From positions 35,282 through 99,281 of the forward strand of contig CACZZB010000001.1 of NCBI GenBank assembly GCA_902785555.1: a stretch of DNA of 64,000 nt, read 5' to 3'. The position numbers were made by a program, and so were the translations under genes. The notes under the pieces are model-generated. The model had not been told where the DNA came from, searched no databases, and saw only the letters and a list, made by a program, of their open reading frames with translations. Below are positions 1 through 64,000 of the stretch, piece after piece. Position 1 is the first letter of the stretch; every line of letters begins with the position of its first letter. Source of the DNA: an uncultured Ruminococcus sp. Lineage in GTDB: Bacteria; Bacillota; Clostridia; Oscillospirales; Acutalibacteraceae.

Positions 1-474
1 GGTGCATCTGTTTCTCCGTTCAACGCATTTCTTCTTCTCCAGGGTGTGGAAACCCTTTCACTCCGTCTTGACAGACACGTTGAAAATACAAAAAAAGTCG
101 TTGAATATCTCAACAATCATCCATTGGTAGAAAAAGTAAATCATCCCTCATTGCCTGACCATCCCGATCATGCACTTTATGAAAAATATTTCCCGAATGG
201 TGCTGCATCTATCTTCACGTTTGAGATAAAAGGCGGTCAGGAAGAAGCATGGAAATTCATTGACAATCTCAAGATATTCTCACTTCTTGCAAACGTCGCT
301 GATGTAAAAAGCCTTGTCATACACCCCGCTTCCACAACTCACTCTCAGCTTTCAAAAGAAGAACTCCTTGAACAGAACATCAAACCTAACACTATCCGTT
401 TGTCTATCGGTACTGAACATATTGATGATATCATAGCAGATTTGGAAAACGGTTTCAATGCTTTGACTGAATGA
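1..474 (+). CDS. Cys/Met-metabolism PLP enzyme, O-acetylhomoserine sulfhydrylase-like, C-terminal part (5' end upstream of window)
   Basis: Frame 1 is open from base 1. The tail ...FSLLANVADVKSLVIHPASTTHSQL...IRLSIGTEHIDDIIADLE is typical of the MetY/MetB/MetC PLP family. A hairpin terminator follows. Confidence 0.75.
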   Translation, partial: GASVSPFNAFLLLQGVETLSLRLDRHVENTKKVVEYLNNHPLVEKVNHPSLPDHPDHALYEKYFPNGAASIFTFEIKGGQEEAWKFIDNLKIFSLLANVADVKSLVIHPASTTHSQLSKEELLEQNIKPNTIRLSIGTEHIDDIIADLENGFNALTE

Positions 475-498
475 CACTAACATTAATAAATATTAAAA

Positions 499-530
499 GG
501 CGGCTAAACCTTTATTTCGGTTTAGCCGCC
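499..530. terminator. bidirectional intrinsic terminator between convergent genes
   Basis: ggcggctaaacc (499-510) pairs perfectly with ggtttagccgcc (519-530). A-run upstream and T-run downstream. Confidence 0.75.
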
Positions 531-542
531 TTATTTTTTAGT

Positions 543-2054
543 TTAACCCGTAACACTTGAACGGATTATTTTTCTTGATGCTGTCTTTTCAAATTCCTTA
601 TCTCTGATAACGAGATTTACAATATGTTTTGCTGCCGGAAATGTATCGTTGACTTCATCAATTTTAGCCTGTATCTCGGCTTTTATGTCATTGCTTTCAT
701 AATCGGGATTCGGGAATACCTCCGCTGTGATAAGTCCCTGTTTGTCATAAACGACTATCTCTTTTATCGGAGCAAAATATGCAAACTGATTTTCTATCTC
801 CTCGGGAGATACGTTTTCTCCGTTTGAAAGGATTATCAGATTCTTCTTTCTTCCCGTGATAAATACATAACCGTCTTTCTGATATCCTAAATCGCCTGTC
901 ATCAGCCATCCGTCAGGCGTAAGGGATTTAGCCGTTTCTTCGGGATTCTTATAATATCCCTGCATTACAGACGGACTCTTTACCCATATCTCTCCGTCAA
1001 CTATCCTGACTTCACAGCGTGGAACTATCCTGCCGACAGATTCGGGTTCGGGACAGTCTACAACACCCGTGCATATTCTCGGAGAACATTCCGTCATGCC
1101 ATAGCCCTGAGAAACTTTTATCCCATACTCTATGTATCCCTCGATTATCTTCGGGCTGAGATATGCACCGCCTGTATATATAACTCTGAAATCTTCACCG
1201 AAAATTTCCCTGCCTATGGCTATCTTATCGGGATTCGTTTCCGCAAGCTGATTCATTCTCGTCAGAATAGACCCTGCTATCATCGGTACAAATGTAACTT
1301 CCGTCGGTCTGTATATCTTCAGATTTTTGACTATTCTCATAAGGGAATCATTGACACAGATAGTTCTTCCGTACCAAAGACTGCATAGGATATCACAGGT
1401 AAAGCAGAATACATGATGTATCGGGAGAACAGTCATTCTCGTGAAACCGTGGTATCCCTCGTCAGGCTCACAGGTAGCATTATCTATCAGATTGCCGTTT
1501 GACAGCATTACACCCTTGCTCAGACCCGTTGTACCCGATGTAAAAAGAATTGCCGCAAGGTCACTTTCGGACGAACTCTTTGAAGGCTCTTTATCTTTAT
1601 ATTCACTGATAATATCTTCAAGATAAAGCATATCATCAGTTTTCTTATGAACATGAACATAATACTTCACTTTCGGACAAAGGCTTTTGAAGGTATCCAA
1701 GTCCCCCTCATGCTTATCATCCAAAAACAGCACTTCGCTGTCGGAACGGTTTATTTCATCAGCTATTTTCTCGGCACTGTTGGCACAATCAAGCGGAACC
1801 GATACATTTCCGCTCGCCTGTATACCGAACCATGCAACAAGATATTCATAACTTGTCAGTCCGACTACTGCCGCATGAACTCTTTCCGAAAATTTATCTT
1901 CAAGCCATGCACCTATCTTGTCACAGTCGTCTTTAAACTGCTGATAGCTGTGTTCAACGAAACTCTTTTTCTTGTATTCACGAACCCAGACTTCATCACC
2001 GAACTTTTCTGCTGCATTATATACAAGGTCTTTTAAAGTTTTTACTTCCATCAT
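543..2054 (-). CDS. AMP-dependent synthetase/ligase, fatty-acyl-AMP/CoA ligase type
   Basis: 503 aa with AMP-binding core motif FTSGTTGLSKGVMLS, plus GYGMTE and a late GDLGY..DGY.F..GRKK motif. Its start overlaps the ACP stop by 4 nt. Confidence 0.85.
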   Translation of the reverse strand: MMEVKTLKDLVYNAAEKFGDEVWVREYKKKSFVEHSYQQFKDDCDKIGAWLEDKFSERVHAAVVGLTSYEYLVAWFGIQASGNVSVPLDCANSAEKIADEINRSDSEVLFLDDKHEGDLDTFKSLCPKVKYYVHVHKKTDDMLYLEDIISEYKDKEPSKSSSESDLAAILFTSGTTGLSKGVMLSNGNLIDNATCEPDEGYHGFTRMTVLPIHHVFCFTCDILCSLWYGRTICVNDSLMRIVKNLKIYRPTEVTFVPMIAGSILTRMNQLAETNPDKIAIGREIFGEDFRVIYTGGAYLSPKIIEGYIEYGIKVSQGYGMTECSPRICTGVVDCPEPESVGRIVPRCEVRIVDGEIWVKSPSVMQGYYKNPEETAKSLTPDGWLMTGDLGYQKDGYVFITGRKKNLIILSNGENVSPEEIENQFAYFAPIKEIVVYDKQGLITAEVFPNPDYESNDIKAEIQAKIDEVNDTFPAAKHIVNLVIRDKEFEKTASRKIIRSSVTG

Positions 2055-2275
2055 GCTTGATCCTCTAAATAGTCAACCAATTCACCGACTGTCTTTTTCT
2101 TGCCTGCAACAGATTCATCAACTTCAATGTCAAACTCATCTTCACAGTCACCGAGCATACACATAAAGTCGTATGAATTGAAGCCCAAATCCTCGGCAAA
2201 TCTTGAATCAAGCTCAATGCTGTCGGGGTCTACATCAACATAATTTACTATCAAATTTTTCAATTTATCAAACAT
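2051..2275 (-). CDS. acyl carrier protein (phosphopantetheine-binding)
   Basis: 74 aa, acidic. DLGFNSYD motif carries the Ser attachment site. RBS aaaggaga lies 9 nt upstream of the ATG. Confidence 0.8.
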   Translation of the reverse strand: MFDKLKNLIVNYVDVDPDSIELDSRFAEDLGFNSYDFMCMLGDCEDEFDIEVDESVAGKKKTVGELVDYLEDQA

Positions 2276-2300
2276 AGCGAAAAATCTCCTTTATTATTTA

Positions 2301-2440
2301 GAGTGGAGTGTTGAGAATAAAGAGTGGAGTTATTATATATCCGCTTTATTCTCAAAATCCACTTTTTTATTTTAATTGGTGTTCTATGAAGAATTTGAAG
2401 TCAAATCTGCTCCACTCTCAATTCTTCACTCTCCACACTT
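2301..2440 (-). repeat. heptad-built hairpin element, family A copy 1 (intra-operon, starts just after the stop of the C-domain gene)
   Basis: Left hairpin: gtggagtgttgagaataaag (2303-2322) pairs with ctttattctcaaaatccac (2345-2363). Right hairpin: gaagaatt (2390-2397) pairs with aattcttc (2420-2427). Block 2409-2439 is 28/31 identical to 59785-59815. Confidence 0.7.
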
Positions 2441-2442
2441 AT

Positions 2443-3846
2443 TTATACCATGTCCATGATTTCCTTAATAGTCTTGTCGGGGTTCTCGATACTTCTGAAA
2501 AGGACTCTGCCGACAAAGTAATAAAGGAATTCAATTTCTTCGGGAGTAGCAGATTCTTTCTGATAGCCGAAATAGAAATTCAGTCCGCCGTCACCCGGTC
2601 TGTGCATAGCCGTGATATAGAAAGGCTGGGGCTGTCTTCCGCTGCTGTACCAACGGCTCTTGAACGGAATATCTTTAAGATACGGTATAAGGCTCTTTCT
2701 TGTAGCCGGCTGATAAGTAAAGCTGACACTGAAATACGTTGCACCGGGGTCGGCATTGTATCTTATTCTTTCTTCATAGTAATATTTCATTGTTGAATAG
2801 TCTGCATGGAGAAAAACATCCTGCTGTTCCTTGTTGATTATTTCCATTGATTCAAGTACCGTTGCACTCGGGTCTATGATAGTTCTCAAAGGCAGACAGT
2901 GCATTCTTACGCCACCGCACTTTTTATTGAGGAGTGTCGAACGTCTGCTGATAAAATCCCTGATAGTAACATCATTTTCATTATTGAATTTTGCAAGTAC
3001 AGTTCTGATAGCGTGAAGTATAACAACGCTTGCCGGAATATTATATTTCTCAGCAAAATCGAGTATCTTGTCCGTTGACTCAACACTGAGACCGTATGTA
3101 ACAGTTGCACCGGCACTGTCTTTTGTCGGGAGCATACTCCATCTGAGTTCGGGATTACCTTTTGCTTTACGCATCTGTATAAGTCTGCCGGGACCTGTGA
3201 AGTCCGTATATATCGGCTCGGGCTGGGCAAGCTTTTTATGCCAGAATTCCTCATCACGCTTTGCCTTTTTGGTTTCCGGATATTCAAGATCTTTCTTGAC
3301 GGATTCGATATAAGATGTCAGCGGAGCGGGTTCGGGGAGTCCGTACAGCAGATGACAGTACAGTTCCAGAACGTCTTTCGTAAATGTAACTACCGAATAT
3401 GAATCTGCACAAGCATGATGTACATTCAGATAATATCCGTTATAGCCGTCGGGCATTGAAACTATGACTATTCTCGACAATTCACCGCCGTATGTATCAA
3501 ACGGCTGTGAAGTCCATCTTTCAAGGATAGAATGAGCTTTTTCTTCTGTAAGTGCCGAAAAATCGTAGTACTCAAAATACTGATTCTTATACGGTACAAC
3601 ATATTGCCAAAGCTGATTCGTTTCAGGTTCACGCCATATTCTCATACGCATTGACTCACATCTCTCAACGGCACGGTTAAGTGCTTCTCTCAGTACCGAT
3701 ACATTGAATTCTGTCTTGAAGAATTGTCCTGTTCCGATATTAACCACTTCATCCGAAGGGCTGAACATCAATGTATACATATGAACCATCTGTGCGGGGG
3801 TCAACGGATAGCATTCATGCTTTATTCCGCCTATAATTTTTTCCAT
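2443..3846 (-). CDS. stand-alone NRPS-type condensation (C) domain protein
   Basis: 467 aa with the catalytic HHxxxD motif present as HHACADSYS. Size and layout fit a single C domain. First gene of the operon, with RBS aaaggagg. Confidence 0.8.
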   Translation of the reverse strand: MEKIIGGIKHECYPLTPAQMVHMYTLMFSPSDEVVNIGTGQFFKTEFNVSVLREALNRAVERCESMRMRIWREPETNQLWQYVVPYKNQYFEYYDFSALTEEKAHSILERWTSQPFDTYGGELSRIVIVSMPDGYNGYYLNVHHACADSYSVVTFTKDVLELYCHLLYGLPEPAPLTSYIESVKKDLEYPETKKAKRDEEFWHKKLAQPEPIYTDFTGPGRLIQMRKAKGNPELRWSMLPTKDSAGATVTYGLSVESTDKILDFAEKYNIPASVVILHAIRTVLAKFNNENDVTIRDFISRRSTLLNKKCGGVRMHCLPLRTIIDPSATVLESMEIINKEQQDVFLHADYSTMKYYYEERIRYNADPGATYFSVSFTYQPATRKSLIPYLKDIPFKSRWYSSGRQPQPFYITAMHRPGDGGLNFYFGYQKESATPEEIEFLYYFVGRVLFRSIENPDKTIKEIMDMV

Positions 3847-3903
3847 AAATAATAGTACCTCCTTTAAACTATAAAAAATATTTTGAATAAAATCGCTAAT
3901 ATT

Positions 3904-3932
3904 ATTCTAACATCTTACCCATTATTTGTCAA
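3904..3932 (-). promoter_or_regulatory. sigma-A type promoter for the C-domain/ACP/ligase operon
   Basis: On the minus strand: TTGACA (3932-3927), 17 nt spacer, TAGAAT (3909-3904). Confidence 0.6.
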
Positions 3933-3955
3933 TAAGTATAATAAAATAATAAAAA

Positions 3956-3987
3956 ATACGACAGAATTTTTAATTTGTCTGTCGTAT
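3956..3987 (-). terminator. intrinsic terminator of the surface-protein gene
   Basis: atacgacaga (3956-3965) pairs with tctgtcgtat (3978-3987). A U-run follows on the minus strand. Confidence 0.7.
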
Positions 3988-4001
3988 TTTATGCTGTAAA
4001 A

Positions 4002-5675
4002 TTATTTTCCCGTTTTCTTTTTTCTCATAAGCAAAAACGCACTAATAAGGCTTACTCCTGTCAATGACACTATTAAAGAGATAAGATTCATATTATCGCC
4101 CGTGTTAAAGCTTGAAGAACTGTTCGGCAAATAAGATACACTACTGTTATTATTGTTCGTACTTGCATTTGAAGAAACCGAACCCATAACGTTAACCGTA
4201 ATATCTATCTCACCGTCTTCAAATTTTAGTGTCAGGGTATTTCTTCCGTCATCAAGTCTTGAAAGAAGGTCTGACGAGATTTTTACAGTGCCGTTTGAGA
4301 TTGAGAGCTTCTGACCGTCACTTTCAGCAAAAAGTCTGTTATTTCTGCGTATTGCAACCGTTTCCGATTTTGAATTTGTAACTACTTCTATGCCCGAAAG
4401 AGAATTTCTCTGCCATGTAAAAAAAGTTTTTTCTGCCGAAATTTCCTCTTTTACCTCATTTCTGCTGTCAGTGACATTTACATTTATATCTATCTGTCCG
4501 TCATCAAATTTGAGTGTAAGAATATTTTCTCCGACATCAAGAGTTCTGAGAATTTTCGCCGATATGCCGACTTTGCCGAGCAGTATATATAAATTCAGCT
4601 TTTCTTTTTCGGCGATAAGCTCATTATTTTTATACAAGCTGACCGTTTTTGAATTTGAATTCGTTTTCACAGATATACCAATAAGGTCTTTTTTATCCCA
4701 TTCAAAGACAGTATTATCAGCCGTTATATTTTTCGGTGCATTTTTTTCATCAGTGACATTCACTCTTATATCAAGCTGTCCGTCATCAAATTTGAGTGTC
4801 AGGAGATTTTCCCCGACATCAAGAGTTCTGAGAATTTTCGCCGATATTCCGACTTTGCCTAATAATATATTCAGGTCAAGGCTTTCACCCTGAGCGATAA
4901 GCTCATCGTTTTTATATAAACCGACATTTTTTGAACGTGAATCTGTACCGACCGATATACCAAGAATATTGCTCTTGTCCCATTCAAAATAAGTATTCTT
5001 TGCAGTTATATCCTTTTGGGGATGTTTATTGTCCGTGACATTTACATTGATATCGACCACACCGTCATCAAGCACAAGCTGTAATCTGTTTTGTCCGTTG
5101 TCAAGTTTTTTCAAAACAGCAGGCGATATCATAACACTGCCCAATAAAATACTTGCATCAAGCAATTTTTCCGAAATTATCTCATCGCCTTTCAAAACGG
5201 TAACTTTCTTCGATTTGGAATCCGTATCAACGGTTATACCCAATACACTGCTTCTGTCCCATTCAAAATCCGTTTTTTTTGCTGTGACTTCTCTGTAATT
5301 GTCGGTTATATTTATTGTAATATCAAATTTACTGTCTTTTAATATGACAGTGAAATCATGCTCTCCGTCAGAGAATTTGCTGAGTATTTCCGCACCTATT
5401 GATATCTTTCCGTCTTCAATTGAAAGATGTTTGCTCAAAAGGCTTGTTGCAGCTACGATATTGTTCCTTGTTAATGTAACCGTATTTGATACGGAATCCG
5501 TATCAATACTTATTCCCTCATTACTGCTTCTGTCCCATTCAAAATACATCTTCTCTATTGAAGTTTCGCTTGCAATATCGGATATAACCTCAAAAGCATT
5601 CACAGGAACAGCCGACCATGCACCGCATGAAACAGCCGTTGCCATTATCAAACATAAAATTTTTCTTGATTTCAT
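4002..5675 (-). CDS. secreted cell-surface protein with five tandem ~95-aa repeats and a C-terminal membrane/sorting-like anchor
   Basis: N-terminal signal peptide MKSRKILCLIMATAVSCGAWSAVPVNA. Five repeats begin with FEWD(R/K) and end with D(I/V).(I/V)NVTD. The C-terminus has ..FNTGD.., a hydrophobic stretch, then RKKKTGK. Confidence 0.7.
   Translation of the reverse strand: MKSRKILCLIMATAVSCGAWSAVPVNAFEVISDIASETSIEKMYFEWDRSSNEGISIDTDSVSNTVTLTRNNIVAATSLLSKHLSIEDGKISIGAEILSKFSDGEHDFTVILKDSKFDITINITDNYREVTAKKTDFEWDRSSVLGITVDTDSKSKKVTVLKGDEIISEKLLDASILLGSVMISPAVLKKLDNGQNRLQLVLDDGVVDINVNVTDNKHPQKDITAKNTYFEWDKSNILGISVGTDSRSKNVGLYKNDELIAQGESLDLNILLGKVGISAKILRTLDVGENLLTLKFDDGQLDIRVNVTDEKNAPKNITADNTVFEWDKKDLIGISVKTNSNSKTVSLYKNNELIAEKEKLNLYILLGKVGISAKILRTLDVGENILTLKFDDGQIDINVNVTDSRNEVKEEISAEKTFFTWQRNSLSGIEVVTNSKSETVAIRRNNRLFAESDGQKLSISNGTVKISSDLLSRLDDGRNTLTLKFEDGEIDITVNVMGSVSSNASTNNNNSSVSYLPNSSSSFNTGDNMNLISLIVSLTGVSLISAFLLMRKKKTGK
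4161..5555 (-). repeat. in-frame tandem coding repeats (5 units, ~288 bp period)
   Basis: Units 3 and 4 are nearly identical at the DNA level. For example, ~4480-4590 matches ~4770-4880 (ctgtccgtcatcaaatttgagtgt...gacatcaagagttctgagaattttcgccgatat). Confidence 0.8.
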
Positions 5676-5696
5676 TCTTAAATACCTCCAACAATA

Positions 5697-5957
5697 TCAA
5701 TCATCTATCGCACCGACAGCTTTCAGGCGTGTGACTATATTATTTACATCAAGTTCGATTTGACCGTTTTCGTCATCATATATTTTTTTCATTTCGGATA
5801 TTATCTGTTCTTTTGTAATATCTTTTTTCAAATAATCCAATATAACGCCCAAAGTTTCATTTCCTTTTATTACTCCCGAAAAATTTGCATTTCCCATTGG
5901 AACAACAACAACTTCGCTGCCTGTCTTGTGTATAAGAAAATTTTTATTGAGTTTCAT
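5697..5957 (-). CDS. PqqD-family (RiPP recognition element-like) small protein
   Basis: Starting at the internal ATG (RBS aagggg 8 nt upstream) gives MKLNKNFLIHKTGSEVVVVP...GNETLGVILDYL...EQIISEM..IYD...DV..IV..L..VGAI. This matches the PqqD-like pattern I recognise. The longer track ORF (to 5993) has no RBS. Confidence 0.55.
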   Translation of the reverse strand: MKLNKNFLIHKTGSEVVVVPMGNANFSGVIKGNETLGVILDYLKKDITKEQIISEMKKIYDDENGQIELDVNNIVTRLKAVGAIDD

Positions 5958-6026
5958 GCAGCTCACCCCTTTTCCAAAAATATTATACAACATTTTTTCG
6001 ATTTATACAACAGTAAATTTTTAAAG

Positions 6027-6061
6027 TTTGTCACAGACAAATATTTGTATAAAAATTTGTC
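6027..6061. promoter_or_regulatory. overlapping palindromes (possible operator) in a divergent promoter region
   Basis: tttgtcacagacaaa (6027-6041) is a 6-3-6 perfect palindrome. acaaatatttgt (6037-6048) is a perfect 12-mer palindrome. tttgtc recurs at 6056-6061. A TTTACA-17-TATAAT promoter for the downstream gene sits at 6089-6117. Confidence 0.3.
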
Positions 6062-6150
6062 TATTGCTACAAAATCCAATAATCCTCATTTACATTGCAA
6101 TAAAAAAATTATATAATGTCTTTTATACACTAAATTAGGAGAGTGATATT

Positions 6151-7212
6151 TTGAATATTATTTTTTTAGCTTTTGTCATTGTATTTTTTATCGGAGCAGA
6201 ATTTCATTTCAAAGATATCAACAATGAATATATATCACACAGACAAACTCAATGTATCAACGGATTTTTTGTATTGATAGTCTTTATTCAGCATTTCAAA
6301 GGCTATGTAAAACTTGGTGATTATGACATGGTATACAATTACATAGCAAATTGGAGCGGTCAGCTTCTTGTAGTGCCATTCCTGTTCTTTTCGGGATACG
6401 GCATAATGCTTTCCATCACAAAAAAAGGAAAACCTTATGTCGATACAATTCTCACAAAGCGTTTCCCGAAAATATGGATTCACTTCGCACTTGCCATTGT
6501 ACTTTTCATTATAACAAACCTCATTATGAGAAAGACCTTTCCTCCTTTGAAGCTGATACTCACTTTCCTCGGCTGGGACAGTATCGGAAACAGCAATTGG
6601 TATATCTTTGACACTCTTATACTTTATATACTTACATTTCTTAGTTTCAGATTCGTCGGAAAAAATCGCCGTTTGGGACTGTTTATAATGGCTTTGCTGA
6701 CTTCCGCTTTTGTTATAGCAATGTCACGATTCAAACCCGGCTATTGGTACAATACCGTAATAGCTTATCTTTTGGGAATGATATTTGCAACGGTAGAATC
6801 TTCATTCAAAAAAATAATGTCCTCAGAAATACTCAATTATATCATTTTCATAACTTTCGGTATCATTATAATATCACTTGCCGTAAATGACAAGGCAAAA
6901 CTGACTTCCTATGAAGTCTTTGTTACTGCCGGAACAGTCCTCCTTTTAGCCCTGTCACTAAAAGTGAGATTCGGCAATCCTATACTTTCATTTCTCGGAA
7001 AATATGTATTCGAGATATACATTCTCCAAAGGATACCAATGATACTTTTGCAGTCTTATATCCCCCAAAAGTACATTTATTTTGCAGTATGTTTCGCCTC
7101 AACTCTCGTTCTTTCATTCCTTTTTCGCTTTATCGAAAAGCCTTTCGACAAGCTCATAGACGGACAGCTTTTCCGCAAAAAACAGCCGTCACTTCCCGAA
7201 AAGAAATGTTGA
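6151..7212 (+). CDS. acyltransferase family 3 integral membrane protein (O-acyltransferase)
   Basis: 353 aa with ~10 hydrophobic segments. The N-terminal region ..R....ING.R..L...V...H.. is typical of acyltransferase_3. TTG start with RBS aggaga. Confidence 0.65.
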   Translation: MNIIFLAFVIVFFIGAEFHFKDINNEYISHRQTQCINGFFVLIVFIQHFKGYVKLGDYDMVYNYIANWSGQLLVVPFLFFSGYGIMLSITKKGKPYVDTILTKRFPKIWIHFALAIVLFIITNLIMRKTFPPLKLILTFLGWDSIGNSNWYIFDTLILYILTFLSFRFVGKNRRLGLFIMALLTSAFVIAMSRFKPGYWYNTVIAYLLGMIFATVESSFKKIMSSEILNYIIFITFGIIIISLAVNDKAKLTSYEVFVTAGTVLLLALSLKVRFGNPILSFLGKYVFEIYILQRIPMILLQSYIPQKYIYFAVCFASTLVLSFLFRFIEKPFDKLIDGQLFRKKQPSLPEKKC

Positions 7213-7267
7213 ATTATCAGCCGAGTCATGTTATAATACTCACAAAAAAATCAAAGGAGTTTTTTAT

Positions 7268-7588
7268 ATGAAACTTGCAGTATCTTTCGATATGGACAGC
7301 GACAATATAGCACCCGATTTTGACTCGACCATGTTTTTTAAAATGTATGATATTGACGAGGGTGATGTCATTTGCAGTGAGATAATGAGTACAATGGGGA
7401 AATTCGGCGCCGAAAATCTCTCCGAACTTCTCATTCTTCTGAAAGCCGATGCCGTTTTATGCGGTGATATATCGGATGACGCTGCACAAATGCTTGACGA
7501 GGAAGGCATTTCTTTTTACAGCGGTTTTTCGGGTGATTCCGATGAAACAGTTGAAGCATTTATCAACGGAGTTTTTCACTTTGAATAA
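7268..7588 (+). CDS. NifB/NifX-like (dinitrogenase FeMo-cofactor-binding fold) small protein
   Basis: 106 aa starting MKLAVSFD.., with central ..ADAVLCGDIS..A...L.E.GI.. as in the NifX/NifB-C family. Sits next to a DtxR-type repressor, a common arrangement. Confidence 0.55.
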   Translation: MKLAVSFDMDSDNIAPDFDSTMFFKMYDIDEGDVICSEIMSTMGKFGAENLSELLILLKADAVLCGDISDDAAQMLDEEGISFYSGFSGDSDETVEAFINGVFHFE

Positions 7589-7671
7589 TAAAAAGTTCAG
7601 TTACAACTTGATTTTTTACAGCCGATATGTTAATATTAAATAAAATACTTTATAAGATGGTGATTTAATTT

Positions 7672-8052
7672 ATGAATAAAGAAAAAAATGTAGAAAAAAC
7701 CATAGAAGATTATCTTGAAGCAATGCTCATGATAAAAGAAGAAAAGGGAATGGTGCGTTCAATAGATGTTGCATATCTTTTAGGTGTAACAAAACCAAGT
7801 GTTACTTATACCACAAAACGTCTAAAAGAACGTGGATATATCACAATGGATGAAGATAATCTTATAACCCTGACAGATTCGGGAATGGAGATAGCTGCCC
7901 GTACATATCACCGCCATAAGACTCTCACGAATTTTTTCATCGGTCTCGGTGTTGACAAGAATATCGCCAAAGAAGATGCCTGTCTTATCGAACACGATCT
8001 CAGTCCCGAAACCTTTGATGCACTTTGCAGACATATCGAAAGCATGAACTGA
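7672..8052 (+). CDS. DtxR/MntR-family metal-dependent transcriptional repressor
   Basis: 126 aa. N-terminal IEDYLEAMLMI..E.G.VRSIDVA..LGV.KPSV....KRL.E.GYI and the following HRH...FF..LGV segment are hallmark DtxR-family sequences. Confidence 0.85.
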   Translation: MNKEKNVEKTIEDYLEAMLMIKEEKGMVRSIDVAYLLGVTKPSVTYTTKRLKERGYITMDEDNLITLTDSGMEIAARTYHRHKTLTNFFIGLGVDKNIAKEDACLIEHDLSPETFDALCRHIESMN

Positions 8053-8062
8053 AAAAATCAAA

Positions 8063-8095
8063 ATCCCGATATCCTTATCTTCAGGATATCGGGAT
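8063..8095. terminator. bidirectional intrinsic terminator
   Basis: atcccgatatcct (8063-8075) pairs perfectly with aggatatcgggat (8083-8095). Lies between convergent genes. Confidence 0.75.
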
Positions 8096-8102
8096 ATTTC
8101 TG

Positions 8103-8591
8103 TCAGCTCTCACTCTTTCTGTAAAGTATGAACTTTCTTGCAAAAAAGTTCCACATATACACAAGAACTATCGCTATAACTTTTCCTATTATATAATAAT
8201 TATCCACCGAAACCAATGAACCGAATACAGCATTTTTTACCAAAAATCCCGTTGTATTGAATACATTCACTTCACAAAACGGTGCCATGATAAGCTCGGT
8301 CAGTCCCAATCCTATTATGCCTATAACCGCAAATCCGATAAAATCCACAGAACGATTTTTCACCTTTGCTTTCGAGAATACCCAAAATGTCGATACTATG
8401 TAATTTACGGTCAGTCCTGCAATGAATCCCATGACTGCTGCCCACGATTCGGGCATTTGAAACATCAACTTGCAAAGTATCAGCACTGCCATGTCAACTA
8501 CCGAGGCGATTCCGCCTACAAATATGCTCCTGAAAAACTGTATTGCTGTATTGCTCGTTTCCTCAATGAAAATTTTATGAAACCAACCCAT
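8103..8591 (-). CDS. GtrA-family membrane protein
   Basis: 162 aa with 4 TM segments. N-terminal ..QFFRSIFVGGIASVVDMAVL.. and C-terminal W.F..RKF.. are typical of GtrA-like proteins. Confidence 0.7.
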   Translation of the reverse strand: MGWFHKIFIEETSNTAIQFFRSIFVGGIASVVDMAVLILCKLMFQMPESWAAVMGFIAGLTVNYIVSTFWVFSKAKVKNRSVDFIGFAVIGIIGLGLTELIMAPFCEVNVFNTTGFLVKNAVFGSLVSVDNYYIIGKVIAIVLVYMWNFFARKFILYRKSES

Positions 8592-8646
8592 AATATCCCC
8601 CCATCGTCTTTATGTAAAAATATATTATCACAGTTTTTCGTTTAAA

Positions 8647-9117
8647 TCAAGGACTATTTATTATTGATTGTATTTTTTCCGATGTACGCTTATATAAATC
8701 ATAAAAAACAACTATATTTGTAATTATCTGCTTGCACATTATCTTCTGACTGCCCGCAAGTATGAACTGCTGACATGAATATACATCATTATTATCATCC
8801 ATTCCCGAATTTATGAATAAAAACCTGTCGTTCACTTTATTTATTTCCTCAAGGATATCATGACGCTTTTCTTCCGTTATCCCCCTTGCAATATATGCAC
8901 ATATCTCTGCACTGAACATTTCATCAATTATAAGAGTTATCGTTTCACTAAAAGAACCGTTCTCAGGGAAATTTATCGTGTATATCATCTGATCTTTATT
9001 TTTTATTGTCCTATAAGAAATATTCATCATCCCAAACGCTTCTTCAAGATAACATGATAGTTTACTGTCCAATTTTTGCCACTCCTTAATCATTCTCATG
9101 TTTTTAAATATTAACAT
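8647..9117 (-). CDS. hypothetical cytoplasmic protein
   Basis: 156-aa ORF in a coding-like context. I recognise no motif with confidence, and the start codon is uncertain. Confidence 0.45.
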   Translation of the reverse strand: MLIFKNMRMIKEWQKLDSKLSCYLEEAFGMMNISYRTIKNKDQMIYTINFPENGSFSETITLIIDEMFSAEICAYIARGITEEKRHDILEEINKVNDRFLFINSGMDDNNDVYSCQQFILAGSQKIMCKQIITNIVVFYDLYKRTSEKIQSIINSP

Positions 9118-9233
9118 ACTTTTTTATAAAAATATATCTCTTTTGAGAATAATTAAATAAAAATTATATTTTTGTTGATATTATATAAATTTTTTGTTAA
9201 TATTTTGAACAAACAAAACATAAAAAATTTTTA

Positions 9234-9262
9234 TTGACTTTTATATTTTTTTGTAGTACAAT
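9234..9262 (+). promoter_or_regulatory. sigma-A promoter for tRNA-Thr
   Basis: TTGACT (9234-9239), 17 nt spacer, TACAAT (9257-9262), ~17 nt upstream of the tRNA 5' end. Confidence 0.65.
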
Positions 9263-9278
9263 ATATCCGTTGACAATT

Positions 9279-9351
9279 GCTGATATAGCTCAGTTGGTAG
9301 AGCAGCTCATTCGTAATGAGCAGGTCGTGGGTTCGAGTCCCACTATCAGCT
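9279..9351 (+). tRNA. tRNA-Thr (anticodon CGT)
   Basis: Hand-folded cloverleaf. Acceptor gctgata/tatcagc, D stem gctc/gagc, anticodon stem gctca/tgagc with loop ttCGTaa, T stem gtggg/cccac with ttcgagt loop. 73 nt; CCA is not encoded. Confidence 0.93.
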
Positions 9352-9363
9352 TGATATCAAAAA

Positions 9364-9392
9364 AGTGACTTTTGAAAGTTTCAAGAGTCACT
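9364..9392 (+). terminator. intrinsic terminator after the tRNA
   Basis: agtgacttttgaa (9364-9376) pairs with ttcaagagtcact (9380-9392), followed by taattttttt. Confidence 0.75.
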
Positions 9393-9506
9393 TAATTTTT
9401 TTATATGAATATATTTTTTTCGGTACTTGTATTTTCAGTGCGATTAAAGTATAATTAACTGTGTATAAATAATCTGAATTCTAAGAAAAAGGTCGTGGAT
9501 TTAAAA

Positions 9507-11339
9507 ATGAAAAAATTTACTGCATTTATTGCAGCTGCTATACTGGCTCTTTCAATCTCCTTGCCTGTATTTGCAGAGCCTGTCGAGGACAGCATATCCC
9601 AATCATCTTCCGTACAGTCTTCCGGTATATCCTCCGGTGAAAGCCTTCCCGAACTTTCGGGATATACTCCGAAGATATACTATACAAGCTATCCTGTACC
9701 GGAAGCCGAAATGTATATTGACCTGCCAAATGATATGTATGTCCTTACAAAGAATATAGACGAAAATTCCCCTGTCCTCAAAGCCTGCAAGATAACAAAA
9801 GCTCAGCTTCTCAAATCCTTTGAACAAACGGGAAATTATATCAAAGCAAGCTCGAAGGATTTCACTTATGACATAACCGTCAACATACTTAAAAACAAAA
9901 ATACCAAAACCATTGATAACTTAGCCACACTTGATGATGAAGAAATAGAAAGTATAGTCAATAATACAATGAGACAATCAATATATACAAGCTGGTCTAA
10001 AAATGTCTATAACAATTCCATGTATCTCTCTTTCCCAATGCAGTTCAATGACGGCAATACAAGCGTTGCAGGTATTCAGCAATACACCATCATCAAAGGA
10101 ACAAGAATAGTTATAACATTCCAATCCTACACAGGTGAAATAAATGATACTTTCAATGAAATAATATCATCCGTTATGGAAAGCATCGTTTTTGACGGCA
10201 TCAATCCCAATACCGAAAGCTCCGAGCCTGTCGAAAACAAGTCTGCATTGGCAGACCTCGATATACGATACATCTATCTTCTTCTGGCATCTCTGATAGC
10301 ACTTATATTCCTCACACTGATTATCACAACGGCTATGAGATACAAAAAATCCCATAAACCACTCTCGTCTGAACCTGTTATCGACAATCCTCCTCAAGAC
10401 GAAGATAAAAAAGAAGAAATACAAGAAGAAACAAAGATACCGGAAAAAGACGAGATTCCTTCCGAAATTACAGAAACAAAAGACGAAGAACCCCCCGTAG
10501 CCGATACCCAAACAGAAGAAAATAACGAACAAAAATCAGAACCAACTCAAACCGAAGAAACTATTATTCCTCCTGCCGAGGAAAATACCGAAGCTGTTCC
10601 AAATACCAATGATGACTCTGAAAATATTGCAGATAACTCAAATGAAGAAGATGACCATTTGCCCGTCGTTCAAAATCAGCTTGAATTGGTCGAAATAGCT
10701 TTCAGGATAATCCCCGCACTTACACATGAAGATGAAGACCTGACCGAAATATGGAACTTTATATACAAAAAATTCAATGACATAGAGTTCTTCTCGGCTT
10801 ATTCAAACCAAAATCAAGCCAACGCCAATGCCTTTTACAAGATAAACTCTCAGAGCGATATCTCTGCTCCTCAAAAAAACGAGCAAACCATTGACGACGA
10901 AATACGCAATGAAACTCTTGAAAACGTTGTCGGTGACAATACACCCGAAACCATACAATTTGATAATACACATTCTCAGGAAACTCACGAAGAAGACCTC
11001 AATGAACTTATCTATGCAACTCCTCCAACGTATCCCGAAATCGAACCCGAAACAGATATACAAACAGAGCAAAATACCGAAAAACAACATATACAGGAAT
11101 CTGATGATGACTCCAAAATAAAGCCTATGCAGACTTCCGAAATGAAACTGGGTACTCCTCCGAAACGTCCGAAAAATGAAATATACAAAGCCAAGGAAGA
11201 AAGCGTTAAAAATCAAAATATCAGCCTTGAAATTTCAAGAGAAGATGACGGAAGCATAAAAATAGGTGCTAACAACGGTCAAAAATCCCTTGATGTTGAA
11301 ATCGAAGAACATAAAAAAAATAAATCTGAACATCAATAA
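9507..11339 (+). CDS. membrane-anchored protein with a secreted N-terminal domain and a long acidic low-complexity cytoplasmic tail
   Basis: Signal peptide MKKFTAFIAAAILALSISLPVFA and a central TM segment (IYLLLASLIALIFLTLIITTAM). The C-terminal half is rich in E/D/T/Q/N/P. The start (9495 GTG or 9507 ATG) is uncertain. Confidence 0.55.
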   Translation: MKKFTAFIAAAILALSISLPVFAEPVEDSISQSSSVQSSGISSGESLPELSGYTPKIYYTSYPVPEAEMYIDLPNDMYVLTKNIDENSPVLKACKITKAQLLKSFEQTGNYIKASSKDFTYDITVNILKNKNTKTIDNLATLDDEEIESIVNNTMRQSIYTSWSKNVYNNSMYLSFPMQFNDGNTSVAGIQQYTIIKGTRIVITFQSYTGEINDTFNEIISSVMESIVFDGINPNTESSEPVENKSALADLDIRYIYLLLASLIALIFLTLIITTAMRYKKSHKPLSSEPVIDNPPQDEDKKEEIQEETKIPEKDEIPSEITETKDEEPPVADTQTEENNEQKSEPTQTEETIIPPAEENTEAVPNTNDDSENIADNSNEEDDHLPVVQNQLELVEIAFRIIPALTHEDEDLTEIWNFIYKKFNDIEFFSAYSNQNQANANAFYKINSQSDISAPQKNEQTIDDEIRNETLENVVGDNTPETIQFDNTHSQETHEEDLNELIYATPPTYPEIEPETDIQTEQNTEKQHIQESDDDSKIKPMQTSEMKLGTPPKRPKNEIYKAKEESVKNQNISLEISREDDGSIKIGANNGQKSLDVEIEEHKKNKSEHQ

Positions 11340-11357
11340 AACTGGAGTGAATTTTCA

Positions 11358-12017
11358 ATGAACAATAACGACAAAAAAGATTTTGTGTTTGAACGTGATA
11401 CCGGTATCGAATTTCAGCACGCCAAACCATCCGAACAGCCTTTCAAGCTCAGCAAAAACCAATTTACGGTCATTCCTAAACTTGAAAGCGTAATGGCAGA
11501 AGAATATAATAAAAAATTCGAGGAAATGCGTAAGGCTATGCCAAAAAACCTCGCTTATGCCGGCAAATTCGGTAAAGAAAGCATCATTCCTCCGGGTGTT
11601 TCGGCAAAAAAACCTCAACCCAAAATACAGGACACACCCGAGATAAAGAATGAGCCTGCTTCCAAAAATACTTTTACGCCTGCTGTCGAAGAAGCTGTAA
11701 CACCTCCTCCGCCCAAAAATATCACCAACACGCCCGTTCAGCCCAAAAATGAGCCCGAGCCAAAACCTGCTCCCGTACAAACAAAAGAACCCGAAAAACC
11801 GCCTGTACAAGATGACCCTATCGTATTCTATACAGGATATGAATCCGAAAAAGACCCATTCAACGACGATACATATAAAAATCAGGAATTTGTTATAGAA
11901 AACGGCAACAAACCTAAAAATTCCTCCTTTGCGGACAAGATAAAACAAACTTTCCATAAGTTATTTTCAAATTCCGCCGAGGAAGATGAATTTGATAATT
12001 ACAATGATGATGAATAA
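11358..12017 (+). CDS. hypothetical Pro/Lys/Glu-rich protein
   Basis: 219 aa with RBS ggag 10 nt upstream. The central PKP/PEP-rich segment is low complexity. Preferred over the antisense 200-aa ORF, which is Phe/Arg-rich and has no RBS. Confidence 0.5.
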   Translation: MNNNDKKDFVFERDTGIEFQHAKPSEQPFKLSKNQFTVIPKLESVMAEEYNKKFEEMRKAMPKNLAYAGKFGKESIIPPGVSAKKPQPKIQDTPEIKNEPASKNTFTPAVEEAVTPPPPKNITNTPVQPKNEPEPKPAPVQTKEPEKPPVQDDPIVFYTGYESEKDPFNDDTYKNQEFVIENGNKPKNSSFADKIKQTFHKLFSNSAEEDEFDNYNDDE

Positions 12018-12035
12018 AAAAAGGCGGTGATATAT

Positions 12036-13295
12036 ATGAGTAAAATAATCATATCAAATGTAAGGATCATAGATCCCGAAAACAATACCGATAAGACAGG
12101 AAATATTTTTATAAAAGACGGTGTTTTTTCCGAGCCGTTTGATGATAACGATGTATTTATCGACGGAACCGGTCTTTGTGCCGCTCCCGGACTTGTCGAT
12201 CTTCATGTTCATCTGCGTGACCCCGGACAAACCTACAAGGAAGATATCATTACAGGCTGCAAAAGTGCCGCTGCCGGTGGTGTAACAAGTCTTCTTGCAA
12301 TGCCCAACACCATTCCTGCCGTAGATACCCCCGAAACAGTTGAATATATCCTTGACAAAGCTAAAAATGCAGACGCTCACGTATACGTTGTCGGTGCAAT
12401 AACGCACGACCTCAAAAGCAAAGTTCCCACTGATATTGATGCTCTCAGAAATGCGGGTATCTCTGCACTTTCCGATGACGGAAGACCTGTCGAAAATACC
12501 GCTTTCATGGCTGCCGCAATGAAAAAAGCCTATGAACTTGGTATCCCCGTCACCGCTCACTGCGAAGACCCTTATCTTGCAGGCGGCAAAGTCAATGAAG
12601 GCAGAATATCCGAAATGCTCGGTGTCAAAGGTATGCCTGCGGCTGCCGAAGATACAGGCACTGCACGTGAGATTGCTCTTGCAGCCGCCTATGGTCTTCC
12701 GATACATATTTGTCATGTCAGCACCGCAACATCCGCCGATATGATAAGAGATGCAAAAAAACGTGGTGTCAAAGTCACTGCCGAGACCGCTCCGCATTAT
12801 ATTATGCTGACCGAAAAGGAACTCGAAAAACGTGATGCCGATTACAGGATGAATCCTCCCCTGCGTACCGAAAAAGACCGTCTTGCCATGATAGAGGCTC
12901 TCTGTGACGGCACTATCGATGCAATAGCTACCGACCATGCACCTCATTCCCCCGACGAAAAATCCGATTTCGTCAATGCTCCCAACGGCTCAATAGGAAT
13001 GGAAACTTCATTTTCCGCTTCTTATACCGTACTTGTGAAAAGCGGCAGAATGACTCTATCTCAGCTTATAAATAAAATGTCCTGCACACCTGCAAAGATA
13101 CTTCATATAAATGCAGGCTCTCTTTCAATCGGTAAACCTGCCGACCTTATGCTGTTTGACCCCACTGAAACATGGACTGTCGACCCCGACAAATTCCACG
13201 GAAAATCCAAAAATTCTCCGTTCAAGGGTCTTACACTTACTTCCAAGGTAAAACTTACCGTTTGCGGCGGCAAAATAGTTTTCAATGAAATTTAA
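12036..13295 (+). CDS. pyrC: dihydroorotase
   Basis: Metal-binding DLHVHLRDPG motif, ...TDHAPH... and typical length. ATG at 12036 with RBS aaggcgg is preferred over the upstream GTG. Confidence 0.9.
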   Translation: MSKIIISNVRIIDPENNTDKTGNIFIKDGVFSEPFDDNDVFIDGTGLCAAPGLVDLHVHLRDPGQTYKEDIITGCKSAAAGGVTSLLAMPNTIPAVDTPETVEYILDKAKNADAHVYVVGAITHDLKSKVPTDIDALRNAGISALSDDGRPVENTAFMAAAMKKAYELGIPVTAHCEDPYLAGGKVNEGRISEMLGVKGMPAAAEDTGTAREIALAAAYGLPIHICHVSTATSADMIRDAKKRGVKVTAETAPHYIMLTEKELEKRDADYRMNPPLRTEKDRLAMIEALCDGTIDAIATDHAPHSPDEKSDFVNAPNGSIGMETSFSASYTVLVKSGRMTLSQLINKMSCTPAKILHINAGSLSIGKPADLMLFDPTETWTVDPDKFHGKSKNSPFKGLTLTSKVKLTVCGGKIVFNEI

Positions 13296-13315
13296 AATAA
13301 AAGGAGTAGATATCT

Positions 13316-14251
13316 ATGTCATTTGACAGACTTATCAAAAAAATCGCTGAAACCCAGAATCCCACAGTTGCAGGTCTTGACCCCAAACTCGATTTTATCC
13401 CCGACCATATCAAAGAAAATGCTTATATGGTATACGGAAAAACCCTTGAGGGTGCTGCCGAAGCTCTCTTTGAGTTCAACAAGGGTCTTATCGATGCACT
13501 GTGCGATATAGTTCCCGCTGTCAAGCCCCAAGCTGCTTATTACGAAATGTACGGCTGGCACGGTGTACACGCTCTCCGGAAAACTATCGAATATGCTAAA
13601 AGCAAGGGTATGTTCGTTATCACTGATGGCAAAAGAAATGACATCGGCACTACCATGACCGCCTATGCAAAAGCTCATCTCGGCATTACAGATATCGAAG
13701 GCGAATCCGTTGAGGCTTTCGGCTCTGATGCACTTACCGTAAACGCTTATCTCGGTACTGACGGTGTTAAACCTGTTATTGACGTATGCAAGGAATACGA
13801 TAAAGGTCTTTTCGTTCTCGTTAAGACCTCCAACCCATCCTCGGGCGAATTACAGGACAGGATACTTGATGACGGTCTTACAGTTTACAGAACCATGGGC
13901 AATATGTGCGAAACATGGGGCAATGACCTCATGGGCGAATACGGCTACTCAGGCGTAGGTGCTGTTGTAGGTGCTACTTACCCGAAACAGCTCGGTGAAC
14001 TCAGAAAAGCCCTCTCCCATACTTTCTTCCTTGTACCCGGATACGGTGCACAGGGCGGCGGAGCGGCTGATGTTGCTCCTGCATTTGATGAAAACGGTCT
14101 CGGTGCTGTGATAAATTCCTCCCGTGGTATCATGTGTGCTTGGAAAAAAGAACAGAACATTGATACAAAAGACTATGCACTTGCCGCAAGAAATGAAGCT
14201 GTAAGAATGCGTGACGAAATAATCTCATATATCGGAAAAATAAAACTCTGA
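13316..14251 (+). CDS. pyrF: orotidine 5'-phosphate decarboxylase (long, type 2 form)
   Basis: 311 aa with ..GLDP...IP.., ..KPQ.AYYE.. and ..DGKRNDIG.T.. motifs. Adjacent to pyrC. Confidence 0.88.
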   Translation: MSFDRLIKKIAETQNPTVAGLDPKLDFIPDHIKENAYMVYGKTLEGAAEALFEFNKGLIDALCDIVPAVKPQAAYYEMYGWHGVHALRKTIEYAKSKGMFVITDGKRNDIGTTMTAYAKAHLGITDIEGESVEAFGSDALTVNAYLGTDGVKPVIDVCKEYDKGLFVLVKTSNPSSGELQDRILDDGLTVYRTMGNMCETWGNDLMGEYGYSGVGAVVGATYPKQLGELRKALSHTFFLVPGYGAQGGGAADVAPAFDENGLGAVINSSRGIMCAWKKEQNIDTKDYALAARNEAVRMRDEIISYIGKIKL

Positions 14252-14260
14252 ATCAAAAAA

Positions 14261-14290
14261 GACCGCTGTATCTTCAAAAATACAGCGGTC
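14261..14290. terminator. bidirectional intrinsic terminator
   Basis: gaccgctgta (14261-14270) pairs with tacagcggtc (14281-14290), flanked by an A-run and a T-run. Confidence 0.8.
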
Positions 14291-14297
14291 TTATTTT

Positions 14298-15056
14298 TTA
14301 TCCTATAAACATCTGTGTCCAATAATTTCCGTCTGCAACATATCCCATACCTATCTCTTTGAAAGAAGCGTTAAGTATATTTGCACGGTGTCCCTCGGAA
14401 TTCATCCACGCATTTACCACTATTTCAGGTGTCTGCTGTCCCATGGCAATATTCTCACCCGCTGTACGATAGCTTATCCCGAACTGTTTCATCATATCAA
14501 ACGGACTTCCGTAAGTAGGCGAATTATGGCTGAAATATTTTTTATCTTTCATATCCTGTGACTTCATCCTTGCCACTTCCGACAGCTTATTATTCAATTT
14601 CAAAGCCGAAAGACCGTTTTTTACACGAATATCATTCACCAATTCAACGACCCTCTGTTCATACTCCGAAACTGTATGTTCTGTCCCAGAATTTGACGGT
14701 ACAGTTATCTCCGGCATTTCAATATTATTGCCGTTTTCGGCAGGTACTTCCTCATTGCCGCAATCCGTACACTGTTCATTATCTTCATTCGCAACAGGTA
14801 CTGCATTATTTTCTTTATTGCAGTCTGTGCACTGTTCATTATCAGGCAATATTCCCAGCTTTCCGATAAGCTCCTTTATATCCTCGTATGAACAATTCCC
14901 TGTCAGACACTTGATGTCATTCGCTGTGCAGTTTCCTCCGCTGCACACAAAAGTCTGTAAATCATACGGACATACTGCATTTGCAGATATTGCTCCGCCC
15001 GACAAGCCAAGCATCAATCCCATTATCAATGCTGATGTTTTAAATATGTTTTTCAT
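14298..15056 (-). CDS. secreted CAP/SCP (YkwD-like) domain protein
   Basis: Signal peptide, then a Cys-rich linker with duplicated NEQCTDC. C-terminal CAP domain: ..VN..R...GL..L.....L...A...S.DM....YF.H.SP.. and ...W..S.GH..N.L...F...G. Confidence 0.8.
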   Translation of the reverse strand: MKNIFKTSALIMGLMLGLSGGAISANAVCPYDLQTFVCSGGNCTANDIKCLTGNCSYEDIKELIGKLGILPDNEQCTDCNKENNAVPVANEDNEQCTDCGNEEVPAENGNNIEMPEITVPSNSGTEHTVSEYEQRVVELVNDIRVKNGLSALKLNNKLSEVARMKSQDMKDKKYFSHNSPTYGSPFDMMKQFGISYRTAGENIAMGQQTPEIVVNAWMNSEGHRANILNASFKEIGMGYVADGNYWTQMFIG

Positions 15057-15294
15057 AAGAAAAACCTCCTTGAATATTTTTTATGAAAACCTATTGTTAT
15101 CATCGGCTTTCTGATTTCCATTATAATGAACATTCAGTGTAAATTCAACCCACAAATAATGGCATTTCAGGACATATACGGATATCTCAAATAATCTCTG
15201 CCACTTTTTTTAACATAAAAAGACAACTTTGATTGATTGTAAATGTATTCTTCCCGTGATATAATAAATCCATCAAATGAAAGGAGATACAAAA

Positions 15295-15723
15295 ATGAAC
15301 GAAAGCTTACGCAAATTAAGGCTTGCCGCCAAGATGACTCAGGAAGACCTTGCCGAAAAAATGAACGTTTCAAGACAATCTGTCGCCAAATGGGAAAGCG
15401 GTGAGAGCGTTCCCGATATAACAAAATGCAACGAGCTTGCAAAAATTTTTTACCTTGAAATAAATGATATAGCAAATCTCTTTATACCTCAAACGGAAGG
15501 TAAAACGCTTCGCCCCAAAAACAAATATGTTTTCGGTGTCAGCAAAATAATCAACAATAAAATCATCATTCCCGATGAGGCTATGACGATATTCAATATC
15601 AAAAACGGTGATGAACTCATAATTCTCGGTGACACAACACAAGGTATCGCTTTAATACCCAAAAAAGGCTATGAGGATTTTTTTGACATGATCAACAACT
15701 TTAAACCATTAGGAGATGACTGA
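15295..15723 (+). CDS. XRE-family HTH regulator fused to a SpoVT/AbrB-like domain
   Basis: N-terminus LRKLRLAAKMTQEDLAEKMNVSRQSVAKWESGESVPD is the HTH_3 (XRE) pattern. The C-terminus ...IIIPDEAMTIFNIKNGDELIILGD...IALIPK looks like an AbrB/MazE-type swapped hairpin. ATG at 15295 follows RBS aaaggaga. Confidence 0.75.
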   Translation: MNESLRKLRLAAKMTQEDLAEKMNVSRQSVAKWESGESVPDITKCNELAKIFYLEINDIANLFIPQTEGKTLRPKNKYVFGVSKIINNKIIIPDEAMTIFNIKNGDELIILGDTTQGIALIPKKGYEDFFDMINNFKPLGDD

Positions 15724-15724
15724 A

Positions 15725-16447
15725 ATGAAAACCGCTATCAAAACAGTAAATTTGACTAAAAAATTCGGTGACAAAACAGCCGTTGACAACATGAACCTCG
15801 AAATATACGAGGGCGAAATTTTCGGTCTTTTAGGTGTCAACGGTGCAGGCAAAACTACCACTATCCGTATGCTGACGGGTCTTTCAGCCGTTACTGACGG
15901 TGATGCCTATGTCTTTGACTATGACATAAAAAAAGACCTCCAAAAAATCAAGGCTCTTATAAACATTTCCACTCAGGAAACTGCCGTTGCCGAAAATCTC
16001 ACAGTTAAGGAAAATCTTGAATTTATCGCCAATATCTACGGCATATCAAAAGAAAATACAGAAAATACCATGAAAGAAATCATATCTTCGCTTGAACTCG
16101 GTGAAGTCGAAAATCAAAAAGCCAAGACCCTTTCAGGCGGCTGGCAAAGACGTTTGAGTATCGCTATGGCTCTTATCACCAATCCGAAAATAATCTTCCT
16201 TGATGAACCTACTCTTGGTCTTGACGTTCTTGCAAGGCGTGAACTCTGGAAAGTAGTCGAGAACCTCAAAGGCAAGGTAACAATTATCCTTACAACTCAT
16301 TATCTTGAAGAAGTTGAGGCTCTCTGTGACAGAATAGCCGTTATGACAAACGGTAAAATAAAAGCTCTCGGTACTGCCGATGAACTTAAAAAATCCGTGG
16401 GCAAAGATAATCTTGAAGATGCATTCGTTGAAATTGTAGAAAACTGA
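15725..16447 (+). CDS. ABC transporter ATP-binding protein
   Basis: Walker A GVNGAGKTT, signature LSGGWQRRL, Walker B IIFLDEPT. ATG at 15725 has RBS aggaga 8 nt upstream. Confidence 0.9.
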   Translation: MKTAIKTVNLTKKFGDKTAVDNMNLEIYEGEIFGLLGVNGAGKTTTIRMLTGLSAVTDGDAYVFDYDIKKDLQKIKALINISTQETAVAENLTVKENLEFIANIYGISKENTENTMKEIISSLELGEVENQKAKTLSGGWQRRLSIAMALITNPKIIFLDEPTLGLDVLARRELWKVVENLKGKVTIILTTHYLEEVEALCDRIAVMTNGKIKALGTADELKKSVGKDNLEDAFVEIVEN

Positions 16448-16457
16448 GGTGTTTAAA

Positions 16458-17225
16458 ATGAAATCAATTACATTCGCTGTAAGAAATATGAAAGAACTGC
16501 TCCGTGATTTTATCAGCTATATATTCTGTCTGGGACTCCCTATAATAATGCTTGTCGTTATGACGCTGATAAATCAGTCCATTCCTCAAATGGAGGGAGC
16601 TCCCAAGGTATTCAACATAGAACAGCTTACTCCTGCAATGGCTGTATTCGCTATGACCTTCTTAATGCTCTTTGTCTGCATAAGAGTTTCTTCCGACAGG
16701 TCAAGTGCTTTTCTTACAAGACTTTATGCTTCACCAATGAAAAGCAGTGATTTTATAATCGGCTATGTTCTCCCCTTCGCTCTTACGGGCATTATTCAGG
16801 CTGTTATTACATATCTTTGCGGTGAAATAATCTCCCTCATAGTAAACGGTGAAAGCCTTAATATCGGATATATGCTCCTGTCAATTCCACTGTTGATTCC
16901 TGCAATAGTTCTGTTCATAGGCATAGGCATCATTTTTGGAACATTCTTCAACGCAAAAGCCGCTCCCGGACTTTGCTCCGCTGTTATTACAGGTGCAGCT
17001 ATACTTGGCGGTATCTGGATGGATATCGACACAATGGGCGACGGCTGGAAAACAGTTTGCAGTTGTCTGCCTTTCTATCACAGTGTACAGTATGCACGTT
17101 ATGCACTTGCAGGAAATTTCAGCGATATGCTCACTCCTATGCTTATCTGTACGGCATTTGCAATAGTTATCTTCACCGCTTCGATAATCGCATTCGCTTT
17201 CAAGATGAAATCAGACAAAAAATAA
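16458..17225 (+). CDS. ABC-2 type transporter permease
   Basis: ~255 aa with 6 hydrophobic segments, immediately after the ATPase. RBS gaggtg. Confidence 0.75.
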   Translation: MKSITFAVRNMKELLRDFISYIFCLGLPIIMLVVMTLINQSIPQMEGAPKVFNIEQLTPAMAVFAMTFLMLFVCIRVSSDRSSAFLTRLYASPMKSSDFIIGYVLPFALTGIIQAVITYLCGEIISLIVNGESLNIGYMLLSIPLLIPAIVLFIGIGIIFGTFFNAKAAPGLCSAVITGAAILGGIWMDIDTMGDGWKTVCSCLPFYHSVQYARYALAGNFSDMLTPMLICTAFAIVIFTASIIAFAFKMKSDKK

Positions 17226-17242
17226 TATACCCCCTTTTCTAT

Positions 17243-17287
17243 GCCGCCTTGCTTGGACAGATACACTCTGTTTTCAAAAAAGGCGGC
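17243..17287 (+). terminator. probable intrinsic terminator
   Basis: gccgcctt (17243-17250) pairs with aaggcggc (17280-17287), followed by tttttt. The loop is long. Confidence 0.45.
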
Positions 17288-17364
17288 TTTTTTATCTTGA
17301 ATTATATCCCGAACCGTGTTATAATCGAACAGATGTATTTATAAAAAAAACAGGAAATCAAAAA

Positions 17365-19506
17365 ATGAAAGATAAAATCAAATTATCAGATATTTCCATG
17401 GAAAGACCTTTGGCGGTGACAGGAATATGTTATATTTCCGTATCTGCTGCCGCCCTGATTCTCGGAAAAGACAGCTTTTTTCCTTTATGCCTTATCTTCC
17501 TCGCTTGCAGCATATTCTGCCTTTGTACAAAAAATTTCCGTAAATTCTCTTTTATATTCATAACAGCTCTTGCATCTGTTTCAATGCTGTGGGGCTATAC
17601 TAACGCCTATATTATACCTCCAATGTCACTTAAAGGCACAACACAGGAAATTTCAGGCACTCTATGCGAACTTCCCTATAAATATTACGACAGATATTAC
17701 TACAAACTCAAAACAGACGACTATACCGTACTTGTATCTTACAGATACAAAATAAAAATAGAACCCTTTGACACCCTTAAAGCAACTGTCAATTTTTACG
17801 GTGAAACAGATGATTCCCAAGACCTGTACAATTTTTCAAAGGGTATTTCTGTCCGTGCAGCTATTGACCCGCTTAAAAGAAAAACTGTCACCCAAAATAA
17901 CGACAAACCCCTGTATTACTATGCACTTATGACAAGAAAATACATGACCGATACAATAAATTCACTTCTTCCCGAGCGTGAAGCCGCTTTTGTAAACGCT
18001 GTAATCACAGGTGACAAATATCAGCTCGACGAAAACGAAAAGCAAATTCTCCGTGCGGCAGGTATCTCTCACATAGTCGTTATATCGGGCTTTCATATCT
18101 CTGTTATTGCACGTCTTATGCTTGGATTTTTTATGCTCATCACACGAAGAAGAAAAAAACTTTCCTCTGCATTGTGTATAATATTCGTATTTCTATATAT
18201 GGCTGTAACGGGATTTACTTCACCTATTGTCCGTGCCGGAATGATGCAAGGTTTCATTCTCATTGCAAACATTGTTTCAAAAAAGTCCGATTCTTTCAAT
18301 ATGCTCGGTCTATCGGCACTCGTGATATGTTTCAGAAATCCCTATGCAGTCGCTGATGTCAGTTTCATAATGTCCTTCACAGCAACATTCGGAATACTTC
18401 TTCTCAGCCGTAAAATTACTTCATGGACACTGGAACGCATATCCACCGACAAACTGCACATTCTCATAAAATCACTTGTAAATATCTTCGCTGTATCTCT
18501 TGCGGCATATATCTTTATACTGCCTGTAACAATCATATATTTCAAACAGGCTGCATTATATGCCGTCATTACAAATCTTTTCGTAAGTTTTGCTGTGACA
18601 GCTCTGATATATACATCCATATTTATGATAATAACAGGCTTTCAGCCTCTTGCATGGGCAGCCTTGTTCTTATCCGATTACATACTTAATGTTGCCGAGG
18701 CTGTTGCACAACTGCCGCTTTCAATCATATCAACTTCACAGGAATTTGTACCATTTTGGCTGATGACCGCTGTTATTGTCGGAATTGGAATGATATTCTT
18801 ACAGCCAAAAGCAAAGATAATAAAATACTACGCTGTTATCACTGTTATGTCTTTCATAATCCTTTCGGTCGGTGACAGCTTTATCAAAAACGGAAGTACA
18901 AAAATATCCGTACTTGATGTAGGCAACGGCATTTCGTGCGTAGTGAACTACAATAACAGGATATACCTGCTTTCAAGCGGTGGAAGCTACTACAAAGCTC
19001 ATGCACTCGACGATTATCTGACAGACAGTTGTATTTACAAAATAACCTATATGCTTCTGCTTGATGACAAAAATGCCTGCACAGCATACTCAAAACAAAT
19101 TCTCGAACACTATGACGTTGAAACCGTTCAGGTATTTGACGAAAAAGACTATACCGAAAATATAAAACTGCTTTTATCACATATCGACGGGAAAACAAAT
19201 TATCCGAATGTTCAGATAGATGATGTACAAATACAAGTCGAAAAGAAGAAAAACTGCATGGCTGTACGAGCCGTTTTCGGCAGTCTGAGAATACTTCTCG
19301 CCCACTCAAAAACAGACTGCAAAAATCTCCCGGAGGATTGGCTCGATACGGATATTTTCATCATCAACGGAAGTATCAAAAACTCCGATATCATCAATTC
19401 ACTTATCACTGTAACATCAGATGAAGAACATCCCGGAAATACCGCTCTGAGAGCATATCCAAACGGAAACATTGAAGTCAGGAGGGAAAACGGTTGGCTA
19501 AGCTGA
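17365..19506 (+). CDS. comEC: ComEC/Rec2-family DNA internalization channel protein
   Basis: 713 aa, polytopic. Competence-domain motif ..GISHIVVISGFHISV.. is present. The C-terminal lactamase-like domain lacks an HxHxDH motif. Confidence 0.85.
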   Translation: MKDKIKLSDISMERPLAVTGICYISVSAAALILGKDSFFPLCLIFLACSIFCLCTKNFRKFSFIFITALASVSMLWGYTNAYIIPPMSLKGTTQEISGTLCELPYKYYDRYYYKLKTDDYTVLVSYRYKIKIEPFDTLKATVNFYGETDDSQDLYNFSKGISVRAAIDPLKRKTVTQNNDKPLYYYALMTRKYMTDTINSLLPEREAAFVNAVITGDKYQLDENEKQILRAAGISHIVVISGFHISVIARLMLGFFMLITRRRKKLSSALCIIFVFLYMAVTGFTSPIVRAGMMQGFILIANIVSKKSDSFNMLGLSALVICFRNPYAVADVSFIMSFTATFGILLLSRKITSWTLERISTDKLHILIKSLVNIFAVSLAAYIFILPVTIIYFKQAALYAVITNLFVSFAVTALIYTSIFMIITGFQPLAWAALFLSDYILNVAEAVAQLPLSIISTSQEFVPFWLMTAVIVGIGMIFLQPKAKIIKYYAVITVMSFIILSVGDSFIKNGSTKISVLDVGNGISCVVNYNNRIYLLSSGGSYYKAHALDDYLTDSCIYKITYMLLLDDKNACTAYSKQILEHYDVETVQVFDEKDYTENIKLLLSHIDGKTNYPNVQIDDVQIQVEKKKNCMAVRAVFGSLRILLAHSKTDCKNLPEDWLDTDIFIINGSIKNSDIINSLITVTSDEEHPGNTALRAYPNGNIEVRRENGWLS

Positions 19507-20540
19507 CATCCGAACAGGATTTTAAAAAAGAAATATCACAAGCAGATTTCAAGCGTATCTATCTCATATACGGTGAGGAAAAATACCTTGTAAAGCACTA
19601 TACAAATTCTCTTGTGAACAAAGTTACAAACAAAAAAACAAATACCATTGACTATATCAAATTAGGCTCAAATACAGATTTGCAGGAAATATATAATTCA
19701 TGCGAACAGATACCTCTATTTTCAGAATATAAATGTGTACTCATAAACGACTATGACTTTGAAAGCCTCTCCGAAAGCGACTTCAAAGAACTTGACAACT
19801 ATTTCAGGGACATTTCCCCGAGCACAGTCCTTATATTTTCCATGCCTACTCTTATTATTGACCCAAAGAAAAACGGCAAATTCAAACGTGCTTCGGCAAC
19901 TGCCGAAAAAGTCGGCATATCAGTGGAATTCCAGAAGAAAACCGATACCGCACTCGAAAAACAGCTCATCTCATGGTCGGAAAAAACAGGCTGTCCCCTT
20001 ACTCCCTCAAATGCTTCAAAAATCATCTCCATGTGCGGAACAGATATGACACTTCTCAGAAATGAACTGCATAAACTGACCGCTTATGCAAACGGCTCCG
20101 AAATTACAGAAGATATGATACAGCTTTTGGTCGTCAAAAATACCGAAACACGCATATTTGCCCTTTCCGACTGCATTATGACAGGCAATTTCAAAGGTGC
20201 TTACAGTCAGCTTGCTCAGCTTTTTGAACAGAATGAAAAGCCCGAAATTATCCTGTCAACACTCGGCTCTGTCTATATAGATATGTACAGGATGAGAGTC
20301 GCAAATGAAAGCGGAAAAACTATCTCTGACGTATCAGCCGATTTCAAGTACGGAAAACGTGACTTTGTACTCAAAAAAGCAAACTCCAATTCAAAAAAAT
20401 ACTCCACATCTGCTCTGCGAAAGGCTCTCGATATAATTATGCAGACCGACATAAAATTAAAAAGTACAAGGACTGAACCGAAAATTTTACTTGAAACACT
20501 TATTACAAAGCTCATGCTTGCACTTAGGGAGGACTTATGA
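19494..20540 (+). CDS. holA: DNA polymerase III subunit delta
   Basis: 348 aa with ..YLIYGEEKYLV.. near the N-terminus. Classic position after comEC. TTG start with RBS aggaggg. Confidence 0.8.
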   Translation: MAKLTSEQDFKKEISQADFKRIYLIYGEEKYLVKHYTNSLVNKVTNKKTNTIDYIKLGSNTDLQEIYNSCEQIPLFSEYKCVLINDYDFESLSESDFKELDNYFRDISPSTVLIFSMPTLIIDPKKNGKFKRASATAEKVGISVEFQKKTDTALEKQLISWSEKTGCPLTPSNASKIISMCGTDMTLLRNELHKLTAYANGSEITEDMIQLLVVKNTETRIFALSDCIMTGNFKGAYSQLAQLFEQNEKPEIILSTLGSVYIDMYRMRVANESGKTISDVSADFKYGKRDFVLKKANSNSKKYSTSALRKALDIIMQTDIKLKSTRTEPKILLETLITKLMLALREDL

Positions 20541-21139
20541 TAAAAGTAAAAGAAGCTATAATCGTTGAAGGAAAGCATGATAAAATAAAGCTCGCAAATT
20601 TCATAGACGGTCTTATAATCACTACCGACGGTTTCGGCATATTCAAAAATAAAGAAAAACAGCTCCTTATCCGTCACCTTGCTCAGACAAGAGGCATACT
20701 TATCCTCACCGACAGTGACGGGGCAGGCTTCGTTATACGAAATTTCCTCAAAGGTTCAGTTCCTCCCGATAAAATAAAAAATGCCTATATCCCCGATATA
20801 TTCGGCAAGGAAAAACGCAAGGCACAGCCCTCAAAGGAAGGAAAATTAGGCGTTGAGGGAATATCCGAGGAAATTTTATGCCGTGCAATAGCAAATTCAG
20901 GTGCGGAATGTGAATTGAATGAATCTGTTAAATCTCAAAAGGAAATAACCAAAACGGATCTGTTTGAATACGGTCTGACAGGTACTCCCAATTCCTCAAA
21001 AAACAGGGATATTTTAAAAAAAGCTCTGCACCTGCCCGAAAATCTCACCTCAAATGCTCTGCTCGATATACTGAACTGCACTGTCACAAAAAATGAATTT
21101 GAACATATCTGCAATGAACTTTTCAGAAAGGACACATAA
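20537..21139 (+). CDS. Toprim-domain protein, ribonuclease M5-like
   Basis: N-terminus ..EAIIVEGKHDKIKL... and ..ILTDSDGAG.. form a Toprim acidic motif. 200 aa. Confidence 0.65.
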   Translation: MIKVKEAIIVEGKHDKIKLANFIDGLIITTDGFGIFKNKEKQLLIRHLAQTRGILILTDSDGAGFVIRNFLKGSVPPDKIKNAYIPDIFGKEKRKAQPSKEGKLGVEGISEEILCRAIANSGAECELNESVKSQKEITKTDLFEYGLTGTPNSSKNRDILKKALHLPENLTSNALLDILNCTVTKNEFEHICNELFRKDT

Positions 21140-21140
21140 A

Positions 21141-22049
21141 ATGCTCGAAGTAACACTGCTTGGTACAGGCGGTACCATGCCTTTAAAAAACAGATGGCTC
21201 TCATCCTGTCTGATAAAACACATGGGTCATTCCATACTTATCGACTGCGGTGAGGGTACTCAGATTGCCCTCAAACACTCCGAAAATAAATTCAAGCCTA
21301 TTGACATTATCTGCATAACTCACTTTCATGCCGACCATATATCGGGACTTCCGGGTTTTCTGCTCTCAATGAGCAATGAAGGCAGGACTGAACCCGTGAC
21401 TATAATAGGTCCTGCCGGACTGAAAAAAGTGGTCAGTGCCATTTGCATTATCGCTCCGAATTTACCCTTTGAACTAAGACTCCTTGAATATCCGACGGAT
21501 ATTTCGGAATTTGAATTCGGTGATATAAAAATCACACCTTTCACCGCAAAACACAGCGTTGTATGTGCAGGATACAATTTCAAGCTAAAAAGGGTCGGTA
21601 AATTCAATCCCGAAAAGGCTAAACAAAATAATGTCCCTATGAAGATATGGGGACAGCTCCAAAAAAATGAAACCGTTATATACAATAATACCGAATACAA
21701 GCAAAGCATGGTTCTCGGAAACGCACGTAAAGGTATAAAGATAACCTACTGCACAGACAGCAGACCTACCGAAAATATAATAAACCATGCCAAAAATGCC
21801 GACCTGTTCATATACGAGGGAATGTTCGGAGATGACGAAAAACTGCCCCGTGCAGTCGAAACGGGTCACTGTCTTTTTTCGGAAGCCGCTGAAACCGCCA
21901 AAAAAGCCTCTGTCAAAAAACTCTGGCTCACACATTACAGTCCCTCTCTTACAGAACCCGAGCTGTATGAACATATCGCAAAAGAAATTTTCCCCGATAC
22001 GGAATTGGGCTTTGACGGAAAATATGAGAAAATCCATTTTCCCGAATAA
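21141..22049 (+). CDS. rnz: ribonuclease Z / metallo-beta-lactamase fold hydrolase
   Basis: MLEVTLLGTGGTMP.. start and HFHADHISG (HxHxDH) motif. The internal ATG at 21141 is chosen because it directly follows the upstream stop. Confidence 0.8.
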   Translation: MLEVTLLGTGGTMPLKNRWLSSCLIKHMGHSILIDCGEGTQIALKHSENKFKPIDIICITHFHADHISGLPGFLLSMSNEGRTEPVTIIGPAGLKKVVSAICIIAPNLPFELRLLEYPTDISEFEFGDIKITPFTAKHSVVCAGYNFKLKRVGKFNPEKAKQNNVPMKIWGQLQKNETVIYNNTEYKQSMVLGNARKGIKITYCTDSRPTENIINHAKNADLFIYEGMFGDDEKLPRAVETGHCLFSEAAETAKKASVKKLWLTHYSPSLTEPELYEHIAKEIFPDTELGFDGKYEKIHFPE

Positions 22050-22093
22050 AAAAAGCTGCATATCAAATTTCATTGATAAACAGCTTTATTCAA

Positions 22094-22306
22094 CTAATTT
22101 TTTCTTGTTGGCTTTACATTGACCTCGGGCTTGATATTATAATCTATAACTCCGTTTTCCTTTTCAAACAATTTTACATTTTCACGAATAAGCACAAGAA
22201 TATGACTGTTGACCGAACGCCCTTCATAATCTGCAATATAGCTTATTTTATCAAGCATTTCCTGTTCGATTCTTATAGATACACTTTTGACAGACACAAA
22301 AATCAC
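22094..22306 (-). CDS. ribbon-helix-helix (Arc/CopG-like) DNA-binding protein
   Basis: ~70 aa. ..SVSIRIEQEMLDKISYIADYEGRSVNSHILVLIRENV.. fits a beta-strand plus two helices RHH pattern. GTG start position is uncertain (22306 or 22297). Confidence 0.55.
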   Translation of the reverse strand: MIFVSVKSVSIRIEQEMLDKISYIADYEGRSVNSHILVLIRENVKLFEKENGVIDYNIKPEVNVKPTRKN

Positions 22307-22379
22307 CCCATTCCTATATATAATTTTTTAGCTGTCCTGTAACAAATACAGTTCTTTCGGTACTTTATCATTAAAGGAG

Positions 22380-22943
22380 ATGAAAAAATTGGAGGACGAA
22401 AAAATCATAGACCTTTTTTTCAAACGCTCTGAAAATGCCATAACGGAACTTTCACAAAAATACGGTCAGCTTTGCATGACCGTATCAGTGAACATTCTCG
22501 GCAATACAGAAGATGCCGAGGAATGTGTGAACGATTCTTATCTGGGAATATGGAACGCTATCCCTCCGCACAAGCCCGACAATCTCACGGCATTTCTATG
22601 CAGAATCGTCCGCAACCTTTCATTAAAACGCTGTTCTCACAATTCGGCAGAAAAGCGTAAAAGTAATTACGGCGTCTGCATAGATGAACTTGATGAATGT
22701 TTGCCTTCCGAAAATACAGTTGAATCCGAACTTGAACTGAACGAGCTTTCGGGCACTCTCGATAATTTCATCTCTCAGCTTGACAAAACCAATCGATTCT
22801 TATTCGTAAGACGGTATTGGTTCATGGATTCATACGAATCACTTTCAAAAGCTACGGGCATCAAGGAACAGGCTATACGAACTCGTCTTTCAAGGATTCG
22901 CTCCAATCTCAAAAAATTCCTTGCCGAACAGGGGGTATTTTAA
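22380..22943 (+). CDS. ECF-type RNA polymerase sigma factor
   Basis: 187 aa. Region 2 ..EDAEECVNDSYLGIWN.. and C-terminal region 4 HTH ..SYESLSKATGIKEQAIRTRLSRIRSNLK.. Confidence 0.85.
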   Translation: MKKLEDEKIIDLFFKRSENAITELSQKYGQLCMTVSVNILGNTEDAEECVNDSYLGIWNAIPPHKPDNLTAFLCRIVRNLSLKRCSHNSAEKRKSNYGVCIDELDECLPSENTVESELELNELSGTLDNFISQLDKTNRFLFVRRYWFMDSYESLSKATGIKEQAIRTRLSRIRSNLKKFLAEQGVF

Positions 22944-23699
22944 ATGAACGGCAAAGACATCATGAAGGCTATGAGCAATATAGATGACAAGTATATCTCG
23001 GAATTTGCAGATACAAGCAATTTCAGAAAAAAAACAAAATTCTATCTCATGCCGAGATTTTACGGAAGCATTGCCGCACTTTTTGTGATAGGTATTTCAA
23101 TAATTTTCATAGTCACGCCTAAAAATAATTCACCGGCAGACATCATACAACAGGAAAATAAAACTACTGTATCGGAAATTTCTCAGAATGATTCTTCTTC
23201 AGCAACCGATAAAAACAACTCTGTAAAACCTTTTAATCCCACTTATCAGAATGAAACAAAAAATGCGAACAATATCGCTGATACTGCGGAAAATTTCAAT
23301 AACGGATATGACTTGGAAGAAAATATTTTCAGCATAAAAGTATATGCTGCCGAAACTCCTTCTGAACTGAATCTCAATGAAACCGTGCAGATAAAAGGTG
23401 ATTTCAATCCTATTATGAGTTCATCAAGAGGGCTTGGGATAGAGTTTGAAATAACGCCTCCTTCAAACGGTCTGACACTTCAAGCCGACAGCGGTAATTT
23501 CCTGACATGGGATAAAGACAGCGGTGCTGTCACAAATTACAGCTCGGAATATTTTATTACCGAAAAATCAAATATTTTCTGGACAACAAAATCTCCCGAA
23601 AACGCAGTAATAAAAATTCTCAGCAAAAATTCCGTCATCTCTGTTATAAATATCTCTTATGATGAAGATACAAACACTTTTTCTGCACAAAGAACTTAA
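22944..23699 (+). CDS. probable anti-sigma factor / membrane protein
   Basis: Start abuts the sigma-factor stop. Short cytoplasmic N-terminus, one TM (FYGSIAALFVIGISIIFIV), then an extracytoplasmic domain. Confidence 0.55.
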   Translation: MNGKDIMKAMSNIDDKYISEFADTSNFRKKTKFYLMPRFYGSIAALFVIGISIIFIVTPKNNSPADIIQQENKTTVSEISQNDSSSATDKNNSVKPFNPTYQNETKNANNIADTAENFNNGYDLEENIFSIKVYAAETPSELNLNETVQIKGDFNPIMSSSRGLGIEFEITPPSNGLTLQADSGNFLTWDKDSGAVTNYSSEYFITEKSNIFWTTKSPENAVIKILSKNSVISVINISYDEDTNTFSAQRT

Positions 23700-23711
23700 T
23701 AATATAACAAA

Positions 23712-23744
23712 ATGAAGCGTGAAAAATATTTTGTCACGCTTCAT
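23712..23744. terminator. bidirectional intrinsic terminator
   Basis: atgaagcgtga (23712-23722) pairs with tcacgcttcat (23734-23744). Confidence 0.7.
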
Positions 23745-23751
23745 TTCTCAC

Positions 23752-24582
23752 TTATTTTATCGCCATCATGGCAATTAATCCTCCACGCTTTCCTCCGCTT
23801 GCACGGTGAGAATACAGCAATCCGCTGTTGCACTTTGTACAGACATCACTTATGGATATATTTATACTCAAAAGACCTGCTTCAAGCAACATTCGCCTGT
23901 TTGTTTCCTTCAGGTCTATCATGTATTTTCCGTGTCCGAGACTCTTGGTAAAATATGCGGGCTTCAATTCCGTCAGCGAGGCAAATTCCTCATAAACGGG
24001 CGTATCAACTTCATAACAGCAAAAGCCTATTGCAGGACCTACCACACATACGATATCTGTCGGGTCACAGCCGTATTTTTCGGTCATTACTTCAACAGTC
24101 GCTTCACCGACTTTTCCGACAGTTCCTTTCCACCCTGCATGAGCCAACGCTATAACTTTCTTTTCGGGGTCGGCAAAATACAGAGGTGTGCAGTCCGCAT
24201 AATGAGTTACAAGCGTTACATTCGGTTCATTCGTGACAAGTGCGTCTACACTCGGCATATCATGTTCACGGAATATCCCGATACCACAGTCGGCACTTGT
24301 GACACATCTGACATTTACATGATGATCCTGTGACGAGCTTACAAGCGTATTATAATCGAATCCCGTTGCCTTACAGAAAATTTTATAATTCTCTGTAACT
24401 TTTTCAGGGTCATCTCCCCTTTTGAAATTCAAATTCATGGATTTGAATTCATCTGTACTCACTCCGCCTATCCTCGTTGAAAACGCATGACGGACAAAAT
24501 CCAATTCCGACAGTGACGGAAATGTCAGAAATCCCACTCCGTCAACAAAATTCAGGTCTGTATTCTTACTTTTAAATATCAT
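23752..24582 (-). CDS. pgeF: YfiH/PgeF-family (laccase-domain) protein
   Basis: 276 aa with ..F.TR.GGVS...F.S.N.., ..DAL.T......L....ADC.P... and ..HAGWKGT.. motifs of the YfiH family. Confidence 0.8.
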   Translation of the reverse strand: MIFKSKNTDLNFVDGVGFLTFPSLSELDFVRHAFSTRIGGVSTDEFKSMNLNFKRGDDPEKVTENYKIFCKATGFDYNTLVSSSQDHHVNVRCVTSADCGIGIFREHDMPSVDALVTNEPNVTLVTHYADCTPLYFADPEKKVIALAHAGWKGTVGKVGEATVEVMTEKYGCDPTDIVCVVGPAIGFCCYEVDTPVYEEFASLTELKPAYFTKSLGHGKYMIDLKETNRRMLLEAGLLSINISISDVCTKCNSGLLYSHRASGGKRGGLIAMMAIK

Positions 24583-24634
24583 CTCTCAAATTCCTCTGAA
24601 ATTCTCTATTTTTTAATGAAAGGAAAAAATTATC

Positions 24635-24856
24635 ATGCTCAAGATTTTTAACAAGAAAAAACTTTTCGGGAACAACATCCCGCCTGACTGTGAATACTGC
24701 CGTTTTTGCCAAAAAAATACCGACGGCAACCCAAGTTGTGCTTATGGTACAGCTATTGAAAATACCTGCAAGAGGTATGAATATGACCCTCTCAAAAGAG
24801 AGCCCAAATCTGCACCGACACTTCCAAGATTTACCGCCGATGATTTTACGCTTTGA
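24635..24856 (+). CDS. small Cys-rich hypothetical protein
   Basis: 73 aa with CEYCRFC...C...C. Function unknown. Confidence 0.45.
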   Translation: MLKIFNKKKLFGNNIPPDCEYCRFCQKNTDGNPSCAYGTAIENTCKRYEYDPLKREPKSAPTLPRFTADDFTL

Positions 24857-24866
24857 GCAACTGCAT

Positions 24867-25370
24867 TTATTTTTTCACAGTTTCTTTTTTGTCATCCTCT
24901 GCAAGAGCCTCGGCAGCAAGTTCAATTACAGCCGTACAATGAGGACAACGTGTTGCAGCTATGTCTATTTCACTGATACAGAACGGACATTTCTTTGTTG
25001 TCGGAGCTGCCGGTTCTTCTTCTTTCTTCTTCTTCGGAATAGCCATCAGCTTATTTATGGACTTTACAAGAATGAAGATGATGAGTGCCATAAGTAAGAA
25101 GTTTATTATAGCTGCTGCGAATTTGCCGAAGCCTATCGGTCCGACATTCAAAGCCTCTGTTGCCTTTGAGAAGTCAGGATTGCCTGCCTCGTCAACAAAG
25201 CTCTGACCTGAAACTGCCGAAACTATCCAGCCGATACCGGGCATTATAACATCATTACAAAGTGAAGTTACAATAGTATTGAAAGCTCCGCCTATGATAA
25301 CACCGACTGCAAGGTCAAGGACATTGCCTCTCATGACAAATTCTTTGAATTCAGTCATAAATTTACTCAT
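24867..25370 (-). CDS. mscL: large-conductance mechanosensitive channel with a C-terminal zinc-ribbon extension
   Basis: N-terminus FKEFVMRGNVLDLAVGVIIGGAFNTIV is canonical MscL. The C-terminus carries CPFC...(12 aa)...CPHC. Confidence 0.85.
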   Translation of the reverse strand: MSKFMTEFKEFVMRGNVLDLAVGVIIGGAFNTIVTSLCNDVIMPGIGWIVSAVSGQSFVDEAGNPDFSKATEALNVGPIGFGKFAAAIINFLLMALIIFILVKSINKLMAIPKKKKEEEPAAPTTKKCPFCISEIDIAATRCPHCTAVIELAAEALAEDDKKETVKK

Positions 25371-25457
25371 AATATTTTTCTCCTTTCCGCAAAAATTTTA
25401 TGAACATATTATAACACACTTTTACACAATCGTAAATATTTTTTCAAAAAAAATTTT

Positions 25458-25943
25458 TTAATATCCAAAAGTTCCCGCAAGCGATTCGTCATTATCGACC
25501 CATTCTTTGACTTCAACTATCGTATATCTGTTCTTGCTGTTCCTTATGATAACTTTCTCAATGCCTGCATTTATTATCATTCTTTTGCACATTGAACACG
25601 CTGAGGCATTTTCGACATAAGCACCTGTTTGAGCATCTTTGCCGACAAGATAGAGAGTTGCTCCTATCATGCTGTCACGGGATGCGTGTATTATTGCATT
25701 CTGTTCTGCATGGACTGAACGGCAAAGTTCATATCTTTCTCCTCTGGGTATTTTCAGATTTTCTCTGACACATACTCCCATATCTATGCAATTCTTACGA
25801 CCTCTCGGTGCTCCCACATATCCCGTTGAGATTATCTGGTCATTGTTTACTATTATAGCACCGTAATTTCTTCTCAGGCACGTTCCTCTTTCAAGCACCG
25901 TTTCGGCTATATCCAAATAATAATTTATCTTGTCGGTACGCAT
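25458..25943 (-). CDS. dCMP deaminase (ComEB-like)
   Basis: Zinc motifs HAEQNAI and CSMCKRMIINAGI. Internal ATG at 25943 with RBS ggag is preferred over the longer ORF. Confidence 0.85.
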   Translation of the reverse strand: MRTDKINYYLDIAETVLERGTCLRRNYGAIIVNNDQIISTGYVGAPRGRKNCIDMGVCVRENLKIPRGERYELCRSVHAEQNAIIHASRDSMIGATLYLVGKDAQTGAYVENASACSMCKRMIINAGIEKVIIRNSKNRYTIVEVKEWVDNDESLAGTFGY

Positions 25944-26123
25944 ACATTTACACTCCGTTTCCAAAAATATTGATAAATCAACAATAAGCCACACTCCAAA
26001 AGAATGCGGCTTATCTGATAGAGGAGAAAATTATGAAAGAAAGGTAGAAAAACTTTTTTATTTTCTATAATTATACACCAAATATTCTGTTATGTCAAAC
26101 TATTTTTTATAAAAAACCGAATA

Positions 26124-27635
26124 TTAATTGAACATTCTGAACCAATCTTCGATATTGTCCGGATACTGACTGTAATATCCTCCGTTGTCGTCACTGTTTC
26201 CGTTTTTATTGAAGTTGTTGCTGTTTTTCTGTGAGTTTTTATTTGAACTCTCAGTCAATACAACTTCTATCTCATGTTCCTTGCCGTCACGGTATATTGT
26301 CAAATTGACTTTATCTCCGGCACTGTGCTTTGATATCTCTGACGAAAGAACTTCTTTTGAAGTCAGCTCAACTCCGTCAAATTTCAGTATACAGTCACCC
26401 ACCATAAGACCGGCTTTTTCTGCTGCTCCTCCTGCTGTGACCGAATAAACATATACTCCCTGCTTGGTGACATTATATCTTGCTGCCGTTGTATCATCAA
26501 AAACATCAACTGCTGTTATTCCGAGCACTGCTCTGCCTACATAACCTTTCGTTTTGAGATCACCGAGAATTTTCTTTACGTTGTCTATCGGTATCGCAAA
26601 TCCGAGTCCTTCAAGAGATGTTCCGTCAGATGAATTTGTGGATTTTGCCACAACTATGCCGACAAGATTTCCGTCTGAATCGAACAATCCACCGCCTGAA
26701 TTACCGGGGTTTATAGCCGCATCCGTCTGGAGAAGCTCCATTGTCTTGCCGTCAAGCTTGATAGACCTGTTCAATGCACTTATTATACCGTGTGTAACTG
26801 TGCCGCCAAGCTGTCCGAGAGGATTTCCGATAACTATTGATGTTTCACCGACATTCAATTCGGATGATGAACCGAGAACTGCAACAGTCAGATTATCTGC
26901 ATCTATTTTAAGCAGTGCCACATCAAGCTCGGCATCTGTACCTACAAGAGTCGCATCATATTTGTTGCCGTCTGTAAGTGTTACTTTTATACTTGTAGCA
27001 TCTTCGATAACATGATTATTTGTTATGATATAACCGTCATTCGATATTATAACACCGCTTCCTGCACCCTGTGCAACATACTGTCCATAGAATGTACCAT
27101 ACTTTGTGACTTCTGTTGTTATCTCAACAACGGAGTCTTTTACTTTTGCAACAACTTCCTCTATATTTGTAGGTCCGTTGTCACTCTTTGAAGCCTGTAT
27201 TATATTCAAGCCAGAGTCGGTTCCCTGAGTTGTCTTTGCATTGACGCTTGTACCGTTCTGAACGATAGTCTTTGTATTGGAATTTCCTGCAACGTATGAG
27301 CCCAACATTCCTCCGCCGAATCCCACACACAATGCAAGTGCAAGTGTTCCTGCGATAAGAGCTGCTTTTCTTCCGCTCTTTTTAGCTTTTTTGACAGGTT
27401 CGGGATTACTGTTATATCCGTCACTGTATACATCGGAATATACAGGCTGTATAGGAGCAGTATCCTGACTGTTTGAAAATACCTCATTATACTGTTCGGG
27501 AATATCCTGATAGCTTTCCGTCTGATACTCAACAGGCTGCTGCGTATACTGCGGATATACAGTTCTCTGATATTCGTTCATGGGCTGTGTATTCTCCATG
27601 CTTTCAAATTCATTTTTAAATTCATTGTTTTCCAT
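26124..27635 (-). CDS. htrA: HtrA/DegP-family serine protease with PDZ domain, membrane anchored
   Basis: Catalytic triad context ..TNNHV.., ..D.ALLK.. and ..GNSGG.L. C-terminal PDZ ..GLMVGDCILKFDG... N-terminal TM. Confidence 0.88.
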   Translation of the reverse strand: MENNEFKNEFESMENTQPMNEYQRTVYPQYTQQPVEYQTESYQDIPEQYNEVFSNSQDTAPIQPVYSDVYSDGYNSNPEPVKKAKKSGRKAALIAGTLALALCVGFGGGMLGSYVAGNSNTKTIVQNGTSVNAKTTQGTDSGLNIIQASKSDNGPTNIEEVVAKVKDSVVEITTEVTKYGTFYGQYVAQGAGSGVIISNDGYIITNNHVIEDATSIKVTLTDGNKYDATLVGTDAELDVALLKIDADNLTVAVLGSSSELNVGETSIVIGNPLGQLGGTVTHGIISALNRSIKLDGKTMELLQTDAAINPGNSGGGLFDSDGNLVGIVVAKSTNSSDGTSLEGLGFAIPIDNVKKILGDLKTKGYVGRAVLGITAVDVFDDTTAARYNVTKQGVYVYSVTAGGAAEKAGLMVGDCILKFDGVELTSKEVLSSEISKHSAGDKVNLTIYRDGKEHEIEVVLTESSNKNSQKNSNNFNKNGNSDDNGGYYSQYPDNIEDWFRMFN

Positions 27636-27761
27636 AAGTAATTACCTCCGATTTATATTTAATTTGATTTGTTTGCCTTTGATGTCTATATTATAACTCC
27701 TCTTTTCAAAAAATGTGCTAACAAATTTGATATCTTATTAAAACAATTTATTAATCAACGC

Positions 27762-28958
27762 TTAAAATTTTTTAAGTTTCATCAATTCATCAAGTATATT
27801 ATTTGCAGCATCATACTTTGACATCAATGGCAATTCCTTGATATCATCCTTGGTAATCAGTGTTATTACATTCGTATCAGTACCAAAGCCTGCTCCGCTT
27901 TGTTTTATGCTGTTTGCGGCTATCATATCACAATTTTTCTTTTCGAGCTTTTTTCTTGAATTTTCGATAAGATTTTCCGTTTCCATCGAAAATCCGCATA
28001 TTATCTGACCATGAACTTTATTTTCACCTGCATATTTCAGGATATCCTTTGTCCTTTTCAGTGATATCAACATATCACCGTCGGTTTTCTTTATCTTGTT
28101 ATCACTGTAACTGTCGGGTGTATAATCCGCAACTGCCGCTGCCATTATTATAACATCACTGTCGGATAAGTTTTCCGAAACGGCATTGAACATATCCTCA
28201 GCCGATTTTACATTGATACATTCCGCAAAAACAGGCGGTTTTATACTCACTGCACCGCTTATCAATACAACTTCCGCACCTCTTTCCGAAGCCGCCTGTG
28301 CTATGGCATAACCCATTTTTCCCGATGAATGATTCGTGATATATCTCACGGGGTCAATGGATTCCTGTGTAGGTCCTGCCGTTATCAGCACCTTCAGTCC
28401 CAAATAATCCTTTTCGTTTGATATCTCATGCTTTATATGCTCGATAAGAACATCTACGTCAGGCAATTTTCCGACTCCCGTATCGTTGCAGGCAAGTCTG
28501 CCAACAGCAGGAGATATTATCCTGTAATCATGTCTTTTCAGCTTTTCGATATTCTCCTGAACTATCGTATTCATAAACATATATTTATTCATGGCAGGGG
28601 CTATCAGGACAGGACATTTTGCCGCCATCACCATTGTCGAAAGCATATCATCAGCTATACCGTTGGCTATCTTTCCTATAATATTAGCTGATGCGGGGGC
28701 TATCATAAATACATCGGCTTTCTGTGAAAGTGAAACATGTGTCACACTGTATTCAAAATTCCTGTCGAATGTATCTACAAGACACTTCCTTCCCGTGAGG
28801 GTTTCAAAAGTTATCGGATTGATAAAATTAACGGCATTTTCCGTCATTATAACATGGACTTCACAGCCCTCTTTTACCAAGTCACTTACAAGCTGTGCAG
28901 ATTTATAAGCTGCTATGCTTCCCGTCACTCCGACAACAACTACTTTATTTTTCAACAT
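27762..28958 (-). CDS. coaBC: bifunctional phosphopantothenoylcysteine decarboxylase / phosphopantothenate-cysteine ligase
   Basis: 398 aa. N-terminal flavoprotein ..GVTGSIAAYK.. and a C-terminal DFP domain ..ITAGPT.E.IDPVR.I.N.SSGKMG.. Confidence 0.9.
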   Translation of the reverse strand: MLKNKVVVVGVTGSIAAYKSAQLVSDLVKEGCEVHVIMTENAVNFINPITFETLTGRKCLVDTFDRNFEYSVTHVSLSQKADVFMIAPASANIIGKIANGIADDMLSTMVMAAKCPVLIAPAMNKYMFMNTIVQENIEKLKRHDYRIISPAVGRLACNDTGVGKLPDVDVLIEHIKHEISNEKDYLGLKVLITAGPTQESIDPVRYITNHSSGKMGYAIAQAASERGAEVVLISGAVSIKPPVFAECINVKSAEDMFNAVSENLSDSDVIIMAAAVADYTPDSYSDNKIKKTDGDMLISLKRTKDILKYAGENKVHGQIICGFSMETENLIENSRKKLEKKNCDMIAANSIKQSGAGFGTDTNVITLITKDDIKELPLMSKYDAANNILDELMKLKKF

Positions 28959-29589
28959 ACAATTCCCACCTCAACATACATATTGCACTGCCCTCGTGCA
29001 AAGTTATTTTCGCTTCATCAGACCTGACAACATTACTTACTCCCAAAGGAAAATCAGCATTTAAAACAGACTTTTCAAGACCGTATTCAAATCCGTCAAG
29101 ACTTACTGTGCATTTTCCGCATCCGAACGGAAATATTGAAAATATATGCCCTGTTTTATTTTCTATAACTCTTGTTCCCGAAGTTATAACAAATATTTCG
29201 TTTTCACTGTCAAATACAGATGCTTTTATATCTCTTTCCGAAAGATACAGCAATGTACAGAAATTTGCATAACTATGGTCAATTCTTCCGCCCGTCATCC
29301 CGAAAAGAAGAAAATCTTTATATCCCCTCTTTATGCACTCTCTGACACAGTACATTGTATCCGTATCATCTTTATGAACAGGCAGTCTTATTTTTTCGCA
29401 TTCCAAATCCTCTGGGAATTCCGACGAATCGAAATCCCCTATCACCATATCGGGCTTTATCCCTGCACTGACAGCATATTCATATCCGCCGTCTGCACAG
29501 ACTATAAAATCATTACGGCTGACTTTTGAGGAAAGCATTTTTGTATCACATTCGGGCGATGCACCTATTATAACACATCTCTTTTTCAC
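28945..29589 (-). CDS. thiN: thiamine diphosphokinase
   Basis: 214 aa with ..CADGG......G..PD..IGDFDS.. and the ..KDDTD.. motif. Confidence 0.8.
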   Translation of the reverse strand: MKKRCVIIGASPECDTKMLSSKVSRNDFIVCADGGYEYAVSAGIKPDMVIGDFDSSEFPEDLECEKIRLPVHKDDTDTMYCVRECIKRGYKDFLLFGMTGGRIDHSYANFCTLLYLSERDIKASVFDSENEIFVITSGTRVIENKTGHIFSIFPFGCGKCTVSLDGFEYGLEKSVLNADFPLGVSNVVRSDEAKITLHEGSAICMLRWELYVEK

Positions 29590-29593
29590 AAAG

Positions 29594-30478
29594 TCACCCC
29601 CATTTAGGAATCGCTTTCACTTCATTATACATATATTTATAGCTTTCATGCCTTGATTTTGATATCTTGCCGTCAGCCAGTGCCTGCAATACTGCACAGC
29701 CTTTTTCGACTGTATGCGAACAGCCCGTAAATTTACAGTCATAAATATATTCCTCAAATTCGGGAAAACAAAGCTGTATTTTTTCAAGCTCTATTATTTC
29801 ATATCTTTCTATATCCACTGTCGAAAATCCCGGTGTATCTGCCACATATCCGCCATGTATCTTATAAAGTTCACTGTGACGGGTAGTATGTCTTCCACGA
29901 CCGAGTTTTCGGCTTATCTCTCCTGTTGCTATATCAAGCTCGGGAAAAAGAGAATTCAAAAGAGATGATTTTCCTACGCCTGTATTACCTGTAAAAGCCG
30001 AAATTTTATTCTCCAGCAAGGAAATTATCCTATCTTTTCCCTCACTCGTCTTGACACTGTATGACAGGGCTGTTATACCCGATTTTTCATATATCCCCAT
30101 CAGTTCATCACATTCAGCCAAATCCGACTTTGTGAATATTATTATAGGCTCTATACCCTTACTTATCGCAACAGCCGTTATTTTGTCAATAATGACTGTA
30201 TTCGGCAACGGTTCGGCTACTGATGATACTATAAAAAGCCTGTCAAGATTTGCAAGAGGGGGTCTGATAATATGATTCTTTCGTGAAAGTATCTCCTCAA
30301 CAGTCCCTTTGCCGTCATCCGAAAGACTTATATTTACTCTGTCACCGACACAAGGGCTCAGACCTTTTTTTCTGAATGAACCTCTTGCTTTACATTCATA
30401 TAGCATTTCAGCGGTTTCAACATAGTAGAAACCGCTGATAGCCTTAACAATCAATCCTGTTGTTAAAATTTTATCCAT
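29594..30478 (-). CDS. rsgA: ribosome small-subunit-dependent GTPase A
   Basis: OB-fold N-terminus, circularly permuted GTPase (..FTKSD.. before ..GNTGVGKSSL..) and a C-terminal zinc-finger Cys cluster. Confidence 0.88.
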   Translation of the reverse strand: MDKILTTGLIVKAISGFYYVETAEMLYECKARGSFRKKGLSPCVGDRVNISLSDDGKGTVEEILSRKNHIIRPPLANLDRLFIVSSVAEPLPNTVIIDKITAVAISKGIEPIIIFTKSDLAECDELMGIYEKSGITALSYSVKTSEGKDRIISLLENKISAFTGNTGVGKSSLLNSLFPELDIATGEISRKLGRGRHTTRHSELYKIHGGYVADTPGFSTVDIERYEIIELEKIQLCFPEFEEYIYDCKFTGCSHTVEKGCAVLQALADGKISKSRHESYKYMYNEVKAIPKWG

Positions 30479-30492
30479 TTGATGTTATTACC

Positions 30493-32892
30493 TCAAAGAT
30501 TGCCTAATATTACTTCATAACCATGTCTTACATAATCGAACAATACAGGTTTTGATTCAGGTTCTTCATTGACAGGCTGTTCTCCAGCCGAAGATTCTTC
30601 TTCGGAAGATTCTTCTTCGGAAGATTCTTCTTCGGAAGATTCTTCTTCGGAAGATTCTTCTTCGGACGGCTCAGCTGACGATTCTTCCTCTGACGGTTCT
30701 TCGGGTATAGGCTCAAATCCGTCAAGTTTTCCCATGCCTTCACTGAGATAGTCGTTTATTTCAGATTCACTCGTTGAATTTCTTATATAGCTTCTGTATT
30801 CATCTATGATACTGTACATTGTGTTTTGGTCTTCCTCATAGTATTCCGACATATCACTTATATAATTCTCAAGCGAGTATACAGCACTTGATTTTTCCTT
30901 TTCAAGCGGGTCTGAACCCTGTTTTACCCTGTAATCCGTATTCAGATAATCTCTTGTGACAGTCTGATTCTTGAAGTCAAACGTAAATGCTTCATATCTT
31001 ACGTCATCTATCATAACAACAACTGTCTTTTTATTATTCTTAGCACCTTCCGGCTCAAGATAAATGCTCTTTTTGAATCCGTATGCCGGTTTGCCTGATA
31101 CTTCCTCAGCCTTTACAGCATCAACATAGATAGTAACTTTTATCTCTGCATATTCGTCATTCGGCAAGTCTATTGCCTGTTCTATTCCTCTTATTATCTT
31201 GCTTCCGTCACTTACCTGTATTGTGATAAGAGAGCCTTTTGTCAGGGTATTTCCCGCAAGCGGGTCTGTAAGTATGACTTCACCTGCCGTTACCGCACTT
31301 GAAACAGTTGATTTCTGTGTCTGGAAGCCTGCCGCTTCAAGCTCATATTTCGCTGAATCGTAGCTCTTTCCAACAACATCCGGCACTTTCACTTCAGGCA
31401 TCGTAGGACCGTCACTTACTATAAGTGTTATTATCGTACCGATAGACTGCTCTGTTCCCTCCTGAGGAGCACAGTTTATTATATATCCCTTGCTGACTTC
31501 ATCACTGTTTACACGTTTTATCTCATAATTGAAATATCTGTCTGTCAGTTTGTCTATCGCTTCTTTTTCAAGATAATTCTTTACTTTCGGAACTTCTGCC
31601 TTTGTACTCTTGCTGTTTATCGTCAGTTTGATAGTCGCATTTTCCTTTATCTGCTTTGAATTGGCTTCGGGATTCTGGGCAAGAACGATATTTACGGGCT
31701 TTGTATTGTCATATTTTGCCGTTATATCATAATTGAATTTATATTCTTTATTATTCAGTATCTCATCATATATCTGTCCGACAAAATTCGGTACATCCAC
31801 ACTTTTTACATCTGTTGTACGGCTGAATGTCCGTGCAAGATTTATTATGAATACTATCAGCATGATAAGTACAAGGAGAGTTATTCCGACAGCAACAAAT
31901 GTTACAAATTTCTTTGATCTGTTTGATGCTGCATCATCTTCCTCAATAACATAGTCGTCTTCATAAACGCTGTCATTGGTCGATACCAGCTTGACTGTAT
32001 TTATAGATTCAACTTCCCTTGTAGGAGCCTGATCGACATAGTATGTGTAGTGGAACTTCATTGACGGGTCTCGTCTGAACATCTCTATCGCTTCAAGCAT
32101 TTCTTTGGCAGTCGCAAAACGCTGCTTAGGCTCTTTACGCATTGCTCTTAAAGTTATCTGCTCTATGCCCTCCGGAATCTTGTCATTAAGCTCACGAAGC
32201 GGCTTCGGCTCATTCTGCATTTGCATTATAGCCACCGATACAGCATTGTCGGCTTCAAACGGAAGCTGTCCCGTGAGCATCTCATAGAGCATCACACCCA
32301 CAGAATATATATCGGCTTTGCCGTCGATAACTCCTCCCCTTGCCTGTTCGGGAGCTATATAATGCACAGAACCGATAGTCTTGCTTGTCATTGTACGTGT
32401 TTCGTTGTTGGATATCCTTGCAATGCCAAAATCTGTGACCTTGATACTTCCGTCCTGCAAAAGCATTATATTCTGAGGTTTTATATCCCTGTGAACTATT
32501 CCCTTTTCATGGGCGTGCTGAAGTGCCTGAAGTATCTGCACCGTAAAATGCACTGCCTCTTTCCACGGTATGACCTTCTGCTGACCGATATATTCTTTCA
32601 AAGTAATACCGTCGATATATTCCATAACTATATACTGTATCTTATCACCGAAGCTCACATCATATACCTTTACGATATTCGGGTGTGAAAGAACAGCTAT
32701 CGCTTTCGACTCATTCTTGAATCTTCTCATAAACTCCGCATTGCCTAAAAATTCATCTTTAAGAATCTTTATGGCAACCGTTTTGTCATCAATGCTGTCA
32801 TAAGCCTTATAGACCATTGCCATTCCGCCAACACCTATAAGCTCCTTTATTTCATAACGGCTGTCAAGCCTTCTTCCTACATATTTATCCAT
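30493..32892 (-). CDS. prkC: PASTA-domain Ser/Thr protein kinase with an extra C-terminal region
   Basis: Kinase motifs GGMAMVYKA, HRDIKPQN, DFGIA and APE. One TM and three PASTA-like units (VPNFVGQ, VPKVKNY, VPDVVGK). A further 235 aa follows, including an SEEES repeat tract. Confidence 0.9.
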   Translation of the reverse strand: MDKYVGRRLDSRYEIKELIGVGGMAMVYKAYDSIDDKTVAIKILKDEFLGNAEFMRRFKNESKAIAVLSHPNIVKVYDVSFGDKIQYIVMEYIDGITLKEYIGQQKVIPWKEAVHFTVQILQALQHAHEKGIVHRDIKPQNIMLLQDGSIKVTDFGIARISNNETRTMTSKTIGSVHYIAPEQARGGVIDGKADIYSVGVMLYEMLTGQLPFEADNAVSVAIMQMQNEPKPLRELNDKIPEGIEQITLRAMRKEPKQRFATAKEMLEAIEMFRRDPSMKFHYTYYVDQAPTREVESINTVKLVSTNDSVYEDDYVIEEDDAASNRSKKFVTFVAVGITLLVLIMLIVFIINLARTFSRTTDVKSVDVPNFVGQIYDEILNNKEYKFNYDITAKYDNTKPVNIVLAQNPEANSKQIKENATIKLTINSKSTKAEVPKVKNYLEKEAIDKLTDRYFNYEIKRVNSDEVSKGYIINCAPQEGTEQSIGTIITLIVSDGPTMPEVKVPDVVGKSYDSAKYELEAAGFQTQKSTVSSAVTAGEVILTDPLAGNTLTKGSLITIQVSDGSKIIRGIEQAIDLPNDEYAEIKVTIYVDAVKAEEVSGKPAYGFKKSIYLEPEGAKNNKKTVVVMIDDVRYEAFTFDFKNQTVTRDYLNTDYRVKQGSDPLEKEKSSAVYSLENYISDMSEYYEEDQNTMYSIIDEYRSYIRNSTSESEINDYLSEGMGKLDGFEPIPEEPSEEESSAEPSEEESSEEESSEEESSEEESSEEESSAGEQPVNEEPESKPVLFDYVRHGYEVILGNL
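30590..30664 (-). repeat. perfect 15-bp tandem repeat x5 inside prkC (encodes the SEEES repeats)
   Basis: gaagattcttcttcg repeated five times head to tail without mismatch. Confidence 0.95.
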
Positions 32893-32916
32893 TCAATAAA
32901 TCTCCTTTCCGGATAA

Positions 32917-33645
32917 TCAGCCCTCAATTACAACAACCGTGATATTATCACTGCCGCCCATTTTTTTTGCCTGTTCAATGAGCTTTTCGGCAAGCTCATC
33001 ACCTTCATATCTCTGTATGAACTCGGCAAGACTGTCCTCTGTTATATAATTTGAAAGTCCGTCAGTGCACATTATCAATACACTGCCCTTTGAAAATCCC
33101 GCATAATTATAATCTGTCCTGAGATTTGCCCTTGTTCCCAATGCTCTTGTAATGATATTCTTATTCGGATGGTTCTGTGCCTGTTCGGGAGTTATCTGAC
33201 CTATATCGACAAGCTCCTGAACCATTGAATGGTCTTTTGTAATCTGCCTGACAGAGCCGTTTTCATAGAGATATGCACGGCTGTCACCTGCGTGGACTAT
33301 ATGTACCTTTTCGTCCCTGACTACCACTGCAACAACTGTCGTACCCATTCCATAAAGTGAATAGACATTTTGTGATATTCCGTACACTCTCTGATTGGCT
33401 ATCTCTATGGCTGTACTGACCAATTTTTCGATATCATTACGATACTTTTCATCACTATACAGTGCTGTTATCTGCTCGGCTATCGTATCCGTTGCGATAC
33501 GGCTTGCTGTTGAACCGCCGTTTGCTCCGCCCATACCGTCACAGACTATCGCCCATACCGTACCGTCATTCAAAAGACCCGTCCTGCAATAATCCTGATT
33601 TGAACTTCTGACAAGTCCCGTATCCGTTCTGGAACATACCTGCAC
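32917..33645 (-). CDS. stp: PP2C-family Ser/Thr phosphatase
   Basis: ..R..NQD......V.DGMGG.. and ..GGSDNITVVV.. motifs. GTG start with RBS aaggag. Confidence 0.88.
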   Translation of the reverse strand: MQVCSRTDTGLVRSSNQDYCRTGLLNDGTVWAIVCDGMGGANGGSTASRIATDTIAEQITALYSDEKYRNDIEKLVSTAIEIANQRVYGISQNVYSLYGMGTTVVAVVVRDEKVHIVHAGDSRAYLYENGSVRQITKDHSMVQELVDIGQITPEQAQNHPNKNIITRALGTRANLRTDYNYAGFSKGSVLIMCTDGLSNYITEDSLAEFIQRYEGDELAEKLIEQAKKMGGSDNITVVVIEG

Positions 33646-33651
33646 TTTTTT

Positions 33652-34692
33652 TCACTCCTTTTTTGAACCGTCTTTAACAGAACGGCGTAATTGTCCGCAT
33701 GAAGCGTTTATATCGCTTCCGAGAGTCCTGCGTACCGTTGCGGTTATACCCGATTTTTCGAGTACCGCAATAAATTTCCTTATGCTTTCCTTTTTGCTTT
33801 TTTCATAGCCCGTACCGCTGACAGTATTTACGGGGATAAGATTGACATGGCTCAGGATTCCTTTCAGCCTTTGGGCAAGCTCTTTTGCACACGCTTCACT
33901 GTCATTGACACCGTCTATCATTGCATATTCAAATGATATCCTCCTGCCTGTCGTGTCGGAATAATACTTACAGGCTTTCAACAGTTCGGAAATATTATAT
34001 TTCCTGTTAACGGGCATCGTTCTGCTTCTTATCCGGTCATTCGGTGCATGAAGCGACACCGACAGCGTAAGCTGTAATTTCATATCGGCAAGCTCATATA
34101 TCCTCGGCACTATACCGCACGTTGAAAGAGATATATGCCTCATGCCTATATTCATGCCGTTCTCGCTGCTGACGAGTTTCAGAAATCTTATTACATTATC
34201 AAAATTATCCAACGGCTCACCCATTCCCATAAGAACTATATTTGATATCCTTATATCATTATCCGCTTGTTCAGCCTGTATCTGTGATATCATTTCGGAT
34301 GCCGTCAGATTTCTTGAAAATCCTCCCTGACCTGTCGCACAGAATGTACATCCCATCTTACAGCCAACCTGCGTTGATATACAGCTTGTATAGCCGTGAT
34401 GATACTTCATCAGGACAGATTCGACTGTTTCACCGTCTGCAAACGAAAACAAATATTTCTTTGTATCATCATAAGACGAAATCAATTTTTTTTCAATAGC
34501 TGCATTCGATATATAGTATCTTTCCATAAGACTTTCACGAAGTTTCTTTGAAATATTGGTCATTTCATCAAAAGACTTTACACCCGAATGAAGCCATTTA
34601 TATACCTGCAATGCCCTGTAAGCAGGTTCGCCCATTTCTGCAAATTTTTCTTTAAGCTCATGCTCATACATTGACTTTATATCTTCGGGCAT
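33652..34692 (-). CDS. rlmN: 23S rRNA/tRNA adenine-C2 methyltransferase, radical SAM
   Basis: CxxxCxxC present as GCKMGCTFCATG, plus ..MGMGEPL.N.. and the ...SLH.. motif. ATG at 34692 (RBS aggaag) avoids overlap with rsmB. Confidence 0.9.
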   Translation of the reverse strand: MPEDIKSMYEHELKEKFAEMGEPAYRALQVYKWLHSGVKSFDEMTNISKKLRESLMERYYISNAAIEKKLISSYDDTKKYLFSFADGETVESVLMKYHHGYTSCISTQVGCKMGCTFCATGQGGFSRNLTASEMISQIQAEQADNDIRISNIVLMGMGEPLDNFDNVIRFLKLVSSENGMNIGMRHISLSTCGIVPRIYELADMKLQLTLSVSLHAPNDRIRSRTMPVNRKYNISELLKACKYYSDTTGRRISFEYAMIDGVNDSEACAKELAQRLKGILSHVNLIPVNTVSGTGYEKSKKESIRKFIAVLEKSGITATVRRTLGSDINASCGQLRRSVKDGSKKE

Positions 34693-34696
34693 AATA

Positions 34697-36028
34697 TCAC
34701 TTCCTTCTGAAAGCACTTATAAAAAATCCATCTGTATCATTGATATGAGGGAAAAGTGTCAGTTCATTTTCATTTTCCTCGATACCTCTTTTTATATTAT
34801 CGGGAAGTTTCAGTGCATACGGTTCAAACTCCTCATGCTCACTCAGGAACTTTCTTACATTCTGATTATTTTCCCAAGGATTCAGCGTACAGGTGGAATA
34901 CACCAATATTCCTCCGCTTTTGACGAATTTTGCACTGTTGCACAATATAAGATACTGTATATCGGGCAGTGTGTCAACGCCCAGGTCTTCTTTATATCTC
35001 AGTTCGGGCTTTCTTCTTATAATACCCAATCCCGAACACGGTACATCACACAATACCCTGTCAGCCATAGGCAAATCGCTTATCTTTGAAGAATCCCCCG
35101 CAACTGTCGATATAATATCTATCGAAAGCCTCTTTGCACCATTTTCTACAAGTCCGAGTCTTGATTCATACAAATCACATGAAACTATCCTGCCCTTGTT
35201 GTTCATCATCTGTGCAAGTGTAAAACTCTTTCCTCCCGGAGCTGCACAGACATCAAGGACTGTTTGGTTTTCACCGACTTCAAGCATTTTGCAGCATAAC
35301 TGTGAAGCCGTATCCTGTATATGAAAAAATCCTTTTCTGTACTGAGGCAGCTTTTCTATCGAGCCTGTATTTGAAAGTATCAGACAATTTTCGGTCAATT
35401 CACTGTATTCCGCATGAACTCCCGAATCTTCAAATGACTTTTTCAATTCATCAATACTTGTTTTCAGAGTATTCACTCTTGCATTTATCGGCGGTCTGCC
35501 GTCAAGTGAACAGAGTATATCTTTTGTTATATCATCACCGTAGCTTTGCCGCCATATTTTTACTATCCTCTCGGGACATGAAAATTCTATCGAATAAAAC
35601 TTGCTTCTTCCCTTTTTGGGATTCGGAAGCTTAATGCTGCCGTATTCCAGAGCCGCATGAAGTATACCGTTGACAAATCCCGCTGCACTTGACAGCTTAT
35701 TCTTATGACATAGCTCTACTGTTTCATTCACTGCCACAGGAGCAGGTACACCGTTCATGAAAAATATCTGATACAATCCCATTCTGAGAATAGTTATTAT
35801 TTCCATATCCAGCTTATTCAGTGGAATATCCGAATATGCAGATATATTATAGTCCAAAAGCAGACATTTTTCGATAACACCGTAAAAAATGCCCGATACA
35901 AAATTTTTATCACGCTGCGAAAGAGAGCTTTTTGAAAGTATCATATCCAACGCTATATTTGAATAAGAACTGTCCCTTTCAACACGCATCAAAGCTGTAA
36001 AAGCTGTTTGTCTTGATGTTTCCGTCAT
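34697..36028 (-). CDS. rsmB: 16S rRNA (cytosine967-C5)-methyltransferase
   Basis: N-terminal NusB-like region. SAM motif ..LDVCAAPGGKS.. and catalytic ..DVPCSGLG.. and ..YSTCT.. Confidence 0.88.
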   Translation of the reverse strand: MTETSRQTAFTALMRVERDSSYSNIALDMILSKSSLSQRDKNFVSGIFYGVIEKCLLLDYNISAYSDIPLNKLDMEIITILRMGLYQIFFMNGVPAPVAVNETVELCHKNKLSSAAGFVNGILHAALEYGSIKLPNPKKGRSKFYSIEFSCPERIVKIWRQSYGDDITKDILCSLDGRPPINARVNTLKTSIDELKKSFEDSGVHAEYSELTENCLILSNTGSIEKLPQYRKGFFHIQDTASQLCCKMLEVGENQTVLDVCAAPGGKSFTLAQMMNNKGRIVSCDLYESRLGLVENGAKRLSIDIISTVAGDSSKISDLPMADRVLCDVPCSGLGIIRRKPELRYKEDLGVDTLPDIQYLILCNSAKFVKSGGILVYSTCTLNPWENNQNVRKFLSEHEEFEPYALKLPDNIKRGIEENENELTLFPHINDTDGFFISAFRRK

Positions 36029-36045
36029 AACAACGCTCCCGTTTT

Positions 36046-36960
36046 TTACGAAAATTTCAAATCCTTTGTTCCCATATTCTTCAAACCGTTTGCAAAATCC
36101 TTTGCAGACATTCTTTTTTTGCCTTCGGGCTGTATTTCGAGTATCTCAAGAGAACCCTCTCCGCAGCCGACTGTAAACGGACTTAACGACAATATCTTTC
36201 CCGCTTCGCCCTTATCATCCTTAACAAGCGTTCTGTATATCTTCATACGCTTTCCGTCAAGAAATGCTGTTCCTGTCAATGCCCTTACAAGATCATGCAG
36301 TTCCTTTGCAGGTCTTGTAAAATCCATTTTCATCATATCCTTCGTCAGCATCCCTACATAAGACGACTTTGAATCATCCTGCTTTTCACGGACAAGCAAG
36401 CCTTTTTCCGCATCATGCACTACTTTAACGATAAGTTCAGCTCCCATCTGTGAAAGCCTGTCATGCAGTTCGTCTATCGTTTCATTTTCATCAATATCCG
36501 TTTCGGCTTTCATCAGCATATCGCCTGTATCAAGTCCTACATCCATCAGCATTGCCGTCACACCTGTTTTATCCCTGCCGTCAAGTATCACCTGCTGTAT
36601 CGGTGCCGCTCCCCTGTATTCGGGCAAAAGAGAAGCGTGTATATTCACACAGCCGTATTTCGGATAGTCAAGTATCTCTTTCGGCAATATCTTTCCATAG
36701 GCTACTACCACTATCATTTCAGGGGCAAGCTCTTTTATTATCTCCATAGCCTCACCGTTTTTCAGCGTTGTCGGCTGATACACTTTTATATCATTCTCCT
36801 GTGCACATACCTTGACGGGTGACGGCAAAAGCTGATTCCCACGTCTGCCCCTCGGTTTATCGGGCTGTGTGAAGACCCCTTTTATCTCATTCCCGTCAGA
36901 TATCAGTGCTTTCAGACACGGCACAGAAAAATCAGGCGTTCCCATAAAAACTATTTTCAT
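36046..36960 (-). CDS. fmt: methionyl-tRNA formyltransferase
   Basis: MKIVFMGTPDF.. start and ..N.H.SLLP.YRGAAPI.. motif. Confidence 0.92.
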   Translation of the reverse strand: MKIVFMGTPDFSVPCLKALISDGNEIKGVFTQPDKPRGRRGNQLLPSPVKVCAQENDIKVYQPTTLKNGEAMEIIKELAPEMIVVVAYGKILPKEILDYPKYGCVNIHASLLPEYRGAAPIQQVILDGRDKTGVTAMLMDVGLDTGDMLMKAETDIDENETIDELHDRLSQMGAELIVKVVHDAEKGLLVREKQDDSKSSYVGMLTKDMMKMDFTRPAKELHDLVRALTGTAFLDGKRMKIYRTLVKDDKGEAGKILSLSPFTVGCGEGSLEILEIQPEGKKRMSAKDFANGLKNMGTKDLKFS

Positions 36961-36970
36961 ATATAATCAC

Positions 36971-37435
36971 TCATTCCGTTTCATTCGGTTTAAGCATCCT
37001 TATGATATGCTCTTTGAAAAGTATCCCGTCAAGGTGGTCATTCTCATGGCATATAGCCTTTGCAAGAAGTCCCTCTGCATTGATGGTGAACTGGTCACCG
37101 TGACGGTTCTGTGCAACTGCCGTTACATACATCGGACGTTTTGTTATGCCAAACTCTCCCGGACATGACAGACAGCCCTCACTTGATTCCTGTACACCCC
37201 TTGTTTTTATTATTTTGGGATTGATAAATTCCATTCTTCCCTCGCCTATATCTATGACAAAAATCCTTCTGAGTATTCCGACCTGTGGTGCGGCAAGTCC
37301 CACTCCTCCTCCGTTATCCATGGTTTCATACATATCTTCTATCAGAGTTTCCAGCTTTTCATCAAACTTCTCAACGGGACGGCATACTTTAGTCAATACA
37401 GGGTCGCCCTCTTTTACAATATTTCTTATAGCCAT
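36971..37435 (-). CDS. def: peptide deformylase
   Basis: Motifs GVGLAAPQ, EGCLS and HENDH. Confidence 0.93.
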   Translation of the reverse strand: MAIRNIVKEGDPVLTKVCRPVEKFDEKLETLIEDMYETMDNGGGVGLAAPQVGILRRIFVIDIGEGRMEFINPKIIKTRGVQESSEGCLSCPGEFGITKRPMYVTAVAQNRHGDQFTINAEGLLAKAICHENDHLDGILFKEHIIRMLKPNETE

Positions 37436-37460
37436 AAAAAAACTTACTCCTTTCTTTAAT

Positions 37461-39902
37461 TTAACTTACATTTTCAGGGTCGATATCCGCATAGACGGCT
37501 ACATCGGAAAATGTCCTGTCCTTTCCGAAAGTTACCAGCAGTCTTGAAAGCATCTCCCTGAAACGCTTTGTATTCTTTGTTTTTATTATTATCCTGTAAC
37601 GGTATTTATTATTTATCTTGGAAACAAGTGCCGGTGACGGTCCTATCACACGCATAGGCAAATCACTGTATTCACTTTTGGCAAGCTGTGCAAGACTCTG
37701 AGCAAATATCTCTGATGTATTCTTGGTTTTATTCATATCTTTGCCTATAAAAGAAACTACACATATATCCGAAAAAGGCGGATAAAGCATGGCTTTTCTT
37801 ATAAGTATCTCGCTTTTATAAAACTCCGAATAATCCTGCTTTGATGCAAGGGTTATCACAGGATTTTCAGGCTCATAGGTCTGTATGACAGCCCTGCCTT
37901 TCAAATCTCCTCTGCCTGAACGCCCTACAACCTGTGTTAGCAGTGAAAACGTCCTCTCATAGCTCCTGAAATCATCACTGTGAAGCATCTGGTCGGCTGA
38001 AAGCACTCCCACAAGCGTTACATTTGGAAAGTCAAGACCCTTTGCAACCATCTGCGTACCAAGCATTATATCATATTCACCGTTTCGGAATGCCTGCAAT
38101 TTCTTTTCATAGGAAAATCTCCTCATTGTCGAATCCGTATCAAGACGGATTATTCTTGCTCTCGGAAACAATTCCTGCAAATCCTTTTCAGCTTTCTGAG
38201 TACCCGCACCCGAATATCTCAGTTTATCCGAATGACATGACGGACACTCTCTCGGAACGGGTATCGAATATCCACAGTAATGACACATCAGTCTTTGATT
38301 TGCACTATGGAATGTCAGCGAAATGGAACAGTTTGGACACGTTATTACTTCATTGCACGACATACATGATATGAATGTATTATAACCTCTCCTGTTCAGC
38401 AGAATTATCGACTGCTGATTATTGTTCAGATTTTCATGAACAGCTTCAAGGAGAACCGAACTGTATCCCGACATATTGCCTTTATACACTTCTTCATTCA
38501 TGTCAACGGTAATGACTTTCGGCAGTTTTGCCGTACCGTAACGCTTATCAAGCGTTTCAAGAGAATACCTGTTTTCACTTGCAAAATAAAAGCTCTCTAC
38601 CGAGGGTGTTGCCGATGACATCAAAAGAAGTGCATTATTCTCAGCACATCTTATCTTCGCAAGGTCACGGGCATGAAATCTCGGGGCTGACGAGGATTTG
38701 TATGTATATTCCTGTTCCTCGTCAATGACTATCAGACCTATATCGGAAAGCGGTGCAAATATCGCCGAGCGAGTTCCGACAGCTATATTTGCCTCTTTAT
38801 TTTTGACTCGTTTCCATTCTTTGAGCCTTTCGGAAAGCGATAAACCGCTGTGAAAGACCGCAACTTTATTTCCGTATCTTGCCTTGAACTTTGCCAGAAG
38901 CTGTGGTGTAAGTGCTATCTCAGGCACCATACATATAACGCCTTTTCCGTCAGCATTTGCACGGTCTATCAGCTTCATAAATACAGATGTCTTTCCGCTT
39001 CCCGTTATGCCGTACAAAAGAGATGCCTCAGGCTTTTTACTGCAATATTTTTCAAGAAGTGAATCAAAAGCCTTCTGCTGTTGGGATGTCAATATGATAT
39101 CCCTGTCATCCGTCACTTCAATGACTTCTTCGGATACCTCGGGCGGTTTTGAATCATAGTAACTGCAAATTCCCTTTTTGACGAGATTATCGACAACTGC
39201 TCCCGACACTCCCGTAAAATAGCATATCTCTTTTCTTGAAACATCTCCCGATACAAGAAGGGTATTTATTACTTCCTGCTGATTTGGTGTATATGCTGTA
39301 TCATCACTGTAATTTTCAAGATGCACCATCTTTACGGTCATATCCTGCAAGCGTTTTTTGACTGCTTCGGTTCTCGACAGGATATTTTTTTTATACATCT
39401 CCGAAAAAATTTCTCCATCGGACAATCCCATTGCTTTCAGAAGATTATCCTGTCTGACAGCCGTTTTTCTTGCTTTAAGATATAAATATATCTGTTTTTC
39501 GGTTTCCGAAAGACTGTTTATATCAATTCCGTCATTCGCCTTATAGCTGTACATGACTTTCAGTGAAAGACCTGTCGGAAGCATTGCACGGCAGGCATTG
39601 AAAAGGGTACAGAAGCATCTGTCCTTCATCATAAAAGCCAGCTTTACAAGTTCCTCCGACATGACAGGCTCTCTGTCAAGTATCTCACTGATATTCTTCA
39701 GTCCCGAAATATCATCAGTGCGGTGAAGCTCCATTATCATTCCCTGACGGAGAGAATTCCTGAAATTCACCATCACACGACAGCCTGTCACGGCATATCC
39801 CGCACAGCCTTCGGGGATAACATAATCATACAGTTTATCGAAATGATAAAGCGTATTCTCAACAGCTATCCCGCCGACAAGATATTTTTCAGTCATCAAC
39901 AT
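37461..39902 (-). CDS. priA: primosomal replication restart helicase PriA
   Basis: 813 aa. Walker A GITGSGKT, DEEQ box, and a Cys-rich zinc insertion (C..C...C..C..C..C). Confidence 0.9.
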   Translation of the reverse strand: MLMTEKYLVGGIAVENTLYHFDKLYDYVIPEGCAGYAVTGCRVMVNFRNSLRQGMIMELHRTDDISGLKNISEILDREPVMSEELVKLAFMMKDRCFCTLFNACRAMLPTGLSLKVMYSYKANDGIDINSLSETEKQIYLYLKARKTAVRQDNLLKAMGLSDGEIFSEMYKKNILSRTEAVKKRLQDMTVKMVHLENYSDDTAYTPNQQEVINTLLVSGDVSRKEICYFTGVSGAVVDNLVKKGICSYYDSKPPEVSEEVIEVTDDRDIILTSQQQKAFDSLLEKYCSKKPEASLLYGITGSGKTSVFMKLIDRANADGKGVICMVPEIALTPQLLAKFKARYGNKVAVFHSGLSLSERLKEWKRVKNKEANIAVGTRSAIFAPLSDIGLIVIDEEQEYTYKSSSAPRFHARDLAKIRCAENNALLLMSSATPSVESFYFASENRYSLETLDKRYGTAKLPKVITVDMNEEVYKGNMSGYSSVLLEAVHENLNNNQQSIILLNRRGYNTFISCMSCNEVITCPNCSISLTFHSANQRLMCHYCGYSIPVPRECPSCHSDKLRYSGAGTQKAEKDLQELFPRARIIRLDTDSTMRRFSYEKKLQAFRNGEYDIMLGTQMVAKGLDFPNVTLVGVLSADQMLHSDDFRSYERTFSLLTQVVGRSGRGDLKGRAVIQTYEPENPVITLASKQDYSEFYKSEILIRKAMLYPPFSDICVVSFIGKDMNKTKNTSEIFAQSLAQLAKSEYSDLPMRVIGPSPALVSKINNKYRYRIIIKTKNTKRFREMLSRLLVTFGKDRTFSDVAVYADIDPENVS

Positions 39903-40107
39903 CAGGCTCTAATATAGCAAATTTATGATCCTTGAATTCCTCGACGGCAACTATAACAGGCTTATCGCACGGACCTTTTGTTTTGTCCTTCTGTATCTCG
40001 TCGGTTATCTCTCTTGCTCTTTTGGCAACTGCTATTGCAAGGGCATATTTGCTCATCTTGCCTGCAAATATATCATCAACATTCGGTCTTGTATAATTTT
40101 CGTACAT
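39889..40107 (-). CDS. rpoZ: DNA-directed RNA polymerase subunit omega
   Basis: 72 aa with ..SKYALAIAVAKRAREI... Sits between gmk and priA as usual. Confidence 0.85.
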   Translation of the reverse strand: MYENYTRPNVDDIFAGKMSKYALAIAVAKRAREITDEIQKDKTKGPCDKPVIVAVEEFKDHKFAILEPDVDD

Positions 40108-40122
40108 AACAAAATCTCCCTT

Positions 40123-40674
40123 TCAGATATTATCAAATATTTTCTCTATCTCATCCGCACATTTTTTTACTTCATCATTGACCACTACATGGTCATAGAG
40201 CTTTGAAAGAGGTATCTCCTCCTCTGCCCTTTTAAGACGTTTTTTTATCTGTTCTTCCGTTTCCGTATTCCTGCCACGAAGACGCTTTTCAAGTTCGCCA
40301 AGTGACGGAGGCATTATAAATATACCTATGCAGTCGGGTCTTTTCGCCTTTACCTTCTGATAACCTTCGACTTCTATTTCAAGTATAACATTCTTTCCGT
40401 CAGCTATCCATTCATCTATCTGTTTTTTAGGCGAACCGTAGTAATTTCCGCAATACTCGGCATACTCCAGAAAGCCGTCTTCTGATATAAGCTCCTCAAA
40501 TTCCTCTCTTTTAAGAAAATGATACTCAATACCGTTTTTTTCCCGACCTCTCGGAGCTCTTGTGGTAGCCGATATGGAAAGCTCTGCAACTCCACGCCCG
40601 ATAAGTTCCTTTACGACTGTACCTTTACCCGTTCCTGCCGGGCCGGATACTACAAACAATTTTCCCATTTTCAA
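40123..40674 (-). CDS. gmk: guanylate kinase
   Basis: P-loop SGPAGTGKGT and ..TTR.PR..E..G..Y.F.. Confidence 0.92.
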   Translation of the reverse strand: MKMGKLFVVSGPAGTGKGTVVKELIGRGVAELSISATTRAPRGREKNGIEYHFLKREEFEELISEDGFLEYAEYCGNYYGSPKKQIDEWIADGKNVILEIEVEGYQKVKAKRPDCIGIFIMPPSLGELEKRLRGRNTETEEQIKKRLKRAEEEIPLSKLYDHVVVNDEVKKCADEIEKIFDNI

Positions 40675-40710
40675 AAAATTCCTCCATTATTTTTATATAT
40701 CAAAGAACAA

Positions 40711-40971
40711 TTATTCATCATTCTTCAACGGCTGTTCATCATCATTTATGCGATGTGCAACTGTTTCGGGCTGTACTGCCGAAAGAACGATATGGTCACT
40801 GTCAGTTACAATAACGGATTTTGTTTTTCTTCCGCATGACGCATCTATCAGCATACCTTTGTCACGGGCATTCTGTATCATTCTCTTTACAGGTGCTGCA
40901 TCAGGACTTACTATCGCAATTATCCTTGAGGATGAAATCATATTTCCATAACCTATATTTACAAGCTGCAA
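40711..40971 (-). CDS. remA: RemA/DUF370-family regulator
   Basis: 86 aa with ..[28 protein letters not shown]......D.G.LIDA..GR.T.SVI..DS.H..LSA.. Confidence 0.88.
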
Positions 40972-40984
40972 GCTTTTTCACTCC

Positions 40985-41863
40985 TCATTCGATATTCTGT
41001 ATCTGCTCACGTATTTTTTCAATGTCGGCTTTGATAGCAACGACCTTGTGTGCAAGTTCGGCATCACAGACCTTTGAACCGATAGTATTGGCTTCCCTGT
41101 TCATTTCCTGAACGATAAAATCAAGCTTTCGTCCTGCAGGGGCTGATGCGTTGAGTATCTGTTCAAGCTGTGCAAAGTGACTGCGGAGTCTTACGGTTTC
41201 CTCTGCAACGGCTGTCTTATCGGCAAAGATTGCTGCTTCCGTCAACATTCTCTGTTCATCTATCGTGGTATCTCCCAAAACCTCTTTCAATCTCTCATAC
41301 AGTTTATTTCTGTATTCCTCAACGGTTTTCGGAGAACGTTCTTCTATTTCGGAAACTATTGATATGATATTCCTGCCACGTTCAAGAACATCATTCTTCA
41401 ATTTTTCGCCCTCACGCTCACGCATTTCCATAAAGCTGCCGAGAGCCTGCTCTCCTGCCGAATTTACGATATTACATAATTTTTCTTCATCTTCGGGAGC
41501 TTTGCTGACTGTGAATATATCCGTATATTTTGAAATGGTCGAAACGGAAATGTCATCACGCAGACCATATTTATCCGCCAGTTCTTTCAGGGCATTTATA
41601 TAGCCTGCCGCAAGTGAGTGGCTCACCTTGACATCTGCCGCAACATTCTCGTCAGCCTCTACCGATACAAATACATCAACTTTTCCTCTTGATATGTATT
41701 TTCCCAAAAGTTCCTTTATACTCTCCTCAAGAAAACCATATCCTCTTTGAAGTCTGCACTGAAGTTCAAAAAATCTGTGATTGACCGATTTTATCTCAAA
41801 AACGATTCTTCTTCCCTCAATAACTCCGTCAAAACGTCCGTAACCTGTCATACTTTTTATCAT
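40985..41863 (-). CDS. yicC: YicC/YloC-family endoribonuclease
   Basis: 292 aa with MIKSMTGYGR.. start and C-terminal ..QEMNREANTIGSK......IK...EKIREQIQNIE. Confidence 0.88.
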   Translation of the reverse strand: MIKSMTGYGRFDGVIEGRRIVFEIKSVNHRFFELQCRLQRGYGFLEESIKELLGKYISRGKVDVFVSVEADENVAADVKVSHSLAAGYINALKELADKYGLRDDISVSTISKYTDIFTVSKAPEDEEKLCNIVNSAGEQALGSFMEMREREGEKLKNDVLERGRNIISIVSEIEERSPKTVEEYRNKLYERLKEVLGDTTIDEQRMLTEAAIFADKTAVAEETVRLRSHFAQLEQILNASAPAGRKLDFIVQEMNREANTIGSKVCDAELAHKVVAIKADIEKIREQIQNIE

Positions 41864-42072
41864 AATTTCATCATCTCTGTAAATCAGATTTTTTTAATAA
41901 ATATTCCAAGATATATTCTAAATCTTTATAAGATGATTGTCAACCAACTTACAAAAATATTGATAAATCTTTGTGAGTATTACACAAAAAAACCATATAT
42001 TTTGGTATTTTAAAGATATTTTAATTTATAAACAAATCGGTAAAACTATTTTTAAGGAGGTGAAAAATTCTT

Positions 42073-43335
42073 ATGAAAAATAAAATATCAGACTCTGTAA
42101 GAATATTTACGGGAATAAGTGCCGCATTTTTATCTGTGCTTTTCGGTATATGTGCATTGACAGCATATCTTACTCCCTCTCAGATAATCCTGAATGAACA
42201 AAAAAATGAATTTCTCGGAAACAATTTCCCTATTTCGCTGAAATTTGACAGAAACACCCAAACTTATCCCGCTTTCGGTGACGAACAGGATATTCCGCAA
42301 AACAACACTACTGCCGAAATAATGCTTTTTGATTCCGTTCCCGTAAAACAGGTAAATGTAAACGTCACACAAAGAAAAAATGTTATTTTAGGCGGTACAC
42401 CCTTCGGTATAAGAATATATACCGACGGTCTTGTAGTTTCGGAGACATCTCCGGTAAAAACAGCAGACGGAAATAAATATCCCCCGAATGATGCCGGAAT
42501 AAAAAGCGGTGATATTATTATTTCCGTAAACGGCAAAAAAATCAATACGAATGAAGAACTGATTTCCATTGTGGAAAAAAGCAACGGACATCCTATTGAT
42601 ATAACCGCACGAAATAACGGAAACGAATATTTCACGAAAATAACTCCTGCCTTTGACAGTTCCCTGAAAAAATACCGTATAGGTCTTATGGTGCGTGACA
42701 GTTGTGCAGGGATAGGCACTATGACATTCATTGACCCCGAAAACGGCACATTTGCAGGTCTGGGACACGGTATATGCGACACCAAAAGCGGTTGTCTTAT
42801 GCCCCTGCAAAGCGGTGATATAGTAGATGCCGAAATAAATTCGATTACCAAAAGTGTATGCGGAAATCCAGGTGCATTGACGGGATTTTTCGTTGATACT
42901 TCATCCAAGGGTATCATAAATTCAAACAGTCAGTCAGGCATTTACGGAAGCATGAGTGAATATGACAGCAACGCCCAGACCATACCTGTTCTGTTCAAGC
43001 AGGAAATAGAAAGAGGCCCTGCAAAGATACTGACGACCATAAACGGGCATACTCCGAAATATTATGATATAACAATCGAGGATATAAGCTATAATAACAT
43101 GAATATGTCCAAAAATATGACCATACGGATAACAGACCCCGAACTTATCGAAAAAACAGGCGGTATCGTTCAGGGAATGAGTGGAAGTCCTATAATCCAA
43201 CACGGTCAGCTTGCAGGTGCAGTCACTCATGTATTCGTCAATGACCCGACAGGCGGTTACGGTGTATTTGCAGAAAATATGATATATTTCAGCTCAAAAT
43301 CCAATAATAAAACATCTTTGCCAAATGCAGGATAA
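42073..43335 (+). CDS. spoIVB: stage IV sporulation protein B, S55 signal peptidase with PDZ
   Basis: N-terminal TM, PDZ ..AGIKSGDIIISVNG.., ..GTMTFIDPENGTFAGLGHGI.. and catalytic ..GMSGSPI...G.L.GAVTHV.. Confidence 0.9.
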   Translation: MKNKISDSVRIFTGISAAFLSVLFGICALTAYLTPSQIILNEQKNEFLGNNFPISLKFDRNTQTYPAFGDEQDIPQNNTTAEIMLFDSVPVKQVNVNVTQRKNVILGGTPFGIRIYTDGLVVSETSPVKTADGNKYPPNDAGIKSGDIIISVNGKKINTNEELISIVEKSNGHPIDITARNNGNEYFTKITPAFDSSLKKYRIGLMVRDSCAGIGTMTFIDPENGTFAGLGHGICDTKSGCLMPLQSGDIVDAEINSITKSVCGNPGALTGFFVDTSSKGIINSNSQSGIYGSMSEYDSNAQTIPVLFKQEIERGPAKILTTINGHTPKYYDITIEDISYNNMNMSKNMTIRITDPELIEKTGGIVQGMSGSPIIQHGQLAGAVTHVFVNDPTGGYGVFAENMIYFSSKSNNKTSLPNAG

Positions 43336-43530
43336 ACTGTTTTTGTGAAAAATAAAAAAATTGTCGCACTTTCATATCTGTAACATCATTATTATACAAA
43401 ATAGCATTAAATTACCAAACTAAATTTGTTAAATCATTATCAAATTCAAAAATTTTCAAAATTCCTATTGCCAAATTTACCAATTTATGGTAAGATACAG
43501 TCATCACAAAAAATTAATGGAGGATTTGAT

Positions 43531-44304
43531 ATGAAAAACAAATTTAAAATGCTCATTGCCGAAGATGCTGCCGAATTCAGAACAAAGTCAGCGGATATTT
43601 TCACTGACAGCGGCTTTGACGCGAAATTTTGTGAAAAAGACGGCAGCAAGGTAGTTGAAATCATCCGCAGCTTCCAGCCCGATATTGTTATCATGGATAC
43701 TTTTATGACAAACATTGACGGTATCGGAGTTATGCGTGGAATAAAAAATAAAAATGATGTTAAATTCCCTGTATTCGTAGTCATATCCAATTTCGACAGT
43801 CCCATACTCGAAAAAGAAGTATTAAGTGCGGGTGCAGCTTATTATGTTATAAAACCCTTTAATGTAAGCAGCCTTATCGACAGAATATGCGAACTCATGG
43901 AGTGCCGTGACGATGATACTTTCAGCAAAGGCGAAATTTACAGCCTTGACCGTGAACTTGAAATAACCATAACCGATATCCTTCATCAGATAGGCGTTCC
44001 GGCTCATATAAAAGGCTACAATTATCTGCGTGACTCTATTATAATGTCTGTAAAGCACCCCGAAATCATCAACGCTGTCACAAAAGAGCTTTATCCCTCG
44101 GTAGCCAAAAAATATGAGACCACTTCATCAAGAGTCGAAAGAGCTATCAGACACGCTATTGAAGTCGCATGGGACAGAGGTGACGTTGATGTCCTCAACT
44201 CTTATTTCGGCTACACCATCCACAACGGCAGAGGCAAGCCTACCAACAGCGAATTTATCGCAATGATATCAGACCGCCTGCGTCTCCGCAAAAAAATAGC
44301 ATGA
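43531..44304 (+). CDS. spo0A: sporulation master regulator Spo0A
   Basis: Receiver domain (..LIAEDA.., ..[10 protein letters not shown].., ..IKPF..). Signature C-terminal domain [18 protein letters not shown].... and [19 protein letters not shown] at 43531 with RBS ggagg. Confidence 0.93.
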
Positions 44305-44341
44305 TACCCCCATATCCCTTTAAAAAATACCCCTAAACATT

Positions 44342-44381
44342 GAAACAGGACGGAAATTTTCATAAAATTCCGTCCTGTTTC
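44342..44381 (+). terminator. intrinsic terminator after spo0A
   Basis: gaaacaggacggaaatttt pairs with aaaattccgtcctgtttc, followed by a T-rich tract. Confidence 0.8.
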
Positions 44382-44546
44382 TTGTTTGTAATTATTTTGT
44401 AACTTTTTTTAAAAGCCTGTAAGATTTCTGCAAAATGCACATAAAACATCTTTTTATTTTTATTTCAAAGAATTATAAGACCCATTTTCTGCCTATTTTT
44501 CATCAGGCACTTATACACATTGCACAAAAAACTCGGTTGAATTTAT

Positions 44547-44575
44547 TTGACATTTACATCCGTTTAGGCTATAAT
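44547..44575 (+). promoter_or_regulatory. consensus sigma-A promoter for the 3D/G5-domain gene
   Basis: TTGACA (44547-44552), 17 nt spacer, TATAAT (44570-44575). Confidence 0.7.
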
Positions 44576-44663
44576 TTCATTGTCGGCTGAAACACCGACA
44601 TCAAAAAGTTACAAACAAATGACAATCAGATTACAAAACTGATTTCTTAAGGAGATAATTACA

Positions 44664-45920
44664 ATGGATAATAAAAAAACAAATCGTTTTTCCGTTACCA
44701 AAAAAGCTGTCGCTGTTGCCCTCATGGGAACGATATGCCTTTCGGCAGCCGTATCTGTTGCAGCTATGTCAAAAACGGTTACTGTTACCGACGGTGAACA
44801 GACTGTCACAATAAATACTATAAATCCTCAAACGGATGTTATTCTTGAAAAAACAGGCATATCACTCAACGAAAATGACAAGCTCATCCGTACAGAAAGT
44901 GAAAGCAGCGACATCAGCATTTCCATTCTCCGTGCATTCAACGTAGATGTTGTTGACGGAAAATCAAAGAAAACACTTACTTTCAATGAAGGTACTGTCG
45001 CTGATGCGATAAAGGCTGCAGGTCTTACTCTCAGCAAGAACGATTCGGTTTCATTTTCAAGGGAAACTCGTCTTGAACCCGATATGGAAATAAAAATCGC
45101 AAGATTTTATACCGTCAACGTAAATGTAAAAGGCAATAAGATAACAAAGGAAGTTCCGGCAGGCACTGTAAAAAATGCTTTGGAATATCTTGATATCAAG
45201 CTCGATAAAAATGATGTTGTCAGTGTTGACGTAAACAAAGAAGTTACAGAAAACATGGATATCGTTATCAACAGCGTTACTTACAAAGATGTTACAACTG
45301 CCGAAAGCATCGCTTACAATACGGTATATCAGGATTCCGACGATATGTATATCGGTGAAACATCTGCCGTTCAGGAAGGCGTAAACGGTGAACGCACTAT
45401 CGTTACAAGAGAAAAATATATAAACGGCAAACTTGATTCGTCTTCACAGATAAGCAATGAAATAACAAAACAGCCTGTTGATGAAATAATCGCAAAAGGC
45501 ACAAAGGAATATGTAAGTCAGGTATATACAAATTCGGGTTCTATTTCTGTAAATGAATCAGCAAATGTTCTTACTGACGTAAACGGCAATCAGGTGAACT
45601 ATACAAGAGTCCTTACAGGTTCTGGTACTGCCTATTATGCTCCGGCAGGTGCTCTTACGGCAACGGGCAGACTTGCACGTTACGGTGTTGTCGCTGTTGA
45701 CCCCGATATAATCCCCTACGGCTCTATCCTTTACATAGTATCAAATGACGGTCAGGTCGTTTACGGCTATGCTGTTGCAGGTGATACAGGCGGAGCTTTA
45801 TGGGCAGGCACTGCAATAGTTGACCTTTATTACAATACTTATGACGAATGCTGTCAGTTCGGCAGACGTGACGTTACCATCTACGTTCTTGAAGGAGTTT
45901 CCGAAGATATCACCTACTGA
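44664..45920 (+). CDS. YabE/RpfB-like cell-wall protein (DUF348 repeats, G5 domain, C-terminal 3D domain)
   Basis: N-terminal TM anchor. Repeated ~45-aa V.V..DG......T....V...L...GI.L...D modules. G5-like ..E.GV.GE......E.Y.NGK... C-terminal 3D domain ..GTAYYAP....TATG.....GVVAVDP..IP.GS..Y... Confidence 0.8.
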   Translation: MDNKKTNRFSVTKKAVAVALMGTICLSAAVSVAAMSKTVTVTDGEQTVTINTINPQTDVILEKTGISLNENDKLIRTESESSDISISILRAFNVDVVDGKSKKTLTFNEGTVADAIKAAGLTLSKNDSVSFSRETRLEPDMEIKIARFYTVNVNVKGNKITKEVPAGTVKNALEYLDIKLDKNDVVSVDVNKEVTENMDIVINSVTYKDVTTAESIAYNTVYQDSDDMYIGETSAVQEGVNGERTIVTREKYINGKLDSSSQISNEITKQPVDEIIAKGTKEYVSQVYTNSGSISVNESANVLTDVNGNQVNYTRVLTGSGTAYYAPAGALTATGRLARYGVVAVDPDIIPYGSILYIVSNDGQVVYGYAVAGDTGGALWAGTAIVDLYYNTYDECCQFGRRDVTIYVLEGVSEDITY

Positions 45921-45946
45921 TAAAAAATTAAAAGCATAAAAATTTC

Positions 45947-45971
45947 CACTGTATCTTCAAAAGATACAGTG
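45947..45971 (+). terminator. intrinsic terminator
   Basis: cactgtatctt pairs with aagatacagtg, followed by ttttttt. Confidence 0.8.
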
Positions 45972-45983
45972 TTTTTTTATATC

Positions 45984-47501
45984 TCAGCACAGCGGAGCAA
46001 ATATTCTTAAAATACCGTCAATATACCATCTGAAATCTCCTGTCTTGAGGTCACTCAATGTTCGGAGAGTCGCTTTTGACTGTGTTTTAAGAAAATCTTC
46101 CTCAAAATCCTTTATCATCTCCGATTTATAGAATACCGAGTTATTTTCAAAATGCAGGAAAAGGCTTCTGTAATCAAGATTGACTGTTCCGACAGTCGCT
46201 ATATTCCCGTCAATTATACAGCCCTTTGCATGGACAAATCCCGGAGTATATTCGTAAATCTTCACTCCTGCATCCATAAGAGTTTTATAATACCCTCTCG
46301 ACATCCTGTAAACTAACTTCTTATCGGGTATGCCCGGCATTATTATCCTTACATCCACTCCTCTTTCAGCGGCTTTTACAAACGCTTCGAGAAGATATTC
46401 GCCAAGCATCAGGTACGGTGTATAGAACCACGCTGTTTTCTTTGAATGATACAAAAGGTCAACATACAAATCATTGCTATATGTTTCAAATCTTACGGGA
46501 GAATCATAATATGACAATACATAACCGTCATCCGACTGTGTAGTATTTTTCGGGAAAGGCGGAAAATATTTCGACAGTTCAAGAGGTTCTTTTGAAAAAG
46601 CGTTCCAGAACTCAACAAACATACGTGCATATACCTGTGCCGCAGCACCTTTGACGTAAAATCCTATATCTTTCCAGTGACCGTACTTTTTCTTTTTATT
46701 GATATACTCGTCAGCTAAATTTACTCCTCCGCTGAAAGCTATCTCACCGTCAATGATAAGCATTTTTCTGTGGTCACGGTAATTGAGCGTACCGCTGAGA
46801 AATTTTATGGGATTGAAGCTGACACACTTAATGCCCTTGCTTTTGAGGTCTTTTACGTTTCGCCTTGAATATGTAGAGATACTTCCCACGTCATCATACA
46901 TGAAATATACCTCGACACCCTCTTTTACCTTCTGTTCCATGATATTTACCATTGAATCCCACATGATACCGTTTTCAACAATGAAATATTCCGCAAAAAT
47001 GAATTTCTTGGCTTTTTTGAGTTCTTCGAGCATACATTTGTGCATTTCCTCGCCCAATGCAAAATACCTTGCATTCTCATTCCTCACAACAGGAAAATCC
47101 GTTTCCCTCTGAGTTCTTGCAAGCACCGTTGCAAGATGAGGATTTTCTTCGGATATCTTATTTATAAGCTCATCATTGCAGACCTCGGAATATACTTTTA
47201 TTTCACCCTCTGATGAATCCAGCTTTTTTCTGATAGGCTTTGCACTTTTCTGATTTCCGTAACACCAATATAAAAAAGTTCCCGGAAGCGGAAAGGCAAG
47301 TATCAGAATAAGCCACAGTATCTTATAACTGCCCTCATCCTTTTTTGTAACGATATAAAGGACATAGTTAAATGAAGCTATAGCAACTATCATATCAACA
47401 ATCTCCGTCAAGCCATCCGCCAGCCATACGAGAAATGACATCCATGCAATCTGGATAAGTATTGCAGGGAGAACTATCAATATTCTTGCAAGCAGTTTCA
47501 A
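45984..47501 (-). CDS. cls: cardiolipin synthase
   Basis: Two N-terminal TM segments and two PLD HKD motifs (HRKMLIIDG.., HAKGCIIDG..). TTG start. Own TGGACA-17-TATAAT-like promoter at ~47527-47555. Confidence 0.9.
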   Translation of the reverse strand: MKLLARILIVLPAILIQIAWMSFLVWLADGLTEIVDMIVAIASFNYVLYIVTKKDEGSYKILWLILILAFPLPGTFLYWCYGNQKSAKPIRKKLDSSEGEIKVYSEVCNDELINKISEENPHLATVLARTQRETDFPVVRNENARYFALGEEMHKCMLEELKKAKKFIFAEYFIVENGIMWDSMVNIMEQKVKEGVEVYFMYDDVGSISTYSRRNVKDLKSKGIKCVSFNPIKFLSGTLNYRDHRKMLIIDGEIAFSGGVNLADEYINKKKKYGHWKDIGFYVKGAAAQVYARMFVEFWNAFSKEPLELSKYFPPFPKNTTQSDDGYVLSYYDSPVRFETYSNDLYVDLLYHSKKTAWFYTPYLMLGEYLLEAFVKAAERGVDVRIIMPGIPDKKLVYRMSRGYYKTLMDAGVKIYEYTPGFVHAKGCIIDGNIATVGTVNLDYRSLFLHFENNSVFYKSEMIKDFEEDFLKTQSKATLRTLSDLKTGDFRWYIDGILRIFAPLC

Positions 47502-47589
47502 TTTTTATCGCACTCCTTTTTTTGATTTTATAAAATTATATCACACCATGACTCTATTGTCCATAATTTTTTCCGAATGGCAAAAAGTA

Positions 47590-47626
47590 AAACAGCTCCG
47601 ACAATTCAAAACTGTCGAAGCTGTTT
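47590..47626 (-). terminator. intrinsic terminator of the ~850 nt unit (minus-strand specific)
   Basis: 14-bp stem aaacagcuucgaca/ugucggagcuguuu. On the minus-strand RNA the only non-Watson-Crick pair is G-U; on the plus strand it would be a C-A mismatch. UACUUUUU follows on the minus strand only. Confidence 0.75.
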
Positions 47627-48219
47627 CCTTTAAAACAATGGAGGTACAAAAATCAAACTACCATCGGACTCATTCCATTTCAAAATAATAATCAAAGTCG
47701 TAAAGGTATGCAACCGCAAACCGAAAAGACAACCATAAATTACATTGGACTCAATCCTATCTATGTAAATTTTATATACAAAACCGCCTTCGGTTTTATT
47801 CCAATCCGTAACCGAAATTACATTCGGTGAACGATATAACCACCGCACACCCTCGAAATAAATATCCTTAATGCTTTACTCTCCAAAACCACCCCACTGG
47901 CAGTCACACACTGTAAAGAAAGATTATCAATAACAATGCGGAGCTTTCGGCAACAGACGGAGGAAATTTTCCGTTCAATTCATTTGCAAGACACTATTCC
48001 CGAACAATGGCTTCAAGCAATCCCCGTGTGTCATAACGGTTAGTCCGAACAGGAGAAAACACTCCATACGAACAACATATTCAATTGTCAAAGTCCCAAA
48101 ACAAGCGGAGTCAAACGACAACCTTGCACAATTCAAAGACTTTTCCGAACTCACAACCTAAATACCGTTGAAACAAGAGCCATTATCCGCAATTCACGGA
48201 TACCAATATGCCCAAAAAC

Positions 48220-48309
48220 TCAACCTCGTTCATACTCTATCTTATCCTCGTTGAAAGCCTCGCACCAAACGGTACGAGTTCCGCATATAACCGGTTCCAG
48301 TTCGCCCAT
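48220..48309 (-). CDS. possible 29-aa peptide MGELEPVICGTRTVWCEAFNEDKIEYERG near the 5' end of the long transcript
   Basis: ATG at 48309 preceded by AAAGGAGG with a 9 nt spacer. Below the 60-aa threshold of the ORF track. No other support. Confidence 0.3.
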   Translation of the reverse strand: MGELEPVICGTRTVWCEAFNEDKIEYERG

Positions 48310-48440
48310 TGGAGCTTGCCTCCTTTCATAAAACAGATAATTCAAGAAACCCCTTGCAGTCATAAAGGACTGTATCACGCTGACATATACACACTCCATA
48401 TATGTCCTTGCTCGCCGAACTCTTTATTTATCTTGATTAT

Positions 48441-48468
48441 ATTATACCACATCTTTATAAAATGTCAA
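48441..48468 (-). promoter_or_regulatory. strong sigma-A promoter with extended -10
   Basis: On the minus strand: TTGACA (48468-48463), 16 nt spacer, TGgTATAAT (48449-48441). Predicted start near 48434. Confidence 0.7.
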
Positions 48469-48524
48469 TAGTTTTTTTAAACTTTTTTTAAAATATATAT
48501 ATATTTAACAAATTATTTTTCCTA

Positions 48525-48553
48525 TTGACTTATCAATGATTTTATCGTAAAAT
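48525..48553 (+). promoter_or_regulatory. sigma-A promoter for the DUF1292 gene
   Basis: TTGACT (48525-48530), 17 nt spacer, TAAAAT (48548-48553). Confidence 0.6.
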
Positions 48554-48590
48554 AAGATTGTAATTTTATTTTAAGGAGATGTTCCATACT

Positions 48591-48920
48591 ATGAGCAAAC
48601 AGGAATTTGATAACGATATGTACGAAAGCAACCTCATTTCACTCCTTGATGACGAGGGAAACGAATATGAATTTGAAATTATTGAAGAACTTGACTATCA
48701 GGACAAGCATTATTATGCTCTTATGCCCTTGTTCGATATGCCCGATGAGGAAGATGAAAATTCCGAAAACGTATATATGATTTTCGAGGATATCATTGAC
48801 GAAAACGGTGAACCTCAGCTTGCCGAAATTGACGACGAAGTTCTTCTCGATACACTTGCCGAACTGTTTGAAAACAAATTCGACGAGGCTCTTTATGATG
48901 AAGACGAAGAAGATGAATAA
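48591..48920 (+). CDS. DUF1292-family acidic small protein
   Basis: 109 aa with ...LLDDEGNEYEFEIIEELDYQDKHYYALMP... typical of DUF1292. ATG at 48591 lies 12 nt after aaggag. The track start at 48579 overlaps the RBS. Confidence 0.75.
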   Translation: MSKQEFDNDMYESNLISLLDDEGNEYEFEIIEELDYQDKHYYALMPLFDMPDEEDENSENVYMIFEDIIDENGEPQLAEIDDEVLLDTLAELFENKFDEALYDEDEEDE

Positions 48921-48945
48921 TAATTAAAAAACATTAAATTTCCTC

Positions 48946-49023
48946 TTGATTTTTCCGAAAGTTTGTTATATAATATAGTCGTACAAAAAAGTATTTACTT
49001 TTTCGGATTTATTTGTTTATAAT
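48946..49023 (+). promoter_or_regulatory. two candidate sigma-A promoters upstream of the candidate sRNA
   Basis: TTGATT (48946-48951), 17 nt, TATAAT (48969-48974). Also TTACTT (48995-49000), 17 nt, TATAAT (49018-49023). Confidence 0.5.
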
Positions 49024-49025
49024 TT

Positions 49026-49215
49026 CTGCCCAATGCGTGTTAGTGTCTATATAACCCTACAAATTTTATTCAGGGAGCTTGGCTTCGGTGGCGGACTTCA
49101 GACCTCCCACTACATGGTGGACGAAGGGAGTATGAAATCATTGAGCGAGCACCCACCTGCTTATCTCGTAGGCAGGTTATTTGTGACACGAACGGTTGGG
49201 CGGATTTTTATTTTT
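49026..49215 (+). ncRNA. candidate ~175 nt rod-shaped small RNA, class not identified
   Basis: 5' and 3' ends pair over ~27 bp in four helical segments: 49026-49034 with 49195-49203, 49036-49038 with 49192-49194, 49043-49047 with 49185-49189, and 49051-49060 with 49168-49180. AUUUUUAUUUUU follows. No plausible ORF and no downstream same-strand gene. Confidence 0.45.
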
Positions 49216-49269
49216 GTTGAAAAATCAGGAGTCAGGAGTGAAAAAGTATTTTTTCGCTCCATACAAAAA

Positions 49270-49292
49270 GCAGCCGCTAAAAAAGCGACTGC
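49270..49292. terminator. probable bidirectional terminator
   Basis: gcagccgc and gcgactgc form a stem with one mismatch, flanked by A- and T-runs. Confidence 0.45.
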
Positions 49293-49298
49293 CGTTTT

Positions 49299-49751
49299 TT
49301 ATGCAAATATAAATACGAGAATTCCCACTGTCAGACCTACTGCAATCAATCCGAGACCGACAAAGAAAAATATCTTTTTCAGCAAATTTGCCGTATTATC
49401 ACCGTCTATGTAAAAACTGTCGGTTTTATCCGGAGCATATCTTATATGCACTGTCTGTCCCACTTTATATTTCGGCGGATTTGTCCCCACAGATGACTCT
49501 TTTACAATGTTCTCTCCGCCTGATACAGTGTAGCTTATCACAGGATACCAACTTCCCGAATGACCTTTCATTCCTGCCGAATGTCTTACAAGGTCTGTTA
49601 CCGTACCCACTGTCTTTGATGTGCAGCGTTTCTCCTTATTTGCACGAACAGATGATATTATTATCGACACCATCAGAAATACTATTCCCAAAAAACACCA
49701 TATTCCCGAAAATATCGCTATAAACATCATTTTCCATTCCATATTCAACAC
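49299..49751 (-). CDS. DUF3592-like membrane protein
   Basis: 150 aa. N-terminal TM, central ..G.V......S........YP...Y.V.G......S.......Y..G..V.I.Y.P.. and a C-terminal TM. Confidence 0.6.
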   Translation of the reverse strand: MLNMEWKMMFIAIFSGIWCFLGIVFLMVSIIISSVRANKEKRCTSKTVGTVTDLVRHSAGMKGHSGSWYPVISYTVSGGENIVKESSVGTNPPKYKVGQTVHIRYAPDKTDSFYIDGDNTANLLKKIFFFVGLGLIAVGLTVGILVFIFA

Positions 49752-49904
49752 TCCTGTTATTTTTTATTATTTTATATCATATCTTAGTATAATCTGTCAA
49801 TATATATTTTTCTAATTGTTACAACATTGTAGTTGAAATATTTTATCAAAAATTGTATAATTATTTTGGTGAATTTGTATTATTTTTAATAAAGAGGTGA
49901 GTTT

Positions 49905-50414
49905 ATGAAAGAAAAAATAGACAAAAATAAGATAGTCCTTACAGTTTGTTTGGTTGCGATAATCGTCGCTGCCACATTTATCATAGTTTTATTTACCCTT
50001 TCAGCACAAAATACCGAAAAAAATTCCAAAAATTATCTGACCACAAATACCATTATCTCAAGGGTCATCAAAAAGATGAACTACGAAAATCTATCCAAGA
50101 TATCAGATGAAAACATTTCAAAATATTACAATATCCCCGACGGAGTTGTGACAGATTCCGCAATGTACATATCAAATCGTGCAGATATCGGCATGGAACT
50201 CGCTTGTTTCAGGCTAAGCAGTGAAAACAGCGAAAAAATCCTTATGGATTCCGTTTCCCAATACTTATCATCAAAGGACACCGAAAACAAAGAAGGGAGC
50301 GGTCAGCTTGCCAACATAAAGATGGATACCGTCTACCCGTATGTATTCGTCGCAATAGCTTCCGACAGCGAATCCGCATCAAGTGCATTCAAAGAAATAA
50401 TCAACAGTCAATAA
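49905..50414 (+). CDS. DUF4358-like secreted/anchored protein
   Basis: 169 aa. N-terminal TM anchor, then a pattern resembling DUF4358 (..ISKYYNIP....DSAMYIS......ELACFRL....). Low certainty. Confidence 0.5.
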   Translation: MKEKIDKNKIVLTVCLVAIIVAATFIIVLFTLSAQNTEKNSKNYLTTNTIISRVIKKMNYENLSKISDENISKYYNIPDGVVTDSAMYISNRADIGMELACFRLSSENSEKILMDSVSQYLSSKDTENKEGSGQLANIKMDTVYPYVFVAIASDSESASSAFKEIINSQ

Positions 50415-50418
50415 AAAA

Positions 50419-50448
50419 ACGACTTACAGATGAATGTCTGTAAGTCGT
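50419..50448. terminator. bidirectional intrinsic terminator
   Basis: acgacttacaga pairs with tctgtaagtcgt, flanked by an A-run and a T-run. Confidence 0.8.
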
Positions 50449-50498
50449 TTTTTATCGGCAGGAGTAAAAGCAATTTTTCACTCCTTAATTCTCATTTC

Positions 50499-52010
50499 TC
50501 ACTTGATAAGGCTTTTGCCGTCCATTTCTTCGGGCTGTGAAAGTCCCAAAAGCTGGAGCATTGTCGGTGCTATATCGGCAAGTCTTCCGCCGTCACGGAG
50601 TATACAAGGATGATTCACTACACAGAACGGTACAAGATTCGTTGTATGAGCTGTGAACGGTGAACCGTCCTCGGCTATCATCTTATCAGCGTTGCCATGG
50701 TCAGCCGTGATAAGTGCCACACCGTCCATTTTCTCGACAGCATTGACTACCTGTCCGACACAGTCATCAACAGCCTCGACAGCCTTGACTGCTGCTTCAA
50801 ATACACCTGTATGTCCTACCATGTCGCAGTTTGCAAAGTTGAGGATAACTACATCATATTTTCCGCTTTCTATTCTCTCGACAGCGTTCTTTGCAACTTC
50901 ATAAGCACTCATCTCAGGCTGCAAGTCATATGTCGCAACTTTCGGTGACGGGATAAGGCATCTGTCCTCACCCTCCGAAACCTTCTCGACACCACCGTTG
51001 AAGAAGAATGTTACATGAGCATATTTTTCAGTTTCGGCAATCCTGAGCTGTGTCATGCCCTTTGAAGATATATAGTCACCGAACATATTTACAAGTGACT
51101 GCGGCTTGAATGCTATCTCAACATTCGGCATAGTAGCATCATACTGTGTCATGCAGACATAGTTCAGCGGGAAAAATCCCTTTCTTCTCTCGAACTTATC
51201 AAAGCTTTCATCAACAAGAGTTCTTGTTATCTCTCTTGCCCTGTCGGGTCTGAAATTGCAGAATATAACACTGTCACCTGCATTTATCGTTGCATTTTCC
51301 TCGCATACGAAAGGAATTACAAATTCATCCGTAACACCATTTGCATAGGAATTTGCTATACCCTCAACAGGGTCATTTTCTTTGACTCCTTCGCCGTATA
51401 CAAGAGCCGCATACGCCTTTTCAACTCTGTCCCAGTTGTTATCCCTGTCCATAGCGTAATAACGTCCCGATACAGTGGCAATTTTGCCTACGCCTATTTC
51501 TTCAAGTTTAGCTTTACATTCCGCTACATAATCCTTTGCACTTGACGGGGGTACATCTCTGCCGTCAAGGAATGCGTGAAGCCATACTTTCTCTACACCC
51601 ATTTTTTTAGCCATTTTAACAATGCCGTATATATGAGTTATATGACTGTGAACACCGCCCGGTGACATCAAGCCCATCAGATGCAGAGCCTTTCCCTCAC
51701 CCTTTGCGTTTTCCATAGCCTTTACAAGAACTTCATTTTTGAGAACGCTTCCGTCTTTGATAGCCTTTGTGATTCTCGTAAGCTCCTGATAAACTACACG
51801 TCCTGCACCCATATTCGTATGACCGACTTCGCTGTTGCCCATCTGACCGTCAGGCAAGCCTACATCCATTCCTGATGCAGCTATGAGAGTTGTCGGGTTA
51901 GTCGAGAATATACGTTCCATATTCGGTTTATTTGCCGTTCTGATGGCATTGCCGAAATTCGTTCCTATTCCAAAGCCGTCAAGTATCATCAATACTACAG
52001 GTTTTTTCAT
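50499..52010 (-). CDS. gpmI: 2,3-bisphosphoglycerate-independent phosphoglycerate mutase
   Basis: 503 aa with MILDG.G.., ..MGNSEVGH.N.GAGR.. and C-terminal ..ADHGNA.. Confidence 0.93.
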   Translation of the reverse strand: MKKPVVLMILDGFGIGTNFGNAIRTANKPNMERIFSTNPTTLIAASGMDVGLPDGQMGNSEVGHTNMGAGRVVYQELTRITKAIKDGSVLKNEVLVKAMENAKGEGKALHLMGLMSPGGVHSHITHIYGIVKMAKKMGVEKVWLHAFLDGRDVPPSSAKDYVAECKAKLEEIGVGKIATVSGRYYAMDRDNNWDRVEKAYAALVYGEGVKENDPVEGIANSYANGVTDEFVIPFVCEENATINAGDSVIFCNFRPDRAREITRTLVDESFDKFERRKGFFPLNYVCMTQYDATMPNVEIAFKPQSLVNMFGDYISSKGMTQLRIAETEKYAHVTFFFNGGVEKVSEGEDRCLIPSPKVATYDLQPEMSAYEVAKNAVERIESGKYDVVILNFANCDMVGHTGVFEAAVKAVEAVDDCVGQVVNAVEKMDGVALITADHGNADKMIAEDGSPFTAHTTNLVPFCVVNHPCILRDGGRLADIAPTMLQLLGLSQPEEMDGKSLIK

Positions 52011-52047
52011 CTTTTAGCCACCTTAAAATAATTTTTTTATTTTCCGA

Positions 52048-52815
52048 TTATTTGCTTGCTGCTGCGATAAGTACACCGAACTGTTCAGCCTTCAGTGAAG
52101 CACCGCCTATAAGTCCGCCGTCAACATCGGGCTGTGCAAGGAGTTCCTCACAGTTTGCGGGATTCATTGAACCACCGTACTGAATTGTAACAGCATCTGC
52201 AACTTCCTGTGAATAGAGTTTTGCAAGTGTATCACGGATAAGCTTGCAAACTTCCTCAGCCTGCTCGGATGTAGCAACCTTTCCTGTACCGATAGCCCAT
52301 ACAGGCTCATAAGCAATAACTGTCTTTTTAACGTCTTCTGCACTTACATCAAACAAATCAAGTTTAATCTGTCTTGCAACAACTTCTTCTGTGATACCGC
52401 ACTCACGCTCCCAAAGAAGCTCGCCTACGCATACGATAGGCTTCAAGCCTGCTGCAAGAGCTGCTTTTGTTCTCTTGTTAACAGTTTCGTCTGTTTCACC
52501 GAAATACTGTCTTCTTTCACTGTGACCGATTATAACATATTCTACACCGAGTTCCGTGAGCATATCGGCAGAAATCTCGCCTGTGAAAGCACCGCTCTTT
52601 TCAAAGTGTACATTCTCTGCACCTACTTTGATATTTGTACCCTCTGTCATTGCCATAGCTGTTTCAAGATTAGTGAAAGGAACGCATATTACAACTTCAC
52701 AATCAGCGTTTTCAGCCAACGGCTTGATTCCCTCGATAAGAGCCTTTGCTTCGGGGCGGGTCTTGTTCATTTTCCAGTTACCTGCAATTATTGTCTTTCT
52801 TAAAGCCTTGTTCAT
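52048..52815 (-). CDS. tpiA: triose-phosphate isomerase
   Basis: ..IIAGNWKMN.. N-terminus, ..GHSERR.. and ..YEPVWAIGTG... The internal ATG at 52815 has RBS gggaga. The 31-codon upstream extension in the track reads through the repeat element. Confidence 0.92.
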   Translation of the reverse strand: MNKALRKTIIAGNWKMNKTRPEAKALIEGIKPLAENADCEVVICVPFTNLETAMAMTEGTNIKVGAENVHFEKSGAFTGEISADMLTELGVEYVIIGHSERRQYFGETDETVNKRTKAALAAGLKPIVCVGELLWERECGITEEVVARQIKLDLFDVSAEDVKKTVIAYEPVWAIGTGKVATSEQAEEVCKLIRDTLAKLYSQEVADAVTIQYGGSMNPANCEELLAQPDVDGGLIGGASLKAEQFGVLIAAASK

Positions 52816-52891
52816 TTTAATTATCTCCCTTGTGTTAATATTTTTCATCAAACAATGGGACAAGACATACCGCCCTGCCCCATCGCCAATA

Positions 52892-53035
52892 CAATTAGCA
52901 ATGTGCAATTAGCAATGAGCAATTATTTTTGCCGCCGCTAACAAGCACAAAATACCAATTTAAATTACAATCCTGTTTTTATCAACAACCTGCAGAAAGC
53001 AATTCATTGTTAATTGCTAACTGCTAATTGCTAAT
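52892..53035 (-). repeat. heptad-built inverted-repeat element, family B (pgk-tpiA spacer, starts at the pgk stop codon)
   Basis: Left arm caattag/caatgtg/caattag/caatgag/caatt (52892-52924). Right arm aattgct/aactgct/aattgct/aatt (53012-53035). The arms are imperfect reverse complements. Confidence 0.7.
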
Positions 53036-54229
53036 TTATTTATCGTTGAGGCAAGCAATACCGGGAAGGATTTTGCCCTCGAGGAATTCGAGTGATGCAC
53101 CGCCGCCTGTTGAGATATGTGTCATTCTGTCTGCATAGCCGAGTTTTTCAACTGCTGCTGCGGAATCTCCTCCGCCGATTATTGATATAGCATTGCTTTC
53201 TGCAACTGCTCTTGCAACAGCTATTGTACCCTGTGCAAAGTTCTCCCACTCTGAAACGCCCATAGGACCATTCCATACAACTGTGCCTGCACCGTCAAGA
53301 GCCTTTGCAAACTTTTCTCTTGTCTTGGGACCGATATCAAGACCCATCCAGTCGTCCGGAATCTTGTCTGAATCTACAATCTTGTGTTCAGCGTCTGCTT
53401 TATATTCGGTTGCAACAACGGTATCTTCGGGGATAAGGAATGTTACGCCCTTTTCCTTAGCCTTTGCCATGATATCCTTTGCAAGTTCAACTTTATCAGG
53501 CTCACAGATAGATGTACCTATCGAATAGCCGAGAGCATTCATGAATGTATAAGCCATGCCGCCGCCGATAATAAGTGTATCAACTTTATCAAGAAGATTT
53601 GTGATAACGCCTATTTTATCGGATACCTTTGCACCGCCGAGAATAGCTACGAAAGGTCTTTTCGGTTCTGTCAAAGCTCCGCCCATTACGGAAATTTCTT
53701 TCTGGATGAGGTAGCCGCATACTGCCGGAAGATAATCAGCAACACCTGCTGTTGAAGCGTGTGCTCTGTGAGCTGTTCCGAATGCGTCATTTACATATAT
53801 CTCTGCAAGTGAAGCAAGCTGCTTTGAGAATTCAGGGTCATTCTTTTCTTCTTCTTTATGGAAACGAACATTCTCGATAAGTTCAACTTCACCGTCTTTG
53901 AGAGTTTCGGCAATGCTCTTTGCACTTTCGCCTACAACGTCTTTTGCCATTTTAACTTCAAAGCCCAAAGCCTTTGAAAGATAAGCTGCAACAGGTGCAA
54001 GTGAATATTTCATGTTGAATTCGCCCTTCGGACGACCAAGGTGTGAGCAGAGTATTACTTTTGCATTGTGGTCAACGAGATATTTTATAGTCTTCATAGC
54101 CTCGTCAATACGCTTGGGATCGGAGATATTGCCCTCTCCGTCAAATGGTACATTGAAGTCGCAGCGTACAAGAACTTTCTTGCCTGCTACATCAATATCT
54201 TCAACAGTTTTCTTGTTAAGATAGTTCAT
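53036..54229 (-). CDS. pgk: phosphoglycerate kinase
   Basis: 397 aa with ..RCDFNVP.., ..SHLGRP.G.. and ..GGG.S.. Confidence 0.93.
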
Positions 54230-54339
54230 TGAAATAACATCCTTTCGATTAAAAATAAATTATCCTTATCTATTTTATAACATTTCGCATATTTTTTCAA
54301 TAGGAAAACATAAATTTTACAAATATTCATACAAATTTT

Positions 54340-55149
54340 TCATTTTCCGAATTCGGGATATAATTTTATAGTTTCCTCTATTGTACCGTCAAATATGACC
54401 CTGCCTTTTTCGAGATATATACATCTGTCACAGAAATCCTGTATATCCTTGCTGTGACTGACATATATTACTGTTATATCCTGTTTTATAAGCTCGGATA
54501 TCTTTTCCTTGCACTTTTTCTTGAAAGCTGCATCTCCGACACTCAACGCTTCATCTATTACAAGTATATCGGGATTTGTATTTATATTTATCGCAAAGCC
54601 GAGCCTTACACGCATACCCGAAGAATATGTCCTTACGGGCTGGTCTATGTATTCTCCGAGGTCTGCAAATTCTATCGCCTTTTCTTCAATTTCCTTTATC
54701 TCGTCACTTTTCAGTCCAAGAACATAGCACTTGAAATGTATATTTTCACGTCCTGTCATATCGGGGACAAATCCCGCTGTCAGTTCAAGAAGTGCCGATA
54801 CCCTGCCCTTTACATAGACTGTTCCCGTTGTCGGGAATGCAACTCCCGTCACCATTTTCAGAACAGTCGATTTGCCTGCACCGTTCCTTCCGATTATAGC
54901 GACCGATTCACCTTTTTTTATCCTGAAGCTGACATTCTCCAATGCCTTATGTCTTTTGAACTTCTTGGAATTATAGAAAAGTGCCGCAAACTGTTCACGG
55001 CTGTTTTTATACAGTGTATATATCTTGGTGACTTTATCAAAAACTATTATATCCTCTCTCTGTTCCATTTCGCTCACTTTATCCTCTCCCCATATCGTTG
55101 ATAAATACATTCTAAACTTTTTGCCGTCATTTGTCAACTTTTCACTCAA
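54340..55149 (-). CDS. ABC transporter ATP-binding protein, TagH/polysaccharide-export type
   Basis: Walker A GRNGAGKST, signature YSSGMRVRL, Walker B ILVIDEAL. The N-terminal region ..Y.....R......F........ALENVSF.I.KGE is typical of TagH/Wzt-type ATPases. Confidence 0.8.
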   Translation of the reverse strand: MSEKLTNDGKKFRMYLSTIWGEDKVSEMEQREDIIVFDKVTKIYTLYKNSREQFAALFYNSKKFKRHKALENVSFRIKKGESVAIIGRNGAGKSTVLKMVTGVAFPTTGTVYVKGRVSALLELTAGFVPDMTGRENIHFKCYVLGLKSDEIKEIEEKAIEFADLGEYIDQPVRTYSSGMRVRLGFAININTNPDILVIDEALSVGDAAFKKKCKEKISELIKQDITVIYVSHSKDIQDFCDRCIYLEKGRVIFDGTIEETIKLYPEFGK

Positions 55150-55664
55150 ATAAAGTATTTTTCCCTTATATCCTCACCGCTCAGAAGCATTACCGCACTT
55201 GCCGCAAGAAGTGAATATATATCCGTTTCATCCGAAACTATCTCAAATTCACACGGTTCTATATCTTTGCCGTTAAATTCCACCGTCCTTTGCAGACTCA
55301 CTATTTTCTGAGGATAAATACCCGATATATTCATGCTTGCCCTGACATTCAGCGAACACGTTATCACATTTTTACAGCCCTGATATTTGAGTATCTCCAA
55401 TGCTTTCATATTCTCGGAATTTACTATCACCGTAATATCATCTTCATCAAAAGCTGTATTCTTCACATCATCGCCCAATATAACTATACAGCTGCATGAA
55501 ATTCTTTCAACATCCGTTACCACACAGAATTTCGGCTCACTTTCCGTTTCATAGACTCTTTTCCCGTCAATGACAAATGCTCCCCCATTTCTCGCACACG
55601 CTTTTATCACAGTTTCCGTCAGTATTCTCTCCCCAACATCACCCGATATTATCACATTCTGCAT
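55146..55664 (-). CDS. hypothetical protein, translationally coupled to the ABC ATPase
   Basis: 172 aa from the ATG at 55664 (RBS gggaga 9 nt upstream). Stop overlaps the next start (ATGA). No motif recognised. Confidence 0.5.
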   Translation of the reverse strand: MQNVIISGDVGERILTETVIKACARNGGAFVIDGKRVYETESEPKFCVVTDVERISCSCIVILGDDVKNTAFDEDDITVIVNSENMKALEILKYQGCKNVITCSLNVRASMNISGIYPQKIVSLQRTVEFNGKDIEPCEFEIVSDETDIYSLLAASAVMLLSGEDIREKYFI

Positions 55665-55726
55665 AAACGACCATCTCCCATTCATTATGAATAATTGACG
55701 ATTTTACCAAACTTATTCAATACCAC

Positions 55727-55755
55727 TTGACAAATCATACCAAAAGAGTTATCAT
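55727..55755 (+). promoter_or_regulatory. sigma-A promoter of the rtcB leader
   Basis: TTGACA (55727-55732), 17 nt spacer, TATCAT (55750-55755). Confidence 0.6.
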
Positions 55756-55787
55756 ACAGTCATAATTTCAGAAAGAAGGTGAATTTT

Positions 55788-55874
55788 ATGCCGAAACTTA
55801 TAAAAATATATCTTACAACTCAATACTTATCTCACAAGCAGACACATAAAATTTGCCTGTACGGAAAACGTTGA
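55788..55874 (+). CDS. possible 28-aa leader/small peptide MPKLIKIYLTTQYLSHKQTHKICLYGKR
   Basis: ATG lies 6 nt after gaaggtg. The stop lies 6 nt before the first leader terminator. Below the ORF-track size threshold. Confidence 0.3.
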   Translation: MPKLIKIYLTTQYLSHKQTHKICLYGKR

Positions 55875-55880
55875 TAGGTG

Positions 55881-55913
55881 AGCCTTATTCCGTGTAATTG
55901 GAATGGGCTTTTT
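55881..55913 (+). terminator. intrinsic terminator 1 in the rtcB leader
   Basis: agccttattcc pairs with ggaatgggct (one bulge, one G-U), followed by ttttt. Confidence 0.6.
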
Positions 55914-55948
55914 CAGGAAAATATTTTTCGGATAAAGTGCATTTTATA

Positions 55949-55980
55949 AGCGTTCTGTCTTTGTGACGGAACGCTTTTTT
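55949..55980 (+). terminator. intrinsic terminator 2 in the rtcB leader
   Basis: agcgttc pairs with gaacgct across a 13-nt loop, followed by tttttt. Confidence 0.55.
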
Positions 55981-56027
55981 AGTGCATTTTTACAGGCATT
56001 TACTATTCGACGAAAGGACTTGAATTT

Positions 56028-57189
56028 ATGATAATCTTAAATGGAAAATACAACTATGCAAAGGTTTTTACAGATGTTATCGAACAGGAAGCTATCACAC
56101 AAATTATTGAACTCCTCAATCAGCCTATGTCACAAAATCAGACAATAAGAATAATGCCGGACGTTCATGCGGGTTCGGGCTGTACTATCGGAACAACCAT
56201 GACTATCACAGACAAAGTGGTACCTAATCTTGTCGGCGTAGATATCGGCTGTGGTATGGAAACAATCAAGCTCGACGAAAGACACATTGAAGTTCAGAAA
56301 CTTGATAAACTGATTTACGAAAAAATCCCCTCAGGCTTTGCAGTCCGTTCAAAGCCTCACAGATATGCCGAACAGATAGACACTCAACAGTATAGGCACG
56401 CTTGGAGGCGGAAACCATTTCATTGAAGCCGACAAGGATGATGACGGTCATATCTATATCGTTATCCATTCAGGCTCACGTCATCTCGGACTCCAGGTAG
56501 CAAAGCACTATCAGCTTGAAGCCTATAAAATCCTCAACCGCTCCTCACAGAAAGAAATTGATGAACTTATCTCCCGTCTGAAATCAGAGGGCAAGGAAAA
56601 ACAGATTCAAAAAGAGCTTACAAAACTTACCCACACAAAGCATACAGAGGTTCCAAAAGACCTCGCTTATGCACAGGGACAGTTATTTGATGACTATATC
56701 CATGACATGAAGATAGTTCAGAAATTTGCCATGCTCAACCGTCAGGCTATGATGGACGAAATAATAAGGGGTATGAAACTCCACGTTGAGGAACAGTTCA
56801 CAACTGTCCACAACTATATTGACACCGATAACATGATTCTCAGAAAAGGCTCCGTTTCCGCTCGGAAAGATGAAAAACTCCTTATCCCGATAAATATGCG
56901 TGACGGTTCTCTTGTCTGCATTGGAAAAGGCGATCCCGACTGGAATTTCTCTGCTCCTCACGGTGCAGGCAGATTAATGTCCCGTTCAGATGCAAAGCAA
57001 TCCTTTACAGTTTCTGAATTCAAAAAACAAATGCAGGGCATTTATACCACCTCTGTCGGTCACTCAACTCTTGATGAATGTCCGATGGCTTATAAATCCA
57101 TGAATGATATCGTAGATAATATTTCAGACACCGCTGAAATTATACAGGTCATCAAGCCGATATATAATTTCAAAGCAGGAAATGAATGA
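56028..57189 (+). pseudogene. rtcB: RNA 3'-phosphate ligase RtcB, reading frame interrupted (+1 shift near 56377-56392)
   Basis: The N-terminal part (..IRIMPDVHAGSGCTIGTTM.., ..VGVDIGCGM..) runs in the frame of 56028 and stops at 56424-56426. The continuation ..SIGTLGGGNHFIEAD....IVIHSGSRHLG... to the C-terminus (..FSAPHGAGR.., ..ECPMAYK..) is in the next frame, open from 56380 to 57189. Confidence 0.8.
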
Positions 57190-57197
57190 TTTTTCTG

Positions 57198-57226
57198 TTG
57201 ACCGCTTAATCCAATTGTGCTATTAT
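57198..57226 (+). promoter_or_regulatory. sigma-A promoter for proBA
   Basis: TTGACC (57198-57203), 17 nt spacer, TATTAT (57221-57226). Confidence 0.55.
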
Positions 57227-57269
57227 ATATTTTATGGAATTATAAAGCTGAATTGGAGAAGAAAATATT

Positions 57270-58073
57270 ATGAATAATTTTCAGTCAAGAAGAATCGTTG
57301 TCAAGGTAGGCACCTCCACTCTGACATACGAAAACGGCAAAGTCAATATACGACGTATGGAAAAGCTGTGCAAAGTCCTCAGCGACCTGCATAATTCCGG
57401 AAAACAGATAATACTTGTAAGTTCCGGTGCTATCGGTGTAGGCATGGGAAAACTCAACATGGAAAAGCGTCCCAAGGAAACACGTTACAAACAAGCCCTT
57501 GCGGCTGTCGGTCAATGCGAACTCATGTTCCTTTACGACAAACTGTTCGGTGAATACAACAACCATGTCGCACAGGTTCTCTTAACAAAAAATGTTGTAA
57601 CCAATGACCATTCAAGACAAAATGTAGTCAACACTTTCCAATCACTCATTGAAATGGGTATTATCCCTATCGTCAATGAAAATGATACTGTTGCTATTGA
57701 TGAACTTGTAGGCGACAACTTCGGTGACAACGACAATCTCTCCGCAATAGTCGCTGATTTAGTCGCTGCCGATATGCTCATAATTCTGACAGACATTGAC
57801 GGACTGTACGATTCCGACCCACGCAAAAATCCCGACGCAAAAAAAATATCCGTTGTCACTCACATTGACGATAATATCCGTGAAATGGCGGGCGGTTCCG
57901 GTTCAAACAGAGGTACAGGCGGCATGGCTACAAAAATAACTGCTGCTGCGGCTGCAACAAGCTCGGGAATAAACTGCTGTGTAATGAGCGGAAATATTCC
58001 CGAAAATATCTACAAACTCCTTGACGGTGAACAGATAGGAACAATGTTCACTGCAAAAGATGGAACTATTTAA
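57270..58073 (+). CDS. proB: glutamate 5-kinase (short form without PUA domain)
   Basis: ..RIVVKVGTS.LT.. N-terminus, ..VSSGA...G.. and ..NEND.V......FGDND.LSA.. Confidence 0.9.
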   Translation: MNNFQSRRIVVKVGTSTLTYENGKVNIRRMEKLCKVLSDLHNSGKQIILVSSGAIGVGMGKLNMEKRPKETRYKQALAAVGQCELMFLYDKLFGEYNNHVAQVLLTKNVVTNDHSRQNVVNTFQSLIEMGIIPIVNENDTVAIDELVGDNFGDNDNLSAIVADLVAADMLIILTDIDGLYDSDPRKNPDAKKISVVTHIDDNIREMAGGSGSNRGTGGMATKITAAAAATSSGINCCVMSGNIPENIYKLLDGEQIGTMFTAKDGTI

Positions 58074-58091
58074 TAAACGGAGGTTTTTTTA

Positions 58092-59339
58092 ATGACAGTT
58101 ATTGAAGAAATGGGTGCAAAGGCTAAAACAGCCTCAAGATGTCTGCTTACAGCAGGTGAAAAGAAAAATGACGCTCTCAAAGCTATCGCAAAGGCTCTCA
58201 GGGAAAATGCCGATGAAATCATAAAGGCTAATCAGAACGACCTTGAAAACGGCGTTAAAAACGGTCTTTCGGCTTCTCTGCTCGACAGACTTAAACTCGA
58301 CAAAAAAAGAATTGACGGTATTGCTGACGGTGTTCTTGAAGTTGCTGCCCTGCCCGACCCTGTCGGCACAGTTATTTCAGGCAGTACAAGACCCAATGGA
58401 ATGAAAATCACAAAAGTCCGTGTTCCCCTTGGTGTTATCGGAATAATCTTCGAGGCTCGCCCAAATGTAACGGCTGATGCTGCCGTACTTTGTCTTAAAA
58501 GCGGAAACGCTGTTATACTTCGTGGCGGCAAGGAAGCTATCAATTCCAACAAGTGCATTACTTACATCATGCAGGACGCTATCGAAAGTGCAGGTCTTGA
58601 CAGAAATTCCGTTCAGCTTATTGAGGATACTTCAAGACAGTCCTCAATCGAACTCATGGAACTTACAGAATATCTTGATGTACTCATCCCGAGAGGCGGA
58701 AAGGGTCTTATACAGGCTGTTGTCAAAAATGCAAAAGTCCCTGTTATTGAAACAGGTGCAGGAAACTGTCATGTCTATGTAGATGAAAGTGCCGATATAA
58801 ATATGGCGGCTGATATCATCTACAATGCAAAAACTTCACGTCCCTCCGTATGCAATGCCATTGAAACCATACTCGTCCATGAAAATATAGCTGAAAAAGC
58901 CCTGCCCGTTATAAAGGCAAGGCTTGATGAAAAAAATGTTGAGCTGCGTGGCTGCGAAAAAACAAGAGCTATACTTGATGAAAGCGTTATCCCTGCCGAC
59001 GAGAGCGACTGGGAAACAGAATACGGTGATTATATCTTAGCCGTCAAGGTCGTTTCATCACTCAATGAAGCTACTGCACATATCGCCAAATACTCAACAG
59101 GTCACAGTGAATGTATCGTCACCAATGACTATAACAACGCAAATATATTCACTTCAACGGTCGATTCAGCCGCTGTTTATGTCAATGTTTCCACACGTTT
59201 CACCGACGGCGGTATGTTCGGACTCGGTGCAGAGATAGGCATATCTACTCAGAAACTCCATGCAAGAGGTCCTATGGGTCTTAATGAACTGACCTCCATG
59301 AAATTCATAATCGAAGGCAATGGTCAGGTAAGAATTTAA
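58092..59339 (+). CDS. proA: glutamate-5-semialdehyde dehydrogenase
   Basis: 415 aa with ..GVIG.IFE.RPNVT.D.A.LC.KSGNA.ILRGG.EA.. and the catalytic ..CNA.ET.LVH.. Confidence 0.92.
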   Translation: MTVIEEMGAKAKTASRCLLTAGEKKNDALKAIAKALRENADEIIKANQNDLENGVKNGLSASLLDRLKLDKKRIDGIADGVLEVAALPDPVGTVISGSTRPNGMKITKVRVPLGVIGIIFEARPNVTADAAVLCLKSGNAVILRGGKEAINSNKCITYIMQDAIESAGLDRNSVQLIEDTSRQSSIELMELTEYLDVLIPRGGKGLIQAVVKNAKVPVIETGAGNCHVYVDESADINMAADIIYNAKTSRPSVCNAIETILVHENIAEKALPVIKARLDEKNVELRGCEKTRAILDESVIPADESDWETEYGDYILAVKVVSSLNEATAHIAKYSTGHSECIVTNDYNNANIFTSTVDSAAVYVNVSTRFTDGGMFGLGAEIGISTQKLHARGPMGLNELTSMKFIIEGNGQVRI

Positions 59340-59668
59340 ATCAATAAATACATGAGTGCAATTATCAGGCTGTTATCCGTCTTTTCGTCCATCAAAAGAA
59401 GTATCAGACCAAGTATAAGTGTACGTTCCTTATCTTTCATAAGCGTTTCAAATAAACCGCCCGTTTCATTTTGTCTTTCGGGCGGTTTTTGGATATTTTC
59501 GGCATGGGGAGCTTTTATCTCGGATACAGGCTCAGGCTTCGGCTGATTATATGACGGCTGATTCTGCTGTTGCTGTACAGCCCTTGCACGACTCTGCATT
59601 TCTTCCGCACGTCTGACAGCCTCCTCCTGCATTCTTTTCATTTCGCTCTCGGTCATATCATTAATCAC
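59336..59668 (-). CDS. hypothetical protein with a Gln/Pro-rich centre and hydrophobic C-terminus
   Basis: 110-aa ORF. Last gene of a three-ORF minus-strand unit. No motif recognised. Confidence 0.5.
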   Translation of the reverse strand: MINDMTESEMKRMQEEAVRRAEEMQSRARAVQQQQNQPSYNQPKPEPVSEIKAPHAENIQKPPERQNETGGLFETLMKDKERTLILGLILLLMDEKTDNSLIIALMYLLI

Positions 59669-59680
59669 CGCCCTTTATAA

Positions 59681-59815
59681 AGTGTGAAGTTTGGAGAGTT
59701 GAGCAGTTTACAACTCAATTTTCTTCCGAACTTCACGATGTAAAGAAATAAGCGGATGTTGAGAATGAAGCGTAAAGTAAAACAGCTCCACTCTCCATTC
59801 TCAACTCTCCACACT
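59681..59815 (-). repeat. heptad-built hairpin element, family A copy 2 (starts at the stop codon of the upstream minus-strand ORF)
   Basis: Block gctccactctccattctcaactctccacact (59785-59815) is 28/31 identical to 2409-2439. Sub-hairpins: gtgaagtt (59683-59690) with aacttcac (59729-59736), and gttgagaatg (59758-59767) with cattctcaac (59796-59805). Confidence 0.7.
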
Positions 59816-60186
59816 CAAAACAGGTTTATCCCCGAACTTTTCAGCAATGGCAGTATCTTCATGAATCCAAGCATTTTTATTGCCCCGTCTATTCTTTTTG
59901 AACGTTCCTCTTTCAAGAACGGCTTCAGGGCTTTCAACAGTCTTATACTGTCATCATCACCGCCCATTGACTGCAATAACGGTGCTATCTTCATCATAGT
60001 ACCAAGCATATTCGGGTCGGGCATATTCAGTGATGAAAGGGAATTATTGTTCTGCGGTTCAGGCTTTTTTGCCTGCGTATCGGACTTTTCACTGCCTTGT
60101 CCGAACATTCCCGCAAGCCCCTTTATCTGTTCCATCATCTCGGGGTCACCTAATATCTCATTTATCTTACGGGAAATATCCTCCAT
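59815..60186 (-). CDS. hypothetical protein
   Basis: 123 aa. Its ATG is preceded by ggagg located in the 3' end of the upstream 54-codon ORF (..gggaggaaattaaATG). Confidence 0.55.
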   Translation of the reverse strand: MEDISRKINEILGDPEMMEQIKGLAGMFGQGSEKSDTQAKKPEPQNNNSLSSLNMPDPNMLGTMMKIAPLLQSMGGDDDSIRLLKALKPFLKEERSKRIDGAIKMLGFMKILPLLKSSGINLF

Positions 60187-60351
60187 TTAATTTCCTCCCA
60201 TCAGTTTTTTTATCAAAGCCTGTGCCTGCGGTGTCTTTAATATCTCTTTCGTCTTTTCTTTATCCGAAAGGATATCCTGCACCTGCTTCTGCTGTTCGGG
60301 CGACAGCTTATTGAACAGCTTTTCGGTACTCTGCTTATCCATTTTATCCAT
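60187..60351 (-). CDS. small hypothetical protein (54 aa) MDKMDKQSTEKLFNKLSPEQQKQVQDILSDKEKTKEILKTPQAQALIKKLMGGN
   Basis: Not in the ORF track (<60 aa). RBS ggtgg 9 nt upstream. The stop TAA directly abuts the next gene's ATG, which suggests translational coupling. Confidence 0.5.
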   Translation of the reverse strand: MDKMDKQSTEKLFNKLSPEQQKQVQDILSDKEKTKEILKTPQAQALIKKLMGGN

Positions 60352-60415
60352 TCTTCTTCACCACCTTTATTAAATGTATGCAACGATATTTTTAATTATG
60401 TCAGGAGGCATTGAT

Positions 60416-60910
60416 TTGAAAATAATAGCTTTTTCGGATTCACACGGCAATCATTTCGATATGGAAAAGGCTCTCAGAAAACACTCTGATGCCAAAGCCG
60501 TTATATTCTGCGGTGACGGTCACAACGACATCACTGCTATACAAAAAAATCACACCGACAAGACTTTTTACTGCGTCAAAGGAAACTGTGATTGGTGCTG
60601 TGACTTCGCTGCTTTACAGACAGTCACCCTCGGCGGTAAAAAATTTCTCATAACTCACGGACATATCCAGCGAGTCAAAGAAAGTCTTATGCAATTAACA
60701 TATCTCGGTCAGCAGGAAAATGCTGATATAATAGTATTCGGGCATACTCACCAACAGCTTACCGTATTTGAAGGCAACATGATACTTATAAATCCCGGCT
60801 CGGTCGGTAATGCAGGACAGTATACCACTATCGAGATAAACGAAAATACAGGAGAAACTGTCGTCAAAGAATTTCCCCATTCAAAATTCGGTATTTTTAC
60901 AATCAAATAA
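60416..60910 (+). CDS. YfcE/MJ0936-family metallophosphoesterase
   Basis: (M)KIIAFSDSHGN.., ..CGDG.. and ..HGH......GHTH.. motifs. The TTG start at 60416, 6 nt after aggagg, is preferred over the upstream ATG. Confidence 0.8.
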   Translation: MKIIAFSDSHGNHFDMEKALRKHSDAKAVIFCGDGHNDITAIQKNHTDKTFYCVKGNCDWCCDFAALQTVTLGGKKFLITHGHIQRVKESLMQLTYLGQQENADIIVFGHTHQQLTVFEGNMILINPGSVGNAGQYTTIEINENTGETVVKEFPHSKFGIFTIK

Positions 60911-60996
60911 AAGTATGACTTTATTATAAAATACAAATTTATTGACAAATCGGCTTTTACACTTTATAATATATAAAAAACAACATGGGAGGCATT

Positions 60997-62055
60997 ATGA
61001 AAATAAAAAAATATATAATAACATTTCTATGCCTTCTGACATCACTCTGCTTTGCAGGCTGTCAGGCTGAAATAAAAACTGCTGATACTTCAAATCTCAG
61101 CGAAAGTATAGTGACATCCTCTCAAAATGAAGAAAGCATTGATGTTCCGAAAATGTCCTATGACCAATCCAAAAGATTTTCTAATGAATACCGCTCCTGC
61201 AAATACTATCGGCAACTCATGTCAGCCCTGAAAAAAAACAAGGATTCTTCTTTCATGCAAAGAGTCCTTGATATTGCATTGTCCCAGGAGGGCTATCTGG
61301 CGTATGCACTTGAAGATATGTCCGTTGGACAGGTACGTGAAGAAGGCAATCTCTGGACAGGGGCAACCGCCCGAAACGGAAGCAATATGACAGGCAATAC
61401 GGAATATACCCGATGGTTTTATGAATACATCTTCGACAGCTACAACCCATATATCGACTGTGAATGGTGTTCCATATTCGTAAGCTGGTGTATGTATCAG
61501 GCAGGATATCATTCCGATGAAAAAAGCGACCCCGAATTTTATTATTCATACTGTGCCGACCCTCGCAAAGAATTTCCGGACAGCATTATCCAATCTTTCA
61601 ATTTAGACCAGAACAAAGTATGGTATACACCTACCGCCAACATAAAGCTCGATGACTTCAAAGACATAAATACTCCCGTCCATACAGACATTTCTCCCTA
61701 CGACATACCATACAAAAAAGGCGGTCTTGTATTCTTTTCATGGGACGGCACAGGCTGGTCTTTTGAACATATCGGCATAGTCACCGACTATGACAAGGAT
61801 GAACATATCCTAACATACATTGGCGGAAACGATTACAGTTCCGTTATGATAAATTCCATTGACTTCGATACAGATACCTTTGATGTACAGCCTGTTGTCA
61901 AAAATTCCGAAAGGATAATGGCTTATGCAGAATATGACGCTGAGCAGCCTCTCAAATCATGGTACATTGACGAATACGACAATTCAATAAAATATTTCAC
62001 CGACAATGACGGCAACAAGCATTTTTACTACAATGAACGGTATTACAATTCATAA
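60997..62055 (+). CDS. lipoprotein with a CHAP/NlpC-P60-like cysteine peptidase domain
   Basis: Lipobox ..LCFAGC. Putative nucleophile context ..CEWCSIFVSWCMYQAGY.. and a downstream ..FEHIGIV.. His. The family call is tentative. Confidence 0.55.
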   Translation: MKIKKYIITFLCLLTSLCFAGCQAEIKTADTSNLSESIVTSSQNEESIDVPKMSYDQSKRFSNEYRSCKYYRQLMSALKKNKDSSFMQRVLDIALSQEGYLAYALEDMSVGQVREEGNLWTGATARNGSNMTGNTEYTRWFYEYIFDSYNPYIDCEWCSIFVSWCMYQAGYHSDEKSDPEFYYSYCADPRKEFPDSIIQSFNLDQNKVWYTPTANIKLDDFKDINTPVHTDISPYDIPYKKGGLVFFSWDGTGWSFEHIGIVTDYDKDEHILTYIGGNDYSSVMINSIDFDTDTFDVQPVVKNSERIMAYAEYDAEQPLKSWYIDEYDNSIKYFTDNDGNKHFYYNERYYNS

Positions 62056-62095
62056 TTCACAAAAACAGACAAGTTTATTTCCAAACATAACAAAA

Positions 62096-62120
62096 AGCAG
62101 ACAGATTTTTTCTGCCTGCT
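62096..62120. terminator. bidirectional intrinsic terminator
   Basis: agcagacaga pairs with tctgcctgct (one mismatch), flanked by A- and T-runs. Confidence 0.65.
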
Positions 62121-62155
62121 CTTTTTTATTCAATTGTGCATTTATTAATTATGAA

Positions 62156-63790
<1,635 letters not shown>

Positions 63791-63805
63791 TTACCTCCGA
63801 ATATA

Positions 63806-64000
63806 TTATTCAACTACTGCAAGTATATCTGACTGACGAACTATTGTATATTCCTCACCGTCAAGCTTTACTTCTGTGCCTGAATACTTGCTTGTTATTA
63901 CTTTATCGCCTACATTGACATACATCGTAACTTCCTTGCCGTCAACCATTCCGCCGGGACCTACTGCAACAACTGTTGCGAACTGTGGCTTTTCCTGAGA
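63806..64000 (-). CDS. groES: co-chaperonin GroES, C-terminal part (5' end beyond the window)
   Basis: Hand translation gives ..MYVNVGDKVITSKYSGTEVKLDGEEYTIVRQSDILAVVE stop. Lies directly upstream of groEL. Confidence 0.9.
   Translation of the reverse strand, partial: SQEKPQFATVVAVGPGGMVDGKEVTMYVNVGDKVITSKYSGTEVKLDGEEYTIVRQSDILAVVE

Follow-up and report, generated by a model that had tools for sequence, protein, structure and literature searches.

The occurrence of three consecutive genes for a condensation (C) protein, an acyl carrier protein (ACP) and an AMP-binding ligase in an uncultured Ruminococcus sp. raises the question of what such a minimal unit produces, and whether it works on its own or in the service of a larger assembly line. 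The window, i.e., the whole stretch of 64,000 nucleotides that was analysed, carries these genes as a compact triad. Very probably, the triad is a three-gene fatty acid amide (FAA) synthase cassette of the 'NRPS-like' type of gut Clostridia; judging by sequence comparison, the locus is a distant member of this already known family.

The three genes lie on the minus strand and form one operon unit, with a putative promoter ahead of the C gene and a terminator hairpin after the ligase gene (Table 1). The first-pass annotation had described a three-gene unit under one TTGACA-17-TAGAAT promoter, comprising a single condensation domain with an intact HHxxxD motif, a small carrier with a serine attachment motif and an AMP-binding enzyme, and had noted the lack of both a thioesterase and an amino-acid-type adenylation (A) domain. 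All these genes, domains and motifs were found, the promoter sequence is present with a TG before the -10 element, and profile searches of the unit revealed neither a thioesterase nor a second carrier, and also no A domain of the amino-acid type. The unit is composed of three separate single-domain proteins and is thus not a canonical modular NRPS.

The sequence taken as the triad promoter is among the three best matches within 7.5 kb; it lies inside a 155-nt intergenic region, with the C gene starting some 58 nt further downstream, and comes directly after a terminator-like hairpin with a T-run that closes the upstream surface-protein gene. At the other end, the terminator-like hairpin separates the ligase gene from a convergent gene for O-acetylhomoserine sulfhydrylase. 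Within the unit, the coordinates give a 4-nt overlap between the end of the ACP gene and the beginning of the ligase gene, and the C and ACP genes are separated by a spacer of 167 nt with a predicted fold of -41.9 kcal/mol (z -3.9). This spacer element is not conserved: the spacer is 12 to 137 nt long in relatives, its second hairpin has a similar counterpart only in L005 among the orthologous loci compared, and weak partial copies occur at other places in the genome. A riboswitch or other known RNA was rejected for lack of an Rfam match for either the leader or the spacer hairpin, and an intrinsic terminator was rejected, neither stem being followed by a T-run. The gap may contain an internal promoter; scanning of its 167 nt found none at a score of at least 9/12.

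Table 1. Position and sequence evidence for the features of the triad locus (coordinates refer to the window).
Feature	Coordinates	Strand	Evidence
Promoter TTGACA-17-TAGAAT (putative), sigma-70-type, extended -10 TG	3904..3932	-	Motif scan, 11/12
Stand-alone FAA-type condensation protein, 467 aa	2443..3846	-	PF00668 E 1.5e-39, residues 11-463
C-ACP spacer hairpin element	2276..2442	-	Two adjacent imperfect stem-loops, without T-run
Free-standing ACP, 74 aa, phosphopantetheine Ser in DLGFNSYDF	2051..2275	-	PF00550 E 2.1e-10
Fatty-acid-activating AMP-binding ligase, 503 aa, OaaA counterpart	543..2054	-	PF00501 E 4.6e-58, PF23562
Terminator-like hairpin, bidirectional	497..532	.	14-bp stem, 8 GC pairs

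Thirteen related loci from rumen Ruminococcus/Oscillospiraceae metagenome-assembled genomes retain the triad as a unit between differing flanks, and every one of these full loci, like that of Coprococcus, has the order C-ACP-ligase. In the locus under study, the neighbours are a five-repeat surface protein with CBM_X2 matches, a PqqD-like protein and an Acyl_transf_3 protein, as indicated earlier; these three were excluded from the cassette because they are found beside it in just two of the 13 loci, L001 and L006, while the flanks in the other loci are housekeeping genes. In one subgroup of the related loci, a DegV fatty-acid-binding gene adjoins the triad. The dN/dS ratios of the triad genes (0.02-0.13; rough values, since dS is mostly saturated) and the invariance of the catalytic motifs point to strong purifying selection.

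A comparison with solved structures matched the C protein end to end (residues 9-466, E 1.8e-86) with PDB entry 12KH, which is OaaC of Coprococcus eutactus, an FAA condensation enzyme (PMC13310621), whereas the next best solved C domain reached just 1e-11. The identity to the Coprococcus OaaC-like protein P0012 is 33%. Membership of the FAA family (CFAA condensation clade) calls for a free-standing C protein of about 300-520 aa that resembles OaaC over its full length, and the 467-aa protein agrees with this. Its motif HHACADSYS (residues 143-151) contains the catalytic HHACADS with His144 and Asp148, which conforms to the family motif (D/H)HxxxD, where the next residue is mostly S or A and not G (PMC13310621). 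The second His, the Asp and the next Ser are kept in all nine sequences compared (the window's own and eight orthologues), and the dN/dS of the C protein against its orthologues is 0.02-0.10.

A phylogeny of the C domain had been proposed as a check of the first-pass annotation. Both trees constructed (FastTree and IQ-TREE in quick mode) separated the stand-alone C proteins from the NRPS-embedded C domains with 100% support and placed the C protein inside a 14-member clade together with the OaaC-like P0012 (99% support); as no labelled subtype references (CStarter, MIBiG) were included, this placement reflects kinship to OaaC-like proteins and not the position in the whole C superfamily. Within this clade, the rumen sequences are only 31-39% identical to the other subclades. 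The loci of other members contain the same core and, additionally, a hydrolase, an in-cluster PPTase, an Orn/Lys/Arg decarboxylase and a TetR regulator, extras that fit the description of the ebf/ecf clusters in PMC10871352.

The partner proteins have counterparts in the same Coprococcus locus. The carrier protein is 44% identical to the ACP of the oaa-like locus and its FNS motif is unchanged in six orthologues; ACP models matched it with 56-63 bits, under their equivalog cut-offs. The ligase is 38% identical to, and colinear over its full length with, the ligase of the Coprococcus locus, its motifs TSGTTGLSKG and GYGMTE are conserved in orthologues, and its dN/dS is 0.03-0.08. The amino-acid adenylation model TIGR01733 gave only 113 bits against a cut-off of 317, and no paralogue of the ligase was found in the genome at E<=1e-10.

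The label 'fatty-acyl-AMP ligase', given to this enzyme previously, is a functional one only; by sequence, the protein resembles long-chain acyl-CoA synthetases. Its best NCBIfam match is the long-chain-fatty-acid--CoA ligase PRK06187 (E 1e-62, below the cut-off), and the 17 solved structures matched at E<=1e-20 comprise 4-coumarate, fatty-acyl, malonyl and succinylbenzoate CoA ligases and luciferases, with none named FAAL and with no FAAL-specific model ranking high. Such matches, like the DegV gene found beside the triad in one subgroup, would suit an ordinary acyl-CoA synthetase for fatty-acid scavenging, whose adjacency to the ACP and C genes is meaningless. The 4-nt overlap with the ACP gene, the constant gene order in the rumen loci and Coprococcus, the full-length identity to the OaaA-type partner and the finding that acyl-CoA is no donor in OaaC assays make this explanation scarcely credible. 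By analogy with OaaA, the ligase would load the ACP.

The FAA synthase reading suggests the following course of the reaction. With ATP, the ligase would convert a free medium- or long-chain fatty acid into an acyl-adenylate and carry the acyl group over to the thiol of the phosphopantetheine arm on the dedicated ACP. This arm would be attached in trans by either of two Sfp-type PPTases, whose genes, like the SCP2-like genes, lie elsewhere in the genome. The acyl-S-ACP would then occupy the donor site of the C protein, where His144 of the HHxxxD motif may catalyse the attack of a small free amine on the thioester; the N-acyl amide would be released and holo-ACP regenerated. A thioesterase would be needless, because the C reaction itself would free the product and restore the carrier. 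Fatty acid activation, ACP loading and C-catalysed transfer to a free amine have been shown biochemically for the Oaa family, which takes in the C. eutactus system and related clusters of gut Clostridia (PMC13310621, citing Chang et al. 2021). The same chemistry had been proposed for this locus at the outset, and the match to OaaC, the gene order with homologous ACP and ligase, the motif and the clade placement support it through family membership; that the donor is a fatty acid, that the ACP is loaded and that an amide is formed are assigned here by analogy with characterised relatives.

As the C protein is only about 33% identical to any characterised member, an amine as the acceptor class is an extrapolation. 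C domains can form esters too, and the first-pass annotation had left the choice between an N-acyl amide and an ester; the characterised kin favour the amide, and the ester is kept as a rival. The triad might perform the same activation and carrier steps and pass the acyl group to an acceptor that either is no amine or does not diffuse. Candidates would be components of the cell envelope, head groups of membrane lipids and alcohols, the last yielding an ester or wax-like lipid. The sequence does not reveal the acceptor, and the low identity of the rumen sequences to the other subclades, the His at the first motif position, which is Asp in OaaC, and ester formation by C-domain relatives would all be compatible with this. 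However, all characterised members of the FAA family use small free amines (PMC13310621, PMC10871352), and the envelope-related neighbours, the surface protein and the Acyl_transf_3 protein, accompany the triad in just two of the 13 loci, which makes a non-amine acceptor unlikely. The surroundings of the triad contain no linked amine-supplying gene, exporter or regulator.

The genome also encodes an NRPS, on contig C41, and a functional tie between it and the triad was considered. The other PP-binding matches in the genome are located within this NRPS and on contig C8, where a separate ACP gene probably encodes the housekeeping ACP. The triad could be imagined as a trans-acting lipoinitiation module delivering an acyl chain to the C41 NRPS, with the C protein as a detached starter C domain: the NRPS does exist (a 1980-aa open frame with C and T domains and a terminal reductase-like protein), an Sfp-type PPTase gene adjoins it, and CStarter domains have been reported as the sister, or nearest, clade to FAA C domains (PMC13310621). 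The distribution in the genus argues against such a tie. Among the 61 genomes sampled, an orthologue of the triad (at least 60% identity) is present in 27, of which 19 lack the NRPS and eight possess it, and seven genomes have the NRPS without the triad; the triad-only genomes include some that are 93-99% complete. Together with the location of the triad and the NRPS on separate contigs and the use of free amines as substrates by OaaC-type enzymes (PMC13310621), this renders lipoinitiation highly improbable.

As an FAA synthase cassette, the triad appears to be anything but rare. At 90% identity, the rumen Ruminococcus/Oscillospiraceae clade falls into more than 100 clusters, and 43 of the 61 genus genomes (21 of the 27 high-quality ones) carry at least one stand-alone FAA-type C gene, with several divergent FAA-type C lineages possible within one genome. 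The locus and its many relatives suggest that the FAA cassette is common in rumen Ruminococcus-type bacteria, and a search for rumen FAA clusters in the available literature found no report. The FAAs of gut Clostridia imitate signalling lipids of the host and are active on GPCRs, and studies of the family have dealt with species from the human gut; the rumen loci suggest that ruminants harbour a still unexplored pool of N-acyl amides, and the three-gene units are compact for expression. Perhaps, though this is a tentative and somewhat doubtful suggestion, the rumen clade conjugates fatty acids to an amine acceptor that the family has not been seen to use, and so makes a new N-acyl amide; if so, the product could act on receptors of the ruminant host or on other rumen microbes. 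The cassette itself offers no new mechanism or architecture.

Among the known systems, the closest counterpart is the Coprococcus eutactus set OaaA/OaaACP/OaaC, which belongs to the oleoyl aminovaleric acid pathway (Chang et al. 2021, as cited in PMC13310621; Singh, Grant and Gulick 2026). Both systems consist of three free-standing proteins encoded in the order C-ACP-ligase, with each protein alignable to its counterpart from end to end (identity: C 33%, ACP 44%, ligase 38%), have neither a thioesterase nor an acceptor carrier, and share the xHxxxDS motif and the 14-member clade. The differences concern the first motif residue (Asp in OaaC, His in this locus), the host, which is a human-gut member of Lachnospiraceae for Oaa and belongs to a rumen Ruminococcus/Oscillospiraceae lineage here, and the absence of a TetR-like gene adjoining the triad. 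Strict orthology to any characterised cluster seems unlikely, because the C protein is only 33% identical to OaaC. Chang et al. are said to have placed the Eubacterium rectale pathway in the same family of split C/A/T clusters. The mention of E. rectale (Agathobacter rectalis) in the first-pass annotation agrees with the report of lauroyl tryptamine as a product of this species (PMC13716806).

The ebf/ecf clusters of Enterocloster bolteae and E. clostridioformis, which direct the synthesis of N-acyl putrescines and N-acyl lysines, contain six genes, including those for a PPTase, an SCP2-like lipid-transfer protein and a hydrolase (PMC10871352). Compared by description, they share with the triad a core of separate C, T and A proteins for fatty acid amides, whereas in the genome studied here the PPTase and SCP2-like genes are unlinked to the triad and there is no linked hydrolase. 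The starter C domains of lipopeptide NRPSs resemble the present C protein in having a fatty acyl donor, but they are embedded in megasynthases, usually take acyl-CoA as the donor and acylate a carrier-bound amino acid; the C protein of the triad, in contrast, stands alone and is separate from all the embedded C domains sampled.

The condensation triad of the window is a real, intact and selected cassette of the fatty-acid amide (FAA) type, which is a known kind of cassette. The three co-directional genes described in the first-pass annotation, encoding a stand-alone condensation (C) protein, a carrier protein (ACP) and an AMP-binding ligase, are present on the minus strand and agree with the Pfam domains found, and the motifs quoted there, the promoter and the neighbouring genes were all recovered as described. 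The promoter lies directly past the hairpin and T-run closing the upstream gene, and the ACP stop overlaps the ligase start by 4 nt.

Features of the FAA-type cassette and its surroundings in the window
Feature	Position	Strand	Details
Condensation protein, 467 aa	2443-3846	-	Pfam Condensation, E 1.5e-39, residues 11-463; HHACADSYS
Carrier protein (ACP), 74 aa	2051-2275	-	Pfam PP-binding, E 2.1e-10; DLGFNSYDF
AMP-binding ligase, 503 aa	543-2054	-	Pfam AMP-binding, E 4.6e-58, and AMP-binding_C_3; TSGTTGLSKG, GYGMTE
Promoter TTGACA-17-TAGAAT, TG before the -10 box	3932..3904	-	score 11/12
Strong hairpin between ligase gene and convergent O-acetylhomoserine sulfhydrylase gene	497-532		
Two adjacent stem-loops without T-run, 167-nt C-ACP spacer	2276-2442	-	fold -41.9 kcal/mol, z -3.9
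Five-repeat surface protein	4002-5993	-	CBM_X2-like repeats, weak LPXTG-anchor-like tail

The C-ACP spacer measures 12-137 nt in orthologous loci, and a similar second hairpin is kept only in one of them (L005); weak partial copies of the spacer hairpin occur on contigs C21, C9, C6 and C44 of the same genome and in the window at ~59775-59815. The element resembles a short hairpin repeat that is prone to insertion.

Related loci were found in rumen- and gut-derived MAGs of Ruminococcus, Ruminococcaceae and Oscillospiraceae, and the C protein has relatives at 60% identity or more in over 100 clusters (defined at 90% identity). The C-ACP-ligase unit is intact and its order unchanged in the 13 loci with enough sequence, while the flanks vary. 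The surface protein gene, located just downstream of a 98-aa PqqD-like gene, the PqqD-like gene itself and the divergent Acyl_transf_3 gene accompany the triad only in its two closest relatives (L001 and L006); in other related loci the flanks are housekeeping genes. Since the unit is constant while the flanks differ, the cassette comprises exactly three genes, and these neighbours are unrelated to it. In a ~72%-identical subgroup, a convergent gene of the DegV (fatty-acid-binding) family stands immediately past the ligase gene (L009:5296-6282, L010:3369-4226, L012:9225-9842 and L013:5538-6392), an adjacency that possibly reflects a functional link to fatty-acid supply or may be coincidental.

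Pairwise dN/dS values are 0.02-0.13 for all three genes, the ratios being rough because dS is mostly saturated, and the catalytic motifs are invariant among the orthologues compared. Triad orthologues (identity of at least 60%, with partial hits in fragmented assemblies included) occur in 27 of the 61 genomes sampled from the genus, and some FAA-type stand-alone C gene in 43 of the 61 (21 of the 27 high-quality ones). Nine genomes (G005, G013, G014, G044, G058-G060, G063 and G066) carry two or three such genes, 30-38% identical to the window protein, and the genus thus harbours multiple divergent FAA lineages. Some orthologues look damaged: a C gene broken into two frames (L008:2151-3635), a C gene of which 227 residues are left, abutting a ligase fragment (L016:2820-4029), and an orthologue with one in-frame TAA (G044:C88); certain lineages may truly be losing the genes, or the MAGs may be misassembled at these points.

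The designation of the third protein as a fatty-acyl-AMP ligase (FAAL) is to be read as an expected function rather than as an established family label, because its closest models are long-chain acyl-CoA ligases, all below their cut-offs, and no FAAL-named protein is found among its best solved relatives. That the enzyme is an incidental acyl-CoA synthetase is unlikely, given the overlap of its start with the ACP stop, the fixed gene order of the triad and its homology to the OaaA-type partner. The own genome contains no second ligase of the triad type; a separate ACP gene on contig C8 probably encodes the housekeeping ACP, and two Sfp-type PPTases are encoded, one on C16 and one on C41 adjoining an NRPS.

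This NRPS (C41 ~7200-15000; L018, L020) is a multi-domain protein with a 1980-aa open frame, containing one C and two PP-binding domains, and is followed by a terminal-reductase-like NAD_binding_4 protein, the PPTase and a HAD hydrolase; its orthologues occur in 15 of the 61 genomes, independently of the triad. The triad could be read as a detached lipoinitiation module serving this NRPS, which is unlikely because the two often occur apart: the triad without a C41-type NRPS in 19 genomes and the NRPS without the triad in seven, against eight with both. As to the acceptor of the FAA-type cassette, the own genome encodes two Orn/Lys/Arg-type decarboxylases, and no aromatic amino-acid decarboxylase in it reaches the cut-off; this points only weakly to polyamine-type acceptors that the cell could produce itself. 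A non-amine acceptor of the C protein is a less likely option.

A whole-library search retrieved many stand-alone C proteins of ~450-480 aa, plus C domains inside megasynthases. Two trees, built with FastTree (88 rows) and with IQ-TREE under a site-heterogeneous model (42 rows), both covering stand-alone and embedded C sequences without CStarter labels, contain a 100%-supported branch parting the stand-alone proteins from the embedded domains. In each, a clade of 14 rows, supported at 99%, unites the window protein and its relatives (62% and 51%) with an OaaC-like protein. The FAA clade has been described as sister to CStarter domains (PMC13310621). Other members of this clade have the same core genes and extras typical of the FAA family, one locus being arranged as TetR-C-ACP-ligase and another as hydrolase-C-ACP-PPTase-ligase followed by an Orn/Lys/Arg decarboxylase; the latter resembles the six-gene ebf/ecf clusters, whose products are N-acyl putrescines and lysines (PMC10871352). 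A 39%-identical relative, from a cluster including Clostridium sp. proteins, has a PPTase between ACP and ligase (L031:478-6659), with a 716-aa Orn/Lys/Arg decarboxylase directly downstream, plausibly a built-in diamine acceptor supply. A more distant stand-alone C protein (P0081) has no adjoining ACP or ligase, so not every stand-alone C protein is FAA-type.

Among solved structures, the C protein matches 12KH (E 1.8e-86, residues 9-466) far ahead of the runner-up C domain (1e-11). This entry is OaaC of Coprococcus eutactus, which acts as a free-standing condensation enzyme in the oleoyl-aminovaleric-acid pathway (PMC13310621). The same study describes, after Chang et al. 2021, a family of 'NRPS-like' FAA systems in gut Clostridia, where a free ACP is loaded with a fatty acid by a free A/ligase protein, and a free C protein joins the acyl chain to a diffusible amine, thereby releasing the product; the family motif is (D/H)HxxxD with S or A after it (PMC13310621), to which HHACADS of the window protein conforms. 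The representative P0012, originating from Coprococcus genomes, carries the peptides of OaaC, and its locus has the C-ACP-ligase order identical to that of the window. All three proteins are colinear over their full length, with identities of 33% (C), 44% (ACP) and 38% (ligase); judging by sequence, the window locus belongs to the FAA family as a distant member rather than as an orthologue of any characterised cluster, since the C proteins are only 33% identical.

What the first reader, a model, noticed from the sequence alone, without database searches (positions are those of the whole stretch)
47582..48468. ~850 nt promoter-to-terminator unit with no credible long ORF: candidate large structured ncRNA
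Spacers in this window are mostly under 250 nt and very AT-rich. The cls to DUF1292 spacer, in contrast, is over 1 kb.

Evidence for a discrete transcription unit on the minus strand:
- A near-consensus promoter, TTGACA-16 nt-TGgTATAAT (48468-48441).
- About 850 nt downstream, a 14-bp terminator hairpin (47590-47626) followed by UACUUUUU. Its single non-canonical pair is G-U on the minus-strand RNA but C-A on the plus strand, so the hairpin is strand-specific.

Evidence against protein coding and for RNA structure:
- All three minus-strand frames are broken by stops. The longest ORF is a 72-codon GTG ORF without an RBS.
- By eye the minus strand is G+U-rich and the plus strand C+A-rich, and the region is clearly less AT-rich than other spacers.
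- Many local hairpins fold by hand: ACAUAUA..UAUAUGU 48383-48405, UAUCCG..CGGAUA 48184-48202, ACGGA..UCCGU 47957-47974, ACCGAA..UUCGGU 47811-47828, AAAACCG..CGGUUUU 47780-47797.
- Short motifs recur. GUUCGG occurs 4 times (48420, 48150, 48050, 48005). AAUGUAAUUU occurs twice, and UGAGUCC(A/G)AUG occurs twice.

The size class matches the known giant bacterial ncRNAs (OLE, GOLLD, ROOL), some of which are common in rumen and gut Clostridia. I could not recognise any of their consensus sequences from memory, nor RNase P, tmRNA, SRP or group II intron signatures.
Basis: partly seen in the sequence, partly recalled or inferred. Interest (0 to 1): 0.85.

Follow-up and report, generated by a model that had tools for sequence, protein, structure and literature searches.

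The report
New large structured RNA gene family
The long "empty" spacer holds a stand-alone gene for an ~850-nt, intricately folded RNA that matches no catalogued RNA family, recurs in at least 14 rumen and gut Clostridia next to the same neighbour gene, and carries a tiny conserved reading frame inside its fold.

Summary
A 12/12 sigma-70 promoter with TG extension (48468..48441, minus strand) and an 18-bp terminator (47627..47589) bracket ~850 nt with no long ORF.

The region is not a neutral spacer. It is 84-87% identical in two sister species, whereas four-fold sites of the adjacent cls gene are only 54-64% identical.

I found 14 distinct homologues (about 50-90% identity among the twelve compared; one further member is far more divergent). 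Every one that includes upstream DNA lies divergently upstream of a DUF1292 gene; 6S RNA follows that gene in all seven loci scanned. Downstream genes differ.

Covariation supports more than 15 helices. On a MAFFT-only alignment, 92.5% of cells pair and 29 pairs change on both sides, against 14.9 in shuffles (0/500). G·U pairs fix the minus strand. No Rfam 15 family matches any member, ARAGORN finds nothing, and the literature searches found nothing.

Its 3' half is locked in conserved helices, and pN/pS of about 0.65 shows little selection on the peptide.

A mini-hairpin motif, GGA-NUGAN-UCC-N-AUG, recurs one to three times near the 3' end.

Verdict: a real, previously undescribed large structured RNA class. 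Function is unknown; it is probably an abundant scaffold or regulatory RNA that engages ribosomes.

The parts
48441..48489 (-). Promoter: A-tract (UP-like) 48489-48471, -35 TTGACA 48468-48463, extended -10 TGgTATAAT 48449-48441.
   Evidence: scores it 12/12 with a TG extension. A regular-expression scan found TTGACA-N16/17-TGnTATAAT in every member whose contig reaches that far. The very divergent L119 also has it.
48420..48436 (-). Predicted 5' end (TSS about 48434, inferred) and conserved leader UCAAGAUAAAUAAAGAG.
   Evidence: Conservation starts here in alignments A2-A4. The TSS is inferred from spacing to the -10 box, not measured.
48383..48405 (-). 5' hairpin ACAUAUA..UAUAUGU, in a variable region. 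Other members have a different hairpin or none here.
   Evidence: A4 columns 38-64.
48311..48323 (-). Invariant hairpin GGAG-GCAAG-CUCC, which contains the Shine-Dalgarno-like GGAGG.
   Evidence: pairs 135-138/144-147 are identical in 13/13 rows, so there is no covariation either way. Shortened to GGA-GGCAG-UCC in L119.
48220..48309 (-). Micro-ORF MGELEPVICGTRTVWCEAFNEDKIEYERG (29 codons plus stop). The AUG lies 9 nt after GGAGG.
   Evidence: Open for 23-31 codons in all 14 members. There are 0 stops in frame 0, against 9 and 21 in the other two frames. pN/pS is 0.26-1.46 and variability is flat across codon positions.
48259..48278 (-). Hairpin CUCGUACC-GUUU-GGUGCGAG inside the ORF. The Trp-Cys codons form its 3' arm.
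   Evidence: helix 4. The third position of the Cys codon (C/U) covaries with column 189 (G/A). L119 rebuilds the hairpin with a different sequence.
48228..48256 (-). 5' strands of three stacked long-range helices, covering the 3' half of the ORF and its stop region. They pair with 48150-48122.
   Evidence: helices 5-7: 17 pairs, 96-98% paired, 9 pairs changed on both sides.
48122..48150 (-). 3' strands of the long-range helices (GUUC...GUCUU...UUGUGCAAGG).
   Evidence: helices 5-7. Window coordinates.
48330..48333 (-). 5' strand of a long-range closing helix, pairing with 47802-47799. It encloses the ORF and the central domains.
   Evidence: helix 1: 88.5% paired, one covarying pair. Support is tentative.
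48078..48086 (-). Invariant single-stranded block AAUUGAAUA.
   Evidence: Invariant in A4.
48039..48076 (-). Hairpin C (GUUCG...CGGAC with an inner GGAG/CUCC stem). It is present in every member with a different stem sequence.
   Evidence: segments folded one sequence at a time.
47864..48030 (-). Central domain, 8 modelled helices. They include ACGGGG 48027-48022 with CUCCGU 47962-47957, hairpin 48017-47999, a three-way junction closed by GCUC 47944-47941 with GAGU 47881-47878, a long hairpin 47940-47907, and hairpin 47904-47888.
   Evidence: Covariance model R1 hits the 12 members it was built from at 44-148 bits (by construction) and, independently, L121 at 104 bits and L119 at 18 bits. It finds nothing in 722 kb of other loci. 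Covariation score is 0.426 against 0.258 in shuffles, 0/500.
47739..47876 (-). 3' domain. GCAUU 47874-47870 pairs with AAUGU 47824-47820, enclosing hairpin 47852-47826. Also hairpin AAACCG-AAGG-CGGUUU 47796-47781 and the first motif copy.
   Evidence: Model R2 hits all 13 members it was built from (by construction) but not L119. Covariation score is 0.298 against 0.216, 0/500, and the closing helix is 98% paired with 2 covarying pairs.
47740..47757 (-). Repeat motif copy 1: GGAUUGAGUCCAAUG followed at once by UAA (a start-stop). It forms the mini-hairpin GGAU-UGA-GUCC.
   Evidence: Present in all 14 members, and AUGUAA never varies.
47705..47722 (-). Hairpin GGUUUGC-GGUU-GCAUACC between the motif copies.
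   Evidence: a hairpin sits at this position in all members, with different stems.
47653..47676 (-). Repeat motif copy 2: GGAAUGAGUCCGAUG-GUA-GUU-UGA. Several relatives carry a third copy from a ~52-nt duplication.
   Evidence: A search for the motif in the window (pattern entered as its plus-strand reverse complement) finds only these two copies.
47582..47627 (-). Intrinsic terminator: 18-bp stem followed by UACUUUUU.
   Evidence: Compensatory changes appear in L011, L012 and L097. Non-homologous terminators sit at the same place in L099, L107, L108, L111, L112 and L119.
48579..48920 (+). Context: divergent DUF1292 gene, the only conserved neighbour.
   Evidence: Pfam PF06949. It is adjacent in every member that includes upstream DNA, including 5 found by DNA pattern alone.
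49020..49210 (+). Context: 6S RNA directly after DUF1292.
   Evidence: RF00013, 61 bits. The same arrangement appears in 6 of 6 other loci scanned.

Best explanation
Window 48434..47582 (minus strand) is a stand-alone gene for a previously undescribed large structured RNA, ~850 nt here and ~930-1010 nt in relatives.

What the sequence comparisons show:
- A near-perfect sigma-70 promoter with a TG extension and an A-tract starts the unit, and an intrinsic terminator ends it.
- Purifying selection acts across the whole unit.
- It has a multi-domain fold of more than 15 helices supported by covariation.
- Invariant single-stranded blocks include AAUUGAAUA, YUGAAC, GCAUUAAG and CCGAAUGUA.
- The 5' domain holds a GGAGG-N9-AUG micro-ORF of about 26 codons.
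- A mini-hairpin motif (GGA-NUGAN-UCC-N-AUG) occurs 1-3 times near the 3' end.
- It always sits divergently next to a DUF1292 gene, which 6S RNA follows in every locus scanned.

What I infer:
- It is an abundant, stable RNA that acts as RNA, either as a protein-binding scaffold or as a regulator. It is not primarily a messenger.
- Its 5' module engages ribosomes.
- Codons ~13-26 of the micro-ORF form one hairpin and the 5' strands of three long-range helices that organise the 5' domain. A ribosome reading the ORF must therefore melt that core. Translation and the folded state would then be mutually exclusive, giving a translation-gated switch.
- The 3' repeats look like miniature translation-initiation sites (AGGA-N9-AUG). 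They are the most likely docking sites for a protein or for 30S subunits.
For: Discrete unit:
- Promoter and terminator are present. Both are conserved or replaced at the same position in all members.
- Sequence conservation begins at the promoter and stops at the terminator.

Selection:
- The unit is 84-87% identical to L012 and L011, whereas four-fold sites of cls are 64% and 54% identical.

Family:
- There are 14 distinct members.

Structure:
- On the unfitted MAFFT alignment A4, 92.5% of cells pair against 86.6% in shuffles. 29 pairs change on both sides against 14.9. No shuffle of 500 reaches the observed value. Slid controls score 0.06-0.10 against 0.326.
- The central-domain model gives a covariation score of 0.426 against 0.258, and the 3'-domain model 0.298 against 0.216.
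- Segments folded one sequence at a time give the same architecture with different sequences.

Strand:
- 143 of 850 paired cells are G·U. The opposite strand would pair only 77.8% of cells, against 92.2%.

Not a known family:
-.

Not a leader:
- The downstream gene differs between members. It is cls here, an LRR protein in L012, enolase in L097, Ldh in L121, a tRNA synthetase on the opposite strand in L107, and NUDIX in L108.

Micro-ORF:
- It is open in all 14 members, including L119, where little else aligns.
- The ORF's 3' half lies in helices with compensatory changes (helices 4-7).
Against: - No expression data were examined. The transcript, its ends and its abundance are inferred from sequence signals.
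- Translation of the micro-ORF is unproven. pN/pS is 0.26-1.46, variability by codon position is flat (20/20/26), and two members (L108, L112) are frameshifted in the C-terminal half. The open frame could therefore be a by-product of RNA-level constraint.
- The Shine-Dalgarno sequence and the AUG each sit in small invariant stems, which neither support nor exclude ribosome access.
- The RNA is missing from the DUF1292 locus of some close relatives, where an ECF-transporter gene takes its place. It is therefore not universally required.
- No partner protein or target was identified. DUF1292 is extremely acidic and is unlikely to bind RNA directly.
- All hosts are uncultured MAGs or metagenome contigs.
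Confidence: 0.6

Rival explanations
1. It is an ordinary mRNA for a micropeptide of about 26 aa. The ~600 nt downstream is a structured 3' UTR that only stabilises the message.
For: - The Shine-Dalgarno sequence is strong and correctly spaced, and the AUG never varies.
- The ORF is open in all 14 members, and most indels are multiples of three.
- The N-terminal MG[ED]xEPV and Trp16 are kept even in L119.
Against: - pN/pS is about 0.65 and there is no third-position excess. Two members are frameshifted.
- Synonymous positions (GGC, GAA) never vary, while the Cys third position covaries with an RNA partner.
- The 3' 600 nt are as conserved as the ORF. They contain invariant loops and junctions and more than 10 covarying helices. 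That is far more than stabilisation needs.
Confidence: 0.15
2. It is a decoy or sponge. The repeated mini-hairpins mimic a translation-initiation region (AGGA-N9-AUG) and titrate a translational repressor (CsrA-like or other) or a small RNA.
For: - The motif is repeated 1-3 times and is the most invariant element of the 3' part.
- Its sequence A(A/U)GGA(A/U)UG resembles the CsrA consensus ARGGAUG (my own knowledge).
- Copy number changes by duplication.
Against: - There are only 1-3 copies, whereas known sponges carry 7-22.
- GGA is predicted to lie in the stem, not the loop (helix 12).
- The sponge idea does not explain the large conserved fold upstream.
- No matching target site was seen in the 64-kb window.
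Confidence: 0.1
3. It is an RNA-only assembly or a ribozyme, in the manner of ROOL and GOLLD (multimeric cages) or of RNase P and introns.
For: - Its size, ornate fold and invariant single-stranded blocks resemble those classes.
- It comes from the same habitat as ROOL. The cage structures are described in PMC12286853, listed.
Against: - No Rfam model matches.
- It lies in a stable chromosomal, housekeeping context. It is not near phage or tRNA islands, and two viral-contig scans found nothing.
- No catalytic-core signature was recognised.
Confidence: 0.08
4. It is a cis-acting leader or attenuator of the downstream gene (cls), or a decayed protein gene.
For: It lies upstream of cls in the same orientation, and it contains a short ORF followed by a terminator.
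Against: - The downstream gene differs in almost every member.
- cls has its own 11/12 promoter after the terminator.
- The translated frames match no Pfam family.
- Covariation and G·U asymmetry indicate selection at the RNA level.
Confidence: 0.02

Closest known systems
OLE RNA and raiA-motif RNA (orphan, chromosomally encoded, structured RNAs of Bacillota)
   Same: - Stand-alone gene in Gram-positive anaerobes.
- Many covarying helices interspersed with invariant nucleotides.
- Housekeeping-type genomic context, lineage-restricted, function not obvious from context.
   Different: - No sequence or structure match to RF01071 or RF03072.
- Larger: ~850-1000 nt, against ~600 and ~200.
- Carries a Shine-Dalgarno sequence, an AUG and a micro-ORF inside its core.
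- Its neighbour is DUF1292 with 6S RNA, not oapA or raiA.
- Much narrower distribution so far.
ROOL and GOLLD RNAs
   Same: Same size class and rumen or gut origin, and an ornate multi-domain fold.
   Different: - No covariance-model match.
- Not associated with phage, prophage or tRNA clusters, with 0 hits in viral contigs.
- Syntenic in a core-gene neighbourhood.
Dual-function RNAs such as Staphylococcus RNAIII (hld, 26 aa) and Bacillus SR1 (SR1P)
   Same: - A discrete transcript with its own promoter and terminator.
- A micro-ORF of about 26 codons embedded in a multi-hairpin RNA with long-range helices.
- Repeated conserved hairpins in the 3' domain.
   Different: - No homology, and roughly twice the size.
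- The peptide shows little selection.
- The repeated hairpins resemble initiation sites rather than anti-Shine-Dalgarno (C-rich) seeds.
- The promoter looks constitutive, not quorum-regulated.
- Neither translation nor targets have been shown.
tmRNA
   Same: A stable RNA that combines structured domains with a short reading frame and engages ribosomes.
   Different: - ARAGORN and Rfam find no tmRNA.
- There is no tRNA-like domain and no CCA end.
- The ORF has its own Shine-Dalgarno sequence and AUG.

Membership tests
OLE / GOLLD / ROOL / HEARO / raiA (Rfam RF01071, RF01998, RF03087, RF02033, RF03072) | Match to the family covariance model at or near its gathering score. | tested here: not met
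   - cmscan against all 4227 Rfam 15 families found only a tRNA and 6S in the window.
- At E<=10, region 47400-48650 gives nothing but miRNA and sRNA noise at 14-17 bits.
- Six other members give none at E<=1.
tmRNA | A tRNA-like domain plus a tag reading frame, as recognised by ARAGORN or RF00023. | tested here: not met
   ARAGORN finds 0 genes in 47400-49300. There is no Rfam hit.
cis-regulatory leader (riboswitch, T-box, attenuator) | The same regulated gene lies downstream, in the same orientation, in all homologues. | tested here: not met
   - The downstream gene is cls, an LRR protein, enolase, Ldh, NUDIX or a tRNA synthetase, depending on the member.
- cls has its own promoter after the terminator.
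Large structured stand-alone ncRNA (generic kind) | Purifying selection on an intergenic unit bounded by a promoter and a terminator. | tested here: met
   The unit is 84-87% identical where neutral sites are 54-64% identical. Promoter and terminator are present in all members.
Large structured stand-alone ncRNA (generic kind) | Multiple helices supported by compensatory changes, above shuffled and slid controls. | tested here: met
   No shuffle of 500 reaches the observed covariation score in any of the three tests, and slid controls are 2-5 times lower.
Large structured stand-alone ncRNA (generic kind) | A discrete transcript of the predicted size exists in cells. | not testable with these tools
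Dual-function (coding plus regulatory) RNA, RNAIII/SR1 type | The embedded small ORF is translated. | tested here: inconclusive
   - For: the ORF is open in 14 of 14 members, Shine-Dalgarno sequence and AUG never vary, and there are 0 stops in frame against 9 and 21 in the other frames.
- Against: pN/pS is 0.26-1.46, variability by codon position is flat, and 2 members are frameshifted.
Dual-function (coding plus regulatory) RNA, RNAIII/SR1 type | An RNA domain that base-pairs with target mRNAs. | not testable with these tools
   Only 64 kb of the genome is available. A search for the repeat motif in the window (pattern entered as its plus-strand reverse complement) finds only the motif's own two copies.
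Type I toxin-antitoxin (hok/sok-like structured mRNA) | A small hydrophobic membrane toxin peptide. | tested here: not met
   The peptides are acidic and hydrophilic, for example MGELEPVICGTRTVWCEAFNEDKIEYERG.
CsrB/RsmZ-type protein sponge | Many (7 or more) GGA motifs displayed in hairpin loops. | tested here: not met
   There are only 1-3 motif copies. GGA is predicted to lie in the stem of the mini-hairpin (helix 12).

The most novel reading that the evidence does not exclude
This is a new class of ornate bacterial RNA whose structural core is built partly from the codons of a micro-ORF that ribosomes actually read. It would be a translation-gated RNA machine or regulator. It is genetically tied to the DUF1292 / 6S RNA locus, and its 3' repeats mimic initiation sites to dock 30S subunits or a translational regulator.
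Probability: 0.25. Interest if true: 0.9.

Novelty: categorically new. Interest (0 to 1): 0.8.

Why it matters
Bacterial RNAs of this size and structural complexity are rare. The short list is rRNA, RNase P, group I and II introns, tmRNA, OLE, GOLLD, ROOL and HEARO, and each has revealed new biochemistry or new assemblies.

This family is comparable in size and adds something those lack. A ribosome-binding site and a conserved open frame are woven into the helices that organise the fold. If the frame is read, it would be a natural case in which translation and RNA tertiary structure exclude each other within a non-messenger RNA.

The finding also flags a conserved three-gene neighbourhood: new RNA, DUF1292, 6S RNA. 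That gives DUF1292, a widespread protein of unknown function, a testable context.

In practical terms, public annotations call a spurious 59-aa protein here. The two covariance models built here (central and 3' domains) can be used to annotate the RNA in rumen and gut genomes.

Tried and rejected
- Known RNA families: Rfam at gathering score and at permissive E-values, on the window and on six relatives, and ARAGORN. Nothing matched.
- Decayed gene: Pfam on the longest ORFs of both strands and NCBIfam on the peptide gave no hits.
- cls as an anchor for homologues. Only the two closest species keep the RNA next to cls. In relatives with 75-80% cls identity, other genes lie upstream of cls (checked for L013) and no match to the RNA is found. 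DUF1292 turned out to be the right anchor.
- RNAalifold on raw MAFFT sub-alignments recovered few pairs, because variable hairpins are misaligned and L117 disrupts the alignment. I replaced this with folding each sequence on its own and with alignments fitted to covariance models.
- tRNA T-arm or T-loop reading of the repeat motif. Rejected by inspection: positions 54 and 56 do not fit and the loop has 5 nt.
- Whole-length RNAduplex between the new RNA and the neighbouring 6S RNA gave meaningless end-to-end duplexes and was dropped.
- Scan for pseudoknots and extra long-range helices on A4. It recovered the known helices plus G·U-rich candidates that are probably spurious.
- Phage association: two viral-contig scans gave 0 hits.
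- Literature: DUF1292, large ncRNA classes, rumen structured RNAs and the motif strings themselves. No description was found.
- PDB sequence search for DUF1292 gave nothing informative.
Full report
OBSERVATION

The cls gene (45984..47501, minus strand) and the DUF1292 gene (48579..48920, plus strand) are 1077 nt apart.

- On the minus strand, the promoter scan ranks TTGACA-16-TATAAT at 48468..48441 first. It scores 12/12 and has a TG extension.
- The terminator scan ranks the 18-bp hairpin at 47627..47589 first.
- A second good promoter, 47563..47535 (11/12, with TG), follows the terminator and serves cls.
- The plus strand is C- and A-rich across the region, so the minus-strand RNA is G- and U-rich.
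- No ORF longer than 72 codons exists on the minus strand.

At 48309..48220 there is a 29-codon ORF whose AUG lies 9 nt after a perfect GGAGG.

NOT A KNOWN RNA AND NOT A DECAYED GENE

- cmscan of the whole window against Rfam 15 finds only a tRNA (9279..9351) and 6S RNA (49020..49210, plus strand).
- A permissive scan of 47400-48650 returns only noise at 14-17 bits.
- Six relatives scanned later also give no hit inside the element.
- ARAGORN finds no tRNA or tmRNA.
- The longest ORFs on both strands match no Pfam family.

SELECTION

- Ten contigs from the same species are 99.4-100% identical.
- In two sister species, whose cls protein is 92% identical, the element is 87% (L011) and 84% (L012) identical.
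- Four-fold degenerate sites of cls are only 54% and 64% identical in those species.
- The whole ~850 nt is therefore about as constrained as coding DNA.
- In L012, a 745-aa BspA-type LRR protein gene lies between the element and cls. The element is therefore not tied to cls.
- Relatives with 75-80% cls identity show no match to the element. In L013, the one inspected, other genes lie upstream of cls.

THE FAMILY

I used DUF1292 homologues as anchors and fetched their contigs.

- Homologues turned up beside DUF1292 proteins that are 75-77% identical (L097/98, L099-101).
- Further ones lie beside proteins that are 67-69% identical (L107, L108).
- Others lie beside proteins that are 63-65% identical (L121/122, and the very divergent L119/120).
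- A scan of JGI metagenomes with the invariant 22-mer GGAGGCNAGCTCCNATGGGCGA gave nine loci. Seven are true members: L110-L112 and L114-L117. Two are high-GC chance hits.
- In total there are 14 distinct sequences. Pairwise identity among the 12 distinct sequences compared is about 50-90%.
- Every member that includes upstream DNA has DUF1292 divergently upstream. This includes the five found by DNA pattern alone, which were not selected for that neighbour.
- 6S RNA follows DUF1292 in the window and in 6 of 6 other loci scanned.
- The downstream neighbour varies: cls, an LRR protein, enolase, Ldh, NUDIX, or a tRNA synthetase.
- Four DUF1292 clusters that are 75-85% identical to the window's protein lack the element. 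There, an ECF-transporter gene sits 67 nt upstream of DUF1292.
- Model R1 finds nothing in 92 other loci totalling 722 kb.
- Two viral-contig scans gave no hits.

STRUCTURE

1. MAFFT-only 13-row alignment (A4), with the RNAalifold consensus of 71 pairs in 12 helices.
- 92.5% of cells pair, against 86.6% in shuffles.
- 29 pairs change on both sides, against 14.9.
- The covariation score is 0.326, against 0.220. No shuffle of 500 reaches the observed value.
- Sliding the 3' partners by 1-3 columns gives scores of 0.06-0.10.

2. Central domain (window 48030..47864).
- A covariance model (R1) recovers the 12 members it was built from at 44-148 bits, as expected by construction. Later it also recovers L121 at 104 bits and L119 at 18 bits.
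- On the fitted alignment, 30 of 48 pairs change on both sides, against 19.2 in shuffles.
- The score is 0.426 against 0.258, with 0/500 shuffles reaching it. Slid controls score 0.08-0.14.

3. 3' domain (47876..47739).
- Model R2 recovers all 13 members it was built from (by construction) but not L119. The score is 0.298 against 0.216, 0/500.
- Two of its six helices are poorly modelled.

4. Other evidence.
- Folding each segment of each member on its own gives the same architecture with quite different stem sequences. One example is GACUGCC/GGUGGUU, against GAUCAGC/GCUGAUC, against GCCGGA/UCCGGU.
- The window's clade lacks one stem-loop (A4 columns ~404-465) that all other members have.
- 143 of 850 paired cells are G·U. 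The opposite strand would pair only 77.8% of cells, against 92.2%. The minus-strand RNA is therefore the selected molecule.
- Intrinsic terminators occur at the same place in all members for which the 3' end is present, even where they are not homologous.

THE MICRO-ORF

All 14 members have GGAGG, about 9 nt, then AUG GGC GA(A/U), followed by an open frame of 23-31 codons. Ten of the fourteen have exactly 26.

For translation:
- The first 23 codons of frame 0 contain no stop in any of the 12 members tested. Frames 1 and 2 contain 9 and 21 stops.
- Indels in the variable middle are multiples of three in ten of twelve members.
- L119, which otherwise barely aligns, keeps a 26-codon frame: MGDSEPVSFTDLEPSWIKVSEIEIFE.

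Against selection on the peptide:
- pN/pS is 0.26-1.46.
- The number of extra states per codon position is 20/20/26.
- L108 and L112 are frameshifted in the C-terminal half.
- Synonymous positions of GGC and GAA never vary.
- The third position of the Cys codon covaries with an RNA partner (pair 189/203).

Codons ~13-26 form a hairpin (48278-48259) and the 5' strands of three stacked long-range helices (48256-48228 with 48150-48122). Those helices comprise 17 pairs, 9 with compensatory changes.

The frame is maintained, but the nucleotides are constrained mainly as RNA. Whether the ORF is translated remains open; I put it near 50%.

THE REPEAT

- GGA-NUGAN-UCC-N-AUG occurs 1-3 times near the 3' end.
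- The first copy is followed by UAA in every member, which makes a start-stop.
- Later copies open ORFs of 3-10 codons.
- A ~52-nt duplication gives a third copy in L011, L012, L116 and L097.
- With the purine before it, each copy reads like a small initiation site (AGGA-N9-AUG).
- A search for the motif in the 64-kb window (pattern entered as its plus-strand reverse complement) finds only the motif's own two copies.

INTERPRETATION

Shown:
- A discrete, conserved unit bounded by a promoter and a terminator.
- Strong selection at the RNA level.
- A multi-domain fold.
- No relation to any catalogued family.
- Fixed linkage to the DUF1292 gene, with 6S RNA following it wherever that was checked.

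Inferred:
- High, constitutive expression, from the consensus promoter with an A-tract.
- Action as a stable scaffold or regulatory RNA.
- Ribosome engagement at the 5' module, which would necessarily unfold the 5' domain.
- The repeats as docking sites.

Ordinary alternatives are addressed in the rivals section. They are a micropeptide mRNA with a decorative 3' UTR, a sponge, an RNA-only assembly or ribozyme, and a leader or pseudogene.

The literature searches found no prior description.

LIMITS

- There are no expression data.
- All hosts are uncultured.
- 14 sequences give good but not exhaustive covariation power.
- Two of the three covariation tests use alignments fitted to the model. 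The unfitted one gives the same answer.
- Distribution beyond the DUF1292 anchor and one exact-pattern scan is unknown.

Noticed in passing
window 49020-49210 (+); L097 4404-4594; L099 1782-1971; L107 4486-4675; L108 4398-4586; L112 4920-5110; L111 12237-12427: 6S RNA (RF00013) lies directly downstream of the DUF1292 gene in the window and in all six other loci scanned. DUF1292 and 6S appear to form a conserved pair, possibly co-transcribed.
   Followed up: partly
window 49033-49413 (+), and the called 126-aa gene at L001 4089-4469: Public gene calls place a 126-aa ORF with no Pfam match on top of the 6S RNA gene. It is probably a spurious protein call.
   Followed up: no
L001-L010, e.g. L001 5103-5282 (= window 48220-48399, minus strand): Gene callers annotate a 59-aa protein here. 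It is the 29-codon micro-ORF extended upstream to an earlier ATG. The extension is not conserved in relatives.
   Followed up: yes
L099 29-90 (-): A RAGATH-18 RNA (RF03064, 68 bits) lies just downstream of the new RNA in this member only.
   Followed up: no
L012 1595-3832 (+): A 745-aa BspA-type leucine-rich-repeat protein gene is inserted between the RNA and cls in one sister species.
   Followed up: partly
L091-L096, L102-L106 (e.g. L091 3296-3934): In four DUF1292 lineages that are 75-85% identical to the window's protein, an ECF-transporter S-component gene occupies the place of the RNA, 67 nt upstream of DUF1292. Whether the RNA was lost or moved elsewhere is unknown. L105 also carries an IS605 OrfB/TnpB gene nearby.
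   Followed up: partly
A4 columns ~404-465 (window near 48105): The window's clade (window, L011, L012, L116) lacks a covarying stem-loop of about 45-60 nt that every other member has. The window's RNA is therefore a reduced version of the family.
   Followed up: partly
L119 2030-2860 (-): In the most divergent member, a further ~800 nt without called genes follows the RNA's terminator. It includes another GGAGGCAGUC...GACUGCC hairpin with a U tract. Its nature is unknown.
   Followed up: no
window 47535-47563 (-): A strong separate promoter for cls (TGGACA-17-TATAAT, 11/12, with TG) lies immediately after the RNA's terminator.
   Followed up: no
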